NCBI GenBank assembly: GCA_018992685.1
Contig: JACVGT010000018.1
Span: 224,001-288,000 of the forward strand
DNA from: Theionarchaea archaeon
GTDB taxonomy: Archaea; Methanobacteriota_B; Thermococci; Methanofastidiosales; SZ-28-30
DNA length: 64,000 bases
Direction: 5' to 3'
The position numbers and the translations under genes were made by a program. Positions 1 through 64,000 of the stretch are shown piece after piece. How positions within the stretch are numbered: the first letter of the stretch is position 1; the number at the start of each line of letters is the position of its first letter. Below the pieces are notes generated by a model. It was not told the DNA's origin and did not search any database. It worked only from the letters and a program-made list of their open reading frames with translations.

Positions 1-419
1 CAATCCGTTTTTCACCAGAGAGACTCCTTTTACTTCTATGAGTATTCTGTGGTCGAGGCAGAAATCAATCCTGGAATTCTGAAATGAAAACTCCGGGACA
101 ATCTCCCGATATTCAGGCAGGCCAGGAAGAGAGGTTTCTTGAAGTGCCTTTTTGACCAGTTGGTTTGGAACTCGAGAATCGCAGCACACAGGAGTTGAGT
201 GCGTGTATATAACTACCATATCATAATGAGTTCTCCTGTGGGATCCTGGCTCTTTACGAAGCAGAACGGGGACTCCTTCAACCAAGAGCTCCTCAAGTCG
301 TCCCGGATCGTGAAGATGAGCTTCCTTTATGCTGCCATCAAGCAAAACTGTACATAGAAACCTGTTAACCCGTTTGATGAACCGTCCTCTCACGAGTTCT
401 CCTAGGTGAATGGAAGCCA

Positions 420-1295
420 TCATCCTGACCTGATATTGAGAATTCTGGCCATATTTTCGCCAAATATCTTTGCCTGATCTTCCTCACTGATCTGAAGGGA
501 GTCAAGAATGAGTCTCTGCTCCTGTAGTATGCTGTATCGGTATCCTCGGGGGAAAAAATTGGAATCTGTTCCATATATGAGTCTTTCTGGCCCCAGGACC
601 TTCAAGCATTTTTGGAAAACCTCTTTCAGAGTGATCTCATAGGGCAGATACTCCATCCATCTATTGGAGCTCGAGGTATCAAAATAGATATTCTGACATT
701 GGTAGCTCAAGAAGAGGGACTCCCGCAAGAAGCCGCATCCAAAATGAGCCAGAATGAAGGTAACGTCGGGGAAATCTCTTGCCACAGGATGAAGATCTAT
801 GGGATTCCCATATCGTAGATCACTGAAGTACCCAATTGAGACGCCAAAATGGATGGTAACTGGAATTCCCAATGCCTGTGCTGTCTCATACACAGGGTAG
901 CAGCGTTTGTCTGAGACAGAAAACCCCCTGTTTACAGGATAGAGTTTCAACCCTTTCAGCCCCGCTCTAATGTCTTCTTCCACCATGGCAGGAGCGTCCT
1001 CTTCGGTGGGATCAACACTGGTAAACCCGATGAACTGAGTATCTTTTACAAAAGAGAGCATTTCATCATTGTGAGGCTCATGTGTAAGAAAGACTCCCTT
1101 CCATATGTTATATTTATTGAACTCCGACTTCCACAGTTCCGTTGTCTTCTGAAGTGAGTGTAACTCAAAACGTGGGATCTTGAACTGCTCTCTCCTCTTT
1201 TTTATTATGGACTCTTCCTGTTCAGATCGCGTCCATTTTCTTACCATGGAATCTGTCGCAAGATGCATGTGACCGTCAATAATAGGGAAAGGCAT
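420..1295 (-). CDS. Amidohydrolase family (TIM-barrel metal-dependent hydrolase)
   Basis: N-terminal IIDGHMH metal motif, GLKLYP, IHFG, LAHFG, YGTDS. Start trimmed to the ATG of MPFPII, which lies downstream of a TTTATA box. Confidence 0.85.
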   Translation of the reverse strand: MPFPIIDGHMHLATDSMVRKWTRSEQEESIIKKRREQFKIPRFELHSLQKTTELWKSEFNKYNIWKGVFLTHEPHNDEMLSFVKDTQFIGFTSVDPTEEDAPAMVEEDIRAGLKGLKLYPVNRGFSVSDKRCYPVYETAQALGIPVTIHFGVSIGYFSDLRYGNPIDLHPVARDFPDVTFILAHFGCGFLRESLFLSYQCQNIYFDTSSSNRWMEYLPYEITLKEVFQKCLKVLGPERLIYGTDSNFFPRGYRYSILQEQRLILDSLQISEEDQAKIFGENMARILNIRSG

Positions 1296-1528
1296 GACCG
1301 GGATGTGAATTATGTGTATATAAACGCTTCCATGAAAAAAGACTGAGAATTCCTTATTCAGGTCATTCAGGGAATCCACAGGAGCTACGATTTCTCCCAG
1401 AGTTGCTGGCTGAAATACAGCTGGAACTTCGCTGCAAATGGACTAAAATCCTCACGGAGCATTCATGACTGTGACAGTAGTCACAAAGTGATGGAAATCT
1501 ATTTAAGCCGTTCGTTTTCTTGACATGG

Positions 1529-2758
1529 ATGATGGATGAGAACAATCCCCGCCCTGTTGAGAAGACTGTCAGATTACAAGGTCATCTCGTGGATTCGGAC
1601 ATTATGTCTTCTGTACTGGACAGAATCGTAAGCTTGGAAGGCAAATTTAGATTCGAGGAGTTTGATATCGGAAAGACAAATGTTGATCCTTCTGTCACAA
1701 TCCTAACAGTTTTCGCAAAAGACAATGAACACATGGGACTGATACTGGGAGAATTGACCCAGCTTGGAGCGTTTGTTGATGATGAGAACGCCATGGTGGA
1801 GAAAGCCCCAGCAGACTGCGTGGTCCCTGAGAATTTTTATTCCACAACAAATCATCGTACAGCAATTAGGATAAAGGGAACGTGGGTAGAAGTGGAGGAG
1901 CAAATGATGGACAGTGTCATTGTCGTTTCTCCTGATTATGAGAGGGCTTCATGCAAGAAACTCCGTTACATAGAGAAGGACGATTATGTCGTTGTTGGAA
2001 CCAGAGGCATACATGTCATGCCCAGAGAAAAATCCAGGAAGCGATCCATCTTTGACTTCATGCATTCTGTGGTAAGCTCTGAAAGGAATATCACTGTCTT
2101 CGTAAAACAGGCAGCCCATATCATGAAAGACATCAAATCAGCGGGAGGGAAAACATGTGTTGTTCCAGGACCAGCCGTAATCCACACCGGGGGCTCACGT
2201 CACCTTGCCAGTTTGATAAGGAAAGGGTATATTGACGGTCTTCTTTCAGGAAATGCGCTTGCGGTCCACGATGTAGAGACCATGCTGTTCGGAACTTCTC
2301 TGGGTGTTTCCCTGGAATCTGGACAGAGTGTTGAGGGAGGACACAGGCACCACATGGCAGCCATCAACCACATAAATAAATACGGGGGCTTGAGGGGACT
2401 ATTCGAGAAAGGGCTGTTGACCTCTGGAATTTTCTTTGAGTGCTTGAGTCATGATGTTCCATTCGCACTTGCAGGATCTATCAGAGACGATGGACCAATT
2501 CCAGATGTTATTACAGATGTGAGAACTGCCCAGGAGCAATACATTGAATTACTGGAAGATGTCGATCTGGTGCTCATGCTGGCAAGCATGTTGCACTCCA
2601 TCGCCGTTGGGAACGTTCTCCCCAGCTATGTGAGGACAATCTGTGTGGACATAAATCCGGCTGCAGTTACAAAGCTGGTTGACAGGGGTTCTTTTCAGGC
2701 ATTTGGCATCGTGACTGATGTGAGTTTGTTTCTCAGAGTACTGGATTCTCTGCTGTGA
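1529..2758 (+). CDS. TIGR00300-family ornithine cyclodeaminase-like protein (LOR/SDH-type)
   Basis: Motifs GHLVDS, PENFYSTTNHRT, GPAVIHTG, GNALAVHD, LAGSIRDDGP, SMLHSIAVGN, KLVDRGS. Confidence 0.85.
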   Translation: MMDENNPRPVEKTVRLQGHLVDSDIMSSVLDRIVSLEGKFRFEEFDIGKTNVDPSVTILTVFAKDNEHMGLILGELTQLGAFVDDENAMVEKAPADCVVPENFYSTTNHRTAIRIKGTWVEVEEQMMDSVIVVSPDYERASCKKLRYIEKDDYVVVGTRGIHVMPREKSRKRSIFDFMHSVVSSERNITVFVKQAAHIMKDIKSAGGKTCVVPGPAVIHTGGSRHLASLIRKGYIDGLLSGNALAVHDVETMLFGTSLGVSLESGQSVEGGHRHHMAAINHINKYGGLRGLFEKGLLTSGIFFECLSHDVPFALAGSIRDDGPIPDVITDVRTAQEQYIELLEDVDLVLMLASMLHSIAVGNVLPSYVRTICVDINPAAVTKLVDRGSFQAFGIVTDVSLFLRVLDSLL

Positions 2759-2974
2759 TCAACATTAGTCTGCTTGAATCCACCTGCGGAACGGGTCACA
2801 GGAAGAGAGCTCTGAAAGAGTCTTTCATGAGAACTCAAGAACAAGGAGTGTCTCGCGGCTGTCATTACCGGTGTACGTGGGGCTGATTCTGACTGTGGTT
2901 ATCCTGCTCACGAATGTTTCGGAGAGAATTCAACCCCTGCAAACCCTTAAAAGAACGCGCCAATAATCACCATC

Positions 2975-4111
2975 ATGAAGAAGCTGAAGCTTTACGACTG
3001 GCACACGGCACATGCCAAAATGGGCGAATATGCTGGCTGGCACATGCCCCTATGGTATTCTTCAGTGAAAAATGAACATCTGGCAGTGAGAAACAATGTG
3101 GGAATATTCGACGTCTCCCACATGACGGAGATCTATGTAGGAGGGAAGGATGCCCTCAAATTCCTGCAGTATGTGGCAACTGCTGATGTGTCAATTCCTC
3201 CCCCCATATCTACCACCTACACGACCTTCCTCAATGAAAGGGGTGGAATTAAGGATGAAGGACTTATTTACAACCTTGGCGACAAGTACATGATTGTGTG
3301 TGATGCAGTAGCTATGGAAAAGCTGTACTCCTGGCTGATGTCCCTGAAAGGGGCTGCTTCTCTAGCCGGTGATCTTGATGTAGGTATTACTAATAAGACT
3401 TTTGACATCTCATTACTTTCGGTTCAGGGCCCCAAAGCCCGTGCCATAGCTGAGAAGCTTTTTTCCATCGACATTCAGGATTTGTGGTGGTTCCAGTGCC
3501 GGGAAACAGAGTACAAAGGCGAACCCGTTCTCCTGTCGAAATCAGGATACACTGGCGAGAATGGATTTGAGCTCTTTGTGGAGATGGATCCTTTACCCTT
3601 ATGGGAGAACCTACTGGAGCTGGGGGCAGCGCCTTGTGGACTTGCCACGCGGGACACCACCAGAATTGAGGCCGGATACACGTTATATGGTCATGAAACC
3701 ATGGAAAAACAGGTTCTTTCCCAGCCGTACGATGAATACACACCCCTCCATGCTGGGTTCCACCTGTGGGAATTCTCCCCCATCAAATGGGAAAAGGACT
3801 TCGTTGGAAAGGAAGCACTGGAAATCCAGAAACGAATGGGTATTGACAAGAATCTTATCCATCTGGAGATGGTAGACAGGGGAATCCCCAGAGAGGGATA
3901 CATCATCACAAAGGCTGGAACCCCCATCGGGGAGGTAACCAGCGGGACACAATCAGTGATAACAGGAAAGGGAATTGCCATTGGATACAGTTCTGAAGGC
4001 AAACCTGGAGAATCAGTGGAAATCATTATAAGGGAAGAACCAAGGAAAGCAACCATAGTGACGCCGCCCTTTTACGACCCCAAGAAATATGGAGCATTCA
4101 GAGAGGTGTGA
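2975..4111 (+). CDS. gcvT: Glycine cleavage system aminomethyltransferase (T protein)
   Basis: AGWHMPLWYS, EHLAVRNNVGIFDVSHM, SGYTGENGFE, RIEAGYTLYG. Adjacent to gcvH. Confidence 0.95.
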   Translation: MKKLKLYDWHTAHAKMGEYAGWHMPLWYSSVKNEHLAVRNNVGIFDVSHMTEIYVGGKDALKFLQYVATADVSIPPPISTTYTTFLNERGGIKDEGLIYNLGDKYMIVCDAVAMEKLYSWLMSLKGAASLAGDLDVGITNKTFDISLLSVQGPKARAIAEKLFSIDIQDLWWFQCRETEYKGEPVLLSKSGYTGENGFELFVEMDPLPLWENLLELGAAPCGLATRDTTRIEAGYTLYGHETMEKQVLSQPYDEYTPLHAGFHLWEFSPIKWEKDFVGKEALEIQKRMGIDKNLIHLEMVDRGIPREGYIITKAGTPIGEVTSGTQSVITGKGIAIGYSSEGKPGESVEIIIREEPRKATIVTPPFYDPKKYGAFREV

Positions 4112-4114
4112 CTC

Positions 4115-4501
4115 ATGAAATACAAAACCAAGGAAGGATTGTACTACACGAAAGAGCATGAATGGCTGAACGTGGAAGATGGCACTGGTACAGTGGGACT
4201 GTCCCACTATGCTGCAGAAGAACTGGGAGATATCGCGTACATAGAACTCCCAAAACCTGGGAAGGTTACACAGGGAGGAAAATTATGCGAAATTGAGTCA
4301 GTCAAGGCAGTATCAGACATATATGCACCGGTTTCTGGCCTCGTAGTTGAGGTGAACAATGCGCTGACTGATTCGCCAGAACTAATTAATCAAGACTCGT
4401 ATGCAGCCTGGATATGCAAGATTGACATAGAAGACAAAAAAGAAATCGAAAAGCTCATGTCTGCCCAGGAATACGCCACATATGTAGAGTCTCTCACATA
4501 G
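4115..4501 (+). CDS. gcvH: Glycine cleavage system H protein
   Basis: YTKEHEW, lipoyl-Lys motif IESVKAVSDIYAPVSG. SD GAGGTG upstream. Confidence 0.95.
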   Translation: MKYKTKEGLYYTKEHEWLNVEDGTGTVGLSHYAAEELGDIAYIELPKPGKVTQGGKLCEIESVKAVSDIYAPVSGLVVEVNNALTDSPELINQDSYAAWICKIDIEDKKEIEKLMSAQEYATYVESLT

Positions 4502-4917
4502 AGAGATCGGGACCAGAGCGAACCAGCCCGATAACACGTAGGATGGTGCGAACGGAAAGCAGATGTGAAAATGAGGTAACGCACATTGCATGAGTCTTCG
4601 GGTTTTTGAACACCTTGGAGTACTGCGTCCACACAGATAATGGCTGAGCCACGGTTACAATCCCCGGCACTTTGCGAGCGACAAGATCAGCTTTCATCAA
4701 CCCTCTGTGGCTTCTGTAAGATCGTCCTGAACCCATATTCCGAAGAAAGGGAGATTCTTGCTGCTGAAGCTTTGATTCTCGTTCCTGCATTTATTTCTTC
4801 CTGAATTGAAAATTAATCCCAGATAAGGAACCTGTAACCCTCAAGTAAATACACCATAGTCACACCCTGGCATGAAGGAAAATTCAGAAAAAGAAAAGAA
4901 AATGAATGATTGTCCAT

Positions 4918-5115
4918 CTATCTAAGCGCCAGCTTGACGTCCTCAGCTTTCACTGTCTTGCGTCCAGCGTGCTGAGCGTATTCTACAGCGAGTTTTGAGA
5001 TTTCGATTGCTTCTTCTTCAAGTATGCTAGCGAGTGCCTTAGCGGCGGCCTCAGAGACTCGCTCTGCACCGGCCTTCCGCATAATCCTGTCAATGGGCCT
5101 GTGAGACAATGCCAT
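4918..5115 (-). CDS. Archaeal histone (HMfA/HMfB family)
   Basis: 65 aa, [12 protein letters not shown]...[21 protein letters not shown] upstream. Confidence 0.95.
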
Positions 5116-5196
5116 GATAGCACCTCCTCTTTAAGCTTTATTTTGCGATCAGATTCAGGTTTTGAATCAATTTTATAATCATCTCTCTTCTAACCC

Positions 5197-5213
5197 TTTT
5201 TAAACTTTTCGGT
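5197..5213 (-). promoter_or_regulatory. BRE-TATA promoter of the histone gene
   Basis: ACCGAAAAG-TTTAAAAA on the minus strand, matching the archaeal BRE/TATA consensus. Confidence 0.7.
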
Positions 5214-5254
5214 TGAAGGGACTAAAGAACATCAAATTTGAGGTTTTAATTACT

Positions 5255-6166
5255 TTAGACTAGAGTTGCGCTTCTGTTTTTGCTGACAACTGTAAGCTTC
5301 CACCGTGAACCAGATAAAACCTCGTCAAAGAAGACAAGGGTAAAGATGAGGTTCATGTTGCTAGTCCTTTCGAGAAATTCACAAAAAGAAGAAAACTCAT
5401 GGAGAGTCGTGCAAGGTAATGTACTTTTCAGACCAGTGGAGAAGGCTTTGTGTGCTGTTGATGATGAACTGGAGGTCCTACCCGGTGGCTCGTGTTCATG
5501 AGGCAATACAGGTTGGATATCCTGCCTTGAAGGACACAATCCCCGTATGACACAGGATCGACATTCGGGATTATGAGCATGACATATAGCTCTTCCATGG
5601 TAGATGAGCAGGGTTGAAAAGTGAAGCCATTCCCTGCGAGGGACGATACGCATGAGATCTTTCTCAACCTGTTGCGGATTCTCCTGTGAAGTCAACCCAA
5701 GTCTTCGGGACAATCGGTTTACGTGAGTATCCACAATGATGCCTTCTTCTTTGCCAAAAGCATTTGAAAGGATGACGTTGGCTGTCTTTCTTCCAACACC
5801 AGGTAGAGTGGTTAAATCTTCCATGGAATTAGGGACAGTACTGTGGAAGTTCTCTACAATCTTTTGGCACGCGCCTATGATGAAGGCAGCTTTGCTCTTA
5901 TACAATCCAAGAGGTTTGATGAAGCCCTGAAGGGCCTGGAGGTCGACTTCAGCAAAGTCCTTGCATGTCCGATACTCCTTGAAAAGTGCTGGCGTTATTC
6001 GATTTACCCGCTCATCAGTGGATTGAGCTGATAGAATGGTCGCAACGAGAAGCTGAAGAGGATTCTCAAAGTCCAGTGTTATCACCGCATGGGGGTATTC
6101 CTTTGAGAGCCGCATGATAATGTCTGACACTCGTGACATGTTATCCGTACTCACTAGTCCATTCAC
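5255..6166 (-). CDS. nth: Endonuclease III (HhH-GPD glycosylase, 4Fe-4S) with an unexplained C-terminal extension
   Basis: ATILSAQSTD, LPGVGRKTAN, VDTHVNR, C-x6-C-x2-C-x5-C cluster motif. Confidence 0.9.
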   Translation of the reverse strand: MNGLVSTDNMSRVSDIIMRLSKEYPHAVITLDFENPLQLLVATILSAQSTDERVNRITPALFKEYRTCKDFAEVDLQALQGFIKPLGLYKSKAAFIIGACQKIVENFHSTVPNSMEDLTTLPGVGRKTANVILSNAFGKEEGIIVDTHVNRLSRRLGLTSQENPQQVEKDLMRIVPRREWLHFSTLLIYHGRAICHAHNPECRSCVIRGLCPSRQDIQPVLPHEHEPPGRTSSSSSTAHKAFSTGLKSTLPCTTLHEFSSFCEFLERTSNMNLIFTLVFFDEVLSGSRWKLTVVSKNRSATLV

Positions 6167-6921
6167 TATCTGTGGATTCTGGTCCCGTCCACCTCACCTG
6201 AAACAGCCTTGGTCAGGGTATTCTCCCTGATGAGATTGATCAGATTGACTTCAATTCCAGGAATCTCGGAAATCTCCTGGAGTTTTCCCTTCATACCGAG
6301 TGTAACATCCCCCACTTCTCCTGCAGAAATCGAATCCAAATCGGCAAATGTGATATCTTTCAAAAGGTGAGCACTCTCGGTTCTGGGATCTTCAGTGTAC
6401 AGCCCATCCACTTCAAGCCCAAAAACAACCTTTCGGGGACTGAGGGCTCCAGCCAGATAGGACACTATCTGATCTCCTGACAAGATGCAGAATCCCATCT
6501 CTGTATCTGTAACTACGTCACCATAGAGGACGGGCGTGCAACCCAGAGCCAGTAATCCTTTAACTGGTTCAAGGAAACTGTGTGAAATCCTTTTGTTTTT
6601 ACAGATAAAGCAAGCTGAAGGCTGCACTGACACAGCACTAACACCATGCCTCAACAGAATCGAGAGAATGATCTGGTTAAGCTGGGTCATTGAATATCGG
6701 GTCTGAGAGACACCGGACAGTTGCCCGAGATCAGAAAACCCCTTGTGCAGACAATACTCTTTTGCCAGTGGATGCCCATAGCTCCCTCCTCCATGAACCA
6801 GAATTACCTGCTCACTGACCTCGCCTATTTGGCTGGCCGCATTCTCAATTACCTCAGGACGCGGCGTGAAGTCCTTGCTCTTGTCTGTTACAGCAGAGCC
6901 ACCCAGCTTGATAATGATCAT
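6166..6921 (-). CDS. ipk: Isopentenyl phosphate kinase
   Basis: IIKLGGSAVTDK, VHGGGSYGH, PVLYGDVV, ILSGD, DVTLGMKGK (amino-acid-kinase fold, IPK-type His). Confidence 0.9.
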   Translation of the reverse strand: MIIIKLGGSAVTDKSKDFTPRPEVIENAASQIGEVSEQVILVHGGGSYGHPLAKEYCLHKGFSDLGQLSGVSQTRYSMTQLNQIILSILLRHGVSAVSVQPSACFICKNKRISHSFLEPVKGLLALGCTPVLYGDVVTDTEMGFCILSGDQIVSYLAGALSPRKVVFGLEVDGLYTEDPRTESAHLLKDITFADLDSISAGEVGDVTLGMKGKLQEISEIPGIEVNLINLIRENTLTKAVSGEVDGTRIHR

Positions 6922-7055
6922 GATTTTTCCAGCCACTTGTATATTATATGTGCTAGTGCGAGAACAACCAGCAGTGGCCAGGCACACCGTATGACATAGA
7001 AAACCACAAGAGCCAGGATGATGGCCACTATCAGCAATGTGATGTCAACCTTCAC
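6918..7055 (-). CDS. Small hydrophobic membrane peptide, 45 aa (not in ORF track)
   Basis: GTG start overlaps the alaX stop (GTGA) and its TGA overlaps the ipk ATG (ATGA). Sequence [45 protein letters not shown]. Confidence 0.75.
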   Translation of the reverse strand: MKVDITLLIVAIILALVVFYVIRCAWPLLVVLALAHIIYKWLEKS

Positions 7056-7675
7056 AAAAACACCTCCACTCTCTCTTTACCCTTACCCACATTCTTCCGT
7101 TTCAGCTTTGAAAGATATCCAATCTCTTGTGTTGACTTCGTATGTAACCCACCGCAGGGCATGGGGTCATACCCCTCAATCTGAACCAGTCTCTTGTTAC
7201 CTTCCCACCACGCTGTGATGGGTCTGTCCTCATCAATAAGAGCCGAAAAACGCTTTTCCAGTGCAGCCCGTTTTGGCTCATCCAGGACGTCATCGTAAAC
7301 CAAGTCCAGTCTGCTTTTTTCTGCCTCCACATTGGAACCTGCGCTTGCAGATATGCCAAATAGCTCCCCTGCCACATCAAAGAGAAGATGGAGAGCAGAA
7401 TGCATACGCATGACAGCATATCGGTAATCCCAATCCAGTAAACACCTCACTGTATTCCCCTGCAGGAAGGGAGCCTGGTCCAAAACGTGCACAACATCTG
7501 ATCCCAGTTCGAAAACATCCTGAATTTCTTGATTGGAAATAGTCCCTCTATCATGGGGTTGTCCTCCACCAGTAGGGTAGAAAATTGTATCTTCCAAAAT
7601 CACCTGGTTGTCATCCACTTTCTTTACTGCAGTTTTCAGTTCTCTCAGGTATGGATCGAGGTAGTATTTCCACAT
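7052..7675 (-). CDS. alaX: AlaX trans-editing protein (alanyl-tRNA editing domain)
   Basis: [20 protein letters not shown] (HxxxH), PCGGLH (CxxxH). SD GGAGGGTGGTGA before MWKYY. Confidence 0.9.
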
Positions 7676-7805
7676 TGTGTCACCACCCTCCAGGGGGAGT
7701 CTTCCATTATATAGATTGCGCTTGATCTCGTATGGGGGGTTGGCCTCAGTCATGGACACCACATATATTTATAAGCTCGAGTCAAAAGTAGACACGGTGA
7801 CTTCA

Positions 7806-8198
7806 ATGAGGAAGATTCGCGTGCTTGTGGCAAAACCGGGATTAGATGGCCATGATCGAGGCGCAAAAGTGGTGGCCAGAGCCTTGAGAGATGCAGGAAT
7901 GGAAGTCATCTACACCGGATTGAGACAAACCCCAGAGCAGATTGTGGAGACTGCCCTTCAGGAAGATGTGGATTGCGTAGGACTCTCTATCCTTTCTGGA
8001 GCTCACATGACATTGGTCCCAAAGGTAATCGAATTGTTGAAGAAGAATCAGGCTGCGGACATGCTTGTGGCAGTGGGAGGCATCATTCCTGATGAAGATG
8101 CAGCCAGACTGAAAGAAATGGGAGTACGAGGTGTCTTCGGTCCGGGGACTTCAACCCAGGAAATCATCACGTTTATTCAATCTCATGTAAGTGCATAA
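7806..8198 (+). CDS. Methylmalonyl-CoA mutase-type cobalamin-binding small subunit
   Basis: [12 protein letters not shown] (DxHxxG), SILSGAH, GGIIP, FGPGT. Confidence 0.93.
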
Positions 8199-8199
8199 T

Positions 8200-9129
8200 A
8201 TGGAACTGGTAGATCGACTCCTGGCAGGAGACAGAAGGGCCTGCGCCCGCCTCATCACCCTGGTGGAGAACGAGGCCCCGGAAGCACAACAAGCACTCAA
8301 AGAAATTCATCCCCATACCGGGAAAGCACATGTAATCGGGGTAACAGGTCCTCCAGGAGCGGGAAAATCCAGTCTGGTGGACAAACTCACCCAGTATTAT
8401 CGGGAACAGGGAAAGACCGTTGGAGTCATCGCAGTTGATCCTTCCTCGCCTTTTACAGGTGGTGCTCTCCTGGGGGACAGGATCAGGATGCAAGAAAGAT
8501 CCACAGACCCTGGCGTGTTTATCAGAAGCATGGGTACACGGGGTCACATGGGGGGACTGGCCCTCACCACAAAAGATGCTATCAAGATTCTGGATGCATT
8601 TGGTAAGGATATTATCCTTGTTGAGACGGTGGGGACTGGCCAGGATGAGATAGACATCATAAGAGCTGCAGATACCGTACTGGTGGTGACGATGCCCAGT
8701 CTAGGAGATGATATCCAGGCTATAAAGGCCGGAATCTTGGAGATTGGAGATATTTTTGTGGTTAACAAGGCAGACCTCGATTTTGTGGATAAGGCAGTAA
8801 TGGAACTGGAAATGATGCTGGATTTCAATTCAGGTAAGGGGTGGCGTCCTCCAGTGGTGAGGACTGTGGCCAACATGGGGGGAGGTATTGAGGAACTGGC
8901 TGAGGCTATTCAGGCACACATTGAATACTTGAAGAAAGAAGGTCTCTATGAGGAGAAAAGGAGACTGAAGGTTGAGATGGAACTCCTGGAAGTACTGAAC
9001 AGACGTGTTGTCAAGGAAGTCCTTGAAAAAGCCAAAAAAACCAATGAATTCGACAGGTTGGTTGATCTAATACTGGAACGAGAGACAGACTGTTATTCAG
9101 CAGCAGAAACCCTTCTGCAAAAGAAATGA
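8200..9129 (+). CDS. meaB: MeaB/ArgK GTPase metallochaperone
   Basis: GPPGAGKSS, VDPSSPFTGGALLGDRIRM, ETVGTGQDE, NKAD. Follows the mutase small subunit. Confidence 0.93.
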   Translation: MELVDRLLAGDRRACARLITLVENEAPEAQQALKEIHPHTGKAHVIGVTGPPGAGKSSLVDKLTQYYREQGKTVGVIAVDPSSPFTGGALLGDRIRMQERSTDPGVFIRSMGTRGHMGGLALTTKDAIKILDAFGKDIILVETVGTGQDEIDIIRAADTVLVVTMPSLGDDIQAIKAGILEIGDIFVVNKADLDFVDKAVMELEMMLDFNSGKGWRPPVVRTVANMGGGIEELAEAIQAHIEYLKKEGLYEEKRRLKVEMELLEVLNRRVVKEVLEKAKKTNEFDRLVDLILERETDCYSAAETLLQKK

Positions 9130-9277
9130 AATCCCCTTGCCTCTCATCATCTGAGAAAATGGCATTATCTTGTATGATTGATTGCACTGTTACCTGACAT
9201 CGTTGAAAAGAAGAACATGGATTCGGAAACAGGTTGACATTTTGGTGACAAAAGATTTATAAGGCGTAATCCGTTCT

Positions 9278-9330
9278 CATCATCTACTGACAGAAACAAG
9301 TTGAAGGACTTGTTCATGATGGATGAGGTG
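9278..9330 (+). promoter_or_regulatory. Structured 5' UTR of rpl7ae, candidate kink-turn autoregulatory element
   Basis: CATCTA-CTGA...AACAAG/CTTGTT...ATGA-TGGATG hairpin with GA motifs abutting the SD, downstream of TATA TTTATAA (~9256). Confidence 0.55.
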
Positions 9331-9335
9331 ATTTT

Positions 9336-9701
9336 ATGCCCAGTTATGTCAAATTCAAGGTACCAAAAGAAGTAGTGGAAAAGGCTTATGAAGCACTTGA
9401 ACTCTCACGGGACACAGGAAAGGTAACGAAAGGAACCAATGAAACCACCAAAGCAATTGAACGCGGTGTGGCCAAAATTGTGTTTGTTGCTGAAGATGTC
9501 ACTCCTGAGGAAATCGTAGCACATCTTCCCGTGCTCTGTGAGGAAAAGAAAATCCCGTACGTATATGTCCCCAAGAAGTCTGACCTTGGCACGGCCAGCG
9601 GTCTGGACGTGGGGACTGCATCCTGTGCCATTGTCCAAGCAGGGAAAGCCAAGAAAGAAGTGAAAGCCCTGGCCAGCCAGATAAAAGAGTTGACCGGTTA
9701 G
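9336..9701 (+). CDS. rpl7ae: 50S ribosomal protein L7Ae
   Basis: [34 protein letters not shown]. Confidence 0.97.
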
Positions 9702-9724
9702 GAACGAAGGTGAAAGTGATATCC

Positions 9725-9940
9725 ATGGACGAGAAGCTTGGTACTCCTGCAGAAGTTGTAGAAGTGAGAACGCGAACTGGTGCCACTGGAGACATCTTCC
9801 AGGTCAAATGCAAGATTCTGGAGGGTCCAGACAAAGGAGGAGTGAGAACTCGGAATGTGAAAGGACCCATCCAGGTGGGAGATGTTCTGGTTCTCATGGA
9901 GACTGAACGCGAAGCCAAGGAAATCAAGGTGCCCAGATGA
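9725..9940 (+). CDS. rps28e: 30S ribosomal protein S28e
   Basis: [33 protein letters not shown]. Conserved L7Ae-S28e-L24e-ndk order. Confidence 0.95.
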
Positions 9941-9950
9941 AGGTGAGAAC

Positions 9951-10121
9951 GTGAAATGCAGTTTCTGCGGGAAGGACATTGAAAAGGGAACCGGCAAGAT
10001 GTATGTGAAGAAGGATGGCTCAGTTCTGTACTTCTGTTCGGGGAAATGTGAAAAAAATATGGTTAACCTGCGGAGAAAACCACGCAAGTTCAAGTGGGCT
10101 CGGCAGGAGCAGATAGAGTGA
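9951..10121 (+). CDS. rpl24e: 50S ribosomal protein L24e
   Basis: [32 protein letters not shown] start after SD AGGTGA. Confidence 0.95.
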
Positions 10122-10125
10122 TCGC

Positions 10126-10704
10126 ATGGAACGTACATTCTGCATGATAAAACCTGATGGAGTACAGCGGGGACTGGTGGGAGAAATTCTCTCACGGTTT
10201 GAACGTGCCGGTCTCAAATTGGTGGGACTCAAAATGGTCCGTCCCACAAGACAGCAGGTTGAGAGTCACTATCCTTCAACAGACAGCTGGTTTACCATTG
10301 TGGGAGAGAAAACATTGAACTCATATGCAGAATTAGGACTGGATCCTATGAAGCATCTGGGAACATCCTCAGCATTGGAGATTGGAAAGATTGTCAAAGG
10401 TTGGCTTATCGATTTTATTTCTTCTGGCCCCGTGATCTGCATGGTGTGGGAGGGAAATCACGCTATCCAGAATGTACGGAGGCTTGTGGGGAATACACTA
10501 CCCATAAATGCAAATCCTGGGACTATTCGGGGCGATTTCGCCTGCGATTCCCCAGATCTTGCCAATCAAAAACGTCGACCCATTCGGAACCTTATCCACG
10601 CCTCGGGAGACCCGGAAGAGGCTCGGCACGAAATCACGTTGTGGTTCAAAGAAGAAGAACTGCACACCTACCAGAGAGCAGATGAATCAATCATGGTTGG
10701 GTAG
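10126..10704 (+). CDS. ndk: Nucleoside diphosphate kinase
   Basis: ERTFCMIKPDGVQRGLVG, PGTIRGDF, RNLIHAS (catalytic His). Confidence 0.95.
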   Translation: MERTFCMIKPDGVQRGLVGEILSRFERAGLKLVGLKMVRPTRQQVESHYPSTDSWFTIVGEKTLNSYAELGLDPMKHLGTSSALEIGKIVKGWLIDFISSGPVICMVWEGNHAIQNVRRLVGNTLPINANPGTIRGDFACDSPDLANQKRRPIRNLIHASGDPEEARHEITLWFKEEELHTYQRADESIMVG

Positions 10705-10746
10705 CACGTATTCGTGTCAGCTTTCTGTGGGTTTCACGGTGATCCC

Positions 10747-12486
10747 ATGATTCGCCAGCCAATTATTTCAGTTCTTGGTCACGTAGACCACGGAAAAACC
10801 ACCCTCCTAGACTACGTCAGAAAAAGCGCAGTGGCCCAAAGAGAGTCTGGGGGAATTACCCAGCACATCGGAGCCACTGAAGTGCCTATTGAAGTCGTCC
10901 AGGGGATTTGCGGCGACATTCTCAAGAACTGGAAAATCACCATCCCTGGCCTCTTGTTCATTGACACTCCTGGACACAGGGCTTTTGTCAATCTACGGAC
11001 CAGAGGAGGCTCCCTGGCTGATCTGGCTGTCCTGATCGTGGATATAAATGACGGGTTCCAGCCCCAGACACTGGAGTCCATTACTATTCTCAAGCGACTG
11101 AAAACCCCCTTTGTGGTAGCTGCCAATAAGATTGATCGCTTGGGCTGGAAAGGAAGCGACGTTTCCTTTGTCAAATCCGTGAGGGAACAGGCAGAATTCG
11201 TGCTGCAGGAATTGGAGGAGAAAATGTGGTCATTAATTGGTGATCTGTCCCTCAACGGATACGAAGCAGACCGATTTGACCGGGTCAGAGATTTCACTGA
11301 GAGAGTGGCCATCGTGCCCATCTCAGCCAAGAATGGAGTGGGCGTGTCAGAAATCTTGATGCTCATTGCTGGGCTATCCCAGCGCTTTCTGGAGAAAAAG
11401 CTGGCTCTGGACCTGACGGGAGAAGCCAAAGGAACCATTCTTGAAGTCAAAGAAGAGGTGGGGCTGGGGACTACCATCGATGTCATTCTGTACGATGGCA
11501 CCCTGAGCAAAGGAGACGCCATTGTACTGGGTGGGATGGAGGATCTCATTTCTACCAAGGTGAGGGCTCTCTTGAAACCCATGCCCCTGGACGAGATCAG
11601 GGACCCGCGTCAGCGATTCCAGTACCTGGATCTGGTATCTGCTGCGTGTGGAGTCAAAATCTCAGCGCCCGCCCTGGAAAGGGCTCTGGCCGGTGCACCT
11701 CTCTGCATTGATACCCCTGAAAACAGACAAAAGATACGAGAAGAGATTCAGAAAATCCGTATTGTGAAGGAAGCCTTGGGAGTAGTCATCCGTGCTGACA
11801 CGCTAGGAACACTGGAGGCATTAGTATCTGAGCTCAAGGACGTGGTGACCATCAGGAAGGCAGATGTGGGGGAAGTGGGAAAGACAGATGTCATGGAAGC
11901 CCTGTCAGTAAGAAAAGAGGACTACTACCTGGGAGTAATTTTTGCCTTTAATACGAAAGTCACTGAAGAGGCCCGTCGGGTGGCAGAAGACAACAGAATA
12001 AAGATTTTTGAAGATGACGTCATTTACCGGCTCACTGAAGGCTACACTGAGTGGGTCGAAAAGGAAAAACTTAAGGAAATGACCAGGAAGAGGGAAGTAT
12101 TGATCATCCCCTGTAAGTTCAGGATTCTCCCTGAATACATATTTAGAACCACCAAGCCTGCCATCGTAGGGGTGGAGATTCTGCTGGGAACTCTCAAACC
12201 CAAGTATGATGTAATAACAGGTGAAGGAAAAAGAGTGGGAACCATCAAGAGTATCAAGAGCAGAGATGAGTTCCTCTCTGAAGTTCAGAAGGGTGAGCAG
12301 GTAGCAGTCTCCATAGAAGGACCCACTGTGGGAAGACAGATTTCTGAGGAGGAAGTTTTATATAGTGATCTCCCAAAAGAAGATTATAAAATCCTATTGA
12401 AATCTGACCTTTCAGAGGACGAACGGCAGGCTCTGGAAGAAATAGACCAGATCAAAAGAAAGCACAATGAGTTCTGGTATTTGTAG
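10747..12486 (+). CDS. infB: Translation initiation factor aIF-5B (IF2)
   Basis: [36 protein letters not shown]. No intein seen. Confidence 0.97.
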   Translation: MIRQPIISVLGHVDHGKTTLLDYVRKSAVAQRESGGITQHIGATEVPIEVVQGICGDILKNWKITIPGLLFIDTPGHRAFVNLRTRGGSLADLAVLIVDINDGFQPQTLESITILKRLKTPFVVAANKIDRLGWKGSDVSFVKSVREQAEFVLQELEEKMWSLIGDLSLNGYEADRFDRVRDFTERVAIVPISAKNGVGVSEILMLIAGLSQRFLEKKLALDLTGEAKGTILEVKEEVGLGTTIDVILYDGTLSKGDAIVLGGMEDLISTKVRALLKPMPLDEIRDPRQRFQYLDLVSAACGVKISAPALERALAGAPLCIDTPENRQKIREEIQKIRIVKEALGVVIRADTLGTLEALVSELKDVVTIRKADVGEVGKTDVMEALSVRKEDYYLGVIFAFNTKVTEEARRVAEDNRIKIFEDDVIYRLTEGYTEWVEKEKLKEMTRKREVLIIPCKFRILPEYIFRTTKPAIVGVEILLGTLKPKYDVITGEGKRVGTIKSIKSRDEFLSEVQKGEQVAVSIEGPTVGRQISEEEVLYSDLPKEDYKILLKSDLSEDERQALEEIDQIKRKHNEFWYL

Positions 12487-12496
12487 AGGTGATCTA

Positions 12497-13144
12497 TTGG
12501 AATTCAAGGTAATCATATCTGATGGTGGAAACACCTATCAAAAAGAAATCAAAGGAGAAGAAGCAGCCCGTCTGGTAGGCCTCCGCATTGGGGAGCAGTT
12601 TGACGGCTCCCTGATTGGAGAGTCAGGTATGCTCCAGATTACAGGAGGAACTGACAAAGATGGGTTTCCCATGAGAAAAGGGATTGCAGGTCCCAGAAGA
12701 GTGCAGGTCCTGCTGCGGGGAGGTCCGGGATTCATCCCCACCCGTGCAGGGGAACGCCGGAAGAAGAGGGTGCGAGGAGATACCGTTTCTGAGACTACTG
12801 TCCAGATAAACACAAAAATGGTTGGAAAACCCGGAAAGAAGAAAGTGGAGAAGAAAGAGACAGAGCCTGAAGAACGGGCAGAAGAAGTGGAAAAGAAAGA
12901 GGAAAAACCTCCAAAGGCCAAAGAAGCCAAAAAGGAAGAAAAGGAGAAGCCAACTGCAAAACCAATCCCCCTCACCAAGATATATGGCGTGGGAAAGGTC
13001 ACAGCAGAGCAGCTCCAGGCAGCAGGGATAACCAGTGTACAGGAATTCCTGGCTGCAGACATTCAGAAAATCTCCAAGAAATCAGGGCTAACCCCCGCCC
13101 AGGTAGAAAAGCTGCTTGAAGAAGCACGGAAACTAGTGGGGTGA
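12497..13144 (+). CDS. rps6e: 30S ribosomal protein S6e with a charged linker and C-terminal helix-hairpin-helix domain
   Basis: [32 protein letters not shown] start after SD GAGGTGA. Extra C-terminal [13 protein letters not shown] HhH motif. Confidence 0.92.
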
Positions 13145-14358
13145 TCCAGATACCTGCAGAACCCAAACAATCAGAAATAAACATTGGAATGATCGGTCAC
13201 GTGGATCACGGGAAGACGACGCTGACGAAAGCTCTATCCGGGATCTGGACAGACACCCATTCAGAGGAACTGAGAAGAGGAATTACCATTCGCCTGGGAT
13301 ATGCGGATACTACTTTTAGAATGTGTCCTCAATGTCCTCCCCCACAGTGTTATACTGTGGAAGAGACCTGTGGTGAGTGTGGCAAGGCCACCAAAGTGCT
13401 GAGGAGAGTATCATTTGTGGATGCTCCTGGCCATGAAACACTGATGGCAACTATGTTGTCTGGTGCAGCCATTATGGATGGCGCAGTTCTGGTCATAGCT
13501 GCCAACGAACCGTGTCCCCAGCCACAGACCAAGGAGCATTTGATGGGGCTGGAAATCTGCGAGATACGAAATGTGGTGATTGTCCAGAACAAGATTGAGC
13601 TCATATCAAGAGAAGAGGTCATGGAAAACTACAACCAGATCAAGAGATTCACCAAGGGAACGATCGCAGAAAATGCCCCCATTGTACCCGTGTCAGCCAT
13701 GCACGCAGTGAATATTGATTTGCTGGTACAGGCAATAGAGAGGTATATTCCCACCCCCTCTCGAGACCTGGAAAAGTCTCCCCGTATGTATATTGCCCGT
13801 TCTTTTGATGTGAATAAGCCAGGAACTGTGCCTGAAGATCTGGTGGGAGGAGTCATAGGGGGCTCTTTGCTGCGAGGGCAGCTCAAGGTTGGAGACGAGA
13901 TTGAAATCAAACCAGGGATAGCAAGAGAAGTCCTTGAGGCAGACGTTGCCTCGCTGCATGCGGGAACTACCGAAATAGATGTGGCCACTCCGGGAGGGCT
14001 AATGGCTATCGGGACGAGACTGGATCCATCTCTGACCAAGTCTGATTCTCTCTCAGGATCCGTAGTGGGTGCCCCGGGAATGCTTCCTCCATTGTGGAAA
14101 CAGCTGACCCTGAAGGTACATTTGCTGGAACGGGCCATTGGTACCAAGGAAGAAGTGGAGATCACTGAGATTAAGAGGGGTGAAACTCTTATGTTGAACA
14201 TCGGAACAGCCAAAACTGTGGGTGTGGTGTCCAAACCAGGGAATGAAATCGAGATGGAACTGAAGCTTCCCATTTGCGCAGATCCAGGTGAGCGAGCCGC
14301 CATTTCACGGCGAATCGGTGCTCGATGGCGATTGATTGGATATGGCATCATCCAGTAG
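13141..14358 (+). CDS. eif2g: Translation initiation factor aIF-2 gamma
   Basis: [49 protein letters not shown]. Confidence 0.97.
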
Positions 14359-14719
14359 TCCCGTACTGATCGACACGAATTTTGTTCTGAGTTGTTATCG
14401 GTTCAAAATACGTCTTGACGAAATCCACCAAGTGGTTGAGGAAAAGCACCACATCGTAGTGCCCGAAAACGTCCTAGCTGAACTGAAGAGCCTGCATCTT
14501 ACGGGATCTAACAAAGAGGGACAGACTGTCATGCTTGCTATTCTTGAAAAGTACCCCACTATACCACTTCACGGTGCCGTGGATAGATCACTGCTGGACT
14601 ACGCAGCAGACCACACGTGTATTATATGCACCAACGACAGGATTCTGAGAAAAGCATTGAAGAAAATGGGAGCCCGAGTTATTATGGTCAGGGCACAATC
14701 TCACCTCGTCTTGGACTGA
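14342..14719 (+). CDS. PIN-domain nuclease, Fcf1/Utp24-like
   Basis: [22 protein letters not shown]. Conserved position after aIF-2 gamma. Confidence 0.85.
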
Positions 14720-15014
14720 CATTCTTCCTGACAAATAGTGCCTGTCCTACTTCCTTTTACCGTGACGAGGTTGTCTCACAACATTTCAAGACATTCCAGA
14801 ATGTTGAATGAAACATCGCGATATTCGCGGAGCTTTGATATGAAGATTTGCGATCTTCACCATTATTTCTTCGCGAAAAATACAATAATTGAAAATTCTA
14901 CCTCCATTCACACATTTTCACAACGATTCACAATAACCTTTATATACACTGGAGGAACTTACCTGAAGTGGGGAAGGTGAAGACGCATGAGGATAGGAGG
15001 AGATAGGTGCTAGT

Positions 15015-15344
15015 ATGAACATAGATGATGTAAACCATATGCTCGCTGAACTCCAGGGGAGTGTTCGTGGTGTGAAGGGCTCATTCTTGGTGAAAAAAGA
15101 TCGAGTTATCACAGAGAACCAGTGTGACTCTACATTCATTTCTTCCTCGCTATTCTTCCTTGTGGACCAGCTCAGGACTCAGGATAAAGAAGTATCTCAA
15201 ATCGTGATGCAGGCGGAAGACCGGTTCACTGTTTTCGTGTTTGAAGACTATATTTTGGGAGTTCTTTCTGAAGGAAGTACAAATATACCCTACTTAGGGC
15301 TGTTGGCCGGACGTATACTTAGAGAGTTCAATGGACATTTCTAG
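15015..15344 (+). CDS. Roadblock/LC7-like protein
   Basis: Helix-GVKGSFLV-helix-beta strands-NIPYLGL helix pattern typical of the roadblock/MglB fold. SD upstream. Confidence 0.6.
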   Translation: MNIDDVNHMLAELQGSVRGVKGSFLVKKDRVITENQCDSTFISSSLFFLVDQLRTQDKEVSQIVMQAEDRFTVFVFEDYILGVLSEGSTNIPYLGLLAGRILREFNGHF

Positions 15345-15481
15345 CTGCACTCTTTCACTCCCGTCAAGACCAGTTCGTGCAGAAACGCAGAAGAGGTGAG
15401 AGAGCAAGACCAATTTGTAGTGCTCGTTTTAGGTCTCTCCACAACAGTTACTCTTAAATATGATTAGAGCCCAGATGCTCT

Positions 15482-16576
15482 ATGGAACAGCAGGGTTCTT
15501 ACAGGGCGGATGACTCATCGGTAACGGAAAAGCGAAAGGAGGATCACATTAACATTTGTCTTCAGCAACATGTCGAGTCTCAGATTGGGCCAGGGTTTGA
15601 TGACATTTTCCTGATTCATCAATCAGTTCCAGAGGTAGATTTTTCTCAAATCTCTACAGAGGTTACTCTTTTTGGCAAGACATTGGATGCCCCCTTGCTG
15701 GTGGAAGGAATGACTGGAGGAACAGCGAGGGCGAAGAGTCTCAATGAAACCATGGCAACTGTGTGTCAGCGATTGAAGCTGGGCATGGGGGTGGGCAGTC
15801 AGAGAGCCATGATAGAAGACCATGCACTTTCCTATTCTTACAGCGTGAGAGAGAGTGCTCCTGACATACTGCTCATTGGGAATCTGGGACTTCCTCAGTT
15901 CATCATGGGATATACTGGAGTCGAGGCGGAGCAGGCAATCACCACCATAGGGGCGGATGTTCTGGCTATTCATCTCAATCCCCTACAGGAAGCCGTTCAA
16001 CCAGAAGGAGACTGCAACTTTGAATCTGGAGTTAAAGTCTTGAGATCGTTGAAAAAAGAGATAGATGTCCCTATCATCGCCAAGGAAACGGGTGGTGGCA
16101 TGTGCCGTGAGGTGGCGAAAAGGCTGTCGTTTCTTGATGGACTGGATGTCGGTGGATTAGGAGGAACGTCCTTCTCGGCTGTGGAATACTACCGAAATAC
16201 AGAAGAGGATAGGGAGATTGCAGCTCAGTTCTGGAACTGGGGCATGCCCACGGCAGTGAGTATTGTGGAATGTGCTGGAGCTCGAGCCCTGATTGCATCC
16301 GGGGGAATCCGCACAGGCATTGACATGGCCAAAGCGATAGCCTTAGGTGCTGACTGCTGTGGCCTCGCCCTGCCTGCACTGAAAGCAGCTGTGGAAAAGG
16401 AAGGTACACTTGAAGAAATGCTGACACGTATGATCAAAGAACTGAAAATTGCTATGTTCCTCTGTGGATGCAAAACCCTCGATCACTTGAAAAGGACCCC
16501 CGTGGTAATCACAGGAAAAACAAGAGAATTCCTAAAAGAAAGAGGAGTGAAAACAGAGCTGTATGCTCAGAGGTAG
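15482..16576 (+). CDS. fni: Type 2 (FMN-dependent) isopentenyl-diphosphate isomerase
   Basis: RKEDHI, MTGG, GVGSQR, HLNPLQE..QPEGD, KETGGG, ASGGIR. Confidence 0.95.
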   Translation: MEQQGSYRADDSSVTEKRKEDHINICLQQHVESQIGPGFDDIFLIHQSVPEVDFSQISTEVTLFGKTLDAPLLVEGMTGGTARAKSLNETMATVCQRLKLGMGVGSQRAMIEDHALSYSYSVRESAPDILLIGNLGLPQFIMGYTGVEAEQAITTIGADVLAIHLNPLQEAVQPEGDCNFESGVKVLRSLKKEIDVPIIAKETGGGMCREVAKRLSFLDGLDVGGLGGTSFSAVEYYRNTEEDREIAAQFWNWGMPTAVSIVECAGARALIASGGIRTGIDMAKAIALGADCCGLALPALKAAVEKEGTLEEMLTRMIKELKIAMFLCGCKTLDHLKRTPVVITGKTREFLKERGVKTELYAQR

Positions 16577-16583
16577 CTCCTGG

Positions 16584-17228
16584 TTATTCTTTCTTCTTCC
16601 TCATGAATATTCCACCCATGCAACCTGCGAATGCAATCCGGGCAACAGGCACAAGGTACGAGACAGGAAAAGCCACCATCAGAAGTACAGCGAAGTTCTG
16701 AACAGGGAATCGTCCCGAAGCAATCTTCTTGAAAGTCATGGAGCATACCATCAAATAGGAAACTACAAGGGCTGCACCGATCACTAGGATTTCATGCATG
16801 TGACCAGATACGGCGAAAACCAGCAAGAGAGCGCCGATAGGAATTGGCATACCAATAAAGGTTCCTTCCTCCATTTCTTTGAAACTGACATTGTACCGGG
16901 CCAGCCTCAAAATACCGGCAACGAGATATACCACTGAAACCACCGCGATCCACCAGTAATCTACATATGAATAAATAAGAAGCGCAGGTGCTATCCCAAA
17001 AGACACACAGTCTGAAAGGGAATCGAAATTCATTCCGAATTCAGATTCAGTTTCTGTTTTACGAGCAAAATATCCATCAAATCCATCTGCTACTACTGCT
17101 ATTAGAATTAATCTTGCAGCCAGATCAATATTATTGCGCATCAAGAATATCATTGCAAGAAATCCCAGAGAGATATTTGAAATCGTTAAGATATCTGCTT
17201 TTTTCAAGTAGGTCTGCATTTCATGCAT
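16584..17228 (-). CDS. pssA: CDP-alcohol phosphatidyltransferase (archaetidylserine synthase-like)
   Basis: DGFDGYFAR...FGMNFDSLSD.VSFGIAP, LRLARYN, FIGMPIP. Confidence 0.85.
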   Translation of the reverse strand: MHEMQTYLKKADILTISNISLGFLAMIFLMRNNIDLAARLILIAVVADGFDGYFARKTETESEFGMNFDSLSDCVSFGIAPALLIYSYVDYWWIAVVSVVYLVAGILRLARYNVSFKEMEEGTFIGMPIPIGALLLVFAVSGHMHEILVIGAALVVSYLMVCSMTFKKIASGRFPVQNFAVLLMVAFPVSYLVPVARIAFAGCMGGIFMRKKKE

Positions 17229-17355
17229 GCGCTGGTTTCTGTTGGCTCTCGCTTATAACTGTTTCCATTGGAAGAAATGAAATTTCATCCAATTTCAACT
17301 AAATGAGAGAAATAAGAAATAAGGCTACAAAATGAGGGTCGAAATGGGCAAAAGC

Positions 17356-19512
17356 TCATTCACACTGAGTGTAACCGCAACGTGTACAAACCCAACATCC
17401 TTCCTCCTGATGCATAATGCTCTTACAAAGGGAACACACAACTACCGGCTTAGGCGAGGGCCCAACCTTAGGGATGAATGTTCCAGATCCTTTCAATTGA
17501 GCTTCAACTGCTCTGGATATTGCCTCAGGACAGGATAACACAATGGTGTCTTCATCAGAAACACAACCGATACACCGGACTCCCTGTATTTGCTTCAGCA
17601 CAGCATTCATTTCGATCCCTGACCTCAAGGCTAGACTAATCAGCCGCCCTACGGCTTCACTGAGGGGGGGACATCCTTCGCCCCCAATATTCACAAAGAC
17701 CTCACATACACCCTTTTCATCCTCATTCACCGTGACATACAGGTTCCCGCAGTTTCCGATCTTGAACTTGGTAGTGGTACCCCGCATGACATGTTGCCGT
17801 GTCCTGGGCTTCTTCCCTGATGTTAACACTTGTTCCAATCTGCTTCTGTCCCTGTACACTGTAATCCCTTTGCATCCCAGTGTGTATGCAAGAAGAAAAG
17901 CACCTTTTACATCTTCTCTGGCGGCAGAATGAGGTAGGTTGATGGTCTTAGAGACCGCATTATCTGTGTATTTTTGAAAAGCTGCTTGCATTCTCACATG
18001 CCACGGATAATCAATTTCAAGAGCAGTCCTAAATAGACTTTGTATGTGTCCAGGTACTCTGCCATTATTCTTGACACTGCCCTCTTCTGCAATCTCCTTC
18101 ATCAGTACATCTGAATGAAATCCTTCTCTCCGGGCAGTCTCCTCTAGATATGTGTTCACCACCGGCAATTCTTCATCAACAGCCTTGCGTACGTAGGCCA
18201 AAGCGTAGTATGGCTCAATCCCGGAAGAACAGTCAGCAATGATGCTGAGAGAGCCAGTTGGAGCCACTGTGGTGGTCGTGGCATTTCTCATGGGGGAAGA
18301 ATATATCGATTTTTGAATATTGGGAAAAGAACCTCTTTTTTCTGCCAGCTCTTCTGAAGCTCTCTTAGACTGGACCTGAATGAATTCCATAATTGCCTCT
18401 GCAGTCTCAAGCCCCTCCTCAGAATCATATGGAATTTCGAGTTGGACTAGTAAATCAGCAAATCCCATGACTCCTAATCCAACTTTTCTATTGCCCCTGG
18501 TTACGTGGTCAATCTTCTTGAGAGGAACCTTATTAACATCAATAACGTTGTCCAGGAAATGGATAGCAGTTCTCACCGTCTTTCCCAATCTTTCCCAGTC
18601 CACTTTCAGGTTGCCAGGTTTCTCATCTGGCACAACCATATTCCCCACATTTATGGATCCCAGGTTGCAGGACTCATAGGGGAGTAAAGGCTGCTCTCCA
18701 CACGGATTTGTAGACTCAATTTCTCCCAATTGAGGTGTGGGCTGGGTCTCATTTATCCTGTCAATAAAGATCAGCCCCGGCTCTCCATTCTTCCATGCCT
18801 GTTCTACAATTCTATCAAAGATTTCTTCTGCTGAAATCGTTCTTACCGGGCTCTTGGTTCTGGGGTTTGTGAGTTCGATCTCCCCTCCATCCTCAAGAGC
18901 TCTCATGAATTCATCAGTGACAGCCACGGAAATATTGAAATTTTGCAGAGCCTCCTCATACTCTTTGCAGGTGATAAATTCCAGGATATCGGGATGATCA
19001 ACGCGCAGTATGCCCATATTGGCACCTCTTCTCTTCCCCCCCTGAACCACCACATCAGTGGCTGCATCGATGACCCGCATGAATGAGATGGGTCCTGACG
19101 CTTTGCCATCGGTGGAGTGCACAATATCCCCTTTGGGCCTCAGCCTGGAGAAGGAAAACCCTGTTCCCCCTCCTGACTTGTGAATAAGAGCAGTGTCCTT
19201 CACTGTCTGGAAAATGCTTTCCATGCTGTCTTCTATGGGCAATACAAAGCATGCTGACAACTGCTGGAGCTTTCTTCCTGCATTCATCAAAGTGGGAGAA
19301 TTGGGCAGAAAAGCAAGAGATGTCATAGCCTCATAAAACTCATCAGAAACTTTTTGCAGGTCTGTCTTCTCGTCATAGACCAGATCTGCCTGAGCCACCG
19401 TATCTGCCACTCTTCTAAAAAGCTCTTCCGGGGTCTCTGCAGGGGCTCCCTGATCATTCTTCTTGAGATACCGCCGCTCCAGAACTTTTCGTGCATTTGG
19501 TGAGAGCTCCAT
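17356..19512 (-). CDS. nrdJ: Class II (adenosylcobalamin-dependent) ribonucleotide reductase with TSCPD and Zn-ribbon tail
   Basis: FLPNSPTLMNAG, QLSACFV, GGGTG, STNPCGEQPL, APTG, AVSKTIN, CKGITVYRD. No R2 subunit nearby; no intein seen. Confidence 0.93.
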   Translation of the reverse strand: MELSPNARKVLERRYLKKNDQGAPAETPEELFRRVADTVAQADLVYDEKTDLQKVSDEFYEAMTSLAFLPNSPTLMNAGRKLQQLSACFVLPIEDSMESIFQTVKDTALIHKSGGGTGFSFSRLRPKGDIVHSTDGKASGPISFMRVIDAATDVVVQGGKRRGANMGILRVDHPDILEFITCKEYEEALQNFNISVAVTDEFMRALEDGGEIELTNPRTKSPVRTISAEEIFDRIVEQAWKNGEPGLIFIDRINETQPTPQLGEIESTNPCGEQPLLPYESCNLGSINVGNMVVPDEKPGNLKVDWERLGKTVRTAIHFLDNVIDVNKVPLKKIDHVTRGNRKVGLGVMGFADLLVQLEIPYDSEEGLETAEAIMEFIQVQSKRASEELAEKRGSFPNIQKSIYSSPMRNATTTTVAPTGSLSIIADCSSGIEPYYALAYVRKAVDEELPVVNTYLEETARREGFHSDVLMKEIAEEGSVKNNGRVPGHIQSLFRTALEIDYPWHVRMQAAFQKYTDNAVSKTINLPHSAAREDVKGAFLLAYTLGCKGITVYRDRSRLEQVLTSGKKPRTRQHVMRGTTTKFKIGNCGNLYVTVNEDEKGVCEVFVNIGGEGCPPLSEAVGRLISLALRSGIEMNAVLKQIQGVRCIGCVSDEDTIVLSCPEAISRAVEAQLKGSGTFIPKVGPSPKPVVVCSLCKSIMHQEEGCWVCTRCGYTQCE

Positions 19513-19847
19513 GACTACTCCTACCTCCTTCATCCATATAAAACTTTCTACTGCGATAGGAACTTTATCTCGACGAGTGACATATGCAGCTGAACCCAAT
19601 AACATCTGCTTTGCCAGACTCAATACCCGCATTTTTTTTGGCTCTTTCTAAATTATCCACCGTAAATCGAATCCATTTCAATCTGAAACTCGGTGGATAA
19701 TTGCTCACGTCTGGAATAATATCTGAACAATCTAACACCAGAGGTTGTGATGGTAGTAGAAATGATGCGCCACTGATTCTGGGAATGCCAACAATTTGCC
19801 AGGAGTCGGCCAGCAAAGTATTTATAGATGTGCAGACCACCGATGAC

Positions 19848-21269
19848 ATGAAACGTACCTTCATCCTTCTCATCATAATATCAGGATGCATTGGCCAGCA
19901 ACAGCTCTCTTTTCAGTCCTGCAGTCCAGCAGAACAGGCTGTGACAATCGTCGAGGGAGAAGAACTGGAATTTTCCTGCATATTAACAGAGCCACAGAAT
20001 GCATCGTATACGTGGCTCGTGGATGGAGAAATAGTTTCACAACTCAGCTCCTTCACGTTCAGCGAAGAGCCAGGGGCCTATACGGTTGCCTTGGAAGTTA
20101 CCAATGGGAGAAAGACTATTTCCAATGGATGGGAAATCACTGTTGAAGAGTCCCCAGAATCATTGGATTTTCCAGCAATTGAATCAAGAGTGGAAGTTAT
20201 TCGTGGATTGAAGTTCTTGGAACCGGTGAGAAGGGTTATTATAGGTAGAATGGAGATGCGAGAGAACTTCCTTGAGAGTATGCAGGAAGAGAAGGAAGCT
20301 ATAGAAATAGAACAGAAAGTGTATGAAGCCCTCCATGTATGGAATCCTGAAGACAGTCTTTTCCAGGTACACGTAGATGTCCTGACTGAACAGGTTGCAA
20401 GTTACTACGACACAGGAGATCACACATTCTATCAGGTGGTCGATCTAGGCAGCCCTCTTGCATACCGGGAGTTTATTGCCTCCCACGAACTAATCCATGC
20501 CCTTCAGGACCAACATGACTATCTGGACTTTGATACAGAGAACGATGATGAGTACCTAGCATTTCTCTGTCTTGTGGAAGGGGATGCTCTCTTCCACGAA
20601 TATGAATACTTGTACAAGATGCCCTATCAGAAGCAGGGAGCCATATTCAATTATATAAAGAATCTCAATGTGCCGGTTGTCAATTCATTTCTGGAGAATC
20701 TGCTGACAGTGCGGTATGATCTTGGAATCAATTTCATTATCGAAATGAGGATGATTAGTATTGACAGCCTGTACGAGAGACTGCCGTCATCTACAGAGCA
20801 GATCATTCATCCAGATAAATATATGTCAAATGAACAGCCAATTCTCTCAGATGTCCCTGTTATGCCGGGGTGGGAACTTATCGCTGAAAATACGCTGGGA
20901 GAAGCTTTCATCGCTACCGTTTTGAAAGAATACCTTGATGCTGAACAGGCAGATGCTGCTGCTTCCGGCTGGGGCGGAGATTCATATGGCTACTATGAAT
21001 GGCTAGATGAGTACCTTTTCATCATAAATAGTTACTGGGATACTGAAGAGGATGCTTCAGAGTTCTTCATAGCGTACTACGATTTTACTGCTTCATGGAG
21101 CAATGGAATAGTGAAGAAGAGTGGCTCAACCATGTATGAGATACCCACAGGATTCATCTCCTTTGTGTGGAAAGGGAATCAGGTTACTGTAATAGAGGCA
21201 TCCTCCCGGGAAGCTGTTGAACAAGCGCTTTCTGTGCTGGGTGGGAACTCCACGGTAGATTTCTGCTAG
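19848..21269 (+). CDS. Surface lipoprotein with PKD-like domain and zincin-type HExxH domain
   Basis: Lipobox IISGC, YTWLVDG/PGAYTV.LEV PKD-like strands, HELIH and EGDA motifs, PSSTEQIIHP, GWGGD. Confidence 0.7.
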   Translation: MKRTFILLIIISGCIGQQQLSFQSCSPAEQAVTIVEGEELEFSCILTEPQNASYTWLVDGEIVSQLSSFTFSEEPGAYTVALEVTNGRKTISNGWEITVEESPESLDFPAIESRVEVIRGLKFLEPVRRVIIGRMEMRENFLESMQEEKEAIEIEQKVYEALHVWNPEDSLFQVHVDVLTEQVASYYDTGDHTFYQVVDLGSPLAYREFIASHELIHALQDQHDYLDFDTENDDEYLAFLCLVEGDALFHEYEYLYKMPYQKQGAIFNYIKNLNVPVVNSFLENLLTVRYDLGINFIIEMRMISIDSLYERLPSSTEQIIHPDKYMSNEQPILSDVPVMPGWELIAENTLGEAFIATVLKEYLDAEQADAAASGWGGDSYGYYEWLDEYLFIINSYWDTEEDASEFFIAYYDFTASWSNGIVKKSGSTMYEIPTGFISFVWKGNQVTVIEASSREAVEQALSVLGGNSTVDFC

Positions 21270-21410
21270 AATGGGGACAGTGAATCAGGTATTCAGGATC
21301 AATACTCTTCTCCGTCTCACTCTATCCTATCCCCTGATTGCACTATAGAGAATGTGACAACCTATCTGCCTTTGAGACTCCTTCTCGTGTACCTGCTACC
21401 AACAACTGCA

Positions 21411-21451
21411 ACCGAAAGCTTTATAAAGGAAAGTTACTACCAAAGTAGTAA
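21411..21451 (+). promoter_or_regulatory. Strong BRE-TATA promoter with palindromic operator
   Basis: ACCGAAAGC-TTTATAAA followed by the inverted repeat TTACTAC-caaa-GTAGTAA. Confidence 0.65.
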
Positions 21452-21530
21452 GTAATAAACACGACTTCAATCATATTCTTTCCTCCTTGGAGTCAGGCGA
21501 AATGTCTGGCTACCACCTTCTTTTCTTTTT
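21451..21530 (+). ncRNA. Candidate small RNA with anti-SD/anti-AUG loop
   Basis: Own promoter and no ORF. Stem GACTTCAA/TTGGAGTC with loop TCATATTCTTTCCTCC, hairpin CAGGC-GAAAT-GTCTG, then a T-tract. The next gene has its own TATA (~21637). Confidence 0.6.
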
Positions 21531-21663
21531 CTACAGATTACCACGGGACTCGTCAAAGGTATTGAGCGATCACGCCAGTGAGCCAGGCCATTCTGGAGGA
21601 ATTGAGCCACTAGACTGCTTCTGACGAGCAAAAGTATTTATAACAGATAACCACACGTGCACT

Positions 21664-22872
21664 ATGCGAGTTGCTTGGCTCCTCTGTCTGTGCGCCCTGA
21701 TGGCACAATCCCTGCCAGATCCCCTCGTGCTTGACTCCTTTGAAAGCCAAGAAGGATGGGATCAGGTGGCAGCAGAGGGATGCTCAATCAGGCTCACATT
21801 GGACAGGATGAATTCTCGGGAAGGTCAGGCCTCCATTCGGATTGAAGCTCAATTTCCAGAAGGCTGTGAAGAAGGACGATGTTACGCAGGGATGACGCGC
21901 AGAGTATCTGGATTTGAAGGATACCACTTTTTCAGATTTTGGATAAAGCCGGATGCTGCAGCATCCAATGCAGTTTTTGCAATCCATCTAGCCATTTCAG
22001 GAGGCAGGGAAGGGTTTTGCCTTGTCCCTCTGGACCAGACAGGATGGCATCTAGTTACTGTTTCTTTCACGGACTTCGAAAGTGACAAAAAGGAAACCAT
22101 ATCCTTTTCACCCGGTGACATTGAAGCTGTTTCCTTACTTTTGGCATCAAACAAGGCAATGAAAACAGTGATCAATGTCGACGAGCTTCTGGTGCTGCAG
22201 GATTCCAATGGAAATGGAATTCCTGACAAAGATGAGACCAATATGCTTGAGGCAGCAAGAAATTCCGAACAAATGGCAGATCGGTACTATGAAAACGAGG
22301 ACTATGAGAAAGCAAGGAAATACTACGAGGAAACCAGAAGTCTCTATCAGAAGGCAGGGAATGCTGAAAAGGCCCAGGAAATGGACAAAAATGCCAAACA
22401 ATGTGTTGCTTTGCTGGAATATGAACAAGCAGAAGAGTCCTATGCTCAAGAGGATTACGCCAGCGCTATGGAAGCATATGAAAGAGCCAGGAGAGAATTT
22501 GTCCTTCTGGGAGACCTGGATATGGTAGGCATCATTGAAGAGCGACTGGGAGAACTGAGCGCCCTGACAGGAAAACCAACCTCACCCCCTCCAGCCAGAA
22601 CTGGTCTGCCTCCTGCCAGCGAGAGACCTCGAAGTGGTGGAGCAGGGGGACTGTTTCTAGTGCTGCTTCTGGTGGCTGTTGTGGGGGGAGGAGTGTACAT
22701 GTGGAAGTTCAGGAAGCCTGCTCAGCCAGAACCGGAAAAAGAGACGGAACCTGCCCTCCCTTCAGAAGGAAAAGCTGAAGAAATCCGCAAGTTGAAAGCT
22801 CGATTCGTATATGGCGAAATCACCAGAAAGGATTATGAAAAGAAATTGAGAGAATTGGAGGGCGAATCATAG
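21664..22872 (+). CDS. Membrane-anchored surface protein (carbohydrate-binding-like domain, TPR-like helices, TM, SHOCT-like tail)
   Basis: Signal peptide, beta-sandwich with GWHLVTVSFTDF, DSNGNGIPD motif, helical repeats, TM segment, C-terminal GEITRKDYEKK. Confidence 0.65.
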   Translation: MRVAWLLCLCALMAQSLPDPLVLDSFESQEGWDQVAAEGCSIRLTLDRMNSREGQASIRIEAQFPEGCEEGRCYAGMTRRVSGFEGYHFFRFWIKPDAAASNAVFAIHLAISGGREGFCLVPLDQTGWHLVTVSFTDFESDKKETISFSPGDIEAVSLLLASNKAMKTVINVDELLVLQDSNGNGIPDKDETNMLEAARNSEQMADRYYENEDYEKARKYYEETRSLYQKAGNAEKAQEMDKNAKQCVALLEYEQAEESYAQEDYASAMEAYERARREFVLLGDLDMVGIIEERLGELSALTGKPTSPPPARTGLPPASERPRSGGAGGLFLVLLLVAVVGGGVYMWKFRKPAQPEPEKETEPALPSEGKAEEIRKLKARFVYGEITRKDYEKKLRELEGES

Positions 22873-22912
22873 GTTACGCGGCTCAACCCAGGGTTCTGAG
22901 TTCCATTGCAGG

Positions 22913-23638
22913 TTATTCCTTCAGAAGAATCACCAAACCGCTGGGAGTTTCCAGTTTGATCAGCTGCCCCTCCTTGGTGACGTAGGCAACGTATCCTTCG
23001 GGTGCAGAGAACGTCAGCGTGTAGCATGACCAGCTTTTTCCTGCAGCCTCCATGAGGGAAGGTATTTCCGCAACAGATGCTCTGACCGCGACTCTTTCCA
23101 TGGGCTGAGGTGCAAACACATTGGCAGCAAACGTTCCGTCGGGGACTATGAGGACTGCTGAAAACATCAGATCCCACTGGCCAATCATGTTGTTGTCCAC
23201 GCACAGCGTGTTTACGGGCAATTCTATGGTTTTATCATAGGCGGAATCGGGACGGGAGGCAACAACATACACTGATTCCTCTGAGAAATCTGCTTTCACC
23301 GTGTGCAACTCGCCATCAATTGTACCCTCAAACTCGTAGTGCAGGCATCGATCTGATGTGTCCACGATATACATGGCCTCAATATGCAGCGTCACTTCAT
23401 TGCTTTCTATGTCTGTTACTGATTCTATGAAATAGGCGTCTATCCCGTTATACAGTTCCTGCTTAACAACAGAATAGCTATTGTAACCGATGTAGACTCC
23501 ATCACTAAAAAACTCAAAGGTATGACCTGTCCCCACCTCGAGGCTCAGGGGCTGCACATTGTATTGGGGAGTCTGGCCCATGCACATCGAAAGAAAGCAC
23601 AGGGCCACAATGCTAGTGGCTATCATCAGTGAATTCAT
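22913..23638 (-). CDS. Hypothetical beta-rich lipoprotein
   Basis: Signal/lipobox LSMCMG followed by a beta-rich body; leaderless-type start downstream of TTTTAAAA. Confidence 0.65.
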   Translation of the reverse strand: MNSLMIATSIVALCFLSMCMGQTPQYNVQPLSLEVGTGHTFEFFSDGVYIGYNSYSVVKQELYNGIDAYFIESVTDIESNEVTLHIEAMYIVDTSDRCLHYEFEGTIDGELHTVKADFSEESVYVVASRPDSAYDKTIELPVNTLCVDNNMIGQWDLMFSAVLIVPDGTFAANVFAPQPMERVAVRASVAEIPSLMEAAGKSWSCYTLTFSAPEGYVAYVTKEGQLIKLETPSGLVILLKE

Positions 23639-23807
23639 GCTCTCCCATAGAGGGATGCTTTTAAAAACCTTCCTTTCTCGTTGCTGAATTCTCTGTAAGT
23701 ATGAAGAGTAATTCAGTGTTCTTTTACTGCAACTAGCGTCGATCATTTTAATTCCTGGAAATGTAGAAAGGCGGAAGTTTTATATTTGTAGAAAATATTG
23801 CATCTAC

Positions 23808-26800
23808 GTGTCTGAAGCAAACACAAAGTTGATAAATCAAGCTGTGCGGGCTCTTGTAGAAGATGCAAAAGACGCTTTCATTGTCGTGGGTATTGAAGGA
23901 AAAATCCACCTTCTTAATAGAAAAGCACTTCGTCTTACCGGCAAGAATGAATCTTGTCTTGTGGGAGCCCCTGTAACAGACATCCTCACTGTACCTGGGG
24001 GACTTAGCATTTCTGCAGATTCTTCAGGTGATGAAGAAAGAGTTGTAAGAGCCCGTATGGCTACGTCAACCGGAAGAATTCCTGTCGATGTCCGGATAAA
24101 ACCCCTGTGCAATGGCACGGGATGTGTCGGGGCTGTCCTCATGATAAGAGGGAGAACCAGAGGGTTCGAGTTTTTAAGCTCCTTTGAGACAATGGGTGCA
24201 ATCCTTCAGAGACATTCTGACATAGAGCAGATTTACGAGACTCTGGGGGGGGAACTATCCCGCCTCCACATCAAAGTACTCCTGCTTGGCTACGAGAAAG
24301 AGTATTGCACCGTGGAATTCCATACACTGAGCAGCAAAAGAATGCGCATTATGGAGTTTATTGGAAGAGTGGTTTTCTCCACAATCAAGTTGAAAATAAC
24401 AGAAGAGGCATTCAGGAAAATGATGATCCAAAAAGCCCTCTTTTTCAATAATGTTTCTTCCATTGTGGAAAGTGCATCCCTGGACTATACAAGTGACGAC
24501 CTTAGGCAATTCCTCTCTTCAATTGGGATTTCCAGGGGGATCGCCGTGCCCCTACTGGCAGAAGATAAGGTATCGGGCATCCTCATGGTGTTTTCGTCTG
24601 AATTTATACCTGATGATACTCCTTCGGCATCCACGCTAGGGATTCAGGTATCTGTTGCCCTTGAACGGGCCCACCACTTCCAGCGGCTGGTTACCGATCT
24701 TAAAGCCCTGGAAGGACAGATTGCCATCAGAACTCAGGAACTGGTCCGGGTGAAGAATCAAATGGAAAGTATCGTGCAGAGCTCAGCAGATGCAATCGTT
24801 GCTACTGACTTGGAGGGAACGATAACCTTCGTTAACAGAGGGGCTGAAAGTATGTTTGGATTCCCCAAATCAGTCATTTTAGGGCAGCCCATTACCAATT
24901 TCTTTGCTGAAGGAAAGAAAGCAGCAAAGAGCTTGAGAAAGATTGTGTTAGAAAGGGGACGCATTGAGAATGCAGAGCTGTCTTTTAAAGTGAGTGGGGG
25001 AAGGTTGGCACCCGCACTGGCTTCTTTTTCTCTACTAAAAGATGAGAAAAGCAACGTCACTGGCATAATGGCCGTGTTGAGAGACGTCACCGAGCAGAAG
25101 AGGCTGCAGGAAACTCTCGAATCCCTGAATAGTGCAGCCAACCGTATCCAAAAATGCAGAACCCTGGAAGAGATCTTAAAGATCACTGCTGAGGAATTGA
25201 AGCGATTCAATTTTCACGTCGTATTCATGCTGTTCAACAATGACCACAGAAGAGGGAGAATCTCCCACATGACATCGAAGGAAAGACTGCAGCCAGTCGA
25301 GAGGAAAATGGGGAAACCCCTGAATGATATTGATTTTTCTCTTGAGAATCCACTGTATGACCAGCTGATCAGAAAAAAGGAAGCCATCTTCATTCAAGAT
25401 CTGCGATCCTTCTCCAGGTTACTTGTACCGTTCCCCATCACGAAGGTCTTTGATGAAGGATTTGATTTGCTGGAAATCTCGGACAAGAAAGCAATAGCAG
25501 TTCCTCTCATCCTTCATGACGAGGCAGTTGGGCTGCTGGGCGTACTGTCTGATGTGATCACTGCTCACGATATCCCCTCTATGACAGCTTTTGCCAACCA
25601 AGTATCCACAGCTCTGGAAAATGCCAGGCTGCTGGAAGAGAGTCAGCAGAGAGCAAGTGAGCTGACCAGGAACCTAAAGGAACAGGAAATGCTGCGAGAA
25701 CTGAATACGCGGCTGTTCCAGGCACGTTCCAGGAAAGTGGTGTTTGATGCAGCTTTTGAACGTATCCAGCAGATGGGATATCCCCTGTGTGTCCTTGTCA
25801 TGTTAAATGAAGAGAGGGATCGTGCCATGGTGGTCAGACTGGAAATGGACGATTTTTTGGTGGAATCCGTTCAGGATATGATTAGAACTGTGATCCCAGG
25901 ATTTACTATTAATGACTTTGCTGTTCCTGTTGAGAAGAACACTGTCCTTAGCTTGTTTTTTGAGAAGGAAATACCCCTGGTTACCTCTGACATCAGACAG
26001 AGCTCAGGCACAGTTTCCTGTGTTGAGCTCACAACCCTGTATGAAGCATTTACCTGTGGAGCATCCGCACGTGAACCCCTTATAGCAGAAGTAGCAGACC
26101 TCTTGCCCTACCGTTCGTGCATGGTATTTCCCATCAGGGTTGGGGGGCAGACCGTGGGAGCTATGGCTGTGGCCAGCAGTACCACGTTTTCTGAGAAGGA
26201 ATTTGCACTGATGAATACAGCAGGAGAAATGGTATCCAGCGCTCTGGAACGGATTACTCAGTCTGAGAAACTGGCCGAAACGCTGAGCGAACTGCGGGCC
26301 GTGCAGAGAATCAACACGCTACTGAACATGGGGGCGCCCCTAGAACAGATTCTCTCCCAGATATCCACTAGCATTGAACGGGTATACCGATACCAGTTTG
26401 CCTATCCTCTGCTTCTCGATCCTTCTCGAAGATACCTCACCTTTAACCACATACAAGTCCCTCCCCCCATGTCAGAGAAAATCGTGGCTGCGTTTGGAGT
26501 GAACCTTGACAAATTCAGGTATCCTGTCACTGAAGATGCCGTGTTGCTGGATGTGGTCGTCAAACAAAAGAAATGCATCATTCGAAACGGATTTGAGGAT
26601 TTAGCTGCGGCGATCCCCATATCCGCAATAAGTCGTGCAATTGAGATGTTATCCAGCGATTTCTCTCACAACCTTGGATTGAAAGAAGGGGGCAGCATCA
26701 TGATCGCCCCTCTGCCTTATGGAGATGAGGTTATTGGAATCTTGCTTCTGGGGCACAATAAAGTCCTGACTGAAGAAGATTTCAACCGACTGGAATATTT

Positions 26801-27590
26801 CCTGGACCAGGTGGGAATCGCAATGGCGAAATCAGAGGTGGAGCACCGACTGAGACAGTCTCTCCAAGAGCTGAGGGAACTGGACCAGATGAAATCAGAG
26901 TTCATTGATATTGCTTCCCACGAACTGAGAACTCCTCTCACCACGTTGAAGCTGTATCTGGAGATGATGGCCCTGGAACAATACGGGAGAGTTACTGATC
27001 AATTGAGGGAACGCATCCGAGTCATGGAAGAGGGGGTCAACAGACTTGAAGACATTATCAATCAAACCCTGGTGGCATCCAGGCTCATCAAGAACAAACT
27101 AACTCTGGAAAATGAGGCAGTTTCTCTCCTGGATGTGACTACAGAAGTTGTCCGCCAGCTGCGTCCACTGTGGAATTCCAAACACCAGAACATTTTCCTG
27201 GAGAGTCCTCCTGACCTTCCTCTCATAGAAGGAGATAGAAACGCATTGTTTACTGCAGTGAACAACCTGGTGGACAACGCGATCCGCTATTCTCCTGAAA
27301 ATACAGAGATACTGATCAGATTCATCGTATATCCTGGCGAAATAGAATGTGTGGTGATAGACCATGGATGTGGCATCCCCGCAGAGCACACTGAGAAGAT
27401 CTTTGATGAGTTCTATATTGTGCCGAGCGAGACCGAATATGCAAGAATGGACGGAAGAACTGGACTGGGGCTGTTCATTGCAAAAGGGATTGTAGAGAGA
27501 CATAATGGAAGAATCTGGGTGGAAAGCGTTCTGAACGAGGGCTCAGCATTCCACGTTGTACTGCCCAGCCCACAACCGCGAAGCACATAG
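23808..27590 (+). CDS. Cytoplasmic multi-PAS/GAF sensor histidine kinase
   Basis: Two PAS and about four GAF segments. H-box ASHELRTPL, N-box NLVDNAIRYS, G1 DHGCGI, G2 TGLGLFI. Confidence 0.93.
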   Translation: MSEANTKLINQAVRALVEDAKDAFIVVGIEGKIHLLNRKALRLTGKNESCLVGAPVTDILTVPGGLSISADSSGDEERVVRARMATSTGRIPVDVRIKPLCNGTGCVGAVLMIRGRTRGFEFLSSFETMGAILQRHSDIEQIYETLGGELSRLHIKVLLLGYEKEYCTVEFHTLSSKRMRIMEFIGRVVFSTIKLKITEEAFRKMMIQKALFFNNVSSIVESASLDYTSDDLRQFLSSIGISRGIAVPLLAEDKVSGILMVFSSEFIPDDTPSASTLGIQVSVALERAHHFQRLVTDLKALEGQIAIRTQELVRVKNQMESIVQSSADAIVATDLEGTITFVNRGAESMFGFPKSVILGQPITNFFAEGKKAAKSLRKIVLERGRIENAELSFKVSGGRLAPALASFSLLKDEKSNVTGIMAVLRDVTEQKRLQETLESLNSAANRIQKCRTLEEILKITAEELKRFNFHVVFMLFNNDHRRGRISHMTSKERLQPVERKMGKPLNDIDFSLENPLYDQLIRKKEAIFIQDLRSFSRLLVPFPITKVFDEGFDLLEISDKKAIAVPLILHDEAVGLLGVLSDVITAHDIPSMTAFANQVSTALENARLLEESQQRASELTRNLKEQEMLRELNTRLFQARSRKVVFDAAFERIQQMGYPLCVLVMLNEERDRAMVVRLEMDDFLVESVQDMIRTVIPGFTINDFAVPVEKNTVLSLFFEKEIPLVTSDIRQSSGTVSCVELTTLYEAFTCGASAREPLIAEVADLLPYRSCMVFPIRVGGQTVGAMAVASSTTFSEKEFALMNTAGEMVSSALERITQSEKLAETLSELRAVQRINTLLNMGAPLEQILSQISTSIERVYRYQFAYPLLLDPSRRYLTFNHIQVPPPMSEKIVAAFGVNLDKFRYPVTEDAVLLDVVVKQKKCIIRNGFEDLAAAIPISAISRAIEMLSSDFSHNLGLKEGGSIMIAPLPYGDEVIGILLLGHNKVLTEEDFNRLEYFLDQVGIAMAKSEVEHRLRQSLQELRELDQMKSEFIDIASHELRTPLTTLKLYLEMMALEQYGRVTDQLRERIRVMEEGVNRLEDIINQTLVASRLIKNKLTLENEAVSLLDVTTEVVRQLRPLWNSKHQNIFLESPPDLPLIEGDRNALFTAVNNLVDNAIRYSPENTEILIRFIVYPGEIECVVIDHGCGIPAEHTEKIFDEFYIVPSETEYARMDGRTGLGLFIAKGIVERHNGRIWVESVLNEGSAFHVVLPSPQPRST

Positions 27591-27691
27591 GTCAATACCA
27601 CTCCTGCAGCCAGACCATTCTTGAAAAGGGAAGAAAAAAAGAAAAAGGTGAGAGGGGGGAACACTTTTAAGTCAGGCAATCATCTCACCTT

Positions 27692-29068
27692 ATGGATAAG
27701 ATAATCTGCATCTCCCTTGCTGTAATCCTGGCATCAGTGGGGGTGTGTGGTTCTGTACATGCTCCTGGCGTCGTCTTCTCCCATATGTCTGGAGAGGATA
27801 CGCCATCTGAATCCAGTCCACCTGACGTTGTATGGAGATACTATACTGATCGTTGTATCACTTCTTCCCCTCTCGTTTACGAGAACATGGTTCTCTTCGG
27901 GTCAAGAGATTGGTCGGTCCACTGTCTTGATGCTAACACAGGCACCGAGATCTGGAGTTATCGAACCAGTGGACAGGTAGATTCCTCTCCCAGAGTCTAC
28001 GAGAATAAGGTGTACATCGGCTCACGAGATGACAGCGTGTACTGTCTGGATTTAGCTACAGGGGAAAAGATCTGGTCTTTCAAAACGGAAAATGATATAG
28101 CTTCCTCCCCAGCTCTCTTTGAAGGGAAGCTGTATATTGGGAGTAAGGACGCAATCCTCTATTGCCTGGAGGCTGAGACGGGAACTGAGATATGGCGGTT
28201 CCAGGCGGGAGCATATGTTTTCTCGTCTCCTGTTGTAGAAGACGGCCGGGTTGTTTTTGGCTCCATAGATCAGAATATATACTGCATTGATGCTGAAACA
28301 GGTGACGTGCTGTGGAAGGTTTATACAGGCGACAAGGTGTACGCTTCCGCCCTCATTGAGGGAGGAAATGTCTACATTGGGTCTTGGGATGATTACATGT
28401 ACTGTCTGGATCTGGAAACGGGTAAAGAAATCTGGAAATATAAGACCATGCACAACATTTACTCTTCTGCAGCTTTGTATAAGGGGTATGTCTACTTCGG
28501 ATCAGTCGACTATAACATATATTGTGTGGAAGCAGACACGGGCAGGTTTGTCTGGCGGATCTTCACGGGGAATTATGTCACCTCCTCACCGACGGTAGTC
28601 GATGACAGAGTGTATGTGGGTTCTGTCGATTTCAACCTATACTGCCTCAATTACAAAACGGGTGGGATTTACTGGACGTTTCTCACTCATGGAGATATTG
28701 AATGCAAGCCGGCAGTAACCCCTGATTATATCTATATCACATCCTGTGATGGCCATCTATACTGCCTGAAACGAAAATTAAGCACGCTCAAGGTTGTGTC
28801 TGAGCCTGAAGGAAGTGATGTGTACATTGATGGAGAGTATCAGGGGAAGACTCCTCTGGAACAGGTGATGCCTCCCAACGAGTACTTGGTTACAGTGGAA
28901 TCAAAAACCGGAGTAAGAACCAAGAAGATCATACTGCAGGAGGAGGAAACAGAGGAAATCACATTCGACCTTCAGAAGAACCCCTACTGGTACATCGGGC
29001 TAGGGGGAGGTTGTGTTGCGATTATTCTTTTCCTTGTAATCTATAAAGTCAGTCAAAGAAAAATCTAG
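27692..29068 (+). CDS. PQQ-like beta-propeller protein with PEGA domain and C-terminal TM anchor
   Basis: About eight 40-aa repeats SSP..VYIGS.D..YCLD..TG..IW; PEGA-like SEPEGSDVYIDG..GKTP; signal peptide and TM. Confidence 0.85.
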   Translation: MDKIICISLAVILASVGVCGSVHAPGVVFSHMSGEDTPSESSPPDVVWRYYTDRCITSSPLVYENMVLFGSRDWSVHCLDANTGTEIWSYRTSGQVDSSPRVYENKVYIGSRDDSVYCLDLATGEKIWSFKTENDIASSPALFEGKLYIGSKDAILYCLEAETGTEIWRFQAGAYVFSSPVVEDGRVVFGSIDQNIYCIDAETGDVLWKVYTGDKVYASALIEGGNVYIGSWDDYMYCLDLETGKEIWKYKTMHNIYSSAALYKGYVYFGSVDYNIYCVEADTGRFVWRIFTGNYVTSSPTVVDDRVYVGSVDFNLYCLNYKTGGIYWTFLTHGDIECKPAVTPDYIYITSCDGHLYCLKRKLSTLKVVSEPEGSDVYIDGEYQGKTPLEQVMPPNEYLVTVESKTGVRTKKIILQEEETEEITFDLQKNPYWYIGLGGGCVAIILFLVIYKVSQRKI

Positions 29069-29345
29069 GGATTGCATTTGACTGAGGAAGAAACAGAAAA
29101 CCTTATATGGTATACATTTTCATAAGACACATATCCTGATAGCTGGATGTGAGAATCGTGTCAAGAGCCATGCGTGCACTGGTCGTCTATTCTGATGGAA
29201 TTTGGGTGCTTTGTACATTTTGCATGAAGATTCTACGGGATCAATTCTTGAGAATGGGTACAGAAATCCCAGTTACGGGACTATCGTCTGCAATTTCTCA
29301 AACAGCACGTCTAGAACTGCATTGTAGCTGAACGGAGGGACAGAA

Positions 29346-30428
29346 ATGATGGAGATTGTTCACAGAACGAGGGACATCGACAGGGAAGAGTGGAACGCCC
29401 TGACAAGGGGAGCGAGACCCGAGACCCACTATAACTGGTTCCTGTTTTGTGAGGATATTGGCCAGAGGCGAAATCTGACATACTGTCATGTTATCTATAA
29501 AGACAGCCAGGGGACTATCAGGGGGATGCTGCCAGCATACTCCCTTCATATTTGCTTGAGAGATTTTCTGGTTTCATTTGGTCTTCTCTCTCTGGCCCGG
29601 CTGACACCCGTACTGAAAACGCCCTTCAAGATCACAGAAGTTCACATCCCCTATTCTGTCGATTCCTTGTACCTTGGAGACCCACTGTACTTCAATCAAT
29701 GTCTACGGTTCCTGGAGGAGTTTTCAAGAGAACGCCGCCACGCTTTTCTCTTTGTCAAGGATTGCAGCAGTCACCTGGATCTTCCTCAGTACACATGTGT
29801 GGAACAGTTTCCTGAAGTGTGCATGACACCCTATCCTTCCTGGGACGCGTATTGCGGCAGCCAGCAGGGGCGGCGGGCAAAGAACATACGATATGAATAC
29901 AGGAAGAGTGTTGAACACGGAACAAAAACCTACATGGTGGAGGATTTGGGAGGATACAGCACTCTCCTGGAGACTATGGAAACGAATGTGTGGGAGAAGA
30001 ACAAGAGCTACTCAGAGCCTATTAAAGGGTATTTCAAGAAGATTGAGGAATATGTTCCTGACTTGACCAAATGTATTTTTGCGGAAAATGGAGGAGAAAT
30101 CGCGGGATATTTATTTCTTCTGGAAAATGACTCATCAATAACGTGCAAACATGCAGGAAGAAATTATTCATGCTCAGATCCCTATGTTTATTTTCGATTA
30201 TTGTATGAACTCATCAAATACTCAATCAAACAGAAGAAGCCAGTGTCCATTGAAAAAGCCAGTTACGATGCTAAATTGCGAAGAGGATTTAAACTAGTCG
30301 AGAAAAGGAGCTATCTTAAGTCGAACCTCCTTGCATTAGGAGATCTCTATCTCAGGTTGATCAAGAGGGCCAATAGAAGGGTAGCGACCCAGGTAGAAGA
30401 GATACGATCCCTCCAAGACGCAACATAA
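29346..30428 (+). CDS. Tandem GNAT / FemAB-like acyltransferase family protein
   Basis: IDREEWNAL, SWDAY..RRAKNIRYE, YFRLLYELIKY, YDAKLRRGF pattern. Confidence 0.65.
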   Translation: MMEIVHRTRDIDREEWNALTRGARPETHYNWFLFCEDIGQRRNLTYCHVIYKDSQGTIRGMLPAYSLHICLRDFLVSFGLLSLARLTPVLKTPFKITEVHIPYSVDSLYLGDPLYFNQCLRFLEEFSRERRHAFLFVKDCSSHLDLPQYTCVEQFPEVCMTPYPSWDAYCGSQQGRRAKNIRYEYRKSVEHGTKTYMVEDLGGYSTLLETMETNVWEKNKSYSEPIKGYFKKIEEYVPDLTKCIFAENGGEIAGYLFLLENDSSITCKHAGRNYSCSDPYVYFRLLYELIKYSIKQKKPVSIEKASYDAKLRRGFKLVEKRSYLKSNLLALGDLYLRLIKRANRRVATQVEEIRSLQDAT

Positions 30429-30522
30429 TAGTACTCACGATGAGGTCAGGATACAGGACAAATGTGAATTGACTCTTTCATGAACCAAAAACCCTTTTAA
30501 AATCGACGTCTCTAGTAGACGT

Positions 30523-31626
30523 ATGGATTTTCATTTACAGTTCAATATACTCAAGAATGAAGTGGAAGAGCGAATTGCTTCATTCCTGGATGCAAGGAAA
30601 GATAGTCCAATATTAAGAGGATTCTACGACGACATGAGGAGCCAGGTTCTAAAGGGGGGAAAAAGGTTGAGACCAATAGTCATGATCCAGACCTACGCGG
30701 GGTTCAAAGAAAAGGATCAATCTATTCTCACTGCGTGTCTCTCCTGTGAATTTGTCCATTCTGCTTCTTTGATACTTGATGATGCAATGGATGAAGATAT
30801 TCTGAGACATGGCAAGAAAACGTTCAATGCCATCTATGCAGATAAGATTTTTGACTCTATGAACTTTTCCTTTCAAAAATATGGGAGAGGTTCCTCCTGG
30901 ATTCAAAAGGAGGGGCTTTTTGACCTATTATATGTGCAGAGAGCATTATCACGGTATTCCTATGCTATGTCCTCCCTGGCCTCTAACTTGCTGTACTCCT
31001 TATCAGTGAAATGTCTCAGTGAAGCAGGATTCGATAAGCAGGTTACGCTAAGGGCTCTGGCCCTTCACAATGAGATGTTCAGGCAGCTCAACGAGGGGCA
31101 GCTCCTGGATATGTTCATGGAAAAGAGGCAGTGTACTGAACAGGACTACTTGGCCATGATCGACAAGAAGTCGGGGCTCCTGTTTGCCTTCCCTATGCGG
31201 ATCGCAGCCATCCTGGCTGGAAATGATACTCCTGCCCTGGATCAGTACAGCTTCCCCATGGCCAGAGGGTTCCAGATACATGACGATATTCTGGGGACTT
31301 TCGGAGGAAAAGAAACAGGGAAACCTTCCGATTCAGATATCAAGAAAGGAAAAAGGACACTCCTGGTAATCACGGCAGTGAAGGAGGCTACAGAAGAACA
31401 GAAAGAGGCTATGGATGCAACCTTGGGAAAACCTGATGCCACTGAGGAAGAAGTGGACAATGTGAGAACGATTCTGAGGGAAACCGGGGCACTGGAATAC
31501 TGCCAGGAGAAAGCACGCAGTTTCACAGAACAGGCCCGGAAGGCACTGGAACCAATTCCCCTGAAGGAGGAGCAGAATGTGTTCCTGGGGGATCTCGCTG
31601 ATTTCGTTGTGGAGAGAGATTTCTGA
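30523..31626 (+). CDS. trans-Polyprenyl diphosphate synthase
   Basis: GGKRLRP, first Asp-rich motif (FARM) DDAMDED..R, GQLLD, FQIHDDILG, GKPSDSDIKKGK. Confidence 0.9.
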   Translation: MDFHLQFNILKNEVEERIASFLDARKDSPILRGFYDDMRSQVLKGGKRLRPIVMIQTYAGFKEKDQSILTACLSCEFVHSASLILDDAMDEDILRHGKKTFNAIYADKIFDSMNFSFQKYGRGSSWIQKEGLFDLLYVQRALSRYSYAMSSLASNLLYSLSVKCLSEAGFDKQVTLRALALHNEMFRQLNEGQLLDMFMEKRQCTEQDYLAMIDKKSGLLFAFPMRIAAILAGNDTPALDQYSFPMARGFQIHDDILGTFGGKETGKPSDSDIKKGKRTLLVITAVKEATEEQKEAMDATLGKPDATEEEVDNVRTILRETGALEYCQEKARSFTEQARKALEPIPLKEEQNVFLGDLADFVVERDF

Positions 31627-31670
31627 ACAAAATCATCATCCAAAGACAAGCACGTGCAGGCATAGGTATT

Positions 31671-32225
31671 CTACTTCCACAGACTGACTCTGTCCTCAGC
31701 CCCTCTTTTCCTCTTAAGCTCTTCCAGAAACTTGTACACTGTGGCATGCATACAACCCTGCATCAACATGTCTACCGCTCTCTTGGCATCTGCCACGTTC
31801 TCAAATTCCCCCAGAATGGACACAGTTCTCCCGTACACACTGACATATGTTCCTGTCATGTTCTCAATGATCTTCCTTGTCATTCCATTCTTTCCAATAA
31901 TTCGGCCTCTCACTCTCCGTAAGGAATTTTCGGATTTTCCAAAATAATCTTCCAGGTCAATTACCTCCAGAGCTGTATTATCGTCCAGAAGGCGCAAAGC
32001 CTTCCGAGGTGAAAACCCTCGGGCAACAGCCTTGATGATGTCTCTCCCCTTCCAGACAGCAAGTGGGTCTTCCGTCTCCTGTTCACCCTGTATGTGGACC
32101 TCCCCTGTCTCTGTATTAATATCCAGTTTGACCTGTAATCGTTCCTCAATTCTGCGTTTCGTTTCTCCATCTTTGCCAATGACGACCCCAATTCTGGCCT
32201 GTGGGACTCTCACATATTCTTCCAT
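31671..32225 (-). CDS. KH-domain ribosome biogenesis protein Dim2/Pno1
   Basis: RIGVVIGKDG, ARGFSP, RVRGRIIGKNG, H..VY. Confidence 0.92.
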   Translation of the reverse strand: MEEYVRVPQARIGVVIGKDGETKRRIEERLQVKLDINTETGEVHIQGEQETEDPLAVWKGRDIIKAVARGFSPRKALRLLDDNTALEVIDLEDYFGKSENSLRRVRGRIIGKNGMTRKIIENMTGTYVSVYGRTVSILGEFENVADAKRAVDMLMQGCMHATVYKFLEELKRKRGAEDRVSLWK

Positions 32226-32938
32226 TCCTTCACCTCCCTTAGAAGGTCCTCTGTTTCTGGAACATCACAATACCTTGAAAAAAAATGACGCACATTCTCT
32301 AAATCTCTGAGGAGAAACTCCTCAGCCCGGGGATCATCCAGGATGGCGGCCTGGGCAAAATCAATGAAATACAGCGTATCATACACCAGGATATTATACT
32401 CACTCAAGTCAGCATGTACAATTCCCTCTCTGTACATGGTCTTAACGGTATTCATGACAACTTCAAAGTCCTTTTCTGGATCTTCAGGTCCCGTGTCTTT
32501 CAAAAGGGGATACGAAAGTCCATTCTTGCCCAGAAACTCCATGACGACCACATTGTTAAGAACAACAAATGGTTCGGGCAGCTTTATTTTAGGGAATAAA
32601 GATTTCAAGGTGGAAAATTCCCGCTGCGCCCACATGTGGACTACCTTTCGCGGGTTCTTCGTTACGTGACGATACCTTGGATCAGAAATCAAGTACGACC
32701 ACTTGGTCCTGAATTCTGAAGTAGCGACCCTGTAAATCTTGACGGCAATCTCCCTGTTGTCTTCATTTATGCCGTGAAACACATTAGCCTCTTTGCCCGT
32801 GGAGATGGCTCCATGAACTTCATCTATGTACCCCTTGTTGATGAGGGTGTACAGAGTGAGCAGGGTAGAACGATCAAACACTTCCTTGTATATCTTGAAC
32901 GCTTCCTGCCCTTTCTTCAATCTCTTTTCTTCTGCCAC
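32210..32938 (-). CDS. rio1: Rio1 serine protein kinase
   Basis: STGKEANVF, AVKIYR, VHADLSEYNIL, IDFAQA. Confidence 0.93.
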   Translation of the reverse strand: MAEEKRLKKGQEAFKIYKEVFDRSTLLTLYTLINKGYIDEVHGAISTGKEANVFHGINEDNREIAVKIYRVATSEFRTKWSYLISDPRYRHVTKNPRKVVHMWAQREFSTLKSLFPKIKLPEPFVVLNNVVVMEFLGKNGLSYPLLKDTGPEDPEKDFEVVMNTVKTMYREGIVHADLSEYNILVYDTLYFIDFAQAAILDDPRAEEFLLRDLENVRHFFSRYCDVPETEDLLREVKEWKNM

Positions 32939-32950
32939 ATAACCACCGGG

Positions 32951-33256
32951 CTACAGACGAATTTTCTTTTTCTTTTCAAGCCATTGAGCCTGGGCTCTCG
33001 AATATCGATAAATAATATCCCCTCGTTCATCTTCAGCAAGCTCCCAGGGCTTCACCAGGACTATGTTGTTTACCCGTATCCACAGCCTGTTTCGAAACCG
33101 CCCTGGAATCCTGCATAATCGCACCTTTCCATCTGTGCATTTCACAGTCATTTTTCCGTAGCCCATCATCTGGACTACCTTGCCAATGACTTCATCTCCC
33201 TTGGGGAGTCTGATTCTCCCAATCTGTTCAGATTCCGATTGTTGATTCTTTGCCAG
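32951..33256 (-). CDS. eif1a: Translation initiation factor aIF-1A (probable CTG start)
   Basis: RIRLP..EVIGKVVQMMG..CTDGKVRLCRIPGR..LWIR..VKPW..GDIIYRY. The frame is open from the CTG 4 nt after SD GAGGTGA. Confidence 0.9.
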   Translation of the reverse strand: MAKNQQSESEQIGRIRLPKGDEVIGKVVQMMGYGKMTVKCTDGKVRLCRIPGRFRNRLWIRVNNIVLVKPWELAEDERGDIIYRYSRAQAQWLEKKKKIRL

Positions 33257-33260
33257 ATTC

Positions 33261-34343
33261 TCACCTCGTTACAGTCTGTTCTCGGAATACCTCCAGGTAT
33301 TCAGGATGATCCTCAAAGTATCTCCTGCACGGAGCAATCAGGGAATTGAGCTCTGCTGATACCTTGTTCTTCAAATCCTGGGGGTGCAAATTACTCTCTG
33401 CGAAATCCTTTTTCAATTCTTCATACCGCCAGTAGGTTACGTCCCCACCGAACTTTGCAGGACGTTCAATGGTGAACTCCCGCTCAATGCCTCTAAAGAG
33501 TATGTGGTCCACAATCTCCATGACAGGATTTCCCTCCACTTCTCCTGCAGGGCAGTACGCCTTCTGTATTTTCTCCTTTAGCTCTTTTTCCGAATCATGG
33601 GCGAAGACGCAGGTTTCCGGGTGTGACTTGGCCATTTTGGACGAAATCTCCAGGTCGATTGTCTCGTCCTCGTCAAATCCACCCATTTTGATGGGTCCTT
33701 GCAGCCCTGCAAGCAAGTGATAGTGGACCGCCACCGGCTTGGGAAGCCCCAGTTTGGGCCCCACATCCCTGGCCAGCATGTGTGCTTTTCTCTGGTCCAT
33801 TCCTGAACAGGCAATATCAAGTCCCATCTGGTAGATATCAGATACCTGCATGGCGGGGTAGATATACTGGGCAGCTTCTTGCAGTTCAGCTTCTTTTCTA
33901 CCCATGATGGTGAGACAGCGAGTAATCCTAGCCACGGTTGACTCTTTCAGCACTTTGATGATTCTTCCCCAGTAGTCAGAATCATCAACGAATTCGCTGC
34001 TCCACACGAACTCGACTGTATCAGGGACTCCAAGAGATAGCCATACCTTCTGGAAATACTCGCCTACCTTCCGAATAGCCTCAAGGTCACCGCCCATCTT
34101 GTTGTTGATCCACGCATGCCATTCAGCCAGGAACAACTTGAATTCTATCCCCGCTTCCATGAGATCCTTAGTTTTCAGCGCAGCCACTATCCCTGTTCCC
34201 AGGTGGGCCTTCCCTGAGGGTTCGAATCCCTGATAAGCTACAGGATGTTCCTTTGTCTCCAAGAGGTTGCGTAGCTCATCTCGGGTCACGATTTCCTCCG
34301 CAGGTTTCCTGCAGATCAGGTCGAGTCTTTCTTCTATGTCCAT
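33261..34343 (-). CDS. tyrS: Tyrosine--tRNA ligase
   Basis: AYQGFEPSGKAHLG, YPAMQVSD, GMDQRKAHMLARD, KMAKS, LHPQDLK. Confidence 0.95.
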   Translation of the reverse strand: MDIEERLDLICRKPAEEIVTRDELRNLLETKEHPVAYQGFEPSGKAHLGTGIVAALKTKDLMEAGIEFKLFLAEWHAWINNKMGGDLEAIRKVGEYFQKVWLSLGVPDTVEFVWSSEFVDDSDYWGRIIKVLKESTVARITRCLTIMGRKEAELQEAAQYIYPAMQVSDIYQMGLDIACSGMDQRKAHMLARDVGPKLGLPKPVAVHYHLLAGLQGPIKMGGFDEDETIDLEISSKMAKSHPETCVFAHDSEKELKEKIQKAYCPAGEVEGNPVMEIVDHILFRGIEREFTIERPAKFGGDVTYWRYEELKKDFAESNLHPQDLKNKVSAELNSLIAPCRRYFEDHPEYLEVFREQTVTR

Positions 34344-34347
34344 GATA

Positions 34348-35337
34348 TCACATCCAGTAGGCGTATTCCTGAAAGAAAAGGATACTGTACCAGTTTCCAA
34401 CTTTTACTTTTATATCTTTTGGTCTTTTCAAATATCTCGTTTCAAAGTCGGGAAGCATAACCAGAACCTGAGAGGGGGTGACATCAATAACCTGGCAGTC
34501 TTTCACTGTGTACTTGGAAGAGGACAGTGCCTGGAGTTGGTTCTCACTTTCCAGGTACTCCACTTTCTTCCAAGGGAATACCTTTTCTGAATAACCATTC
34601 TTGAGGTGCAGTTTCTGTGAGGAACTTATCACTTTAAAAACCTCATTCTGGCACAGCAGTATGTCACCCGGCTTATACTTGTGCAGTAAGAAGAGAATAG
34701 TCCCTCTCTTTATGTCAGTCCCTTTCTGCCTGTCCATGCCCACAGTCGTGTATGATTCCTTCACAACTCCGCCCAGTTGCTTTCTCAGGATGTGAGCCGC
34801 CCTTAAGGCAGCTTTAGACGTTGAAAAGTAGAAATCTGTTCCTTCTTTTCGTTCTTTGATCTGTGATATAAAGTCCTTCTCTCTCAAATTTGAGACCACG
34901 ATAGAATCGATGAGTGCTCTTTCCTCTTCAGTAAGGAGGTGGTCTTGCCGTCTCACCTGGAGAACAGCCTGGTAGTATCCAGATAGCATCTTTGAGCACT
35001 GGTCACACAATGAGGGTCTCACATGGATTGTAAACTGGGTCTGCTGGACGAAAGCATGAGTCTGGTTCTCGTGGAACCACTGTCTGGCTACCACAGAGAC
35101 GGTGACTACCATGTCACGTTGTTCAATACGGTAGTCGAAATCATCCACAGGAACATGCTCTTCAACCACCTTCTCCAGGGAAATATCCCTCCACGAACCA
35201 TAGTGTAGAGCACCGCATTCCTTGCACTTTGAGAGTTTCAAATTTCTGATGAATAGAGGAGGCTGTCCTTCCAGAAAACATGGTTCGCACAGTCCCTCGA
35301 TGCGGGCCTTCCTCTTACCACACTGAAAGCACATCAT
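34348..35337 (-). CDS. nmd3: NMD3 family ribosome biogenesis protein
   Basis: CxxC repeats and CDQCSK..GYYQAVLQVR. Conserved aIF-2beta-DUF424-NMD3 context. Confidence 0.85.
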   Translation of the reverse strand: MMCFQCGKRKARIEGLCEPCFLEGQPPLFIRNLKLSKCKECGALHYGSWRDISLEKVVEEHVPVDDFDYRIEQRDMVVTVSVVARQWFHENQTHAFVQQTQFTIHVRPSLCDQCSKMLSGYYQAVLQVRRQDHLLTEEERALIDSIVVSNLREKDFISQIKERKEGTDFYFSTSKAALRAAHILRKQLGGVVKESYTTVGMDRQKGTDIKRGTILFLLHKYKPGDILLCQNEVFKVISSSQKLHLKNGYSEKVFPWKKVEYLESENQLQALSSSKYTVKDCQVIDVTPSQVLVMLPDFETRYLKRPKDIKVKVGNWYSILFFQEYAYWM

Positions 35338-35630
35338 AGTCTGACCATTTGGGCGTGCACAGTCTCTCCAATTTGAAGGACATTTTCTGGGTCAACAAGT
35401 CCCAGCTCAACAGCTTTTCCCACAATTTTCTCACCCACTAAATTCAGAATGGTGGCCCTAAGCAGGAAAGCTCCGGAAGCATCCAGTGTTATGCACTCAC
35501 CGCAGTAGAAATCCTCCTTCACCTCCAGATACAGATCATCTTCCTGGAATGTTCTTCCTGCAAGCTCAGCATCACACCCTGCCACCAGTGTTTCGGTGCC
35601 TGTCCTGAACATTCTCACGAAGACATCCAT
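35334..35630 (-). CDS. DUF424 family protein
   Basis: LVAGCDAELAG, FY.G, ATILNLVG, HAQ. Confidence 0.85.
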   Translation of the reverse strand: MDVFVRMFRTGTETLVAGCDAELAGRTFQEDDLYLEVKEDFYCGECITLDASGAFLLRATILNLVGEKIVGKAVELGLVDPENVLQIGETVHAQMVRL

Positions 35631-36046
35631 TAGATCGACCTGACAGAGTGCCTGGCACCACATGCTTCACACTGCAAGAACACAATTCTGCCTTCCCTGA
35701 AGAGACGGGTATCAGGTTTTCCACACTCGTGACACAGCACATAAATGGCAGCATACTTCTCTACTTTTTCATTGATCTGATAACTGGAGAACCGCCCCTG
35801 AAATACAGCACCCCTGCTCTCGAAGTTACCTGATGTAGCCAGTTCGCCAGAGAGGAATTTCATGAGATGGCTGGGATCGCGGCTCATTCTCTGAGCAATC
35901 TCCTGGAAATTCTTGATAATTGTCCGATTACCCATGGTGAAGGAATCAGATTTAGGTATCTCAAACCTGCTCTTCTCAAAGACTTTTTCCGGCAGTTTGG
36001 AAAGAGCACGATCCAGCATATTTTCATAAGCATACGTGAATTCCAT
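35630..36046 (-). CDS. eif2b: Translation initiation factor aIF-2 beta
   Basis: YENMLDRA, RFEIP, GNRTII.NF, ELATSG, CHECGKPDT...CEACGA. Confidence 0.95.
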   Translation of the reverse strand: MEFTYAYENMLDRALSKLPEKVFEKSRFEIPKSDSFTMGNRTIIKNFQEIAQRMSRDPSHLMKFLSGELATSGNFESRGAVFQGRFSSYQINEKVEKYAAIYVLCHECGKPDTRLFREGRIVFLQCEACGARHSVRSI

Positions 36047-36204
36047 GAAGTGATTTCATTTGTATGTTTATAAACCTGGTGGTAGATTGTCGCTTGCTAG
36101 AAGCGAATTTTCAGACAGGAGAAGTGATCTCATTGAGGTAAGACACCCATGCCCGCCACTTTTTGAGAGATAACTTCCACACCAAACAAAACAGAGGCAA
36201 AAGG

Positions 36205-36479
36205 AGAAAAAAGATTCACCGGAAGAATGAATATCTCAGGGAGGTGGGTCATCTGGCGCGAATCCCAAGAGGTCCCAGAACATCATCGCATTCAACGCAC
36301 CTCCGGGCACCAGACGTTCTGTGCTGCGCTGTGGTGCTGCTCATAGCCACAATGCTGATGGTTTCTCTACTTGCAGAACATCTTTCTCTATTTGCCTTTT
36401 CCACCCTTACCCAGTTCAGTGGACACTGAGCACTGTCTTCTCAGTTCCACCAGATGACCCATGGGTGGTAATGTCCACT
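36205..36479 (-). ncRNA. Candidate structured non-coding RNA of ~275 nt
   Basis: Minus-strand TATA TTTATTAA (36499-36506). 14-bp long-range helix TGGGTCATCTGGTG/CGCCAGATGACCCA, further stems with G-U pairs, terminal hairpin and T-tract. No credible ORF. Confidence 0.5.
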
Positions 36480-36600
36480 ACTTATTTGGAGGTCAGGATT
36501 AATAAAGATTTCCCTTGTATCACATAAGCAGGTTTAGACCTCGATGGTGTGGATGACTTTCTTCTCATTTTTCCTGATTCATAGATACAACACCATGAGT

Positions 36601-37926
36601 CTAGAGTACTTGAATTCTCTTCCACCCGCCTCTCTTGAACCTGAGCGCTACAAAGAAGGCCCTTGCAGCATATTCCACGACCATGGCAATCCAGGCTCCA
36701 ACAACTCCCCAACCGAGGCTAAACCCAAGTGCCATGGCAAGAGGGATTCTAAACCCGTACAACCCTACTGTGGACGCATATAATGGCCACTTCGTATCCC
36801 CTGCACCCCGCAATGCACCTCCAAGAGTAAAATGAGTTGCTATTCCCGGCATTCCGAAAGCAAGAAGCCTGATGAATATCACCGCCCTGTCAATGACCGC
36901 TTCCTCTCTCACAAATATCACGGCAATGTCCCTGGCAAAGATGAAAATGAGAATACCCACAATTCCCATGAGCACCAAGGAAAGTCTACATGCTTCCCAT
37001 CCACTTTTCTCTGCTTCTGCGGGCTTTCCTGCGCCCAGATTCTGACCCACCAGCGCAGTTGCAGCAATTGCAAATCCAAATCCAGGCATGAAGGCAAAGC
37101 TTTGTATCCTGATTCCAATCTGGTGAGCAGCAATACTTTCTGTCCCGAAAGATGTGATGATCACCATGTACGCCAGAAACCCTATCTGAATCACCAGTTG
37201 TTCCAAGGCTGCGGGAGTGCCAACATTCAGGACTTTTCTAACCGTGGAAGAATCCAGTGAAAATCTCCTGAAAGACACGTATAGTTTCAGCTTTCTCTGC
37301 TTGAGGAGCACCAAATATATGCTGGCACCCACGACGAAAGAAATCGTTGTCCCCAATGCAGCCCCCTTCACACCCATGGGCTCAAATCCCAATTTCCCGA
37401 AGATCAGTATGTAGTTCAATCCTACATTGGTCACATTGATGAGGGAACTAATGATCAGAGGGGTCTTCGTGTCACCTGCTCCTCTCAGAGCCTGAGCTGA
37501 AGCAAGACATATAAAAATAAACCCGATACCCAAGGCAGCGATCTCAAGATACTGGGAACCCAGAGCCAGGACTTCTTTTTCTGCCTGATATATCTGCAGG
37601 AGACCACCTGCAAAGAAGTACAGGAAAGGTGTTAGGAGGAAGGCTCCCGCGGCACCTGAAACCAGTGATTGTTCCAGAACGTGCCTGGCCTGTTCTATGT
37701 TTTCTTCTCCAATACTCCTGGCCACCATGGCTACAGTCCCTGCTGTCACTGCAATCATCAGGGATTGAAAGATAAACACAACCTGGCCGCCCAGCCCGAC
37801 GGAAGCAAGGTAGTCTGCTCCCAGACTTCCCACCATAATCATGTCTGCTGTAAGGGTTAACGTGTGAAGAAGATTGTCAATGACTGCGGGCCATGCAAGT
37901 GCCAGAATATCTCTCCTTGTTTGCAT
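36601..37926 (-). CDS. MATE family efflux transporter
   Basis: About 12 TM segments, LAWP, LRGAGDTKTP and LRGAGDTKWP, VGQNLGAG. Confidence 0.93.
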   Translation of the reverse strand: MQTRRDILALAWPAVIDNLLHTLTLTADMIMVGSLGADYLASVGLGGQVVFIFQSLMIAVTAGTVAMVARSIGEENIEQARHVLEQSLVSGAAGAFLLTPFLYFFAGGLLQIYQAEKEVLALGSQYLEIAALGIGFIFICLASAQALRGAGDTKTPLIISSLINVTNVGLNYILIFGKLGFEPMGVKGAALGTTISFVVGASIYLVLLKQRKLKLYVSFRRFSLDSSTVRKVLNVGTPAALEQLVIQIGFLAYMVIITSFGTESIAAHQIGIRIQSFAFMPGFGFAIAATALVGQNLGAGKPAEAEKSGWEACRLSLVLMGIVGILIFIFARDIAVIFVREEAVIDRAVIFIRLLAFGMPGIATHFTLGGALRGAGDTKWPLYASTVGLYGFRIPLAMALGFSLGWGVVGAWIAMVVEYAARAFFVALRFKRGGWKRIQVL

Positions 37927-38201
37927 TATGGTGCAGATATACCATCAGCTTATAAAGACTTCGGTCTCGCATGGGAAAAGACGCTGGAAAGACAAATTCC
38001 TATGTTTAGAGGAGAAAGCAGCTAGGTTTCCGCATTAAAACTTTGAACAAGAGGGTACACCAAGAAATCCGGTTTTGAATAAATGAGGAAAAATATTTAA
38101 AGATCACAACTATTGTATCTTTGGCAAGAACCTGGAAATAGTAAGTCCTTCATGTCATCAGGACGTATCCATTCCAGAACAATACTAAAGGAGGTATTAT
38201 T

Positions 38202-38363
38202 ATGGATAAATACGAGTGTAGTGTGTGTGGCTATGTCTATGATCCAGAAAAAGGTGATCCTGATTCTGGTATAGACCCTGGAACACCTTTTGAAGACCTG
38301 CCTGAAGACTGGGTGTGCCCTGTATGTGGGGCACCACGAGAGGTCTTTAAGAAGGTGAACTAA
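38202..38363 (+). CDS. rub: Rubredoxin, 53 aa (not in ORF track)
   Basis: [53 protein letters not shown]; SD AAGGAGG. Confidence 0.97.
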
Positions 38364-39538
38364 TGACAATAAGGAAAATAAAAGAAGGCATATACTGGGC
38401 TGGGTCCCTGGATTGGGATCGCAGGCTTTTCGATGAATTGATCCCTCTTCCGGATGGTACTACCTACAATTCGTATATTGTAGAAGGTGAGAAGACTGCG
38501 CTCATTGATACTGTCGATCCAACCAAAGGGCAAGAGCTGGTGGACAACCTCACTGCATGGGGAGGTTCCATCGATTTCGTTGTGGCAAACCATGCAGAAC
38601 AGGACCATTCAGGGTCTATACCAAGAGTACTGACGCTTTTCCCCCACGCCAAGGTAGTAACGAATTCCAAGTGCAAGAACATGCTCATGGATCTGTTGTT
38701 AATCCCTGAGGAAAAATTCTTGACAGTCAATGATGGTGAGACGCTCTCTCTGGGGAACAGGACGCTGCAGTTCTTTATGACTCCCTGGGTCCACTGGCCA
38801 GAAACGATGGTCACTTACCTGAAGGAGGAAAGAATCTTATTCAGTTGTGATTTCCTTGGCTCCCACCTGGCAGCCAGCCACCTATTCGCTCGAGACAAGG
38901 AAAAGGTGTTTGAATCTGCCAAGAGGTACTATGCTGAGATCATGATGCCCTTCAGAACCAGCATTAGAAGTCACCTGGAGAAACTTGATGCTCTCACAGT
39001 TAATATTGTTGCGCCCAGCCACGGTCCTCTGCATGATGAACCGCACTTCATCCTGGACTGCTACAGGGAATGGGTTTCCGACACGGTGAAGAACGAAGTT
39101 GTCCTCCCTTTTGTGTCCATGCATCAGAGCACCCGGGCCATGGTGGACTATTTAGTTGACGCACTCATTGATCGAAACATCACCGTTAAACCTTTCAATC
39201 TGATCCAAACAGACATCGGAGAGCTGGCCAAGGCGCTGGTCGATGCCGCCACCCTGGTGATCGCATGCCCAACAGTCCTTGCAGGACCTCACCCTGCAGC
39301 TGTGTATGCTGCATACCTGGCCGGCGCGCTCCGGCCCAAGACCAGGATCGTAGGTATTATTGGATCCTATGGGTGGGGAGGAAAGTCAGTGGAAACCCTC
39401 AGCCAACTGATTCAGAATCTCACAGTTGAAGTCCTCGATCCTGTGCTGATAAAGGGCTATCCTGAGCAGGAGGACTTCAGATTGCTGGAAAATCTGGCAG
39501 ACGAAATCCTTAAAAAGCACAAAGCACTAAATATATGA
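38363..39538 (+). CDS. fprA: Flavodiiron protein FprA
   Basis: GTTYNSY, NHAEQDHSG, PWVHWPE, APSHG, flavodoxin domain GSYGWGG. Confidence 0.95.
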   Translation: MTIRKIKEGIYWAGSLDWDRRLFDELIPLPDGTTYNSYIVEGEKTALIDTVDPTKGQELVDNLTAWGGSIDFVVANHAEQDHSGSIPRVLTLFPHAKVVTNSKCKNMLMDLLLIPEEKFLTVNDGETLSLGNRTLQFFMTPWVHWPETMVTYLKEERILFSCDFLGSHLAASHLFARDKEKVFESAKRYYAEIMMPFRTSIRSHLEKLDALTVNIVAPSHGPLHDEPHFILDCYREWVSDTVKNEVVLPFVSMHQSTRAMVDYLVDALIDRNITVKPFNLIQTDIGELAKALVDAATLVIACPTVLAGPHPAAVYAAYLAGALRPKTRIVGIIGSYGWGGKSVETLSQLIQNLTVEVLDPVLIKGYPEQEDFRLLENLADEILKKHKALNI

Positions 39539-39550
39539 GGAGAAAAGAAT

Positions 39551-39885
39551 ATGGAAGAGAAAATGCCTTTGATTGGGGATACCTTCCCTCAGGTAGAAGT
39601 GGCGACGACACGTGGTAGAAAAACTTTACCTGATGCATATTCAGGTAGGTGGGAGGTCTTTTTCAGTCACCCTGCTGATTTTATACCAGTGTACACTGCT
39701 GAATTCGTGGCTTTTCAGAAGAAATGTAACCAGTTCAACCCTCTGAATCGTGGATTTATTGGGCTGAGAGTGAATCAGGTATTTTCTCACCTCAGATGGG
39801 TCGGATGGATCAATCAGATGAAGAAACTGCCCTGAAGAGAACCAGGGAGTACCAGTAGCATGACTGGTCCCGCCATAAGAAGCAA
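39551..39885 (+). pseudogene. Decayed peroxiredoxin with internal deletion
   Basis: N-terminal [15 protein letters not shown] (peroxidatic Cys lost), early stop, then in another frame the C-terminal remnant [11 protein letters not shown]. Confidence 0.8.
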
Positions 39886-39899
39886 AAAGGAGGTATATT

Positions 39900-40277
39900 A
39901 TGACAAAAAGACTGCAGGTGTATAAGTGTAATGTATGTGGGAATATTGTGGAAGTCCTGCACGAAGGTGTGGGACAGTTGGTCTGTTGTGGACAGCCCAT
40001 GGAGTTGATGGTACCAAAGACTGAAGACGTGGGAAAGGAAAAACACGTTCCCGTTATACAGAAAGAGAAAGACAGTATCACAGTGAAGGTGGGCTCTGTT
40101 CCTCATCCCATGGAGGAAAACCATTATATTGAGTGGATTGAGGTCATTGCGGATGGTCGGGCGTATCGTAAATTCTTAACCCCCGGTGACAGCCCAGAGG
40201 CGGAATTCACGATTACATTTGGGACTCTTGAAGTGAGGGAGTACTGTAACGTCCATGGATTGTGGAAGACCGTGTGA
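39900..40277 (+). CDS. dfx: Desulfoferrodoxin (superoxide reductase)
   Basis: [38 protein letters not shown]. Confidence 0.95.
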
Positions 40278-40286
40278 GGTGCTGTC

Positions 40287-40808
40287 ATGATAGGAAAAGC
40301 GGTAGAGAAGGCCCTTAACACTCAGTTAAATGCTGAGTTGTATTCTTCGTACCTGTATCTGTCCATGTCATCCTGGTTCAGTTTTCAGAACCTAGATGGA
40401 TTCGCCAATTGGATGCGGGTGCAGGCACAGGAGGAGTTAGTTCACGCCATGAAATTCTATGACTACCTCATTCAAAGGAATGGACGAGTGCTCCTCCTTG
40501 CTGTGGATGCCCCGCCTACGGAGTGGGACTCCCCTGACGCAGTATTTGAACACACATATCAGCATGAGCAGAAGGTCACTGGACTGATCAACGAATTGGT
40601 TGACCTGTCCATTTCAGAAAAAGACCACGCCACCCACATGGTTCTCCAGTGGTTTGTGGATGAACAGGTAGAGGAAGAATCATCAGCAGCTGAAATCCTA
40701 GGAAAAATCAGGATGCTGAAAGAAAGTAAGAGCGGGATATATATTTTGGACAGAGAACTCAATCAGAGGGTATTCACACCTCCTCCTGCCCAGCAACCTG
40801 TGGAGTAG
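40287..40808 (+). CDS. ftn: Non-heme ferritin
   Basis: [38 protein letters not shown]. Confidence 0.95.
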
Positions 40809-40828
40809 CACCATTGAGAGGTGTGCAA

Positions 40829-41320
40829 ATGGACCTGAGTAAGTACAGCCTGAAGGACTTGCTGCTTGCTGCACTGAAAAGCGAGGTTGAAAGCAGGACT
40901 GTGTATGAAACACTCGCTCACAGAGTGAAGAACGCATTTCTCAAAGATCGTCTCGTATTCCTGGCCAGTGAAGAAAAGAAGCATGGGACTTTTATTGAAG
41001 GAGTGTACAAGAAGATGTTCCCGCAAGATACCCTCGCTCTACCTGACGAGACTCCCGTCCCATTGCCTCTGGTAAGGATTCCCACGGAAGACATCCCCCT
41101 AAGTGTGGTCTTTGAGCAAGCCATGGAAGCAGAAAAAGCCTCCAGTCAGTTCTATCAAGGGCTAGTACATCAATTCCAGGACATCAGGATGCAGAAGACG
41201 TTGGATGCTTTTGGGGCCATGGAAATGGATCATTACAGAATTCTTGAAGCTGAACTCAAGACAGTGAAGCGGTTTGAAACCTTCGACTCAGAGTGGCCCA
41301 TGATGAACGTAGGGCCATAG
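40829..41320 (+). CDS. Ferritin-like (rubrerythrin diiron domain) protein
   Basis: ALKSEVES..Y, EEKKH, AMEAEK..FY, EMDHY. Confidence 0.85.
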   Translation: MDLSKYSLKDLLLAALKSEVESRTVYETLAHRVKNAFLKDRLVFLASEEKKHGTFIEGVYKKMFPQDTLALPDETPVPLPLVRIPTEDIPLSVVFEQAMEAEKASSQFYQGLVHQFQDIRMQKTLDAFGAMEMDHYRILEAELKTVKRFETFDSEWPMMNVGP

Positions 41321-41384
41321 ATTCAAAGGAACAAGACAGGTGCAGGTCACCTACCTGATGGAATTTCCAAAAAGATGTGATATC

Positions 41385-41957
41385 ATGAATGTGAAAGGGA
41401 CTCAAACGGAAAAGAATGTGCTTATCGCCTTCGCTGGCGAATCTCAAGCACGCAATCGCTACACCTTCTTTGCCTCTCAGGCAAAGAAAGAAGGATATGA
41501 ACAGATCAATAACATTTTTCTGGAGACTGCAGATAACGAGAAAGAGCATGCAAAAAGGCTGTTCAAGTTCTTGGAAGGCGGAGAGGTGGAAATTAGTGCC
41601 TCATATCCGGCCGGAATTATTGGCAGCACCAAGGAGAACTTGAAAGCAGCAGCAGAGGGAGAGCATCACGAATACACCACCATGTACCCTCAGTTCGCTG
41701 ATATTGCCCAGAAAGAGGGGTTTCCAGAGATTGCCAATGCCATGAAATCCATAGCAGTGGCAGAAAAACAGCACGAAAAACGATATCTCGCTCTGCTTGA
41801 GAACCTGGAGAAAGGGCGGACATTCAAGAGAGGAGAGCCTGTGAAGTGGAGATGTGGGAATTGTGGATACATCCATGAAGGAACAGAGCCTCCTGAACAA
41901 TGCCCTGCCTGTGAACACAGTAAGGCATATTTTGAACTGCTTGCCGAAAATTGGTGA
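41385..41957 (+). CDS. rbr: Rubrerythrin
   Basis: AFAGESQARNRY, NEKEHAK, GEHHE..MYP, WRCGNCGY..CPAC. Confidence 0.95.
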   Translation: MNVKGTQTEKNVLIAFAGESQARNRYTFFASQAKKEGYEQINNIFLETADNEKEHAKRLFKFLEGGEVEISASYPAGIIGSTKENLKAAAEGEHHEYTTMYPQFADIAQKEGFPEIANAMKSIAVAEKQHEKRYLALLENLEKGRTFKRGEPVKWRCGNCGYIHEGTEPPEQCPACEHSKAYFELLAENW

Positions 41958-42101
41958 ATTTTTCTTTTTTTTCTTTCTTTCTTCACGAATCTCCCACTAA
42001 CTGATAAATATATTCTGGAGTATTGAGACAAATAGGCGGAATGTGTTACCAACAATTGGGTAGATTGGCAACTTTTTTATAGGGCTTCTTGAAAGGGTAA
42101 T

Positions 42102-42965
42102 ATGCACCTTCGAGATTGGTATGACCTGACCAGACTGGATCATGGAATTCTGTGGGGGGCTGCTGTGGTGGTGGGAGAAATTCTGGCATACAGAGGGTTC
42201 CCGCCTCTGCAATACATCATTCTTGGATTTTTCGCTCCACTTCTTGTGGAAATCGGTGTGTTCTCTTTGAATGATTACATGGATAGAGAAAGTGATATTC
42301 TAAATAATCGGGTCGATCGGCCTCTTGTTCGTGGCGCAATCCCCCGGCAGTACCCACTATATATCGCAGTGGTGATGCTGCCTGGAGCAGTAATTCTGGG
42401 ATTCGTTTCCAGTCTCGCAATTCCTTTTGTTCTGGTGATCTTGTTTTCAGCACTAGGTGTTCTTTACAATGTAAAATTGAAAGGAGTACCTTGCGTCAAG
42501 AACTGTATCATGGGTGTGTGCATAGCAGCACCCCTGCTGGGAGGAAACCTGATCGTAGAGGATGAGATTCTTCCCGTGGTTGCCCTCTTTGCTACTGCAG
42601 CCTTCTTATTGGGAACTGGAAGAGAAATACTGAAGGACATGATGGACACTGCAGGAGACCAGGCTACAGGGTGTAAGACGCTCCCCCTGATGGTCGGTTC
42701 GAAAAACTCAGCCAGAATCGTCTTCTCGCTCTTCCTGGTGTCATGCATTATAATCCTGGTTCCATATGCTTATCCTCTTGACAGTCTCTATTTCCATGAC
42801 ACCGTGTACCTGATTTCTGCCTGCGCAACGTGTGGGCTCACGATCTATTGTGCACGATCTATTATGAAGGACTGGTCCAGATCCAGTGTAGCCATATTGA
42901 GAAAAAGGACATTTCACATCCTTGAACTGGGTGTTCTTACCTTCCTGGTGGGAGTGCTCTTCTGA
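42102..42965 (+). CDS. UbiA-family prenyltransferase, probable digeranylgeranylglyceryl phosphate synthase
   Basis: NDYMDRESD..NRVDRPL.RG and REILKDMMD..GD..TLP; multi-TM. Confidence 0.85.
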   Translation: MHLRDWYDLTRLDHGILWGAAVVVGEILAYRGFPPLQYIILGFFAPLLVEIGVFSLNDYMDRESDILNNRVDRPLVRGAIPRQYPLYIAVVMLPGAVILGFVSSLAIPFVLVILFSALGVLYNVKLKGVPCVKNCIMGVCIAAPLLGGNLIVEDEILPVVALFATAAFLLGTGREILKDMMDTAGDQATGCKTLPLMVGSKNSARIVFSLFLVSCIIILVPYAYPLDSLYFHDTVYLISACATCGLTIYCARSIMKDWSRSSVAILRKRTFHILELGVLTFLVGVLF

Positions 42966-42967
42966 GA

Positions 42968-43846
42968 TCACTCATTTCTGATTCGTTTTAATTTGGTGAT
43001 CATTACCACCCCGATCAAGGAGATACAGGACAGCATGATAAAGTACACATAATATCGAGACAGCGGAGGCTGGACAGAAGCTGCATTGACGTGGACCTTT
43101 CTTACCTCAAAAGCAGAATAATCGGGCTTGATGACTTCAATCGGCTTCTCCTTCTCTTCAATGAGAATTCTCACCAGAAATGTTTTTTCATATTCTCTCC
43201 CGAACCGATCTTCGTACGTTATCCTGACAGACCCTGTGTATTCTCCCGGATCTCCGTACACCAGGATTTCCTTGGATCCCCTGGTGAGCAGGTAGCCTAT
43301 ATAACTCTCATATTGCAGCTTGAGATCAGACATGATTTCAAACTGAAAATCAATGGCAACCTCATCAGAGTTCTTGAATCCAATAGTCGTTCTGTTGTCC
43401 ACAACAACCAGGGTGCCAGATTCCAAACTGATGGATGGTTCTCCATTCTTGATTCTGATATTGTAACTCTTCTTGTCCTCAAGCGTCTGACATACCCCGC
43501 CCTGACACGTCTTCGAGGTCACCAGACACGTGTACGATATGGTAACTGGGTATTCCCCATCTTCAAGGGACCTGCAATGGAATGTAAAACTCACAGTCTG
43601 CGAACCATAGGGAATGCTCTCAATCCGTGCCTTTTTGCTGTAGAACATGAGGTCAGTGCTGCTGACGCGTACTTCAATTCCTTCCACCATCTGTCCTGAG
43701 TTGTTGGTAAAGGTCACATTCATTGTTCCCTTGTCCTGCGATTCATACACTGCCTTGTCTGTCGCTACCTTGAGTGTAAGAATGTCTTCTGCCAGCACTG
43801 GTCCGAGAGATCCTAGAATCAGGATCACCAGAAGGAACCACCTCAT
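42968..43846 (-). CDS. Secreted/surface protein with Ig-like (CARDB-like) domains and C-terminal TM
   Basis: Signal peptide MRWFLLV..., beta-rich domains, YEDRFGREY, C-terminal hydrophobic segment plus basic tail. Confidence 0.65.
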   Translation of the reverse strand: MRWFLLVILILGSLGPVLAEDILTLKVATDKAVYESQDKGTMNVTFTNNSGQMVEGIEVRVSSTDLMFYSKKARIESIPYGSQTVSFTFHCRSLEDGEYPVTISYTCLVTSKTCQGGVCQTLEDKKSYNIRIKNGEPSISLESGTLVVVDNRTTIGFKNSDEVAIDFQFEIMSDLKLQYESYIGYLLTRGSKEILVYGDPGEYTGSVRITYEDRFGREYEKTFLVRILIEEKEKPIEVIKPDYSAFEVRKVHVNAASVQPPLSRYYVYFIMLSCISLIGVVMITKLKRIRNE

Positions 43847-43967
43847 ATTGATGGAATGGGACCCTTGGTTTAAAAGACTTGTGGTCATGATTAAAAGGTC
43901 GAATTTGCGGTTTCCTTAGAAATCAAACACCGCAAGTCTGACATGGACAAGGAGGATAAATGGTTTC

Positions 43968-44126
43968 CTAGCGAGATTCCGACCACGGAAATATCTTTCT
44001 GACCAGCCATACAATAAATGCAGGGACAGCTCCCCCATGGGCCCCAGTAAGTACTATGGGCATAATGTTGAGAATCTGTTCCTCCTCTTTTTGTTTGGAA
44101 GCAGATCGCGTCTTTTCAGACTGCAC
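43968..44126 (-). CDS. Small hypothetical protein, 52 aa, with C-terminal hydrophobic segment
   Basis: GTG 5 nt after SD GAGGTGA, directly downstream of the basic-peptide ORF. Confidence 0.5.
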   Translation of the reverse strand: MQSEKTRSASKQKEEEQILNIMPIVLTGAHGGAVPAFIVWLVRKIFPWSESR

Positions 44127-44137
44127 TAAAATCACCT

Positions 44138-44266
44138 CTATTCTTTTCTGGATTTCCTCTTCAGCCGGATTTTCTTCTTCACTCGAACCCACTTTTTCTT
44201 GGGCCTGACCTTTACATTGGGTGATTTCCTGAAAGGTCTGCGTTTTCTGTCCTTTCGTGATCCCAT
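44138..44266 (-). CDS. Highly basic 42-aa peptide, eL41-like ribosomal protein candidate (not in ORF track)
   Basis: MGSRKDRKRRPFRKSPNVKVRPKKKWVRVKKKIRLKRKSRKE; TATA (TTTATAT) just upstream. Confidence 0.6.
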   Translation of the reverse strand: MGSRKDRKRRPFRKSPNVKVRPKKKWVRVKKKIRLKRKSRKE

Positions 44267-44684
44267 GAACCCCCTTTTCTCGAAACCATATAAAGGTTAT
44301 GTAGACCTTTTCCAAAGGAGTTATATCGACTCACCCGATTGCAACCCAATAATAGAGAAGGATAGAAACGATTTGAGGAAATTACAACGATAGCAAGAAA
44401 AAACAATTTTGCAGAGCTTTACTTTCTGATTCAACCTATCTGCACGGAGATTTTCATCGTTCCATCAGTTGACGTGATGAGGGTTACACGCATGATGCCT
44501 TCAAGTCAAGGGCTAATCCATCTCGGCTGCTCCTGCTGCAATGATTCAGCATATTCTTCTGATTTTCAACGATCTCTCGTCTCTTGCCTGCTGGATTCTG
44601 GCAAATCAGTGGCGATTCTTTAATCGTCCTGAAACGTATGCAGGATGTAACTCAGAAGAAGCCTGAAATCTAATTATCCATCAC

Positions 44685-45158
44685 CTATTGCTGCTTTGCA
44701 GAGATTTCTGTCCTGCGGTTAAAGAAATCTTCCCTAAATTTCTTTGCCCTTTTGATTTCGGCAACAAATGATTCATCAGGAAAGAACCCAGACGATTTCG
44801 CTTCTGCATTTCTCGCCTCAGTCATCATCTCAGACAGTTTCACAGGCTCAAGAAGTAGATACTCACCATTGATGTCCTTGGCTATCTTCATTTCTGTTTC
44901 TGTGAAAGATCTCTGTTCCACCTCGAATCGTTCAATTTCCTGGTAGAGCATGTTATCTAGCGAACTGTCTCCCTTGATGCTATAGTAGCCTATCAAGATC
45001 CCATTCTCAAATAGAAGGAATGAGATGTTCCAGGCTGTTCCTCTTTCAAAAAAGCGTATAACACCAGAGAACTCAGAATTCACCTTGGACAGATAGTCCA
45101 GAGGTTGAGCGTGTTCCCACTCTTCAGTGCTCTCTAGCTTTCCTCGGGGCAAGTTCAT
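44685..45158 (-). CDS. DUF2226-like (PATAN-related) protein
   Basis: MNLPRG...FSGVIRF...LLFENGILIG...G..L...E.KIAKDIN pattern; SD AGGTG. Confidence 0.55.
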   Translation of the reverse strand: MNLPRGKLESTEEWEHAQPLDYLSKVNSEFSGVIRFFERGTAWNISFLLFENGILIGYYSIKGDSSLDNMLYQEIERFEVEQRSFTETEMKIAKDINGEYLLLEPVKLSEMMTEARNAEAKSSGFFPDESFVAEIKRAKKFREDFFNRRTEISAKQQ

Positions 45159-45576
45159 GTCAACACCTTTCAGATTGAGAATTGATGTCACAAATTCATT
45201 GAAAGAGAACTTTATAAAGATATGTGTTAATATAAATCTTAACTGCGAGAGTGTATCTTAATCGTTGCCCTCTTTAGAAAATCGATCCATTTTGGAAAGC
45301 CATTCTCTGATTTCCATTGACTGAAGACACGTTTCTTCACAATTCACATTTTCTCTCATGGATCAAGATAGGAGAAATACGTATTTCAGAAAGATATACT
45401 TTCTGGACTATCCCATGGACAACCTTCCTAGATGCAAGAAGAACCTTAAAAGAAGAATGACTCAATCCTTGATTTTCGGTGGATAAATGTGCCCAGAATC
45501 CAGAATATCCACAACCCTGCTCAAGAACGCTACAGCATCAGAAAAGGATATAAGGTGTTGCTAAAATATAAAGGAA

Positions 45577-46131
45577 TTGATGTTATTGGAAAAGCTTCAA
45601 GAGACTATAAGAGGAATTAATGGTGCTTTCATCCTAACGGATGGAACAATCGCGGAAAATAATCTAAAGGAAGATTTGAAATTTATAACTTATAATATTT
45701 CATATCTGAGGCAAGCAATAACAGAGAGAAGAACCTGTGAAGGACTTCTTATTTTCGGAGAAAGATACAATTTCGTGGTATATTTCTCTCACGATAGGAC
45801 GATTGGGATTCTCCTGGATCACACTACAAACCTTCCCCTTCTCCAATATGTGGTTCGAAGAATGCTGGAATCGCCGCCTTCACCTGAAGAAGCATTTGTA
45901 CCCCCCTCTCTGGAAGATCAGATCCCGTATCTTGACAAACCAAGAGAGCAGATCTTGCCCAATGTATCTCAGTACGCACGGCAGGTACTGCAGTTCGTGG
46001 ATGGAATCCGCACCATTAGAGAAATCATTGACAAATCAAACCTTCCACCAGAGGTAGTGATGGACGTTATCCTGGCCCACAGGCGATCATCTGTGCTCCA
46101 TTACAGAGAAAAGACGGAATCATCCAGTTAG
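45577..46131 (+). CDS. Roadblock-like domain fused to a C-terminal winged-helix-like domain
   Basis: N-terminal IRGINGAFILTDG...TNLPLL (roadblock pattern); C-terminal VLQFVDGIRTIREII..S.L (wHTH pattern). Confidence 0.55.
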   Translation: MMLLEKLQETIRGINGAFILTDGTIAENNLKEDLKFITYNISYLRQAITERRTCEGLLIFGERYNFVVYFSHDRTIGILLDHTTNLPLLQYVVRRMLESPPSPEEAFVPPSLEDQIPYLDKPREQILPNVSQYARQVLQFVDGIRTIREIIDKSNLPPEVVMDVILAHRRSSVLHYREKTESSS

Positions 46132-46200
46132 AGCCAAGTGTGGTCAGGAAACACTTCTCTGGGGAATAAGGTTTAAATACCCGAAAAATCACTTTTTTCT

Positions 46201-46482
46201 ATGGTACTATTTGGAGAGGTTTTTAGAATTGGGGAAATGATTGCCCTACTCACCATGATTTTTTCCCTCTTGTTCATCTACAGAATGTGCTGGAAAAGGA
46301 AAGCCTTCCGAAAAATGGTGTTTGCATACTTTTTCTTCCTGCTTTCTGCTGGGTTTGCCGTCCTGAGAGAATACCTGTTGTATGACCTCATGAGGGAGAT
46401 AGAACACCTTTCACTGGTCATCTCATCTTCCATGTTCCTGTATATCGCCTATGTGGCGTACAAGAATCTGGGAGGTGGATGA
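46201..46482 (+). CDS. Small three-TM membrane protein
   Basis: Three hydrophobic segments; TATA upstream; stop overlaps the next gene. Confidence 0.7.
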   Translation: MVLFGEVFRIGEMIALLTMIFSLLFIYRMCWKRKAFRKMVFAYFFFLLSAGFAVLREYLLYDLMREIEHLSLVISSSMFLYIAYVAYKNLGGG

Positions 46483-47510
46483 TGGACATCCTGGTAGTCG
46501 TTCTGAAAGGTATTATTACTGTGAATTTTCTCGGGGCTCTATACTTTGGGGTGAAAAACTACAGGATGACACGGTCCTACAGCTGGCTCTTCCTGGGTCT
46601 TGCGCTGGGTTCAGCATTCACCCTCTCTCTGGTTCGATTGGTCAAGGAATTCTTTTACACAGACTTTCAGCAGTTTGAATCCGTTATTGTGGTCCTGGAA
46701 GTGATAAAAGTAAACCTGATACCTTTTGTCACGGCGTTCTTACTGGCATCTGCCATTGCCATTAGGAGAGAACGGATATCTGCTGTGATGCCCATTGGGA
46801 AGGAAGAGGAGATACGTCCCCGATGCGGGATAGAAAGGGGGATTACCTACCTGGTAACAAAGGAGACTCCCATGCAAGGATATCAGGTCTTTCTGGATCT
46901 ATTGTCTAGAGGATACCGTGGACTGCTCATATTGAGGACCCACCCAGATGAGGTGCGGAAGGAATATGATATTGATGTTCCCATTCTATGGATGAGCAGG
47001 CTTCAGGTGGGAGACAATGCAGTCTATCCTAATGTAACAGTCATTGAGCAGATAATTGAGGAATTCCTGGAATGCAAGGGAGACCACGTAGTTTTTATTG
47101 AGCGGCTGGACTATCTCATTTCCCAGCAGGGATTTGAAAAGACTCTCCAGTTCATTCAGAAACTGTCCAGCCTGGTGTATATTACCAAGTCCGTGGCCAT
47201 TGTACACATCGACTCTCTGACTATTGGTGAAAGGGAGCTGATGCTCATAGAAAAGGAAACCAGACAGTTCAAGGAGAAGGCGGAGGATCTGGAAGAAGAA
47301 CTTGCAGAGATGCTACTTTACTTCTATGAAAAAAACAGGCGGGGCAGAAAGCCCAACCTCACAGAGGTCACCCAGGATCTGGGATTGAGCAGAAACACCG
47401 CCAAGAAAAGGATGAATATGTTACGACTGAAAAGTCTCATTATCTTGAAGAAAAAAGGCAGGGAAAAGGTGGTGGAAATTACCCGATGGGGAGAGGATTT
47501 AGTCCGCTAA
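46479..47510 (+). CDS. Membrane protein with DUF835 domain and C-terminal winged HTH
   Basis: N-terminal TMs; GLLILRTHP, LWMS, VVFIERLDYLI..GFE..L.FI (DUF835 pattern); NLTEVTQDLGLSRNTAKKR...ITRWG (wHTH). Confidence 0.75.
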   Translation: MMDILVVVLKGIITVNFLGALYFGVKNYRMTRSYSWLFLGLALGSAFTLSLVRLVKEFFYTDFQQFESVIVVLEVIKVNLIPFVTAFLLASAIAIRRERISAVMPIGKEEEIRPRCGIERGITYLVTKETPMQGYQVFLDLLSRGYRGLLILRTHPDEVRKEYDIDVPILWMSRLQVGDNAVYPNVTVIEQIIEEFLECKGDHVVFIERLDYLISQQGFEKTLQFIQKLSSLVYITKSVAIVHIDSLTIGERELMLIEKETRQFKEKAEDLEEELAEMLLYFYEKNRRGRKPNLTEVTQDLGLSRNTAKKRMNMLRLKSLIILKKKGREKVVEITRWGEDLVR

Positions 47511-47665
47511 TTGTATTTGACAATAGTTGACAGGTTGTGACACTTTTTTTCACACAATCCACTTAAGCAGTGATCACAAGATGCAGGTAATGCAACAGAA
47601 CAGAAAACTGCCGCAGTTTGCAGGATATGAATCTGGCGATTCGATTGCGGGAAAAGGTGGTTCTC

Positions 47666-47818
47666 ATGTGGATTGCAGTTAGGGTAGGTGAGGATACTGT
47701 CTTGTTCAATAGTGGCAGTGAAGAAACTCTGTCTTGGCTCAAAGAAACTCATGGGATTGGCCAGACAAGGGAAGAAGCAATCATTGATCTGGAAAGGAGG
47801 TTATCTCACGAAAAGTAG
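47666..47818 (+). CDS. Small hypothetical protein preceding pstS
   Basis: ATG after SD AGGTGG; 50 aa; GIGQTREEAI motif; stop overlaps the pstS start region. Confidence 0.45.
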   Translation: MWIAVRVGEDTVLFNSGSEETLSWLKETHGIGQTREEAIIDLERRLSHEK

Positions 47819-48752
47819 AACAGCAAGAATCTTCTCTTCAGTAGTTGTGATAGCTGCTTTGGTTTCGTCGTGCTGTATTACGCAAGAGAGTGAAACCATA
47901 AATGTCTCAGGTGCATGGGCTTTGTATCCGCTCATGGTTAAATGGTCAGAAGAATATACCAAGCTCCATCCTGACATAAGGATAGATGTCTCTGCGGGAG
48001 GAGCTGGGAAAGGGATGGCAGATGTTTTGGGAGGCCTGGTTGATATTGGAATGGTATCAAGAGAGATATATCCTGAAGAAATCGAGAAAGGGGCCTTCTG
48101 GATTGCCGTGGCAAAAGATGCTGTTGTTCCAGTTTTCAACAAGGACAACCCCTACGCTGAGGATATTCTCAATCATGGAGTTAGCCGTCAGGTGTTCACA
48201 GACATTTTCATAACAGGAAAGGTAACAACCTGGGGAGAAGTTCTCGGAAAGCCTGAAATCACAGAGAAACTTCATGTTTATACCCGCAGTGATGCCTGTG
48301 GGGCTGCTCAAACCTGGGCCCAGTATCTGGGATTTGCCCAAGAAGACTTGCTGGGAGTTGGTGTGTATGGTGATCCGGGGATTGTGGAAGCAGTGGGCAG
48401 CGATGAGGTTGGCATTGGGTACGGAAATCTGAACTTTGTATATGATGCGAGCACAGGTGTACCCTCACCGGGAGTATTTGCACTGCCCCTTGATCTCGAT
48501 GGGAATGGTGCAATTGAATCCCGCGAGAGGGTGTATGACACGAAATCTGATGTCATTGTGGCCATTGAGCAGGGAATCTACCCCTCACCGCCAGCACGGG
48601 CACTGCATCTGGTGACCAAAGGGTCTCCTGAAGGTGTAGTGAAAGAGTTCATGATATGGATTCTCACCGAAGGACAACAATATGTGTCTGAAACCGGGTA
48701 CATAGGGTTGGGGGAAAGGATCCAGGAGGAACTCAAGAACCTGGAGGGATAA
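47808..48752 (+). CDS. pstS: Phosphate ABC transporter substrate-binding lipoprotein (probable ACG start)
   Basis: SGAWALYP, GGAGKG, DIGMVSR, IGY; lipobox SSCC; first gene of pstCAB. Confidence 0.9.
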   Translation, partial: TKSRTARIFSSVVVIAALVSSCCITQESETINVSGAWALYPLMVKWSEEYTKLHPDIRIDVSAGGAGKGMADVLGGLVDIGMVSREIYPEEIEKGAFWIAVAKDAVVPVFNKDNPYAEDILNHGVSRQVFTDIFITGKVTTWGEVLGKPEITEKLHVYTRSDACGAAQTWAQYLGFAQEDLLGVGVYGDPGIVEAVGSDEVGIGYGNLNFVYDASTGVPSPGVFALPLDLDGNGAIESRERVYDTKSDVIVAIEQGIYPSPPARALHLVTKGSPEGVVKEFMIWILTEGQQYVSETGYIGLGERIQEELKNLEG

Positions 48753-48753
48753 C

Positions 48754-49632
48754 GTGAGGGTGAGGAAGGTCATCGACGGGGTTTCTGAAAAGGTGATGTG
48801 CTCTGTCACCGCTGCTGTCTCATTCCTGGTGGTACTTATTGCAGCAGGACTCTATCTCAAAGCACGACCCATCATGGAGATTACCCCAATAAAGGAGTTA
48901 CTGACCTCCTCATCTTGGCATCCTCTCAAGGGCGAATTTGGATTCTACCCTTTCTTGATGGGCACCTTCTGGGTAACATTCCTGGCCATGATCTTTGCCA
49001 TTCCTATCTGCTTGTTGTGCTCAATCTATATATCAGAATATGCACCCCGGAAGATGAGAGATGTAATAAAGCCGTTGATTGATCTTCTAGCGGGAATACC
49101 GTCTGTGGTGTATGGAGTGTTTGGTGTTCTGGCAGTGGTCCCCCTCATACGGGATACTGCCCACAGGATCAACATTTCCACCACAGGATATTCAGTTCTG
49201 GCAGGTGGAATTGTTCTTGCCATCATGGTGTTTCCTATTATAATATCTGTATCTGTGGAGGTGATTCAAAGTGTGCCCTATGAGGCACGAGAATCGTCTC
49301 TTTCGCTGGGAGCTACTCAATGGCAAACAGTGAAGAAGGTAGTGCTCAAGAAAGCTTTCCCGGGAATTGTAGCAGCCATTATACTGGGGTTTTCGCGGGC
49401 TTTCGGGGAGACTATGGCAGTTTTGATGGTAGTGGGGAACGTTCCTCAAGTTCCCCACTCCATTTTTGAAGAAGCATATCCTCTCACTGCCTTGATCGCC
49501 AACAACTACGGCGAAATGCTGTCTGTTCCACTCTATGATTCAGCCCTGTTGCTTGGTGCTCTCATTTTACTTCTTATAGTACTGCTGTTCAGCATGGCAG
49601 CCAGGCTCATACTCATGAGGGGGGGTAGATAG
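48754..49632 (+). CDS. pstC: Phosphate ABC transporter permease
   Basis: LLAGIPSVVYG, SRAFGETMAV.MVVGN. Confidence 0.93.
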   Translation: MRVRKVIDGVSEKVMCSVTAAVSFLVVLIAAGLYLKARPIMEITPIKELLTSSSWHPLKGEFGFYPFLMGTFWVTFLAMIFAIPICLLCSIYISEYAPRKMRDVIKPLIDLLAGIPSVVYGVFGVLAVVPLIRDTAHRINISTTGYSVLAGGIVLAIMVFPIIISVSVEVIQSVPYEARESSLSLGATQWQTVKKVVLKKAFPGIVAAIILGFSRAFGETMAVLMVVGNVPQVPHSIFEEAYPLTALIANNYGEMLSVPLYDSALLLGALILLLIVLLFSMAARLILMRGGR

Positions 49633-50480
49633 TGAACCTGCGTCACGTTGAAGAGAGATGCTTCAAGGTGCTCATGATAGCTGCCACCTTCATCATTCTG
49701 GGGAGTCTCTTTGCTGTAATCGGTGTGATCCTGGTAAAGGGAGCTGGAGCCTTAAGCCTCTCAATGATCACCCAGACTTCCAAAGGCGGGTACTACCTGG
49801 GCAAGGAAGGAGGTGTTCTCAACGCCATTGTGGGTTCTCTGTACCTCGCTTTTGGTGCCACTGCAACTTCTCTCTTGGTTTCTCTCCCAATTGCCTTCTG
49901 TCTGCAGAGAGAGTATGTGAAGGCACGCACAGCAAATGTGGTTCGCTTATCTCTAGATGTCCTGTGGGGCGTTCCTTCAATTATATATGGTGTATTCGGG
50001 TTCACCATTATGCTCTTGTTGGGATTGAGAGCCTCGCTTCTGGGAGGTATCGTGGCTCTGACCCTCCTGGAATTGCCCATCATGGTGAGAGCCATCGATG
50101 AGGTTCTGCAGATGGTTCCCAGAGAGCTGAAAGAAGCCTCCTACACCTTGGGGGCTACCCGGTACGAAACCATGTTTAAAGTCGTTACCAGACAGATACT
50201 GCCTGGCATCATCAGTGCCATTATCCTGGCCTTTGGAAGAGGCATTGGAGACGCAGCCTCAATCCTGTTCACTGCGGGGTACACTGATCACATTCCGAGT
50301 TCGTTGCTTGACCCTGTGGCTTCCTTGCCACTTGCCGTCTTCTTCCAGATGGGCACTCCCTTCCCGGAGGTCCAGGAACGTGCATACGCTTCTGCACTGA
50401 TTCTTCTGATCATCGTTCTTCTCTTGACTGTATCATCCCGTCTTTTCAGTAGAAGATTCGCAAAATTCGTGATAAGGTGA
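49632..50480 (+). CDS. pstA: Phosphate ABC transporter permease
   Basis: GGVLNAIVGS, GVPSIIYG, EASYTLGAT. Confidence 0.9.
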   Translation: MNLRHVEERCFKVLMIAATFIILGSLFAVIGVILVKGAGALSLSMITQTSKGGYYLGKEGGVLNAIVGSLYLAFGATATSLLVSLPIAFCLQREYVKARTANVVRLSLDVLWGVPSIIYGVFGFTIMLLLGLRASLLGGIVALTLLELPIMVRAIDEVLQMVPRELKEASYTLGATRYETMFKVVTRQILPGIISAIILAFGRGIGDAASILFTAGYTDHIPSSLLDPVASLPLAVFFQMGTPFPEVQERAYASALILLIIVLLLTVSSRLFSRRFAKFVIR

Positions 50481-50481
50481 T

Positions 50482-51240
50482 ATGATGTACCACATAACTA
50501 TCAAGGGATTGAATGTCTCATATGGAAATCATCACGTTCTCAAGAACGTCAGCCTGGAAATTCCTCGCAACAAGATAACGGTCATCATTGGCCCTTCTGG
50601 ATGTGGAAAGACAACGCTCTTGAAAAGTCTCAATCGACTGCTGGAACTGCAAGAAGGAGTCCGGATATCTGGATCTGTATTGGTGGATGATGAATCAGTG
50701 TATGATCCCAAAGTTGATGTAACAGAACTGCGAAAGAAAATGGGACTGCTTTCTCAAAGACCATATCCTCTCCCCATGTCTATTTTCGATAATGTGGCCT
50801 ATGGTCCTCGTATTCACGGGACAAGAAAAAGGAAGAAACTGAATGAAATTGTAGAAAAGAACTTGAGAGCTGCTGGACTGTGGGAAGAAGTGAAAGACAG
50901 GCTCAAAAGTCCTGCGGCTTCCCTGTCCATTGGGCAGCAGCAACGGCTGTGCCTGGCAAGGTGCCTGGCAGTTTCCCCCGAAATCATCTTGTGTGATGAA
51001 CCAACCTCTGCTCTGGACCCTTTTTCTGCCCAGAAAATCGAGGAAACCCTGTCCGAATTGAAAACTGACTATACCATCGTCGTGGTGACTCATAATCTGA
51101 GGAGAGCTCGCAGATTGGCTGATTATGTGGGATTCATCTTCCTCGGAGAGTTGATTGAACACGGGGGGAAGAAGGACATATTCGAGAACCCAAAAGACGA
51201 AAGAACCAGACGATACATCTCTGGGGAAAGCTACCTGTGA
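50482..51240 (+). CDS. pstB: Phosphate ABC transporter ATPase
   Basis: GPSGCGKTT, SIFDNVAYG, LSIGQQQRLCLAR, DEPTSALDP. Confidence 0.95.
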   Translation: MMYHITIKGLNVSYGNHHVLKNVSLEIPRNKITVIIGPSGCGKTTLLKSLNRLLELQEGVRISGSVLVDDESVYDPKVDVTELRKKMGLLSQRPYPLPMSIFDNVAYGPRIHGTRKRKKLNEIVEKNLRAAGLWEEVKDRLKSPAASLSIGQQQRLCLARCLAVSPEIILCDEPTSALDPFSAQKIEETLSELKTDYTIVVVTHNLRRARRLADYVGFIFLGELIEHGGKKDIFENPKDERTRRYISGESYL

Positions 51241-51380
51241 AGGATTCCTGGAATTCATGCTGCCTGTGAATTCTCAATCTTTCTGGTGCAGCAACGTAAG
51301 AAATGTCCAAGGAAAACTATTTAAGGCGATTTGTATGGGAAGTGGTAGACCCCAACGTCTAATCAATGAGGAGGATTACT

Positions 51381-53318
51381 ATGGATGATAAAACTGATAC
51401 AGTGATGGTGCCCCCCCAGGTAAAGGCTTTCCTAAAGCGGGGGGAAGATTTCGAATCATTCTGGGAACATGCTGCTGTCGCAGCCCAGGATGAGGTTCAC
51501 TGGTTCAAGCCATGGGACAAGGTAATCGACTGGACTGGACCCACTTTTTCCTGGTACCCTGGCGGAATTACCAACATCTGCTACAACTGTGTGGATGTGA
51601 ATGTGCTCAAAGGAAGGGCAGGGAGAGCTGCTTTTATCTATGAGAGTGGAGAAAAGAATGAGACCTGTGTAATCACCTATGGGCAGCTTTTGAAGATGGT
51701 TAACCAGTATGCTGCGTGTCTCCGGGGAATGGGTGTGAAAAAAGGTGACCCTGTTGCCATCTACATGCCCATGCGTCTTGAATCCGTGGTTTCCATGCTG
51801 GCATGCGCTCGCATAGGTGCCATTCATGTGGTGATCTTTGCTGGGTTTTCTGCCAAGGCGGTGGCCGATCGGATCAAGATCTCTGACACAAAATATGTCT
51901 TGACCCAGGATGAAGGATCCCGGAGAGGAAACCCTGTTCCTTTGAAGCCCACGGTTGATGAGGCTTTGAGACAGGTATCTGATCAGGTCGAAAAGGTTGT
52001 GGTGCTGCGAGCGAATCCTGATAACGGATACTCCATGAAAAAGGGAAGAGACATTTCATGGGAGGAGTTTCTCGCCCTTGGAGACGGTTCAAAAGGTGAT
52101 GTGGAGTATATGGAGGCAAATGAACCTCTTTTCATGCTGCCGACTTCGGGGACCACAGCTCTGCCAAAGGTCACTGTCCAGAATCATGGTGGATACCAGG
52201 TATATGTGTATTCCATGGGGAAATGGATCTACAAAATGAGAGAGAATGACGTGTGGTTCTGCACGTCGGATATCGGCTGGATTGTGGGCCACAGTTACAA
52301 TGTCTATGGCCCGCTGCTAGCAGGGTGCACTTCTGTCTTATACGAGGGAACCCCAGATTATCCCAAAAAGGACATGTGGTGGGACGTGCTTGACAGAAAC
52401 AAAGCAACAGCCTGGTGGGTCTCACCTACTGGAGTCAGAGGACTAATGCGATTGGGCAATGAACACGCCATTGCTCATGATATTTCCAGTGTAGAACGGG
52501 TCTTTTGTGCAGGTGAAGTGCTCAACCCTGCGGCATGGAGATGGCTGCAGGAGGAAGTGTTCCATGGAGAGATCCCGGTTATCGACCATATGTGGCAGAC
52601 AGAGACCTCAGGCCCCTTGATTGCCAATCCTTATGGACTAGGAATGTTACCCATAAAATCAGGATCTTCGGGGCTTCCTGTTCCGGGTGTAACGGTGGAC
52701 ATTGTTGATGAAATGACAGGAGAGTCGCTTCCTCGCGGGACCAAGGGAGTTCTGGTGGCCAAGAACCCGTTTCCTGGATTAACCCCCACGTTGTGGAGAA
52801 ACGAGGAAAGATATCTGGAAGAATACTGGAAAAAATTCGACCAGAAAAAGGTGTACTACTCGGGCGACGCTGCCTATGTTGACGAGGATGGGTACATCTG
52901 GTTTGTGGGTCGATCTGACGAGGTCATCAAGATCGCGTCTCACCGGATTGGAACAATTGAAATTGAGAATGCCTTGATATCCCACCCTGCAGTGGTGGAA
53001 GTTGGTGTCAGCGGCGTTCCTGATGAACTGCGGGGAGAGGTGGCCTGTGCTTTTGTGGTGCTGAGAAATGATGTGGATCCCCGTGAAGACCTGAAGAAAG
53101 AGCTTATTCAGCATGTCCGAAATACTATGGGTCCTATTGTAGTAATAAAGGATATTGAATTTGTTAATCAGCTACCCAAGACACGGAGCGGTAAGATTTT
53201 GCGGAGGGTCATGAAAGCACTATGGGTTTCCAAAGACCTGGGTGACTTGTCCACAATAGAAGAAGAAGCCTCTATCAAGGAAATTCGAGAAGCTGTAGAG
53301 AAAATGAGAGATCTCTAG
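51381..53318 (+). CDS. acs: AMP-forming acetyl/acyl-CoA synthetase
   Basis: ACARIGAIH.VIFAGFS, TSGTT, SDIGWIVGHSY, WQTETSG, GRSDEVIK, LPKTRSGKILRR. Confidence 0.88.
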   Translation: MDDKTDTVMVPPQVKAFLKRGEDFESFWEHAAVAAQDEVHWFKPWDKVIDWTGPTFSWYPGGITNICYNCVDVNVLKGRAGRAAFIYESGEKNETCVITYGQLLKMVNQYAACLRGMGVKKGDPVAIYMPMRLESVVSMLACARIGAIHVVIFAGFSAKAVADRIKISDTKYVLTQDEGSRRGNPVPLKPTVDEALRQVSDQVEKVVVLRANPDNGYSMKKGRDISWEEFLALGDGSKGDVEYMEANEPLFMLPTSGTTALPKVTVQNHGGYQVYVYSMGKWIYKMRENDVWFCTSDIGWIVGHSYNVYGPLLAGCTSVLYEGTPDYPKKDMWWDVLDRNKATAWWVSPTGVRGLMRLGNEHAIAHDISSVERVFCAGEVLNPAAWRWLQEEVFHGEIPVIDHMWQTETSGPLIANPYGLGMLPIKSGSSGLPVPGVTVDIVDEMTGESLPRGTKGVLVAKNPFPGLTPTLWRNEERYLEEYWKKFDQKKVYYSGDAAYVDEDGYIWFVGRSDEVIKIASHRIGTIEIENALISHPAVVEVGVSGVPDELRGEVACAFVVLRNDVDPREDLKKELIQHVRNTMGPIVVIKDIEFVNQLPKTRSGKILRRVMKALWVSKDLGDLSTIEEEASIKEIREAVEKMRDL

Positions 53319-56300
53319 CTTTCCTTTTTCCCTGATTGTTCATCTTCAGGGTGACTGGAAAGGAAGTGATCTGCACCTTGTAAAGCTACTAGGAGTTCCC
53401 TCACCACTGCGGTACGGGGATGTTCCTCACCAAGAACTCCTTTGAAGATACGATATGCCTCTTGAAAACATTCATGTGCCGCCCCGGGATTGCCCAGATC
53501 TCCGTAGACCATTCCAAAGTTTCTCAGATCTCGTGCTACCTTTGGATGTGTCTCTCCGTAGATCCTCTTATCAATGGACAGTGCTTCTTCGATATACTCT
53601 CGAGCCTTCTGAAGATCACCAAGATCACGCCAAACAGAGCCCATGTTGCTGAGCCTTAGAGCAACCTTTGGATGATTCTCACCGTATGTCACTCGGTCAA
53701 TGGCGAGGGCTTTCTCACCGCACGCAATTGCTTCCTCCAATTTCCCCACATCCTTCCAGACTGACCCTATGTTATTGAAAGCCGTCGCAATCCTAGGATG
53801 ATCTTCTCCATATACCTCTTTAGTAATAGACAGGGACTCTTCAAAGTAGTGTAGAGCTTTCTGCGGATTGCCAAGGCTTCTCCAGGCAAGGCCGAGACTG
53901 TTGAGTGCAAGGGCAATACTGGGATGCCTCTCATGGTATGTCTCTTGAACAATTGATAGTGCTCTTTCGTAGTATTCGAGGGCTCTTTTTGGATTGCCAA
54001 GATCTCTCAAAGCTCCTCCAATGTTATTGAGCCTTGATGCCACCCTGGGATGCTTCTTCCCGTAAACCTCTTCATCAATTGACAGTGCTCTTTCGTAGTA
54101 TTCGAGGGCTCTTTTTGGATTGCCAAGATCTCTCAAAGCTCCTCCAATGTTATTGAGCCTTGATGCCACCCTTGGATGCTTCTTACCATATATTGCTTCA
54201 TCGATTGATAGAGCGCTCTCGAAGTAGTGTAGAGCTTTCTGTGGATTGCCAAGGCTTCTCCATGCAAGGCCGAGATTGTTGAGTGCATGGGCAATAGCGG
54301 GATGCCTCTCATAGTATGTCTCTTGAACAATTGACAGAGCCTTTTCATGGTATTCGAGGGCTCTTTTTGGATTGCCAAGATCTCTCAAAGCTCCTCCAAT
54401 GTTATTGAACCTCAGAGCTACCCTGGGATGCTTCTTCCCGTAAACCTCTTCATCAATTGACAGTGCTCTTTCGTAGTATTCGAGGGCTCTTTTTGGATTG
54501 CCAAGACCCTTCAAAGCTCCTCCAATGTTATTGAGCCTTGATGCCACCCTTGGATGCTTCTTACCATATATTGCTTCATCGATTGATAGAGCCTTTTCGT
54601 AATACTCAAGGGCTTTCTGCTGATTGCCGAGGCTCTTCAAAGCTGCACCAATGTTGTTGATGAGTGTTGCTACTTTGGGATGCCTTTCCCCGTACATCTC
54701 TCTATCGATTTCCAGTGCCTTCTCATAATACTCAAGGGCTTTCCTCGAGTCACCCAAGATCCTCCAGATCAGTCCCAAGCTATTATAAAGTGATGGAATC
54801 TGTTCTTTTCCCGCTTCACCTTCTTCTTCTGCGATGGAGAGCGCTTCTACTAGATACAGGAGAGCTTTCTGTGACCTACCAAGATTTCTCCAGACAGAGG
54901 CCAAGTCCTGAAGGTCTTTTCCCACTTCAAGATGCCTTTCTCCATATATCTCTTTGTCAATGGAGAGAGCTTTTTCATAGTATTCAAGGGCTTTTTTCAG
55001 ATTGCCGAGATCCATCCAAGCTCCTCCAAGACCACTGTATGCAAGAGCCGTTTCTGAGTGCTTTTCTCCATATAGCCCAAGGGCAATGGCAAGAGCTTGT
55101 TCAAAATGCTCAATCGCCTTTTTCGGGTTCCCCGTATCTCCATATACCTCGCCGAGTTCGCACAAGAAAACTGCAAAGTGACCGTCTCTTTTTGGTGATG
55201 ACAGTCCAGAGAGAATAGAAGTCCCTTCACTGAGGGCTTTCTCAAAGGCAAAGGAGTCTCTCAACTGTGATAAGAGTTTCCCTCCCTCTTCAACAGCAAT
55301 GTCCTGCATCCCACTTTCAAGAGCATGATGAACGAGTTCTGAAGCGCATATTGCATCAAAATGGTCTCTTGATGACAGAATCTTCTTGTAGTATTCTACA
55401 GCAAGCTGATGACAGGATCTTCTTTCCTGGTTCGAGATATCAGAAAAAATCCTGCCACGGAGAAGAGGTGACACCCAGTAGTACAGTGAGTCTTCAGCCC
55501 CCCGTCTATCTTGCTCCATCAGACTGAGTTCGACGCCTAACCTCAAAAACGAATCCCATCCGCTTATGCTCCTGCACACAATCCCTATCCCTTCCTTTGT
55601 AACAGGGACACCATACACGGATGAATATTTCACTGTTTGCTGGAATCCTTCGGACTGCTTGTTCATTATTTCCTCCAAGAGTAATCCCTGGACAAATTCG
55701 TCTTCCTTGTCTTTGACTGCCAAAAGCAGGGGTTCCACATCCAGGTTTTTCTCTACTTCCAGTAGCATGTCCAAAGCTTCCATGAGTCGGGGGTTTCCTC
55801 TTCCGGTTTCTATTAGCATTTCACGGGTTTTCAGATCAGGATAACTGGCTATGGACTTTAGTCCTGCGATCTTCTTTTTCTCGTCAGCTCCCCTGAAACT
55901 TGTCAATCCAATCAGCTCCAGCTGTTCCTGTACCAGGTCTCGGTCATTGTCCACCAAAGGGAACACGTATCGACAGGTGATGACGATCTGACTCATTTTG
56001 GAAGCATACGGCAGATTCCTGAGCAGCGCCCTCAGAATAGGAGCTGCTTCGCAGGAAATGACAGCTCCTTGTCCAATCCTTTTCAGATTCTTCTCAAAGT
56101 CGTCGAGCAATATGAAGTAATTATTGTCCTGAAAAGAAGAAAAGCACAGTCTCATGACCTTGTCCAGAAAGTCCTCTTTTTCTCGTAATATTTTCAGCCC
56201 ATTCTTGTCTTCTGCTCTCATGAAGCCATGTTTCACAGCTTCCAGAAAAGTCAATTCGTTGAGGTTCCCATGGACAACGATGAGGACGTGATCTTTGAGC

Positions 56301-57430
56301 CTTTCGCACAACTTGCCTGCGAGGCAGCTCTTTCCCAATCCCCCAGTCCCATGCAGCAAGAGCCCAATTTTTTCCTCATTCTCCCTCAAACATCTGATTC
56401 CTCTCTGGATTTGTCTCCTCCTTCCAATGAACCCTTTTTTCAGGACTCTTACTTGACTGTTCTCCAGATACCTGTACTGAATCTCCCGTTTTCTCGTTCT
56501 TCGCTTTTGGCCCTTTTTCACTACTGGAATATCCAGTGGAGTTCCGTCAGAAAAGAGCCTAAGCAAAGGCCAATCCGGCAATCCCCGTCGGAACAGCTCA
56601 CGACGAATAGAAAATGCTGCATCAAGGACAGATCTTCCTCTGGACAATTCAAAGTACAATTTCTCTGCAGCAAGAATTGCCCCAGCATCTGACACTGGTC
56701 GTGCCCAGCCCAGAACAAGTGAACTGTGATCCAGGACAAGTTGATGAGCAAAAGATGCACTTGTATAATATGACATCTCTGCTGTATGACATGCAGAAAG
56801 AAAAATCAATCGAGGCTGGCTGAAACTCTGGGACAGCGCATTCCATAAATCCGAGGGGTACACCTTGTCCGGGCATCCCACTTCATCCTCCATCCAGAAA
56901 AAAGGCCCTCTGTCATCAATTCCGGCATGTCCAGAGAGATGGATGACGTCATACTCGGTTCTGCTGCAACACTCCCTGAATCCTTCCAGAGAGCCTGTAT
57001 CCTCCACATCCATGACAATGGGGAGCATCTTGGTAACTTCAAAGATCGTTTCCTCCTCTTTCTCAAATTCCAGGACAGGCAGTATGCCATCAGGAGAACA
57101 CGCCATGAATAAAGTCCTGAGAGGACGATTCTGTGACCTCAGTCTCTTCTTTTTTCCCCAATCTGAAACTCTATAGACGAGGTCGATCTTGGAAGGAACC
57201 AGGAATTCAGAATCATACAACAACTCAAAGGGTAATCGGGGAAGATCTCCTGTCCTCACAGAAAGCTGAAGATGCTCGCCACGAGCATCTGCATCATCTA
57301 GAGCACATTCCAGTGTGTTGTCACAGTTCAGAAGACTGAACATGGCCTCACCCAACTCGCGGGAAACACGTTCAGATTCGTGCCACGCGGTGTACTGACA
57401 CAGACTTTCGATGTGAGAAATCTCTTCCAA
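53315..57430 (-). CDS. CHAT (caspase-like) protease - STAND-type NTPase - TPR repeat protein
   Basis: CHAT dyad HLSGHAG and FLSAC; Walker A GTGGLGKS, Walker B ILLDDFE, GNPR; about 14 TPR units of 42 aa. The true start may be upstream (~57523). Confidence 0.88.
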   Translation of the reverse strand: MEEISHIESLCQYTAWHESERVSRELGEAMFSLLNCDNTLECALDDADARGEHLQLSVRTGDLPRLPFELLYDSEFLVPSKIDLVYRVSDWGKKKRLRSQNRPLRTLFMACSPDGILPVLEFEKEEETIFEVTKMLPIVMDVEDTGSLEGFRECCSRTEYDVIHLSGHAGIDDRGPFFWMEDEVGCPDKVYPSDLWNALSQSFSQPRLIFLSACHTAEMSYYTSASFAHQLVLDHSSLVLGWARPVSDAGAILAAEKLYFELSRGRSVLDAAFSIRRELFRRGLPDWPLLRLFSDGTPLDIPVVKKGQKRRTRKREIQYRYLENSQVRVLKKGFIGRRRQIQRGIRCLRENEEKIGLLLHGTGGLGKSCLAGKLCERLKDHVLIVVHGNLNELTFLEAVKHGFMRAEDKNGLKILREKEDFLDKVMRLCFSSFQDNNYFILLDDFEKNLKRIGQGAVISCEAAPILRALLRNLPYASKMSQIVITCRYVFPLVDNDRDLVQEQLELIGLTSFRGADEKKKIAGLKSIASYPDLKTREMLIETGRGNPRLMEALDMLLEVEKNLDVEPLLLAVKDKEDEFVQGLLLEEIMNKQSEGFQQTVKYSSVYGVPVTKEGIGIVCRSISGWDSFLRLGVELSLMEQDRRGAEDSLYYWVSPLLRGRIFSDISNQERRSCHQLAVEYYKKILSSRDHFDAICASELVHHALESGMQDIAVEEGGKLLSQLRDSFAFEKALSEGTSILSGLSSPKRDGHFAVFLCELGEVYGDTGNPKKAIEHFEQALAIALGLYGEKHSETALAYSGLGGAWMDLGNLKKALEYYEKALSIDKEIYGERHLEVGKDLQDLASVWRNLGRSQKALLYLVEALSIAEEEGEAGKEQIPSLYNSLGLIWRILGDSRKALEYYEKALEIDREMYGERHPKVATLINNIGAALKSLGNQQKALEYYEKALSIDEAIYGKKHPRVASRLNNIGGALKGLGNPKRALEYYERALSIDEEVYGKKHPRVALRFNNIGGALRDLGNPKRALEYHEKALSIVQETYYERHPAIAHALNNLGLAWRSLGNPQKALHYFESALSIDEAIYGKKHPRVASRLNNIGGALRDLGNPKRALEYYERALSIDEEVYGKKHPRVASRLNNIGGALRDLGNPKRALEYYERALSIVQETYHERHPSIALALNSLGLAWRSLGNPQKALHYFEESLSITKEVYGEDHPRIATAFNNIGSVWKDVGKLEEAIACGEKALAIDRVTYGENHPKVALRLSNMGSVWRDLGDLQKAREYIEEALSIDKRIYGETHPKVARDLRNFGMVYGDLGNPGAAHECFQEAYRIFKGVLGEEHPRTAVVRELLVALQGADHFLSSHPEDEQSGKKES
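53837..54592 (-). repeat. Near-identical tandem duplication of a 378-nt block (3 x 126-nt TPR units)
   Basis: TCGATTGATAGAGC at 54201 and 54579, 378 nt apart; the protein block ALSIDEAIYGKKHP...ALHYFE occurs twice. Confidence 0.9.
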
Positions 57431-57776
57431 ATCAAGAGGGATTGTTGAATGGCTGCTGTCAGGCAGACCCCAGGTTAAGAACAGGTTCCCATTCTCACGA
57501 TGAAAGACAGCTTCATATCCTATGACTATCCCCTCCTCCTACCGATACTATTCGTTCAGGTCGTCCTCTGCGGCTCTATTTTCCTAAAATCGCTCCGCAA
57601 GTCTCTGTATTTCGCTGCACATTGAATATTGTGATTATAGTAAGAACGTGTCTTTTAAGGTTTATGGAAGAGAAAGAACAGGGACAGAGATGTGCTTCTC
57701 TCTCCCGGTGCGGAACCTACGTTGTTTGCGAACATTCAGATGAAGAGTACAGGTCAGATTCATACAGGACGAAGTA

Positions 57777-58934
57777 TCATAACCCTCTTTCTTTGTAGAT
57801 TTCCCTCTGTATCAGGAAGCGAAGAATCTCAGCAGTTCCTCCTCCAATCATCATCAATCGGGAATCTCTCAGGAACTGTTCTGTTCGGTAGTTCTTGGTG
57901 TACCCATTTCCGCCCAGAACCTGCAATGCCTTGTGTGCAACCTCAAAAGAGGCTTCCGTTGCAAAGATCTTGGCCATTGCAGCCTCCTTGGTGATTTTCA
58001 TGCCCCTATCATACATGCGGGCAGCTTTCAGTGTCAGCAAGCGGGCAGCCTCAATCACCGTGGCCATCTCTGCAATCTTGAAGGAAACACCTTCAAAGTA
58101 CTTTATTGGCCTGTCAAACTGGATTCGTTCAGTGGACCACTTCACTGATTCTTCAAAAGGAACTCTACAGTATCCCACAGCCTCTGCAGCTATTGCTGTC
58201 CTTTCAGAGTCCAGTTCATCCATCAACACTCTGAATCCTCTGTTTTCTTCGCCTATCAGGTTCTCTGCAGGAATCCGGCAGTTTTCAAACTTCAACTGAG
58301 AAACTCTGGCGCCTGCCATTCCCAGCATCCAGTGGTCCTCAACTACACTGAACCCTGTTGTATCTGTGGGAAACAGAAAAGCCGACATGCCATCCTTGGG
58401 ATGCACATCAGGGTTTGTGATGGCAAATAAGCAGATGTAGTCTGCCTGGGAACCATTAGTTATGAACTTCTTCTGTCCATTGATGACATACTCATCCCCT
58501 TCTTTCACCGCCCTGGTTTTCATTCCTGCAGTATCTGATCCCACGTCAGGCTCTGTAATGCCAATTGCACCGATCTTCTCACCTCTGATCACAGGTGCCA
58601 GGTATGTCTGCTTCTGTTCTTCTGTGGCAAATCGTCTCATGGGCGCACCAAACAAGGTTACAGATGCCATCCTGCCCATATCCATGGCAGGACTGACGGC
58701 CGAAAGCTCTTCGCAGACTATAATCTCCGTTGATAGTCCCTTGCCGGAACCACCATATTCAGGAGGATGAAAAACAGCCAGATATCCAGCATCGCCCATT
58801 TTCTTGATTAAATCCCTAGGATACCGATTATTCTCTTCGATATCTCGCGCATGAGGGGCAATTTCCGCATCGATAAATTCTCTCAACTCCTTGCGGAATG
58901 CATTTTCTTCTTCAGTGAAAAAGACGTCATTCAT
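57777..58934 (-). CDS. Acyl-CoA dehydrogenase
   Basis: PPEYGG, GITEPDVGSD, INGQKKFITNG, RIQF, ALQVLGGNGY, IGGGTAEI. Confidence 0.93.
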   Translation of the reverse strand: MNDVFFTEEENAFRKELREFIDAEIAPHARDIEENNRYPRDLIKKMGDAGYLAVFHPPEYGGSGKGLSTEIIVCEELSAVSPAMDMGRMASVTLFGAPMRRFATEEQKQTYLAPVIRGEKIGAIGITEPDVGSDTAGMKTRAVKEGDEYVINGQKKFITNGSQADYICLFAITNPDVHPKDGMSAFLFPTDTTGFSVVEDHWMLGMAGARVSQLKFENCRIPAENLIGEENRGFRVLMDELDSERTAIAAEAVGYCRVPFEESVKWSTERIQFDRPIKYFEGVSFKIAEMATVIEAARLLTLKAARMYDRGMKITKEAAMAKIFATEASFEVAHKALQVLGGNGYTKNYRTEQFLRDSRLMMIGGGTAEILRFLIQREIYKERGL

Positions 58935-59054
58935 AATCTCACCCATTCTTCCTGTTGAAATCGCCTTAAATAGGTTTGGGATACTCTGTCTACAGTAGAA
59001 ATTCATCCGATGTCGCTCGCTACACACCCTTCCACACCACAAGGGGCACAGTCA

Positions 59055-59798
59055 TCATTTTTTCCCGATAAAAATAGCATATCCAACTTTTTTCTCCTCA
59101 ATCAACCGTTCTCCTTCTTTAATCAGATCAGTAAACTCCTTCTCGTCCACGATAGTATCCTGCAGAAATATCTTTGAAAAAAATCTCAACTTAGACCATT
59201 TCTTCTTCAACTTGTCGTATTGTTCCTCTGCAATCTCTGATCTATCAATACCTTTGACTGATTTAAATCCTGCTTCCTGGAATAATTCTACATATTCAGG
59301 GATCGAAGGGGAACTGAACAAACAGGTTAATTCTCGAAATTTCCTCTCCGTCTGCTTAGGAATATCATGAATAATCACTCCAGAGAAAACCACTGTCCCA
59401 TGGGGACGCAACACTCGATACACTTCTTTCAACACGTTCAGTCGATCAGGAAAAAGACAGATGGTCATCTCGCACAGGACAACATCAAACATGTCTTCCA
59501 GAAAGGGTAGGTCATAGGCAGAGGCATTCTTGAAGAAGACCCTTTTCAGCAGACGGAGCTTTCGGGCCTTTTTTGTGCCTTCCCTTATTTTTTCGGGGGA
59601 AATGTCTACAGCGTACACCTTGGCCCCAGATTCTTGAGCCAGGAAAATGACACTGTCTCCTTCTTCGCATGCCAAGATTAGAACATCAGTATCCCTGTCA
59701 ATGCCTGCCAGTTGAGCAAGTTCAGATGTGAGTTTCAACCCGCCTGGATGGAACACATCTCCGAGCACCTTGTCTATGAATCCTTTTCCTACACCCAT
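59055..59798 (-). CDS. Class I SAM-dependent methyltransferase
   Basis: HPGG, AVDIS, LPF..FDVV, EVYRVLRPHG; motif I is degenerate (LACEEG). Confidence 0.8.
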   Translation of the reverse strand: MGVGKGFIDKVLGDVFHPGGLKLTSELAQLAGIDRDTDVLILACEEGDSVIFLAQESGAKVYAVDISPEKIREGTKKARKLRLLKRVFFKNASAYDLPFLEDMFDVVLCEMTICLFPDRLNVLKEVYRVLRPHGTVVFSGVIIHDIPKQTERKFRELTCLFSSPSIPEYVELFQEAGFKSVKGIDRSEIAEEQYDKLKKKWSKLRFFSKIFLQDTIVDEKEFTDLIKEGERLIEEKKVGYAIFIGKK

Positions 59799-59863
59799 GA
59801 CGATCTCCTTCCTATTAGAATATAACTATATTAACCTTTTCCCTCATTTTAGGTTTCTTGTGT

Positions 59864-60511
59864 CTACCATTGCTCTCTTCGTCTCTTTCTAAAGACAAAC
59901 ACCAGAATTGCTCCTGCAACAAAGCCTCCAATATGAGCAAAGAACGCTACCCCACCTGAGCTGGTATCTCCCAGAGATAAGACTCCACTGAAAAATTGGA
60001 GCACAAACCAGGAAACCAGGACAAGGACAGCGGGCACTCTCACATACATGTACCCCAGTAAAGCATCAATACGTTCACGGGGATACAGCACCAGGTAGGC
60101 TCCCAGTACGCCAGCGATGGCACCCGAAGCTCCCAGGTTGGGGATCTGAGAAGAGGGATCCCTAAGAATCTGGGCAAAAGAAGCTATCAACCCACATAAG
60201 ACGTAGAATCCAATAAACCGCATGTGTCCTATACTGTCTTCCACATTGTTCCCGAAAATATGAAGGTACAGCATATTGAACAGAATGTGGGCAACCCCTC
60301 CATGTATGAACATGGCTGTCAGCAGGGTATACAACCTGTCTCCCCTCACGATATAGTACGGTACAATGGCGAAATTCTCATAGAACCATTCAAGATTCCC
60401 GGTAAAATCCAGGTACAGTTCCAGGATGAAGACCACAATATTCACAGCAATTATGCCATACGTAATGGCAGGAAAAATTCTCGTAGGGCGAAAATCGCGA
60501 ATCGGGAGCAT
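59864..60511 (-). CDS. Rhomboid family intramembrane serine protease
   Basis: MFIHGG..HILFNM, GASGAI, AHIGGF. Confidence 0.92.
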   Translation of the reverse strand: MLPIRDFRPTRIFPAITYGIIAVNIVVFILELYLDFTGNLEWFYENFAIVPYYIVRGDRLYTLLTAMFIHGGVAHILFNMLYLHIFGNNVEDSIGHMRFIGFYVLCGLIASFAQILRDPSSQIPNLGASGAIAGVLGAYLVLYPRERIDALLGYMYVRVPAVLVLVSWFVLQFFSGVLSLGDTSSGGVAFFAHIGGFVAGAILVFVFRKRRREQW

Positions 60512-60530
60512 ACGATACTTTGGCGACAAC

Positions 60531-61184
60531 CTATTTAAACATTTTGGATTCCAATATCCTACGAGAAAACTGGAAAAGACTTATATGGACTCCACCGGTT
60601 GCACAGACTCCTTCCCTGATTCTGGCTATAACTTCGTGTGGGGTAGAGGCTTCAACCTCGGTATAAGCCTTTCCCACGAAGTTGATGGTATGGGCATCGC
60701 TCCCCCCGATTCCGGGAATGTGTAATGTTGCAGCTGCAGCATGTGCGCTCCTGTTGGCAAAGGGGAACACAGTAGACCCGTTGAAGGTCTCAACGGCAGT
60801 CCAGGTGTAGTCAAAGACATGATCACCTATCCCGTGCCTGAAATGATCAAAGGGGTGGGCGGGCGAAAGTACAACATCTGCGGATTGAGCTTTGGAGATG
60901 TAGTATGACAGCGGCTTGAGAATATCGAACTCTCCCAGTACGGTGCTGTTTTCAGGCGTTGTATACATGAGCAAGTGGCCCACCTGGGACGTAACCTCAA
61001 TTCCAGGAATATATACCATCCCATATTTTCCTGCAAGTGTTTCATAATCTTCAGCACTGCCAGGTGTATCATGGTCTGTTATGGAAAATCCGTCCATCCC
61101 TCGTCGAGACATGACAGCCACCATCTCTTCAGGAGATGCTGTGCCATCACTGACAGTAGTATGAACGTGAAGATCAAGCTTCAT
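60531..61184 (-). CDS. PHP-domain phosphoesterase
   Basis: DLHVHT, SDG, ITDHD, PGIEV, AHP, GGSDAH. Confidence 0.9.
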   Translation of the reverse strand: MKLDLHVHTTVSDGTASPEEMVAVMSRRGMDGFSITDHDTPGSAEDYETLAGKYGMVYIPGIEVTSQVGHLLMYTTPENSTVLGEFDILKPLSYYISKAQSADVVLSPAHPFDHFRHGIGDHVFDYTWTAVETFNGSTVFPFANRSAHAAAATLHIPGIGGSDAHTINFVGKAYTEVEASTPHEVIARIREGVCATGGVHISLFQFSRRILESKMFK

Positions 61185-61825
61185 GAGATCACGAAGATTG
61201 TCATTATCAGCCCTGAAAGCACGGGTACAAAGAAATTGTCATCTATGATGGCTCTCCTGACAATGGAACCCCCTCTTGACTTTTCAAACGGTAGCGTCTC
61301 AACGAGTGCGCCACAGACACACCCCAGGAGCGCAATGGTACCCAGGTACCCGGGAGCAGTACTTTTCAATCCGGTAAAGGTTATATAGTGAGTAAGGATC
61401 ATCAGGACAACGAGCGTGCTCAGGAAACTGCATGCGATAAACCCTGCAGTACCTTCAATGGATTTTTCTGAGAACGGGTACTTGTGCCTTCCCACATTTC
61501 TACCCACAATAGTTGCAAATCCATCGCCAAAAGCCATGATAGCAAAGGAAGCTGCCGCGATATACGGTGGATAAAACCCTACACACACCATTACTGACAG
61601 AATGTAGATCAAGGGTCCCATCAAATATCCGTGGGTGTAGTCTTCCTGTCTGGCCATGGCATCGAAAGCAGCTTTCCATCGATGCTCTCTGAATACAAAG
61701 AGAACCAGTAACAGGAAAATCAGACAGATGAACAGAGCAGAATAGCGGGTGACAACCAGGGGGAAAAATGCCCATAGACCCATGCAAATGTGGATGGCTT
61801 TCCTCTTGTATTCTTCTCGTTCCAT
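61181..61825 (-). CDS. Phytol/dolichol kinase (SEC59/DGK1/VTE5-type) membrane protein
   Basis: RKAIHI, FGDGFATIVG, KSIEG, DDNFFVP. Confidence 0.8.
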   Translation of the reverse strand: MEREEYKRKAIHICMGLWAFFPLVVTRYSALFICLIFLLLVLFVFREHRWKAAFDAMARQEDYTHGYLMGPLIYILSVMVCVGFYPPYIAAASFAIMAFGDGFATIVGRNVGRHKYPFSEKSIEGTAGFIACSFLSTLVVLMILTHYITFTGLKSTAPGYLGTIALLGCVCGALVETLPFEKSRGGSIVRRAIIDDNFFVPVLSGLIMTIFVIS

Positions 61826-62005
61826 GCATGGAAATTTCAAATGGCTATTTAAGTGTTATGGGTGTCAAACATGGTAATAGGTCAATCGAAGTGAAATGAG
61901 GGGGTAAATAATTCTTTCTCTAAAAAATGACTGAGGAGGAAATAAGTACAAAGTTTCATGGGCCTTTGAAAGGTCATCTTTCTCAAGAGTGAGTGTGAGA
62001 AAAGG

Positions 62006-63304
62006 TCATACCTCTACGCGTTTCCACTTTTTCTCCATGAGGGAAAGATCAAGGTTACGCCACGCTGAATAGCGCCTGGTTCTCAGGTAGGGTGTCACCT
62101 GCTCATTCCCTGTAGAGATGGCCCACTGGATAAATCCACTTCTGGCAGGAGGGCCTGAAAACCGAATACGATTCTTCAAGTAGGACAACGCCTTCTCCAC
62201 TGTCTTTGTACTATATTCATGGTCCGCACACGGAGTGTGTGGTTTGGGAACAAAGGGAGAAATTGTGACCTTGGTACGCATTATCCTGGAAACCTGACGG
62301 GTCAGATCTACGATGTCTTGCAGGTCCCGGGATGTTTCTCCAGGCAGGCCCACCATGAAGTACAGCTTTATCCAGTGAGCATGCTCTGAACACAATCGAA
62401 CCTTTTTCAGGATTTCTTCATCTGTTATTCTCTTTCCCAGTGAGATTCGCAGCCTTTCACTCGATTCAGGAGCTATCGTCACTGTCCTCAAATCCGCAGA
62501 TCTGAGAATCTCTTCAGAAATCTGTTCAATTCTCAAAGAGGGGAGACTTATCCGATAGGGATGGCATATGTCTATGATTTCCAGAAGGTTGGAATGAGAG
62601 TCTGGTCCAATCAGTGACACTGTTTCAAACTTGGTGCACGTCTCAGCCTCCTCCAGAATCCCCTGTATATGGTCCAGGGGACGCTCCCTCTTCCTTCCTA
62701 TGCAATGGGAGACCATGCAGAATGAACACTGTCTCGAACATCCTCGCGACACCTCAAGTAAGAAGCTTCTGTAAAAAGCTTGAGTATATTCGCCCCACTG
62801 GATAGGTTGGTGCACAGGGTGATACTCCAGCTGAGAGAATCCTGCCTTCACTCTGTCTTCACATCCGGTAAACACCCCCTCAATATCTGAGAGCTCACCG
62901 TCCCTGTACTGATTCAAAAACTCTTCCAGGGACTGCTCAGCATCCCCCACAAATATATAGTCAATCACTCCCTTCAGTGGGAACGGGTTGTACGCAGACC
63001 TCCCTCCCAATATCTTCATCTTGTCTGGAAATTTCTGTGCTATCTCATAAACAGTAAAATAGTCCATTTCAAAACTGCAGGAAAAAGCAATAATATCAAA
63101 ATCAGCCAGAATAGAGTTAGATTCAATACTTTTCGGGAAATCCGTAAAAAATCGCTCACACTGGAATCCTTCCTGTTCATTGATAAAATTGTAGGCGAAG
63201 AGGAATCCTAGATTGCTGTTACCTGCTTTGTACACATTAGGATATACGAGAGCTATTCGGTGCTCTCCCTTCTTCCTTATGACACCGTACTCCAGAAAGT
63301 GCAT
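62006..63304 (-). CDS. Radical SAM protein with N-terminal B12-binding-like domain
   Basis: YPNVY..G.SNLG, EVSRGCSRQCSFC, TIAPES, LYFMVGLPGET, FVPKPHTP. Confidence 0.88.
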   Translation of the reverse strand: MHFLEYGVIRKKGEHRIALVYPNVYKAGNSNLGFLFAYNFINEQEGFQCERFFTDFPKSIESNSILADFDIIAFSCSFEMDYFTVYEIAQKFPDKMKILGGRSAYNPFPLKGVIDYIFVGDAEQSLEEFLNQYRDGELSDIEGVFTGCEDRVKAGFSQLEYHPVHQPIQWGEYTQAFYRSFLLEVSRGCSRQCSFCMVSHCIGRKRERPLDHIQGILEEAETCTKFETVSLIGPDSHSNLLEIIDICHPYRISLPSLRIEQISEEILRSADLRTVTIAPESSERLRISLGKRITDEEILKKVRLCSEHAHWIKLYFMVGLPGETSRDLQDIVDLTRQVSRIMRTKVTISPFVPKPHTPCADHEYSTKTVEKALSYLKNRIRFSGPPARSGFIQWAISTGNEQVTPYLRTRRYSAWRNLDLSLMEKKWKRVEV

Positions 63305-63354
63305 GCTCCACATGTGCCTCTATCCATAAAAACTCCCCTGTTGCAATATCGATT

Positions 63355-63395
63355 ACCGAAAAGTTTATATACTATTGATTAGCAATATTGATTAG
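63355..63395 (+). promoter_or_regulatory. Strong BRE-TATA promoter with repeated operator-like motif
   Basis: ACCGAAAAG-TTTATATA, then TATTGATTAG twice (63373, 63386). Confidence 0.65.
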
Positions 63396-63483
63396 ACCTC
63401 AGTTGTCTCCTACCTCAGGGGTCTTGCCGGGGCTTCGGCCCCGGTTCACACTCTCCAAGAGCATCACTCTCTTTTTTCTTTTT
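63394..63483 (+). ncRNA. Candidate small RNA with CU-rich anti-SD loop and cUUCGg hairpin
   Basis: Stem AGACCTC/GGGGTCT with loop AGTTGTCTCCTACCTCA; CCGGGGC-TTCG-GCCCCGG; T-tract. Both flanking genes are on the opposite strand. Confidence 0.7.
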
Positions 63484-63550
63484 GAAGAAAAGAAGAACTA
63501 GATTCTCCTGGATCCGCGTCACTGACCTCTTGAAGAAGGCGCGAATTCTC

Positions 63551-63991
63551 TCACCTCTTCTTTCTGAAGAAAAGCCAATTCTTGTCCGGTCTGAAAGCGA
63601 TGAGGCAGTACAGCCCTTTCAGCTTTTCACCCATGATGTTAATAACGATTTCCTTTTCTTCCCATTTCTCAGTGATATATGTACCGCTATCCCAGATTAC
63701 CACTGTTCCTGCCCCGTATTCTCCTTCAGTTATCGTTCCTTGAAATGTTGCATATGCTACAGGATGGTCCTCTGTTTGTACAGCCAATCGTCTGACACCT
63801 GATACGAGAGGCGGTTCCTTGGGGATGGCCCAGCTCTTGAGGACACCCTCCTTTTCCAGCCGCAAATCGTAATGGAGATGAGAAGCCTCGTGTCTTTGAA
63901 TGACGTACGTATTCCCTCTCCGTGCAGAGTTCCCTAAAGGTTCAGGCGTTTTCCTGAAATCCCGTTTTCTCTTGTGCTCTTCTAGACTCAT
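63551..63991 (-). CDS. Stand-alone LigD 3'-phosphoesterase domain protein
   Basis: [50 protein letters not shown]. Confidence 0.92.
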
Positions 63992-64000
63992 GTGATCACA

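Follow-up and report, generated by a model that had tools for sequence, protein, structure and literature searches.

A probable small regulatory RNA gene with a seed complementary to translation start regions in an uncultured sediment archaeon

Archaeal small RNAs of known mechanism are few and come from cultured models (Methanosarcina, Haloferax, Sulfolobus). When a short intergenic stretch of an uncultured archaeon carries a promoter of its own and lacks an evident protein, can it be recognized as a small RNA gene, and which messages would such an RNA act on? The locus described here raises both questions. It lies in a 64,000-nucleotide contig stretch (hereafter the window) from the genome of a Theionarchaea archaeon (G000), where a 395-bp gap separates the plus-strand genes 19701/19848-21269 and 21664-22872, and an archaeal-type promoter lies inside the gap. 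An initial annotation proposed that the promoter drives a repressor-controlled, trans-acting small RNA, analogous to the bacterial RyhB, which blocks translation of an iron and oxidative-stress operon elsewhere in the window. Comparison with related genomes leads us to conclude that this locus of an uncultured sediment archaeon is very probably a gene for a small regulatory RNA not described before, and that its most likely targets are cell-envelope genes, with a peroxiredoxin as a possible further one.

The predicted RNA and its conservation

The promoter, as read from the sequence, consists of a BRE-like element, ccgaaagc (21412-21419, plus strand), and a TATA box, TTTATAAA (21420-21427, plus strand), in an orientation that directs plus-strand transcription. 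The same consensus, CCGAAA-NN-TTTATA, also precedes protein genes of G000. Downstream of it lies the palindrome TTACTAC-CAAA-GTAGTAA (21434-21451), which overlaps the predicted start site; the promoter and palindrome first described for this locus are thus both present (21412-21451). A scan for sigma-70 promoters and terminators returned nothing at the locus, as expected for an archaeal host. The two neighboring genes are leaderless and lack a Shine-Dalgarno (SD) sequence; in each, the ATG lies 27 nt downstream of the first T of the gene's TATA box. Equal spacing here would put the start of the RNA at about 21447-21450, within the palindrome's right half. The other end probably falls within a T-rich run (21518-21532, plus strand), giving a predicted RNA of about 80 nt (21447-21532, plus strand). 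Oligo-T terminates archaeal transcription, and a T-run follows the hairpin in nearly all aligned copies, so that the run at 21518-21532 is a probable terminator.

No ORF within the predicted RNA is conserved on either strand among the relatives compared, in agreement with the initial description of about 80 nt without a reading frame that end in a T-tract. The plus-strand ORF 21487-21624 (45 aa) was rejected as a candidate, since it has no equivalent start in relatives. Known RNA families do not account for the locus either: in the region 20500-22500 no Rfam family reaches an E value of 1 (best E, 4.9), Rfam 15 searched at E values up to 10 gives only chance-level miRNA and lncRNA matches (those that overlap are miRNA models with E values of 7 to 10), and a tRNA scan of the window found none. 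Six RNA runs were screened among metatranscriptomes, and words of the stretch occurred in one of them (share, 0.14). Mapping of four runs, as assembled contigs of ordinary metatranscriptomes and not as small-RNA libraries, gave one 199-nt contig, which lies in the downstream gene (21754-21952).

The minimum-free-energy fold divides the RNA into an unpaired 5' part and a single stable hairpin (21488-21515, plus strand; -14.3 kcal/mol, z -1.8), and 9 of 200 shuffled sequences fold as well. Two hairpins had been described, but the second is the DNA palindrome over the predicted start. A pyrimidine stretch, UCAUAUUCUUUCCUCCUU (21471-21488), contains the 16-nt seed CAUAUUCUUUCCUCCU (21472-21487, plus strand), which combines complements of a start codon, a spacer, and an SD sequence; it had been placed in a loop, and the fold moves it to the unpaired 5' part. 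The hairpin has a conserved 8-bp core (21491-21498 with 21504-21511), in which 89.3% of alignment cells are paired and both sides have changed in three of the eight pairs. Its covariation score is 0.273, versus 0.230 in shuffles, of which 8 of 500 reach 0.273; we regard this as modest support for the hairpin. Closer to the 5' end is the motif AAACACG (21457-21463, plus strand), which appears as UAAACACG in most alignment rows and for which we found no partner in G000 (blastn-short, antisense RNA), with no extended complement beyond a 17-mer.

How widely is this unit distributed? A BLAST search with the intergenic region against 40 relatives gave seven matches. Four of these places have both promoter and palindrome, and they belong to other genomes of the same family (f1): one in the sister species (G001), two in G002, and one in G003. 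At three of the four, the BLAST match spans the promoter and operator only; the seed core CUUUCCUC lies downstream at all four, and a GC-rich hairpin with a T-tract at three. The other three matches (G007 twice, G037) cover only the promoter and precede ORFs. A pattern scan of the order for the TATA box, the operator, and CTTTCCTC hit all four f1 genomes, with one chance-like match among 30 others. It returned 7 loci in species genomes and 24 in metagenome contigs, most of the latter with the full architecture; L065/L088, L068/L085, L075, L081/L092, L082/L089, and L087 were set aside as chance matches.

Altogether 20 distinct copies were found and 18 were aligned, with L078 and the second L074 copy omitted as near-duplicates of other rows. 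The alignment comprises the window copy, the four loci of the three relatives, and 13 copies from metagenome contigs, so the conservation in relatives that was initially proposed as a check is seen for the whole unit in 18 distinct copies. Conservation is concentrated in three blocks: promoter, operator half-sites, and seed (CAUAUYCUUUCCUCC). The BRE/TATA region is nearly invariant in 17 of the 18 copies, and the aligned stretch of the eighteenth begins 3' of the promoter. The seed core is kept in all 18; it belonged to the search pattern for 13 of them, and not for the four loci of the relatives, which were found by BLAST on the promoter. Searches with a covariance model of the aligned copies recovered all four f1 genomes (84 to 91% complete) and none of 97 other genomes of the class. 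As far as searched, the RNA would be restricted to one family of uncultured archaea of the Thermococci/Methanofastidiosia type ("Theionarchaea").

The surroundings of the unit are partly conserved as well. In the window, a gene for a 522-aa PKD-domain protein is followed by the RNA and then by a gene for a 402-aa TPR-like membrane protein, and this arrangement recurs in L064/L079, L072, L074/L077, and L080. The flanking proteins are just 45 to 55% identical, and the non-coding unit is therefore held far tighter than neutral intergenic DNA. At three loci (L066, L072, and L074) the unit is present twice in tandem, and every copy has a promoter, operator, and T-tract of its own. The copies of G001, G002, and G003 sit elsewhere, near genes that, from their ORFs, would encode GDH, thioredoxin reductase, a KaiC-like protein, and an RNase P subunit. 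Judged by this conservation, the gene-like unit is beyond what chance would produce.

The operator and the genes it adjoins

If the unit is a gene, what controls it? Across the 18-copy alignment the palindrome has the form TTACTA-N6-TAGTAA, and its half-sites TACTA/TAGTA do not vary. Such constancy fits a site for a protein, though it does not prove one. With up to one mismatch allowed, G000 contains 12 operator sites; 10 of them are intergenic, in a genome of which gene calls make up 87%. The adjoining genes encode two giant surface proteins with CarboxypepD_reg domains, a T2SSE/PilB3-type ATPase, and other secreted proteins, and a gene for a Peptidase_MA-like protein lies near a looser site (C3:151190). 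In G000, G001, and G002, the operator also precedes an orthologous gene for a giant surface protein, with its distance from the TATA box unchanged.

Several further loci show related arrangements. Two paralogous giant surface-protein genes of G000 (C24:34500-34740 and 38890-39210) have 5' leaders of about 100 nt with motifs in common; one to three palindromes of the TTACTA-N6-TAGTAA type lie upstream of their promoters and not over the start site. In G007 (C43, about 3040-3120; L008), the same promoter consensus precedes a small feoA-like gene, with another palindrome, TTAGGTATACCTAA, at the operator position. This palindrome is one that we take to resemble DtxR/IdeR boxes, and the operator of the small RNA differs from it.

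A gene for a 324-aa HTH regulator offered a lead to the protein that might bind the operator. Upstream of it (G000, C5:104895-105056; L104) is TTACTACATTACTGGTAA, which is also present in G001. In the same upstream region, the TATA box of the gene (C5:105056) is followed by a CTA-N6-TAG palindrome and then by UAAACACG, as in the small RNA. The lead weakened on closer comparison: the palindrome is missing from the G001 orthologue, and by a rough estimate two to three co-occurrences of palindrome and AAACACG are expected by chance in G000, where two were seen. Its family has 16 to 20 matches per genome in G001 and G002.

The seed and its candidate targets

It was tempting to connect the seed to the operon that first drew attention to it, and many of the observations made there hold. 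The annotation of the operon is as originally read (rubredoxin, an ODP/metallo-beta-lactamase flavodiiron-like protein, a truncated AhpC-TSA protein, and desulfoferrodoxin), and the start regions of rubredoxin and desulfoferrodoxin do contain AAGGAGG and UAUG. The pairing with the peroxiredoxin start region, GAGGAGAAAAGAAUAUGG (39537-39554, plus strand), extends over 18 nt and, counted by hand, comprises 15 Watson-Crick pairs, two G-U pairs, and one mismatch; the site has one mismatch to the 16-nt seed. This best target was also rightly called a pseudogene: a 94-aa remnant of a 213-aa protein, with the cysteine of PVCTTE lost in a sequence that reads PVYTAE. The remnant (39551-39832 of the window) matches residues 1-87 of the intact G001 protein (213 aa) at 74% identity; its peroxidatic cysteine is gone, and its SD sequence has one change. 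Complementarity to an SD sequence plus AUG is generic, however, and alone it cannot tie the RNA to the neighboring oxidative-stress operon.

We ranked the start regions of G000 by the RNAduplex energy of their pairing with the 26-nt seed region. The list of 2827 start regions was based on 2824 genes called with a simple codon-usage finder and includes rubredoxin, two S-layer genes, and C24:34736, added by hand where the finder had missed or misplaced a start; for the S-layer genes and C24:34736 the addition was post hoc, as they had already been noticed. These three hold ranks 1 (the right S-layer gene, -29.3 kcal/mol), 3 (C24:34736, -26.9 kcal/mol), and 6 (the left S-layer gene, -25.8 kcal/mol) of 2827. 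The peroxiredoxin remnant follows at rank 59 (-21.1 kcal/mol). The other operon genes lie much further down: desulfoferrodoxin at 692 (-14.9 kcal/mol), rubredoxin at 771 (-14.4 kcal/mol), and the flavodiiron gene at 1672 (-10.7 kcal/mol), or 613, 685, and 1304 among the 1856 SD-bearing genes. With three of its genes at ranks 692 to 1672, the operon as a whole does no better than chance, and the prediction that its ribosome-binding sites would stand out does not hold.

How much do such energies say about targets? For the real seed, the best energy is -29.3 kcal/mol and nine sites reach -25 or lower. In 25 full shuffles the best energy averaged -24.3 (sd 1.9), which the real seed beats. When CCUCC and CAU were held fixed, the best energy of 25 shuffles averaged -28.4 (sd 1.3; lowest, -31.6), and on average 6.5 sites reached -25 or lower. 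The comparison with shuffled controls suggested at the outset therefore comes out in the seed's favor against full shuffles, but not against those that keep the two motifs; as these pair equally well, the energy ranking singles out no targets. All that the thermodynamic ranking establishes is the anti-SD/anti-AUG character of the RNA. Run on the complete 5' part (39 nt), RNAduplex gives long gapped duplexes (C27:4133 is among the top matches), and the controls indicate that such energies are common.

Exact matches are slightly more informative. The longest perfect complements in G000, 17 and 16 nt, lie at the two S-layer genes, on another contig; their assignment rests on PF05124 (E = 1.8e-14). 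The 16-nt seed sequence occurs four times in the genome, namely in this RNA, in a second promoter-driven unit (C10:8584), and as reverse complements at the two S-layer start regions. Together with a large surface protein of 1379 aa, the two S-layer genes (16 to 17 nt perfect) are the best target matches, and we treat them as candidates. They occupy the ends of the 21-kb contig C31 (1-240, minus strand; 20871-21110, plus strand), where two near-identical S-layer 5' ends face outward, with the coding start and the 16-nt start region in common and different DNA upstream. The assembly probably broke here in a multi-copy S-layer gene family.

The start-region sequence itself is unevenly distributed. 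Among the 230 GGAGG-N7-ATG sites of G000, 0.066 start regions with the spacer AAAGAAT would be expected. The complement of the seed has five neighbors within one mismatch in this genome, which is unexceptional: at least as many surround 19 of 230 other 15-mers from start regions. Outside the small RNA genes, the exact 15-mer GGAGGAAAGAATATG occurs 12 times in the four f1 genomes versus once in 30 other genomes of the order, counts that include paralogues and orthologues and so represent about six gene families in one lineage and not independent cases. Among relatives, G001 has it as the start region of S-layer genes and of the intact peroxiredoxin, and G002 has it at S-layer genes; G002 and G003 together add four other genes with this start region. 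The G002 S-layer genes with the exact 15-mer are two beyond those obtained by protein search. The S-layer genes that the protein search yielded in G002 and G003 have start regions unlike the complements of their own type-1 seeds, and these genes thus show no covariation with the seed.

Proposed mechanism, alternatives, and related systems

We consider it reasonably probable that the locus encodes a small RNA under the control of a repressor, which acts in trans by masking GGAGGAAAGNAUAUG-type start regions. The initial proposal of a repressor-controlled trans-acting RNA stands insofar as there is a separate, conserved, promoter-driven unit with an SD-plus-AUG complement; its link to iron and redox metabolism is unsupported. 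A strong BRE/TATA promoter would drive the gene, which a dimeric DNA-binding protein on TTACTA-N6-TAGTAA over the start site would most likely repress, and the same operator would control genes for cell-surface proteins. The unstructured 5' half would present the seed, and the GC-rich hairpin and U-tract would end the RNA and probably stabilize it. Pairing of the seed with an mRNA start region (SD, spacer, and start codon) would block the small ribosomal subunit and so lower translation. In G000 the leading target candidates are the two S-layer genes and the 1379-aa surface protein, and in the sister species a peroxiredoxin is a candidate. The C10 unit, a sibling with an identical seed and a different operator, would allow another signal to act on these targets. 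The architecture, its conservation, the synteny, and the complementarity are seen in the sequences, and it is from sequence that we infer transcription, the start site, the repressor, and any effect on translation.

Could the RNA nevertheless be a dedicated RyhB-like regulator that shuts down translation of the rubredoxin/flavodiiron/peroxiredoxin/desulfoferrodoxin operon? The peroxiredoxin gives this reading what appeal it has. The remnant pairs over 18 nt with a single mismatch and ranks 59th, and in G001 the intact gene carries the 15-mer unchanged and pairs perfectly over 17 nt with the sibling's seed; in G004, the only other relative in which an intact peroxiredoxin was found, the covariance model (R1) finds no copy of the RNA, and the peroxiredoxin start region is of a differing type, GGAGGTGAT. 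The match expected between the seed and an intact peroxiredoxin is seen, but in one genome only; the peroxiredoxin query gave no match in G002 or G003, both of which have the RNA. The remaining genes of the operon rank low, Rfam gives no match to RyhB, and the operator adjoins genes for surface proteins and a pilus ATPase instead of iron or redox genes and differs from the palindrome at the feoA-like gene of G007, so the analogy with RyhB is weak and a dedicated role in this operon seems quite unlikely. An RNA of low specificity, which on derepression would reduce translation across the board by binding many purine-rich starts or by competing for them with the tail of 16S rRNA, would explain why 106 of the 2827 start regions pair at -20 kcal/mol or better and why any pyrimidine-rich seed that keeps CCUCC and CAU behaves alike. 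At least two further promoter-driven units with UUUCCUCC in G000, one of which (C22) is kept in G001 and G002, point the same way. For generic anti-SD action, however, exact conservation of the spacer and CAU would be needless, and the sibling's 15-mer is exact across two genera and is the mirror image of a 15-mer for which start regions of this lineage are enriched; we judge such a global role unlikely.

Two other explanations place the function outside a trans-acting RNA. The element could be a cis-acting leader or attenuator of the co-oriented downstream gene (21664-22872), with the T-tract as a terminator that is read through conditionally, and the 402-aa gene is indeed co-oriented and syntenic with the element in G000, L072, L074/L077, and L079. 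But that gene has a BRE/TATA of its own 27 nt before its ATG, and no SD, at three syntenic loci (G000, L072, and L074), copies of the element also occur in unrelated contexts, and tandem copies each have their own promoter and terminator, all of which makes a leader very unlikely. Finally, the functional strand could be the minus strand, on which the reverse complement reads AAGGAGGAAAGAAUAUG and then 17 codons, a tiny ORF with a perfect SD and ATG that encodes 17 aa in the window; similar peptides (M-D-W-N-V-F-I...) were read by hand in some copies. The frame shrinks to 2 aa in G002 (C74) and 6 aa in G003 (C20), has no ATG in the other G002 copy (C28), and stops after two codons in L066 and L084, and the promoter faces the plus strand; a minus-strand peptide is thus extremely improbable. 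The preferred reading remains a repressor-controlled RNA that acts in trans on start regions.

Searches of the literature on Methanofastidiosa/Theionarchaea small RNAs turned up no description of such an RNA. RyhB is a bacterial, Fur-repressed small RNA of the iron-sparing response. The RNA predicted here is like it in being a putatively repressor-controlled small RNA with a single-stranded region that would pair at starts and a terminator hairpin with a U-tail; unlike RyhB, it has no homology to that RNA, its operator and neighborhood are not iron-related, and the iron/redox operon is unremarkable among its targets. To our knowledge there is no Hfq in the bacterial sense. In Firmicutes, RoxS/RsaE and FsrA use C-rich seeds in loops to target the SD sequences of many mRNAs, and they have related copies or siblings. 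The present family is similar in its pyrimidine-rich seed for G-rich SD sequences and in its multiple copies or siblings, but it is archaeal and has a single linear seed that reaches the start codon in place of loop motifs. PrrF1/PrrF2 and Qrr1-4 are sibling small RNAs in tandem or dispersed copies with the same seed, and the tandem pairs (L066, L072, and L074) and the C10 gene with its identical 16-mer resemble them in organization only, with no homology or pathway implied.

Closer comparisons come from archaea. Methanosarcina mazei sRNA154 and sRNA41 are described as trans-encoded small RNAs that mask ribosome-binding sites (PMC5867862), and they give the proposed mechanism an archaeal precedent. 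The RNA predicted here resembles them in being an intergenic archaeal small RNA with its own TATA promoter and an anti-RBS stretch proposed to block initiation on several mRNAs (PMC5867862). The present family differs from them in belonging to another archaeal lineage, in having no sequence relationship to them (no Rfam match), in a seed that also spans the spacer and start codon, in a palindromic operator common to surface-protein genes, and in being known from sequence alone. What defines it is comparison, namely promoter, operator, seed, hairpin, synteny, and tandem or sibling copies, and comparison thereby provides a concrete RNA, an operator, and a short list of candidate targets with the S-layer first.

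A broader idea is possible, and we put it forward only tentatively. Unrelated and probably abundant proteins may have converged on one exact start region of 15 to 17 nt, a post-transcriptional "start-region code" that sibling RNAs with the mirror-image seed would read under different operators. The proteins would include S-layer proteins, giant surface proteins, peroxiredoxin, and a permease-like protein. If this is true, several signals would converge on the output of cell-envelope and antioxidant proteins, and, with the type-1 operator also placed directly on surface-protein and pilus genes, the result would be a mixed transcriptional and post-transcriptional circuit for remodeling the cell surface.

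Other candidate RNA genes in G000 share parts of this architecture. The C10 sibling (C10:8520-8760, plus strand; L011, about 520-760) has the same BRE/TATA, and the place of the operator is taken by another palindrome, ATTGAT-T-ATCAAT; its body is longer and closes with a GGAGG/CCUCC hairpin and T-tract. It is conserved in G001 (C151), and in G003 (C38) its flanks have diverged; the 15-mer is exact in both. A third promoter-driven non-coding candidate (C22, about 20290-20460, minus strand; L013:380-570:-) combines an invariant AGACACACAGUAUCCUCUCCUUUUCCUCC with a long hairpin and a T-tract; its counterparts show 91% identity over 169 nt (G001) and 81% over 147 nt (G002). At two more places a strong promoter leads into UUUCCUCC and then a T-run or hairpin, namely at C23 (about 9100-9240, minus strand), matched at 88% over about 88 nt in G001, and at C3:107571-107700 (plus strand). 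Rfam 15 gave no match at the sibling and other candidate loci (L011, L013, L014, and L015). Arrangements that lead from a promoter to UUUCCUC number seven in G000, six of them intergenic, and were not counted as evidence. A 14-codon ORF (MFVTPMEGLHDHCL; C5:213694-213755) has a strong start region, one mismatch from the complement of the seed. The ORF is kept in three genomes, with orthologous places in G001 (C105) and G002 (C109, where it reads MMWISEEGLDDHCL), and it may encode a small protein or leader peptide.

Follow-up and report, generated by a model that had tools for sequence, protein, structure and literature searches.

Which kind of element fills the spacer between a MATE transporter gene and the aIF-2 beta gene in a member of the Theionarchaea, archaea that are known from metagenomes only? 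In the stretch of DNA analyzed here (the window, 64 kb), both genes lie on the minus strand, MATE at 36601-37926 (Pfam MatE, E 9e-68) and aIF-2 beta at 35630-36046 (Pfam eIF-5_eIF-2B, E 2.5e-36). The element sits in the 554-nt spacer separating them, also on the minus strand. An earlier note, made from the letters alone, had described complementary segments at this place and had proposed a novel non-coding RNA with alternative folds, or else a MITE-like remnant. All of the segments are indeed present, as seen by reading the sequence and with a repeat finder. Our results indicate that the element is very probably a real, new and lineage-restricted gene for a structured small RNA, previously undescribed. 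A full-text search on Theionarchaea and non-coding RNA found no paper on such RNAs.

Layout of the element

In 5' to 3' order, the element consists of a promoter, a 20-nt leader, one strand of a closing helix, a body of ~190 nt, the complementary strand of the helix, a tail, a hairpin and T6. Its core is ~245 nt long (36480-36237, minus strand). The individual features are the following.

36512-36499, minus strand: promoter, with a BRE-like GAAAYC (GAAAUC in the window) and the TATA box TTTATTAA at 36506-36499; motif present in 4/4 homologues
36461-36480, minus strand: variable 5' leader, carrying the 5' strands of stems P1 and P2 of the earlier note; poorly conserved between the two clades
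36448-36460, minus strand: closing helix H1, 5' strand GGGUCAUCUGGUG; identical in 4/4
36426-36444, minus strand: hairpin P3, CUGAG-loop-CUCAG; four of five pairs invariant in 4/4
36400-36423, minus strand: hairpin H2, UCCACU, 12-nt loop, GGUGGA; one compensatory change, 91.7% of cells paired
36375-36387, minus strand: short local hairpin AGAA/UUCU between purine-rich repeats; 81% of cells paired
36326-36355, minus strand: central hairpin Hc, GCAUUGUGG-loop-CCACAGCGC, with the loop AGCAGCA at 36341-36335; 94% of cells paired
36264-36307, minus strand: helix H3, CCCGGAGGU...ACCUCU(U)GGG around a variable 25-nt hairpin region; 9/9 pairs kept
36259-36263, minus strand: junction AUUCG between H3 and H1, invariant by column conservation
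36246-36258, minus strand: closing helix H1, 3' strand CGCCAGAUGACCC; two wobble swaps between clades
36237-36245, minus strand: 3' tail ACCUCCCUG, with the anti-Shine-Dalgarno-like ACCUCC at 36245-36240, invariant in 4/4
36207-36232, minus strand: terminator-like hairpin ATTCA...TGAAT (36232-36228 with 36218-36214) and T6 (36212-36207), read from the sequence

The TATA box upstream and the CACCUCC after the closing helix, followed by a hairpin and a T-tract, had both been pointed out before and were recovered here. From the position of the TATA box and the usual archaeal TATA-to-start distance, we infer a transcription start at ~36476-36480. A stand-alone gene on the minus strand would thus be transcribed from its own BRE/TATA (36512-36499) and would stop at the oligo-T at 36212-36207, yielding a structured non-coding RNA of ~245-270 nt. 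A scan for bacterial-type promoters and terminators was also run, with models that are uninformative for an archaeon.

Homologues and selection

The element has few relatives. BLAST among 40 relatives gave a match in one, the congeneric G001 (locus L009), and a scan of metagenome contigs guided by the MATE protein yielded 80 loci, two of which carry the element (L065 and L066). Together with the window, these make four homologous loci. In L065 and L066 the MATE protein is 77% identical to that of the window and the element about 70-71%. As their cores are 98.8% identical to each other, the four loci represent three independent lineages. A covariance model of the element (R1) matched in 2/34 genomes of the order and 2/133 of the class, the genome of the window (G000) counted, with one match each in G000 and G001. 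An exact 20-mer from the 3' block was found in none of the metagenome contigs, and a two-block pattern in none of the viral contigs. With nhmmer at E up to 10, nothing was found in 78 of the 84 loci L061-L144, including the MATE orthologues L067-L069, and the match in L115 reached an E of 6.6 only.

These three MATE orthologue loci (70-74% identity) lack the element. In L067, the region downstream of the MATE gene holds a 555-aa ORF with an NPPF motif (L067:3440-5107, minus strand), which by eye looks like an N6-adenine DNA methyltransferase. G002 (congeneric, 84% complete) and G003 do not carry the element either, and their aIF-2 beta genes have other upstream neighbors, so the element is either dispensable or young. 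When a broader model, R2, was searched in the order, a match in G003 scored 15.6 bits (E 0.02), with its closing helix unpaired and a GC content of 34%, and was rejected as spurious. The site of this marginal match (L147:784-1850, on contig G003:C31 of the sister genus) is an A-rich stretch of ~1 kb with 34% GC and no ORF of at least 70 aa.

Where present, the element keeps its place. It lies directly downstream of the orthologous MATE gene in all four loci, and aIF-2 beta is the next gene in three of them. In L065, a transposase-like ORF stands in place of aIF-2 beta, and the element is intact up to the oligo-U. This ORF of 172-183 aa (L065:4139-4690, minus strand) follows directly after the element, in the usual place of aIF-2 beta, and by eye we take it to be the C-terminal part of a DDE/IS4-type transposase. 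Because the near-identical L066 retains aIF-2 beta, L065 seems to have undergone an insertion or rearrangement not long ago, which left the RNA gene untouched.

Sequence conservation is concentrated on the element. Between the window and G001, the core is 87.9% identical, compared with 40% and 51% for the flanking spacers and 60% for the third codon positions of MATE; between the window and L066, the corresponding values are 70.0%, 53% and 47%, and 45%. The conserved block spans from the promoter motif to the tail. The motif GAAA[C/T]CTTTATTA[A/G] occurs in 4/4 homologues, even though identity in the spacer before it is just 40-53%. An oligo-T also follows the element in 4/4, via differing sequences: G001 has another hairpin and UUUUCUUCU, and L065 and L066 have UUUU(U) directly after the tail. 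With BRE/TATA and oligo-T motifs conserved in all four loci, the candidate archaeal sRNA gene is, judging from these motifs, a stand-alone one. The conservation pattern argues that the element is under purifying selection as a unit, and is that of a transcription unit whose RNA is selected.

Predicted fold

The fold was assembled from the helices common to both clades, and the four sequences (window, G001, L065 and L066) were aligned to it by a covariance model. In this alignment, which is fitted to our own structure, the predicted fold has 6 helices with 46 pairs, and 95.1% of the 184 cells hold standard pairs. Among the four sequences, two pairs show double-sided (compensatory) changes and six show wobble-compatible one-sided changes, and 78/92 paired columns are invariant vs 74/160 unpaired ones. 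The observed number of double-change pairs was reached by 348 of 500 shuffles. Because there are only three independent lineages (L065 and L066 being 98.8% identical), the covariation rests on two double-sided events.

The RNA is predicted to fold as a multi-branch junction, in which a very stable 13-bp helix (36460-36448 with 36258-36246) would close the molecule and from which five hairpins (P3, H2, the short local hairpin, Hc and H3) would branch off, with purine-rich linkers between them. The closing helix keeps all 13 pairs in 4/4 copies, with 100% of cells paired. Its pairing probability is ~1.0 in all four homologues, and it is also part of the MFE fold. In the window, the repeat finder detected 12 nt of it as an exact inverted repeat (36245-36256 with 36450-36461), which stretches to the 14 bp described before by including one U-G. 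Between clades, it shows one U-A to U-G and one U-G to U-A swap, both tolerated on the minus strand only. H2 has a compensatory C-G to U-A change between clades; in Hc, a U-G is replaced by A-U in a compensatory change, a G-C turns into G-U and an A.C into A-U; and H3 keeps 9/9 pairs with one G-U to A-U, and its interior differs between clades. The short local hairpin is far stronger in L065 (8 bp), and the P3 loop varies in sequence and length. Wobble and compensatory changes keep the helices on the minus strand alone. Three unpaired runs are invariant, AGCAGCA in the Hc loop, AUUCG in the junction and ACCUCC in the 3' tail, and H3 holds an internal SD-like GGAGGU.

Not all of the pairings proposed for the window are shared. 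In L065 and L066, five of the eight pairs of P1 and three of the five pairs of P2 are broken, which takes the 5' three-way domain of the earlier note out of the common structure. The internal stem GAUGUUCUG/CAGAACGUC is not kept either: its segments are present in the window, but four of its nine pairs have unpaired cells in L065 and L066, and one row breaks the pair of columns 105-173. On the four aligned sequences, the 5' three-way domain is restricted to the window and G001, and H2, which competes with P1, is its conserved alternative. The comparison thus lends no support to the idea of alternative folds, since only the closing-helix fold is conserved. Other repeats found in the window are an exact inverted repeat AGTGGACA/TGTCCACT (36418-36425 with 36472-36479), a 90% inverted repeat GGAGGTGGGT/ACGCACCTCC and a direct repeat CAGAACATC in two copies.

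The description as highly structured stood only in a weak form. Compared with shuffled sequences, the 302-nt span originally outlined does not fold better on the minus strand (z -0.38, 32/100 shuffles at least as good), and the plus strand gives a z of 0.00. For the trimmed core, predicted fold energies are modestly better than those of shuffles, with z -1.90 in the window (9/200 shuffles), -2.08 in G001 (4/200) and -3.16 in L065 (0/200).

On either side of the short hairpin, a purine-rich direct repeat (GCAAGUAGAGAAA and GCAAAUAGAGAAA, 36362-36395, minus strand) is visible in the window, and AAGAG..GAA motifs that resemble it are present in G001 and L065. This repeat motif may be a candidate protein-binding motif.

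Comparison with known RNA families

None of the 4227 families of Rfam 15 reached its gathering score anywhere in the 64-kb window, which supports novelty. At E up to 10, the best match in 35900-36800 was SNORD125, with 19 bits vs a cut-off of 56 (E 0.99). Within the region, neither the model of archaeal RNase P RNA (RF00373) nor that of SRP RNA (RF01857), each normally encoded by one gene per genome, produced a match even at E up to 10; the RNase P RNA of this genome is found at C6:13482-13785 (143.1 bits) and its SRP RNA at C5:176995-177308 (170.9 bits). Both resemble the element in size, in the long helix formed by their 5' and 3' regions and in having a multi-branch core, yet the element matches neither model and the genome has its own genes for them elsewhere. 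Short likenesses to the conserved parts of RNase P RNA from bacteria were dropped, given their wrong order, the lack of an RF00373 match and the real gene on C6. ARAGORN detected no tRNA or tmRNA gene in 35500-37200.

C/D box sRNAs have a C box (RUGAUGA) and a D box (CUGA) near their ends. The weak SNORD125 match rests on an AGAUGA...CUGA pair that is not kept in L065 and L066, which have AGAUGG and no CUGA after the tail, and this candidate was rejected. For self-cleaving ribozymes there was no Rfam match either. The hammerhead core has the consensus CUGANGA and GAAA, which CUGAGAA of the window misfits, and L065 has CUGAACC.

Presence in RNA libraries

Public sequencing data offer a view on transcription. 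Part of the window is contained in 18 public runs from 8 studies, among them two metatranscriptomes with small shares, and contigs of these runs were compared with positions 35630-37000. In RNA run X9, a 212-nt contig covers 36245-36443 with 0 differences (word depth 64.9), and in RNA run X11, a 145-nt contig covers 36318-36441, also with 0 differences (word depth 31.8). Contigs of the neighboring genes have word depths of 2.9-4.7, and such depths cannot rank expression. X9 and X11 come from one study, and their contigs give neither strand, true ends nor level. They span neither MATE, the spacers, the first ~37 nt nor the tail, and run X21 gives no cover; such absence is no evidence. The element is present in RNA libraries, from the habitat of its uncultured sediment archaea.

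Directly past 36443 and 36441, the X9 and X11 contigs run on with AGATCGGAAGAGC (ACACGTCT), letters that we take to be Illumina adapter. If so, many inserts ended at 36443/36441, positions that fall within the 5' strand of P3, a few nt beyond the closing helix on its 3' side. Such a discrete end at 36441-36443, seen in both RNA runs, points either to processing or to a stop of reverse transcription just 3' of this helix. At the other side, a contig of DNA run X3, from the same study as the RNA runs, extends from 36245 to 36913. A second X3 contig, at depth 300, has 14 differences in aIF-2 beta, then replaces 36084-36236 by 134 letters of its own and returns to the window sequence exactly at 36237. 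Read as sequence, it therefore points to a second, more abundant strain in the X3 sample, with the same element and another downstream spacer. Because the contig stop at 36245 coincides with this strain branch point in the DNA, it probably reflects a break in the assembly, not the end of an RNA.

The suggestion of a novel non-coding RNA is thus upheld by several lines: no Rfam match, no conserved ORF, conserved promoter and oligo-T, a conserved block that coincides with the predicted RNA, helices preserved by wobble and compensatory changes on the minus strand alone, and RNA-library contigs. Similar to orphan structured ncRNAs from comparative genomics and metagenomes, the element is defined by conservation, helix-preserving changes, promoter and terminator, in uncultured hosts. 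In contrast to them, it has few homologues in three lineages, and therefore lacks statistical support for covariation, but it has the support of RNA libraries, which many candidates lack.

A possible role in trans

As a whole, we consider it fairly likely that the locus holds a gene of its own for a structured non-coding RNA, whose most likely role is that of a trans-acting riboregulator or an RNP RNA, possibly via the invariant ACCUCC tail. The invariant AGCAGCA, AUUCG and ACCUCC would be candidate contact sites of this RNA. The organism makes heavy use of SD sites, so the CACCUCC of the tail could mask sites of the GGAGGUG type. SD-type 5-mers peak at -13 to -9 before 2471 candidate starts (174-236 per position vs a background of ~10), GGAGG occurs in 232/2471 near windows vs 35/2471 control windows, and the top 7-mers upstream of starts are AGGTGAT and GAGGTGA. 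The anti-SD sequence itself can be inferred from SD usage only, because the MAG is without a 16S rRNA gene.

Archaeal intergenic sRNAs can mask ribosome-binding sites, as proposed for sRNA154 and sRNA41 of Methanosarcina mazei (PMC5867862). The element resembles these sRNAs as an intergenic RNA that, judging from its promoter motif, has its own transcription unit, in an SD-using archaeon, without an ORF and with an invariant C-rich stretch complementary to GGAGG. It differs in being larger and more branched (~245 nt, six helices) and in having its C-rich stretch not in a hairpin loop but in a 3' tail next to the long closing helix, and the likeness is one of mode, with no relationship in sequence expected. 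By analogy, the C-rich anti-SD-like tail would pair, alone or with other invariant loops, with GGAGGUG-type ribosome-binding sites. That the RNA acts in trans as such a riboregulator, via its tail, is a tentative proposal.

Several results speak against this proposal. In the predicted ensembles, the tail is only partly unpaired in the window (mean unpaired probability 0.33), its CUCC pairs with a 5' GGAG in L065 and L066, and in G001 CCCUG lies inside the terminator hairpin. A target search by 12-14-nt complementarity gave 13-mer counts near chance, with none standing out. The sole 13-nt complement to the tail (C11:17078) has no start codon after it, and the 13-mers that recurred belonged to paralogous genes or to T-rich stretches. 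Furthermore, MATE and aIF-2 beta have a conserved TTTATAA ~26-33 nt before the ATG and no SD (37927-37960 and 36047-36080). They are probably leaderless, in a genome with many SD-led genes, and such leaderless-looking neighbors count against masking of their ribosome-binding sites by the tail.

Alternative explanations

Could the element encode a small protein, on either strand? In the window, it overlaps with mechanically called ORFs of 40-88 aa, an antisense ORF of 115 aa occurs in L065, and a GGAGGUG lies 6 nt before an AUG that opens the only SD-led mini-ORF, of 16 codons. But in G001 this AUG is AUA and a UGG of the frame is a UGA stop, and no frame is open in both the window and G001, nor open and similar in both clades. 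The alignment has indels of 1-2 nt dispersed throughout, two of 1 nt between the window and G001, and Pfam gave no match for 4/4 ORFs tested, making a coding role extremely unlikely. Hardly more credible is a non-functional remnant, be it a MITE, another mobile-element relic or a decayed gene fragment. Like a MITE, the element is ~250-300 nt long and non-coding, with inverted repeats near its ends (here forming the closing helix); its taxonomic range is narrow, and an IS-type transposase adjoins it in L065. Unlike MITEs, it is single-copy, syntenic, selectively constrained and without flanking duplications. BLAST found one copy in the 3,026,495-base assembly (91% complete), the next best match having an E of 0.12 and lying outside the element, and each of G000 and G001 has a single covariance-model match. 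With one copy in the 3.03-Mb genome there were no target-site duplications to seek, and the slot is the same in 4/4 loci. A core conserved far above flanking spacers and synonymous sites, helix changes that preserve pairing and the presence in RNA libraries all argue against a relic, and the MITE-like option of the earlier note is best abandoned. A cis-acting part of an mRNA, either a structured 3' UTR (or 3'-UTR-derived RNA) of MATE or an attenuator-type leader of the aIF-2 beta operon, also seems improbable. The element does lie immediately downstream of MATE in the same orientation in 4/4 loci, the window has no oligo-T between the MATE stop and the element, so that read-through is possible, and mutually exclusive pairings precede a hairpin and T-tract at the end. 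On the MATE side, however, a conserved BRE/TATA stands in a spacer that is otherwise unconserved, G001 has a hairpin and T6 after the MATE gene, and the MATE orthologues L067-L069 do without the element. On the other side, aIF-2 beta has its own TATA ~30 nt before the ATG in 3/3 loci, behind an unconserved spacer, its homologues in G002 and G003 have no element, and L065 retains the element though a transposase gene replaces aIF-2 beta.

More weight, if still short of likely, goes to an RNA that does not regulate by base pairing but is the scaffold or active part of an RNP, or one that is processed or processes itself. Protein binding or tertiary contacts would then take place at the AGCAGCA loop, the AUUCG junction and the purine-rich linkers, and 36441-36443 would be a maturation site. 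The size and complexity (six helices, 46 pairs) would fit, as would the invariance of the H1 5' strand, which exceeds the needs of pairing, the purine-rich motif GCAA(A/G)UAGAGAAA in two copies, the similar discrete end in two RNA runs, 2 nt apart, and a tail that is not clearly accessible in the predicted ensembles. Yet none of the 4227 Rfam models, self-cleaving ribozymes included, matches, ends that differ by 2 nt are imprecise for a ribozyme, no gene for a partner protein is consistently linked apart from the MATE transporter, and the distribution is very narrow (2/133 genomes of the class).

Possible significance for translation control

Being conserved, branched and found in environmental RNA libraries, the 245-nt RNA makes a concrete candidate for the founding member of an RNA family. 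It also gives access to post-transcriptional control in a lineage of uncultured archaea whose use of Shine-Dalgarno initiation is clear. The narrow range (three lineages) limits its general importance, unless the RNA mimics part of the translation machinery. In that case, the 13-bp clamp would hold the body, and the tail ...CCCACCUCC (followed by UUUU-3' in L065 and L066) would mimic the 3' end of 16S rRNA. Tail and the internal GGAGGU in H3 could titrate SD leaders, 30S subunits or an initiation factor, and the RNA would be matured through a cut at 36441-36443, immediately 3' of the clamp. That the element represents such a new class of structured archaeal RNA, acting on translation itself, is rather unlikely. 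In 3/4 loci, it adjoins a translation-related cluster of aIF-2 beta, DUF424 and NMD3. Within the window, this cluster (34348-36046; aIF-2 beta, DUF424 and an NMD3-family protein, by Pfam) consists of overlapping or abutting frames, and as a translation and ribosome-biogenesis cluster it is kept in G001, L066, G002 and G003.

Follow-up and report, generated by a model that had tools for sequence, protein, structure and literature searches.

A predicted anti-SD small RNA of Theionarchaea and its putative sponge RNA under a common operator

To our knowledge, the trans-acting sRNAs of archaea that have known targets are few, and the sRNA–sponge arrangement is known mainly from bacteria. In Methanosarcina mazei, sRNA41 and sRNA154 mask ribosome-binding sites with a loop-borne anti-RBS sequence, also within polycistronic mRNAs (PMC5867862); the parts of this review devoted to the two RNAs name no sponge, and the word "sponge" occurs in it 0 times. 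RosA of Bacillus subtilis is a single RNA of ~200 nt whose two G-rich sites bind the C-rich RoxS and FsrA, and RsaI of Staphylococcus aureus combines a C-rich target-binding region with sponge sites (PMC8216469). Among archaea, the only sponge proposal found by a search mainly of open papers is that of the cis-antisense RrrR(−) of Sulfolobus acidocaldarius, which forms an ncRNA–ncRNA duplex with RrrR(+) and whose sponge role was hypothesised by the authors (PMC5961385). Theionarchaea are mentioned in the open text of PMC12713403 only as relatives of Thermococcales.

By analogy, the RNA described here, RNA A, appears to work like sRNA41/sRNA154 and RoxS/FsrA–RosA/RsaI, being a member of none of these systems. 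Like sRNA41 and sRNA154 as the review presents them, A is predicted to be an intergenic archaeal sRNA with a loop-borne anti-RBS sequence; unlike them, it belongs to another lineage and has other predicted targets (envelope and division genes) and another regulator, with no Rfam or sequence link between them. Neither A nor its sibling RNA B nor the partner RNA S was found described in the literature by the same search, mainly of open papers.

The window analysed here is a stretch of 64,000 nt, positions 224001–288000 of contig C1 in assembly G000 (3.03 Mb, 45 contigs, coding fraction 86% by the genes called in this analysis). The comparison set consisted of G001 (same genus), G002 (84% complete), G003 (another genus) and the metagenome locus L097. 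Eight metagenome loci were considered in all, one with A, six with S and one unrelated; three of the six S loci are identical over the compared part and were counted once. The SD preference of G000 was derived from leader hexamers, no 16S gene being among the features listed. RNA A is flanked by a radical SAM gene, which is divergent to it, and by a convergent gene for a LigD 3'-phosphoesterase (LigD-PE). The promoter, 7-bp stem, loop, cUUCGg hairpin and T-tract listed in the earlier note are all present at 63355–63483 (Table 1), and there is indeed no plus-strand gene for them to serve, the sole plus-strand ORF of at least 100 aa at the element being a 106-aa shadow frame over the LigD-PE gene. 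Leaderless genes with this operator have a spacing from which we infer a start of A at 63394/63395.

Table 1. Features of the RNA A locus and of related loci (window positions unless a contig is named)
Feature	Position	Strand	Basis or remark
nrdJ ribosome-binding region, seed match	19518..19527	-	missing in orthologues; target rejected
Other anti-SD RNA of the window (21.4-kb RNA)	21411..21530	+	operator and seed unlike A; seed common with S 5' loop
CHAT/TPR gene leader, 8-nt seed match	57536..57543	-	sequence
Radical SAM gene (divergent)	62006..63313	-	PF19864 + PF04055; neighbour in G000, G001, G002, L097, not in G003
Consensus archaeal promoter (BRE 63355-63363, TATA 63364-63371)	63355..63371	+	matrix score 26; 5/5 orthologues
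Palindromic operator TATTG-N5-CAATA directly 3' of TATA	63373..63387	.	putative repressor position
Predicted small RNA A, ~90 nt	63394..63483	+	orthologues and sequence signals
Stem-loop 1 of A: 7-bp stem 63394-63400/63418-63424, 17-nt loop	63394..63424	+	fold, alignment
Seed of A, CUCCUACCUC	63407..63416	+	opening cost 1.4 kcal/mol
GC-rich cUUCGg hairpin of A, 8 bp	63426..63445	+	invariant in 4/4 copies of this genus type
ATCAC motif ahead of T-tract, possible second anti-SD element	63463..63467	+	4/4 tails; absent in G003
T-tract, predicted archaeal terminator of A	63472..63483	+	sequence; T-rich tail in all 5 copies
Separate T-rich tract, likely terminator of the convergent LigD-PE gene	63485..63497	-	sequence
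LigD 3'-phosphoesterase gene (convergent)	63551..63991	-	PF13298; place taken by other genes in G002, G003
Predicted RNA B, ~105 nt	G000 C10:8351-8457 (L128)	-	orthologues L129, L093, L098, L099, L100, L130
Predicted RNA S, orphan transcript, ~180 nt	G000 C10:8564-8745 (end approximate; L128)	+	same operator as A

From the promoter to the second hairpin, 96 of 96 positions are identical in G001, 93 of 96 in G002 and 88 of 96 in L097. The corresponding values are 756/900 (84%), 616/913 (67.5%) and 632/910 (69.5%) for the flanking coding sequence and 72%, 60% and 49% for the spacer; the flanking gene of G002 shares 66% of its amino acids. The seed is unchanged in G000, G001 and G002, and its last 9 nt are retained in L097. 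Stem 1 includes one G-U pair, and the substitutions of G002 in stem-loop 1 preserve pairing as G-U or C-G. The ATCAC motif is kept although the four tails diverge elsewhere. G003 has a fifth copy, diverged and with other gene neighbours, which retains the operator, the stem, most of the seed (with an A>G change and an altered 3' end), a second hairpin, there swapped for another one, and the T-tract. A covariance model built from the five copies gives one match per genome in 4/4 family genomes, which are its training sequences (in G000, 150 of 230 candidates were scored), whereas the best E value in the 30 remaining genomes of the order is 0.15. Covariation is not significant, 216 of 500 shuffles reaching the two-sided count on four distinct rows, with the hairpin-2 pairing out of register for the G003 copy.

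The fold of A beats chance modestly (z −2.9, with 1 of 200 shuffles as good), and conservation is the stronger signal. Since the minus strand reaches z −2.7, folding alone leaves the strand undecided; evidence for the plus strand comes from the cUUCGg loop, the G-U pairs, the separate T-tracts of the two strands and the change of neighbours. We consider it highly probable that A is a real plus-strand RNA, its transcription being read from these signals. Of six metatranscriptomes, which share almost no sequence words, four were compared with the element and four with the S/B locus, and no contig could be placed on either, a result that is uninformative as to expression. It would then be a conserved, lineage-restricted sRNA of a known working kind: it has its own promoter and terminator and no coding frame, and its conserved, accessible seed, shared with B, faces conserved ribosome-binding sites. 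The proposal of a stand-alone plus-strand sRNA whose loop would face ribosome-binding sites is supported, as is the view that the lineage has many RNAs of this type. The three LSM-family matches in G000 count for a trans-acting model.

Other RNA classes fit poorly. The suspicion that the element might belong to a known Rfam family of other function found no backing, with 0 gathering-level matches to Rfam 15 in the window; at E up to 5, nothing falls on the element except suhB/MmgR (RF00519), a weak match to the G003 copy (18.3 bits, E 4.9; gathering score 41) that leaves the window's copy unmatched. The suhB/MmgR architecture is reportedly an anti-SD loop followed by a hairpin, as in A. Box C/D guide RNAs are defined by C and D boxes, neither of which occurs within 63394–63483, Rfam being blank here too; an H/ACA guide RNA is a hairpin with a pocket and a K-turn or K-loop followed by a conserved ACA, and hairpin 2 of A has no pocket, while an ACA after it is missing in L097 and G003. 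A scan for sigma-70 promoters and intrinsic terminators, which is not designed for archaea, gave nothing on the element.

The promoter matrix finds 231 matches in G000, 222 of them intergenic, including tRNA-, 5S- and CRISPR-leader-like starts (judged by eye). The near-identity of the promoters of A and the 21.4-kb RNA is therefore real but denotes no special kinship; because this promoter is the consensus of the lineage, it supports transcription of A and not such kinship. Likewise, the repeated motif noticed between TATA and start exists, and is better read as the palindromic operator TATTG-N5-CAATA, which stands at the same offset after TATA in 15 of the 222 intergenic promoters and recurs in 5/5 relatives searched (reversed control pattern: 0 matches). 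Among the genes that bear it are those for an S_layer_C protein, a CARDB protein, an FG-GAP protein (weak match) and a HerA-TrmB protein; it is also found at several orphan RNAs and, in three genomes, at a wHTH gene (C22:36542 in G000) whose product is a candidate regulator, the Pfam and atlas leads being weak. Judging from their genes, many of which serve the envelope, the 15 promoters appear to form an envelope-rich regulon. The type-1 S-layer gene carries the operator immediately 5' of its BRE. By analogy with archaeal regulators in general, we take the position after TATA to mean repression and that upstream of BRE to mean activation. Genomes outside the family have short hairpin RNAs or leaders of their own under the same operator (L047, L106, L108, L051, L056). 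As regards position, the CdrS motif lies 41–110 nt upstream of starts according to PMC8406309, and the operator of A lies mostly after the TATA box.

The predicted RNA B is strongly conserved at seven loci, G003 included, and near-invariant across two genera. It has a terminal closing stem and two or three exposed seeds and has 9 nt of seed in common with A; its second seed matches the same leaders as the first, so that S-layer and other envelope-gene leaders are matched at two sites.

The motif GGTAGGAG occurs in the ribosome-binding region of 5/5 type-1 S-layer leaders (PF05124) from four genomes and of 0/3 S-layer leaders from outside the family. The A>G seed change of G003 stands opposite a U at the S-layer site, and the pairing is retained. 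The start of ftsZ2 pairs with A over 12–13 bp (−24.1 kcal/mol) in 2/2 cases (G001, G002), at a site overlapping the last codons of an upstream cdrS-like ORF, and the motif is present in 1 of 22 ftsZ2 starts of other families (26 loci tried, 4 without a row; 2 further loci left out). The ftsZ2 case comes from two related genomes, the gene not having been found in the G000 or G003 assembly. In G000 the cdrS–ftsZ2 locus is unassembled, and three genes for S-layer paralogues are cut by the contig ends of C13 and C31. The PF05123 profile detected no S-layer gene in 4/4 genomes, in which a protein query did find S-layer genes.

A ranking of all start regions by duplex energy did not discriminate targets, the S-layer site ranking 86 of 2713 genes; anti-SD seeds match many leaders. 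The rank of 1734 obtained for nrdJ carries no weight, because gene calling had missed its true start. Nor is the seed-plus-ATG pattern, which covers ATG starts and not GTG or TTG, enriched (48 sites against 40 for the control in G002, 32 against 57 in G001). In G001, 30 of the 32 pattern sites were examined as loci, the remaining two being S and the S-layer gene; in G002, 30 of 48 were examined as loci and 18 in 16 stretches, some ended by contig ends. The sole gene starts to turn up repeatedly among these sites were those of S-layer and ftsZ2. Both pair with B as well as or better than with A. Because the sibling has the same seed, the mRNA sites are not assignable to A alone, and B by itself could explain them.

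RNA S, arranged divergently to B on contig C10, has an anti-SD 5' loop and predicted tandem decoy sites for A and B. Its blocks complementary to the A loop, the A 5' stem arm and the B 5' end are nearly invariant in six distinct copies, among which the spacers vary and no ATG is conserved; the A site is present in 6/7 distinct copies, and in L098 and L100 no ATG follows it. Among 5475 pre-filtered genome windows other than A itself, none pairs better with the A 5' domain than S (−32.7; the next, at −32.1, lies inside a gene), and among 5529 windows S is the second best partner of B. It also tops 59 orphan transcripts as partner of A (next −24.1); over 58 orphan transcripts none of 150 shuffled queries matches its value, for A or for B, and for each of the six S copies one or more A variants score better than every one of 200 query shuffles. 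S was first noticed by eye, so these pairing tests are after the fact. The S of G003 has no A site (88 of 200 shuffles as good with the A of G003) and pairs with B through both seeds, and S and B were not found in the G002 assembly, which is 84% complete. Cognate A–S pairs are those of G000 and G001, which are near-identical, and perhaps L097/L100, a weak pair (48/200 shuffles) possibly not of one organism.

S is thus a noncoding partner with conserved complementary sites, and we regard it as a predicted double sponge for A and B. Like RosA, S is one RNA with sites for two sRNAs, and like RsaI it has a predicted target-binding region, as far as the cited text describes them; unlike both, it is not bacterial, is unrelated in sequence and carries sites complementary to A and B over the entire 5' domain of each, stem arms included. 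The predicted A–S pairing is, as in RrrR(+)/RrrR(−), one between archaeal ncRNAs; unlike RrrR(−), which on the published account is the reverse-complementary strand, S lies on another contig and has short blocks with sites for two RNAs. In its 5' loop S has the same sequence as the seed of the 21.4-kb RNA, and this loop fits both type-2 S-layer starts of G000 over 16 nt with no mismatch.

These observations can be joined in one model, to which we give a probability of about 50%: A would mask the type-1 S-layer and ftsZ2 sites and be titrated by the co-regulated S. A regulatory factor would repress A, S and ~13 other promoters from the site after TATA, and from the site immediately 5' of BRE it would activate the type-1 S-layer gene. 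With the factor off, A would rise, its loop masking the GGUAGGAGG ribosome-binding sites, and the leftover translation of S-layer-1 and FtsZ2 would be shut down. Pairing of S with A over 12 + 6 bp would open the A stem, and S would bind B at the next site, which may set a threshold or a timer, while its own anti-SD loop would fit the type-2 S-layer genes. Transcription, the regulator logic, translational repression and the titration by S are what we infer here, from sequence signals, promoter and operator, conservation and complementary sites. An sRNA and its sponge under one operator are an odd design, and this counts against the combined model.

The S site for A can also pair within S, and this gives room for a different, rather unlikely role in which A mainly switches S on, displacing an S arm folded on the S anti-SD loop, so that the freed loop would repress type-2 S-layer and permease mRNAs. 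In cis, S forms a duplex of −14 to −24 kcal/mol, which is less stable than the one in trans (−31.5 in G000), the S seed costs 2.2–5.1 kcal/mol less to open in 5/6 copies once the arm is blocked, seed and arm prefer each other reciprocally in L093/L099 versus L098, and there is the exact fit of the S seed to the type-2 starts. However, the gain in L100 is just 0.6 kcal/mol, the seed is already cheap to open (3–10 kcal/mol), the seed/arm covariation may be a single event, a likely pseudoknot goes beyond the model of the folding software, and the S of G003 has no arm for A.

It is also improbable, in our opinion, that A is a real anti-SD sRNA with other, weaker targets, the block in S being kept for S folding or for B. 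The many leaders matched by anti-SD seeds, the alignment fold, which pairs the block inside S, and the 9 nt of seed common to A and B would agree with this; yet by our reading of the alignments the cis fold leaves an invariant U of the block bulged and only the A 5' arm pairs with the GTC that is invariant in the second S block, and S ranks first genome-wide as the partner of A. Doubtful as well, though built from the same parts, is a circuit of RNA alone, where A and B would silence type-1 S-layer and ftsZ2 and S would trap them, be switched on by A through strand displacement and silence the type-2 S-layer genes.

Much less probable is the reading that there is no plus-strand RNA, as the earlier note had considered, and that the hairpins terminate the convergent gene, the TATA and operator serving the radical SAM gene. 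The TATA is TATA-like on the minus strand too, at a plausible distance to that gene, and the minus strand folds about equally. Against this, the convergent gene has a T-rich tract of its own and differs in G002 and G003, the G003 copy of A has no radical SAM neighbour, BRE and operator are oriented plus as in 14 other promoters, and a terminator would not hold the loop invariant at 68% flank identity.

The earlier note had proposed nrdJ as the target and had pointed to an 8-nt match in the CHAT-gene leader, and both matches exist. That A represses nrdJ is nevertheless highly improbable. The 10-nt match is perfect and lies 5 nt before the ATG, with a duplex of −19.2 kcal/mol in G000, but the site is missing in the orthologue leaders of both G001 and G002 (−8.3 and −10.8 kcal/mol), where the loop is identical, and the seed 10-mer occurs seven times in the genome, where chance alone would give ~6 occurrences of any 10-mer (6 Mb). 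We therefore reject nrdJ as the reason for loop conservation; its repression may be a species-specific side effect of A. For the CHAT/TPR gene, the orthologous 5' end was not found in three relatives. At 57517–57543 its frame extends upstream of the listed TTG to just past a strong SD followed by ATA, which suggests that the gene start may be non-standard, and a 13-codon ATG frame overlaps this extension. The grouping of A in one family with the 21.4-kb RNA did not hold: operator and seed differ, and the A covariance model does not score that RNA, which is absent from its five matches at E up to 10 with filters off. Finally, a small peptide from the TTG at 63404 has a negligible chance of being what the element encodes, the open frame of 32 codons in G000 reading 32, 50 and 19 aa in three genomes, with no silent change in its first 14 codons and no start in L097.

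Further orphan RNA candidates were seen in G000. Three promoter–hairpin–T-tract units with a common SD-like core (C6:11843-, C21:1042-, C27:76240-), copies of which also exist in G001 and G002, may be decoys or tiny ORFs; one such unit is followed, at C27 ~76060–76120 (−), by two short stretches that could pair with the S 5' loop. CU-rich sRNA candidates lie at C3:84000-, C24:22491-, C8:110891+, C23:9246-, C22:20461-, C3:107574+ and C9:61253+, the first two being only ~35 nt long and under the same operator as A, and the last resembling the stem arms of A. Paralogous orphan structured RNAs occur in the pairs C12:95791-/C22:43525- and C3:186364+/C15:82530+.

The seed, the sibling RNA, the decoy RNA, the S-layer and ftsZ2 sites and the shared operator are all readable from the sequence, and the sRNA–sponge circuit predicted from them around A would be unusual for archaea. 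Should the circuit of RNA alone be true, it would be a natural toehold switch together with a trans-encoded double sponge in an archaeon, toggling S-layer paralogues and cell division in Theionarchaea. If the combined model holds, envelope and division genes would be under layered control by RNA in archaea and not just in bacteria.
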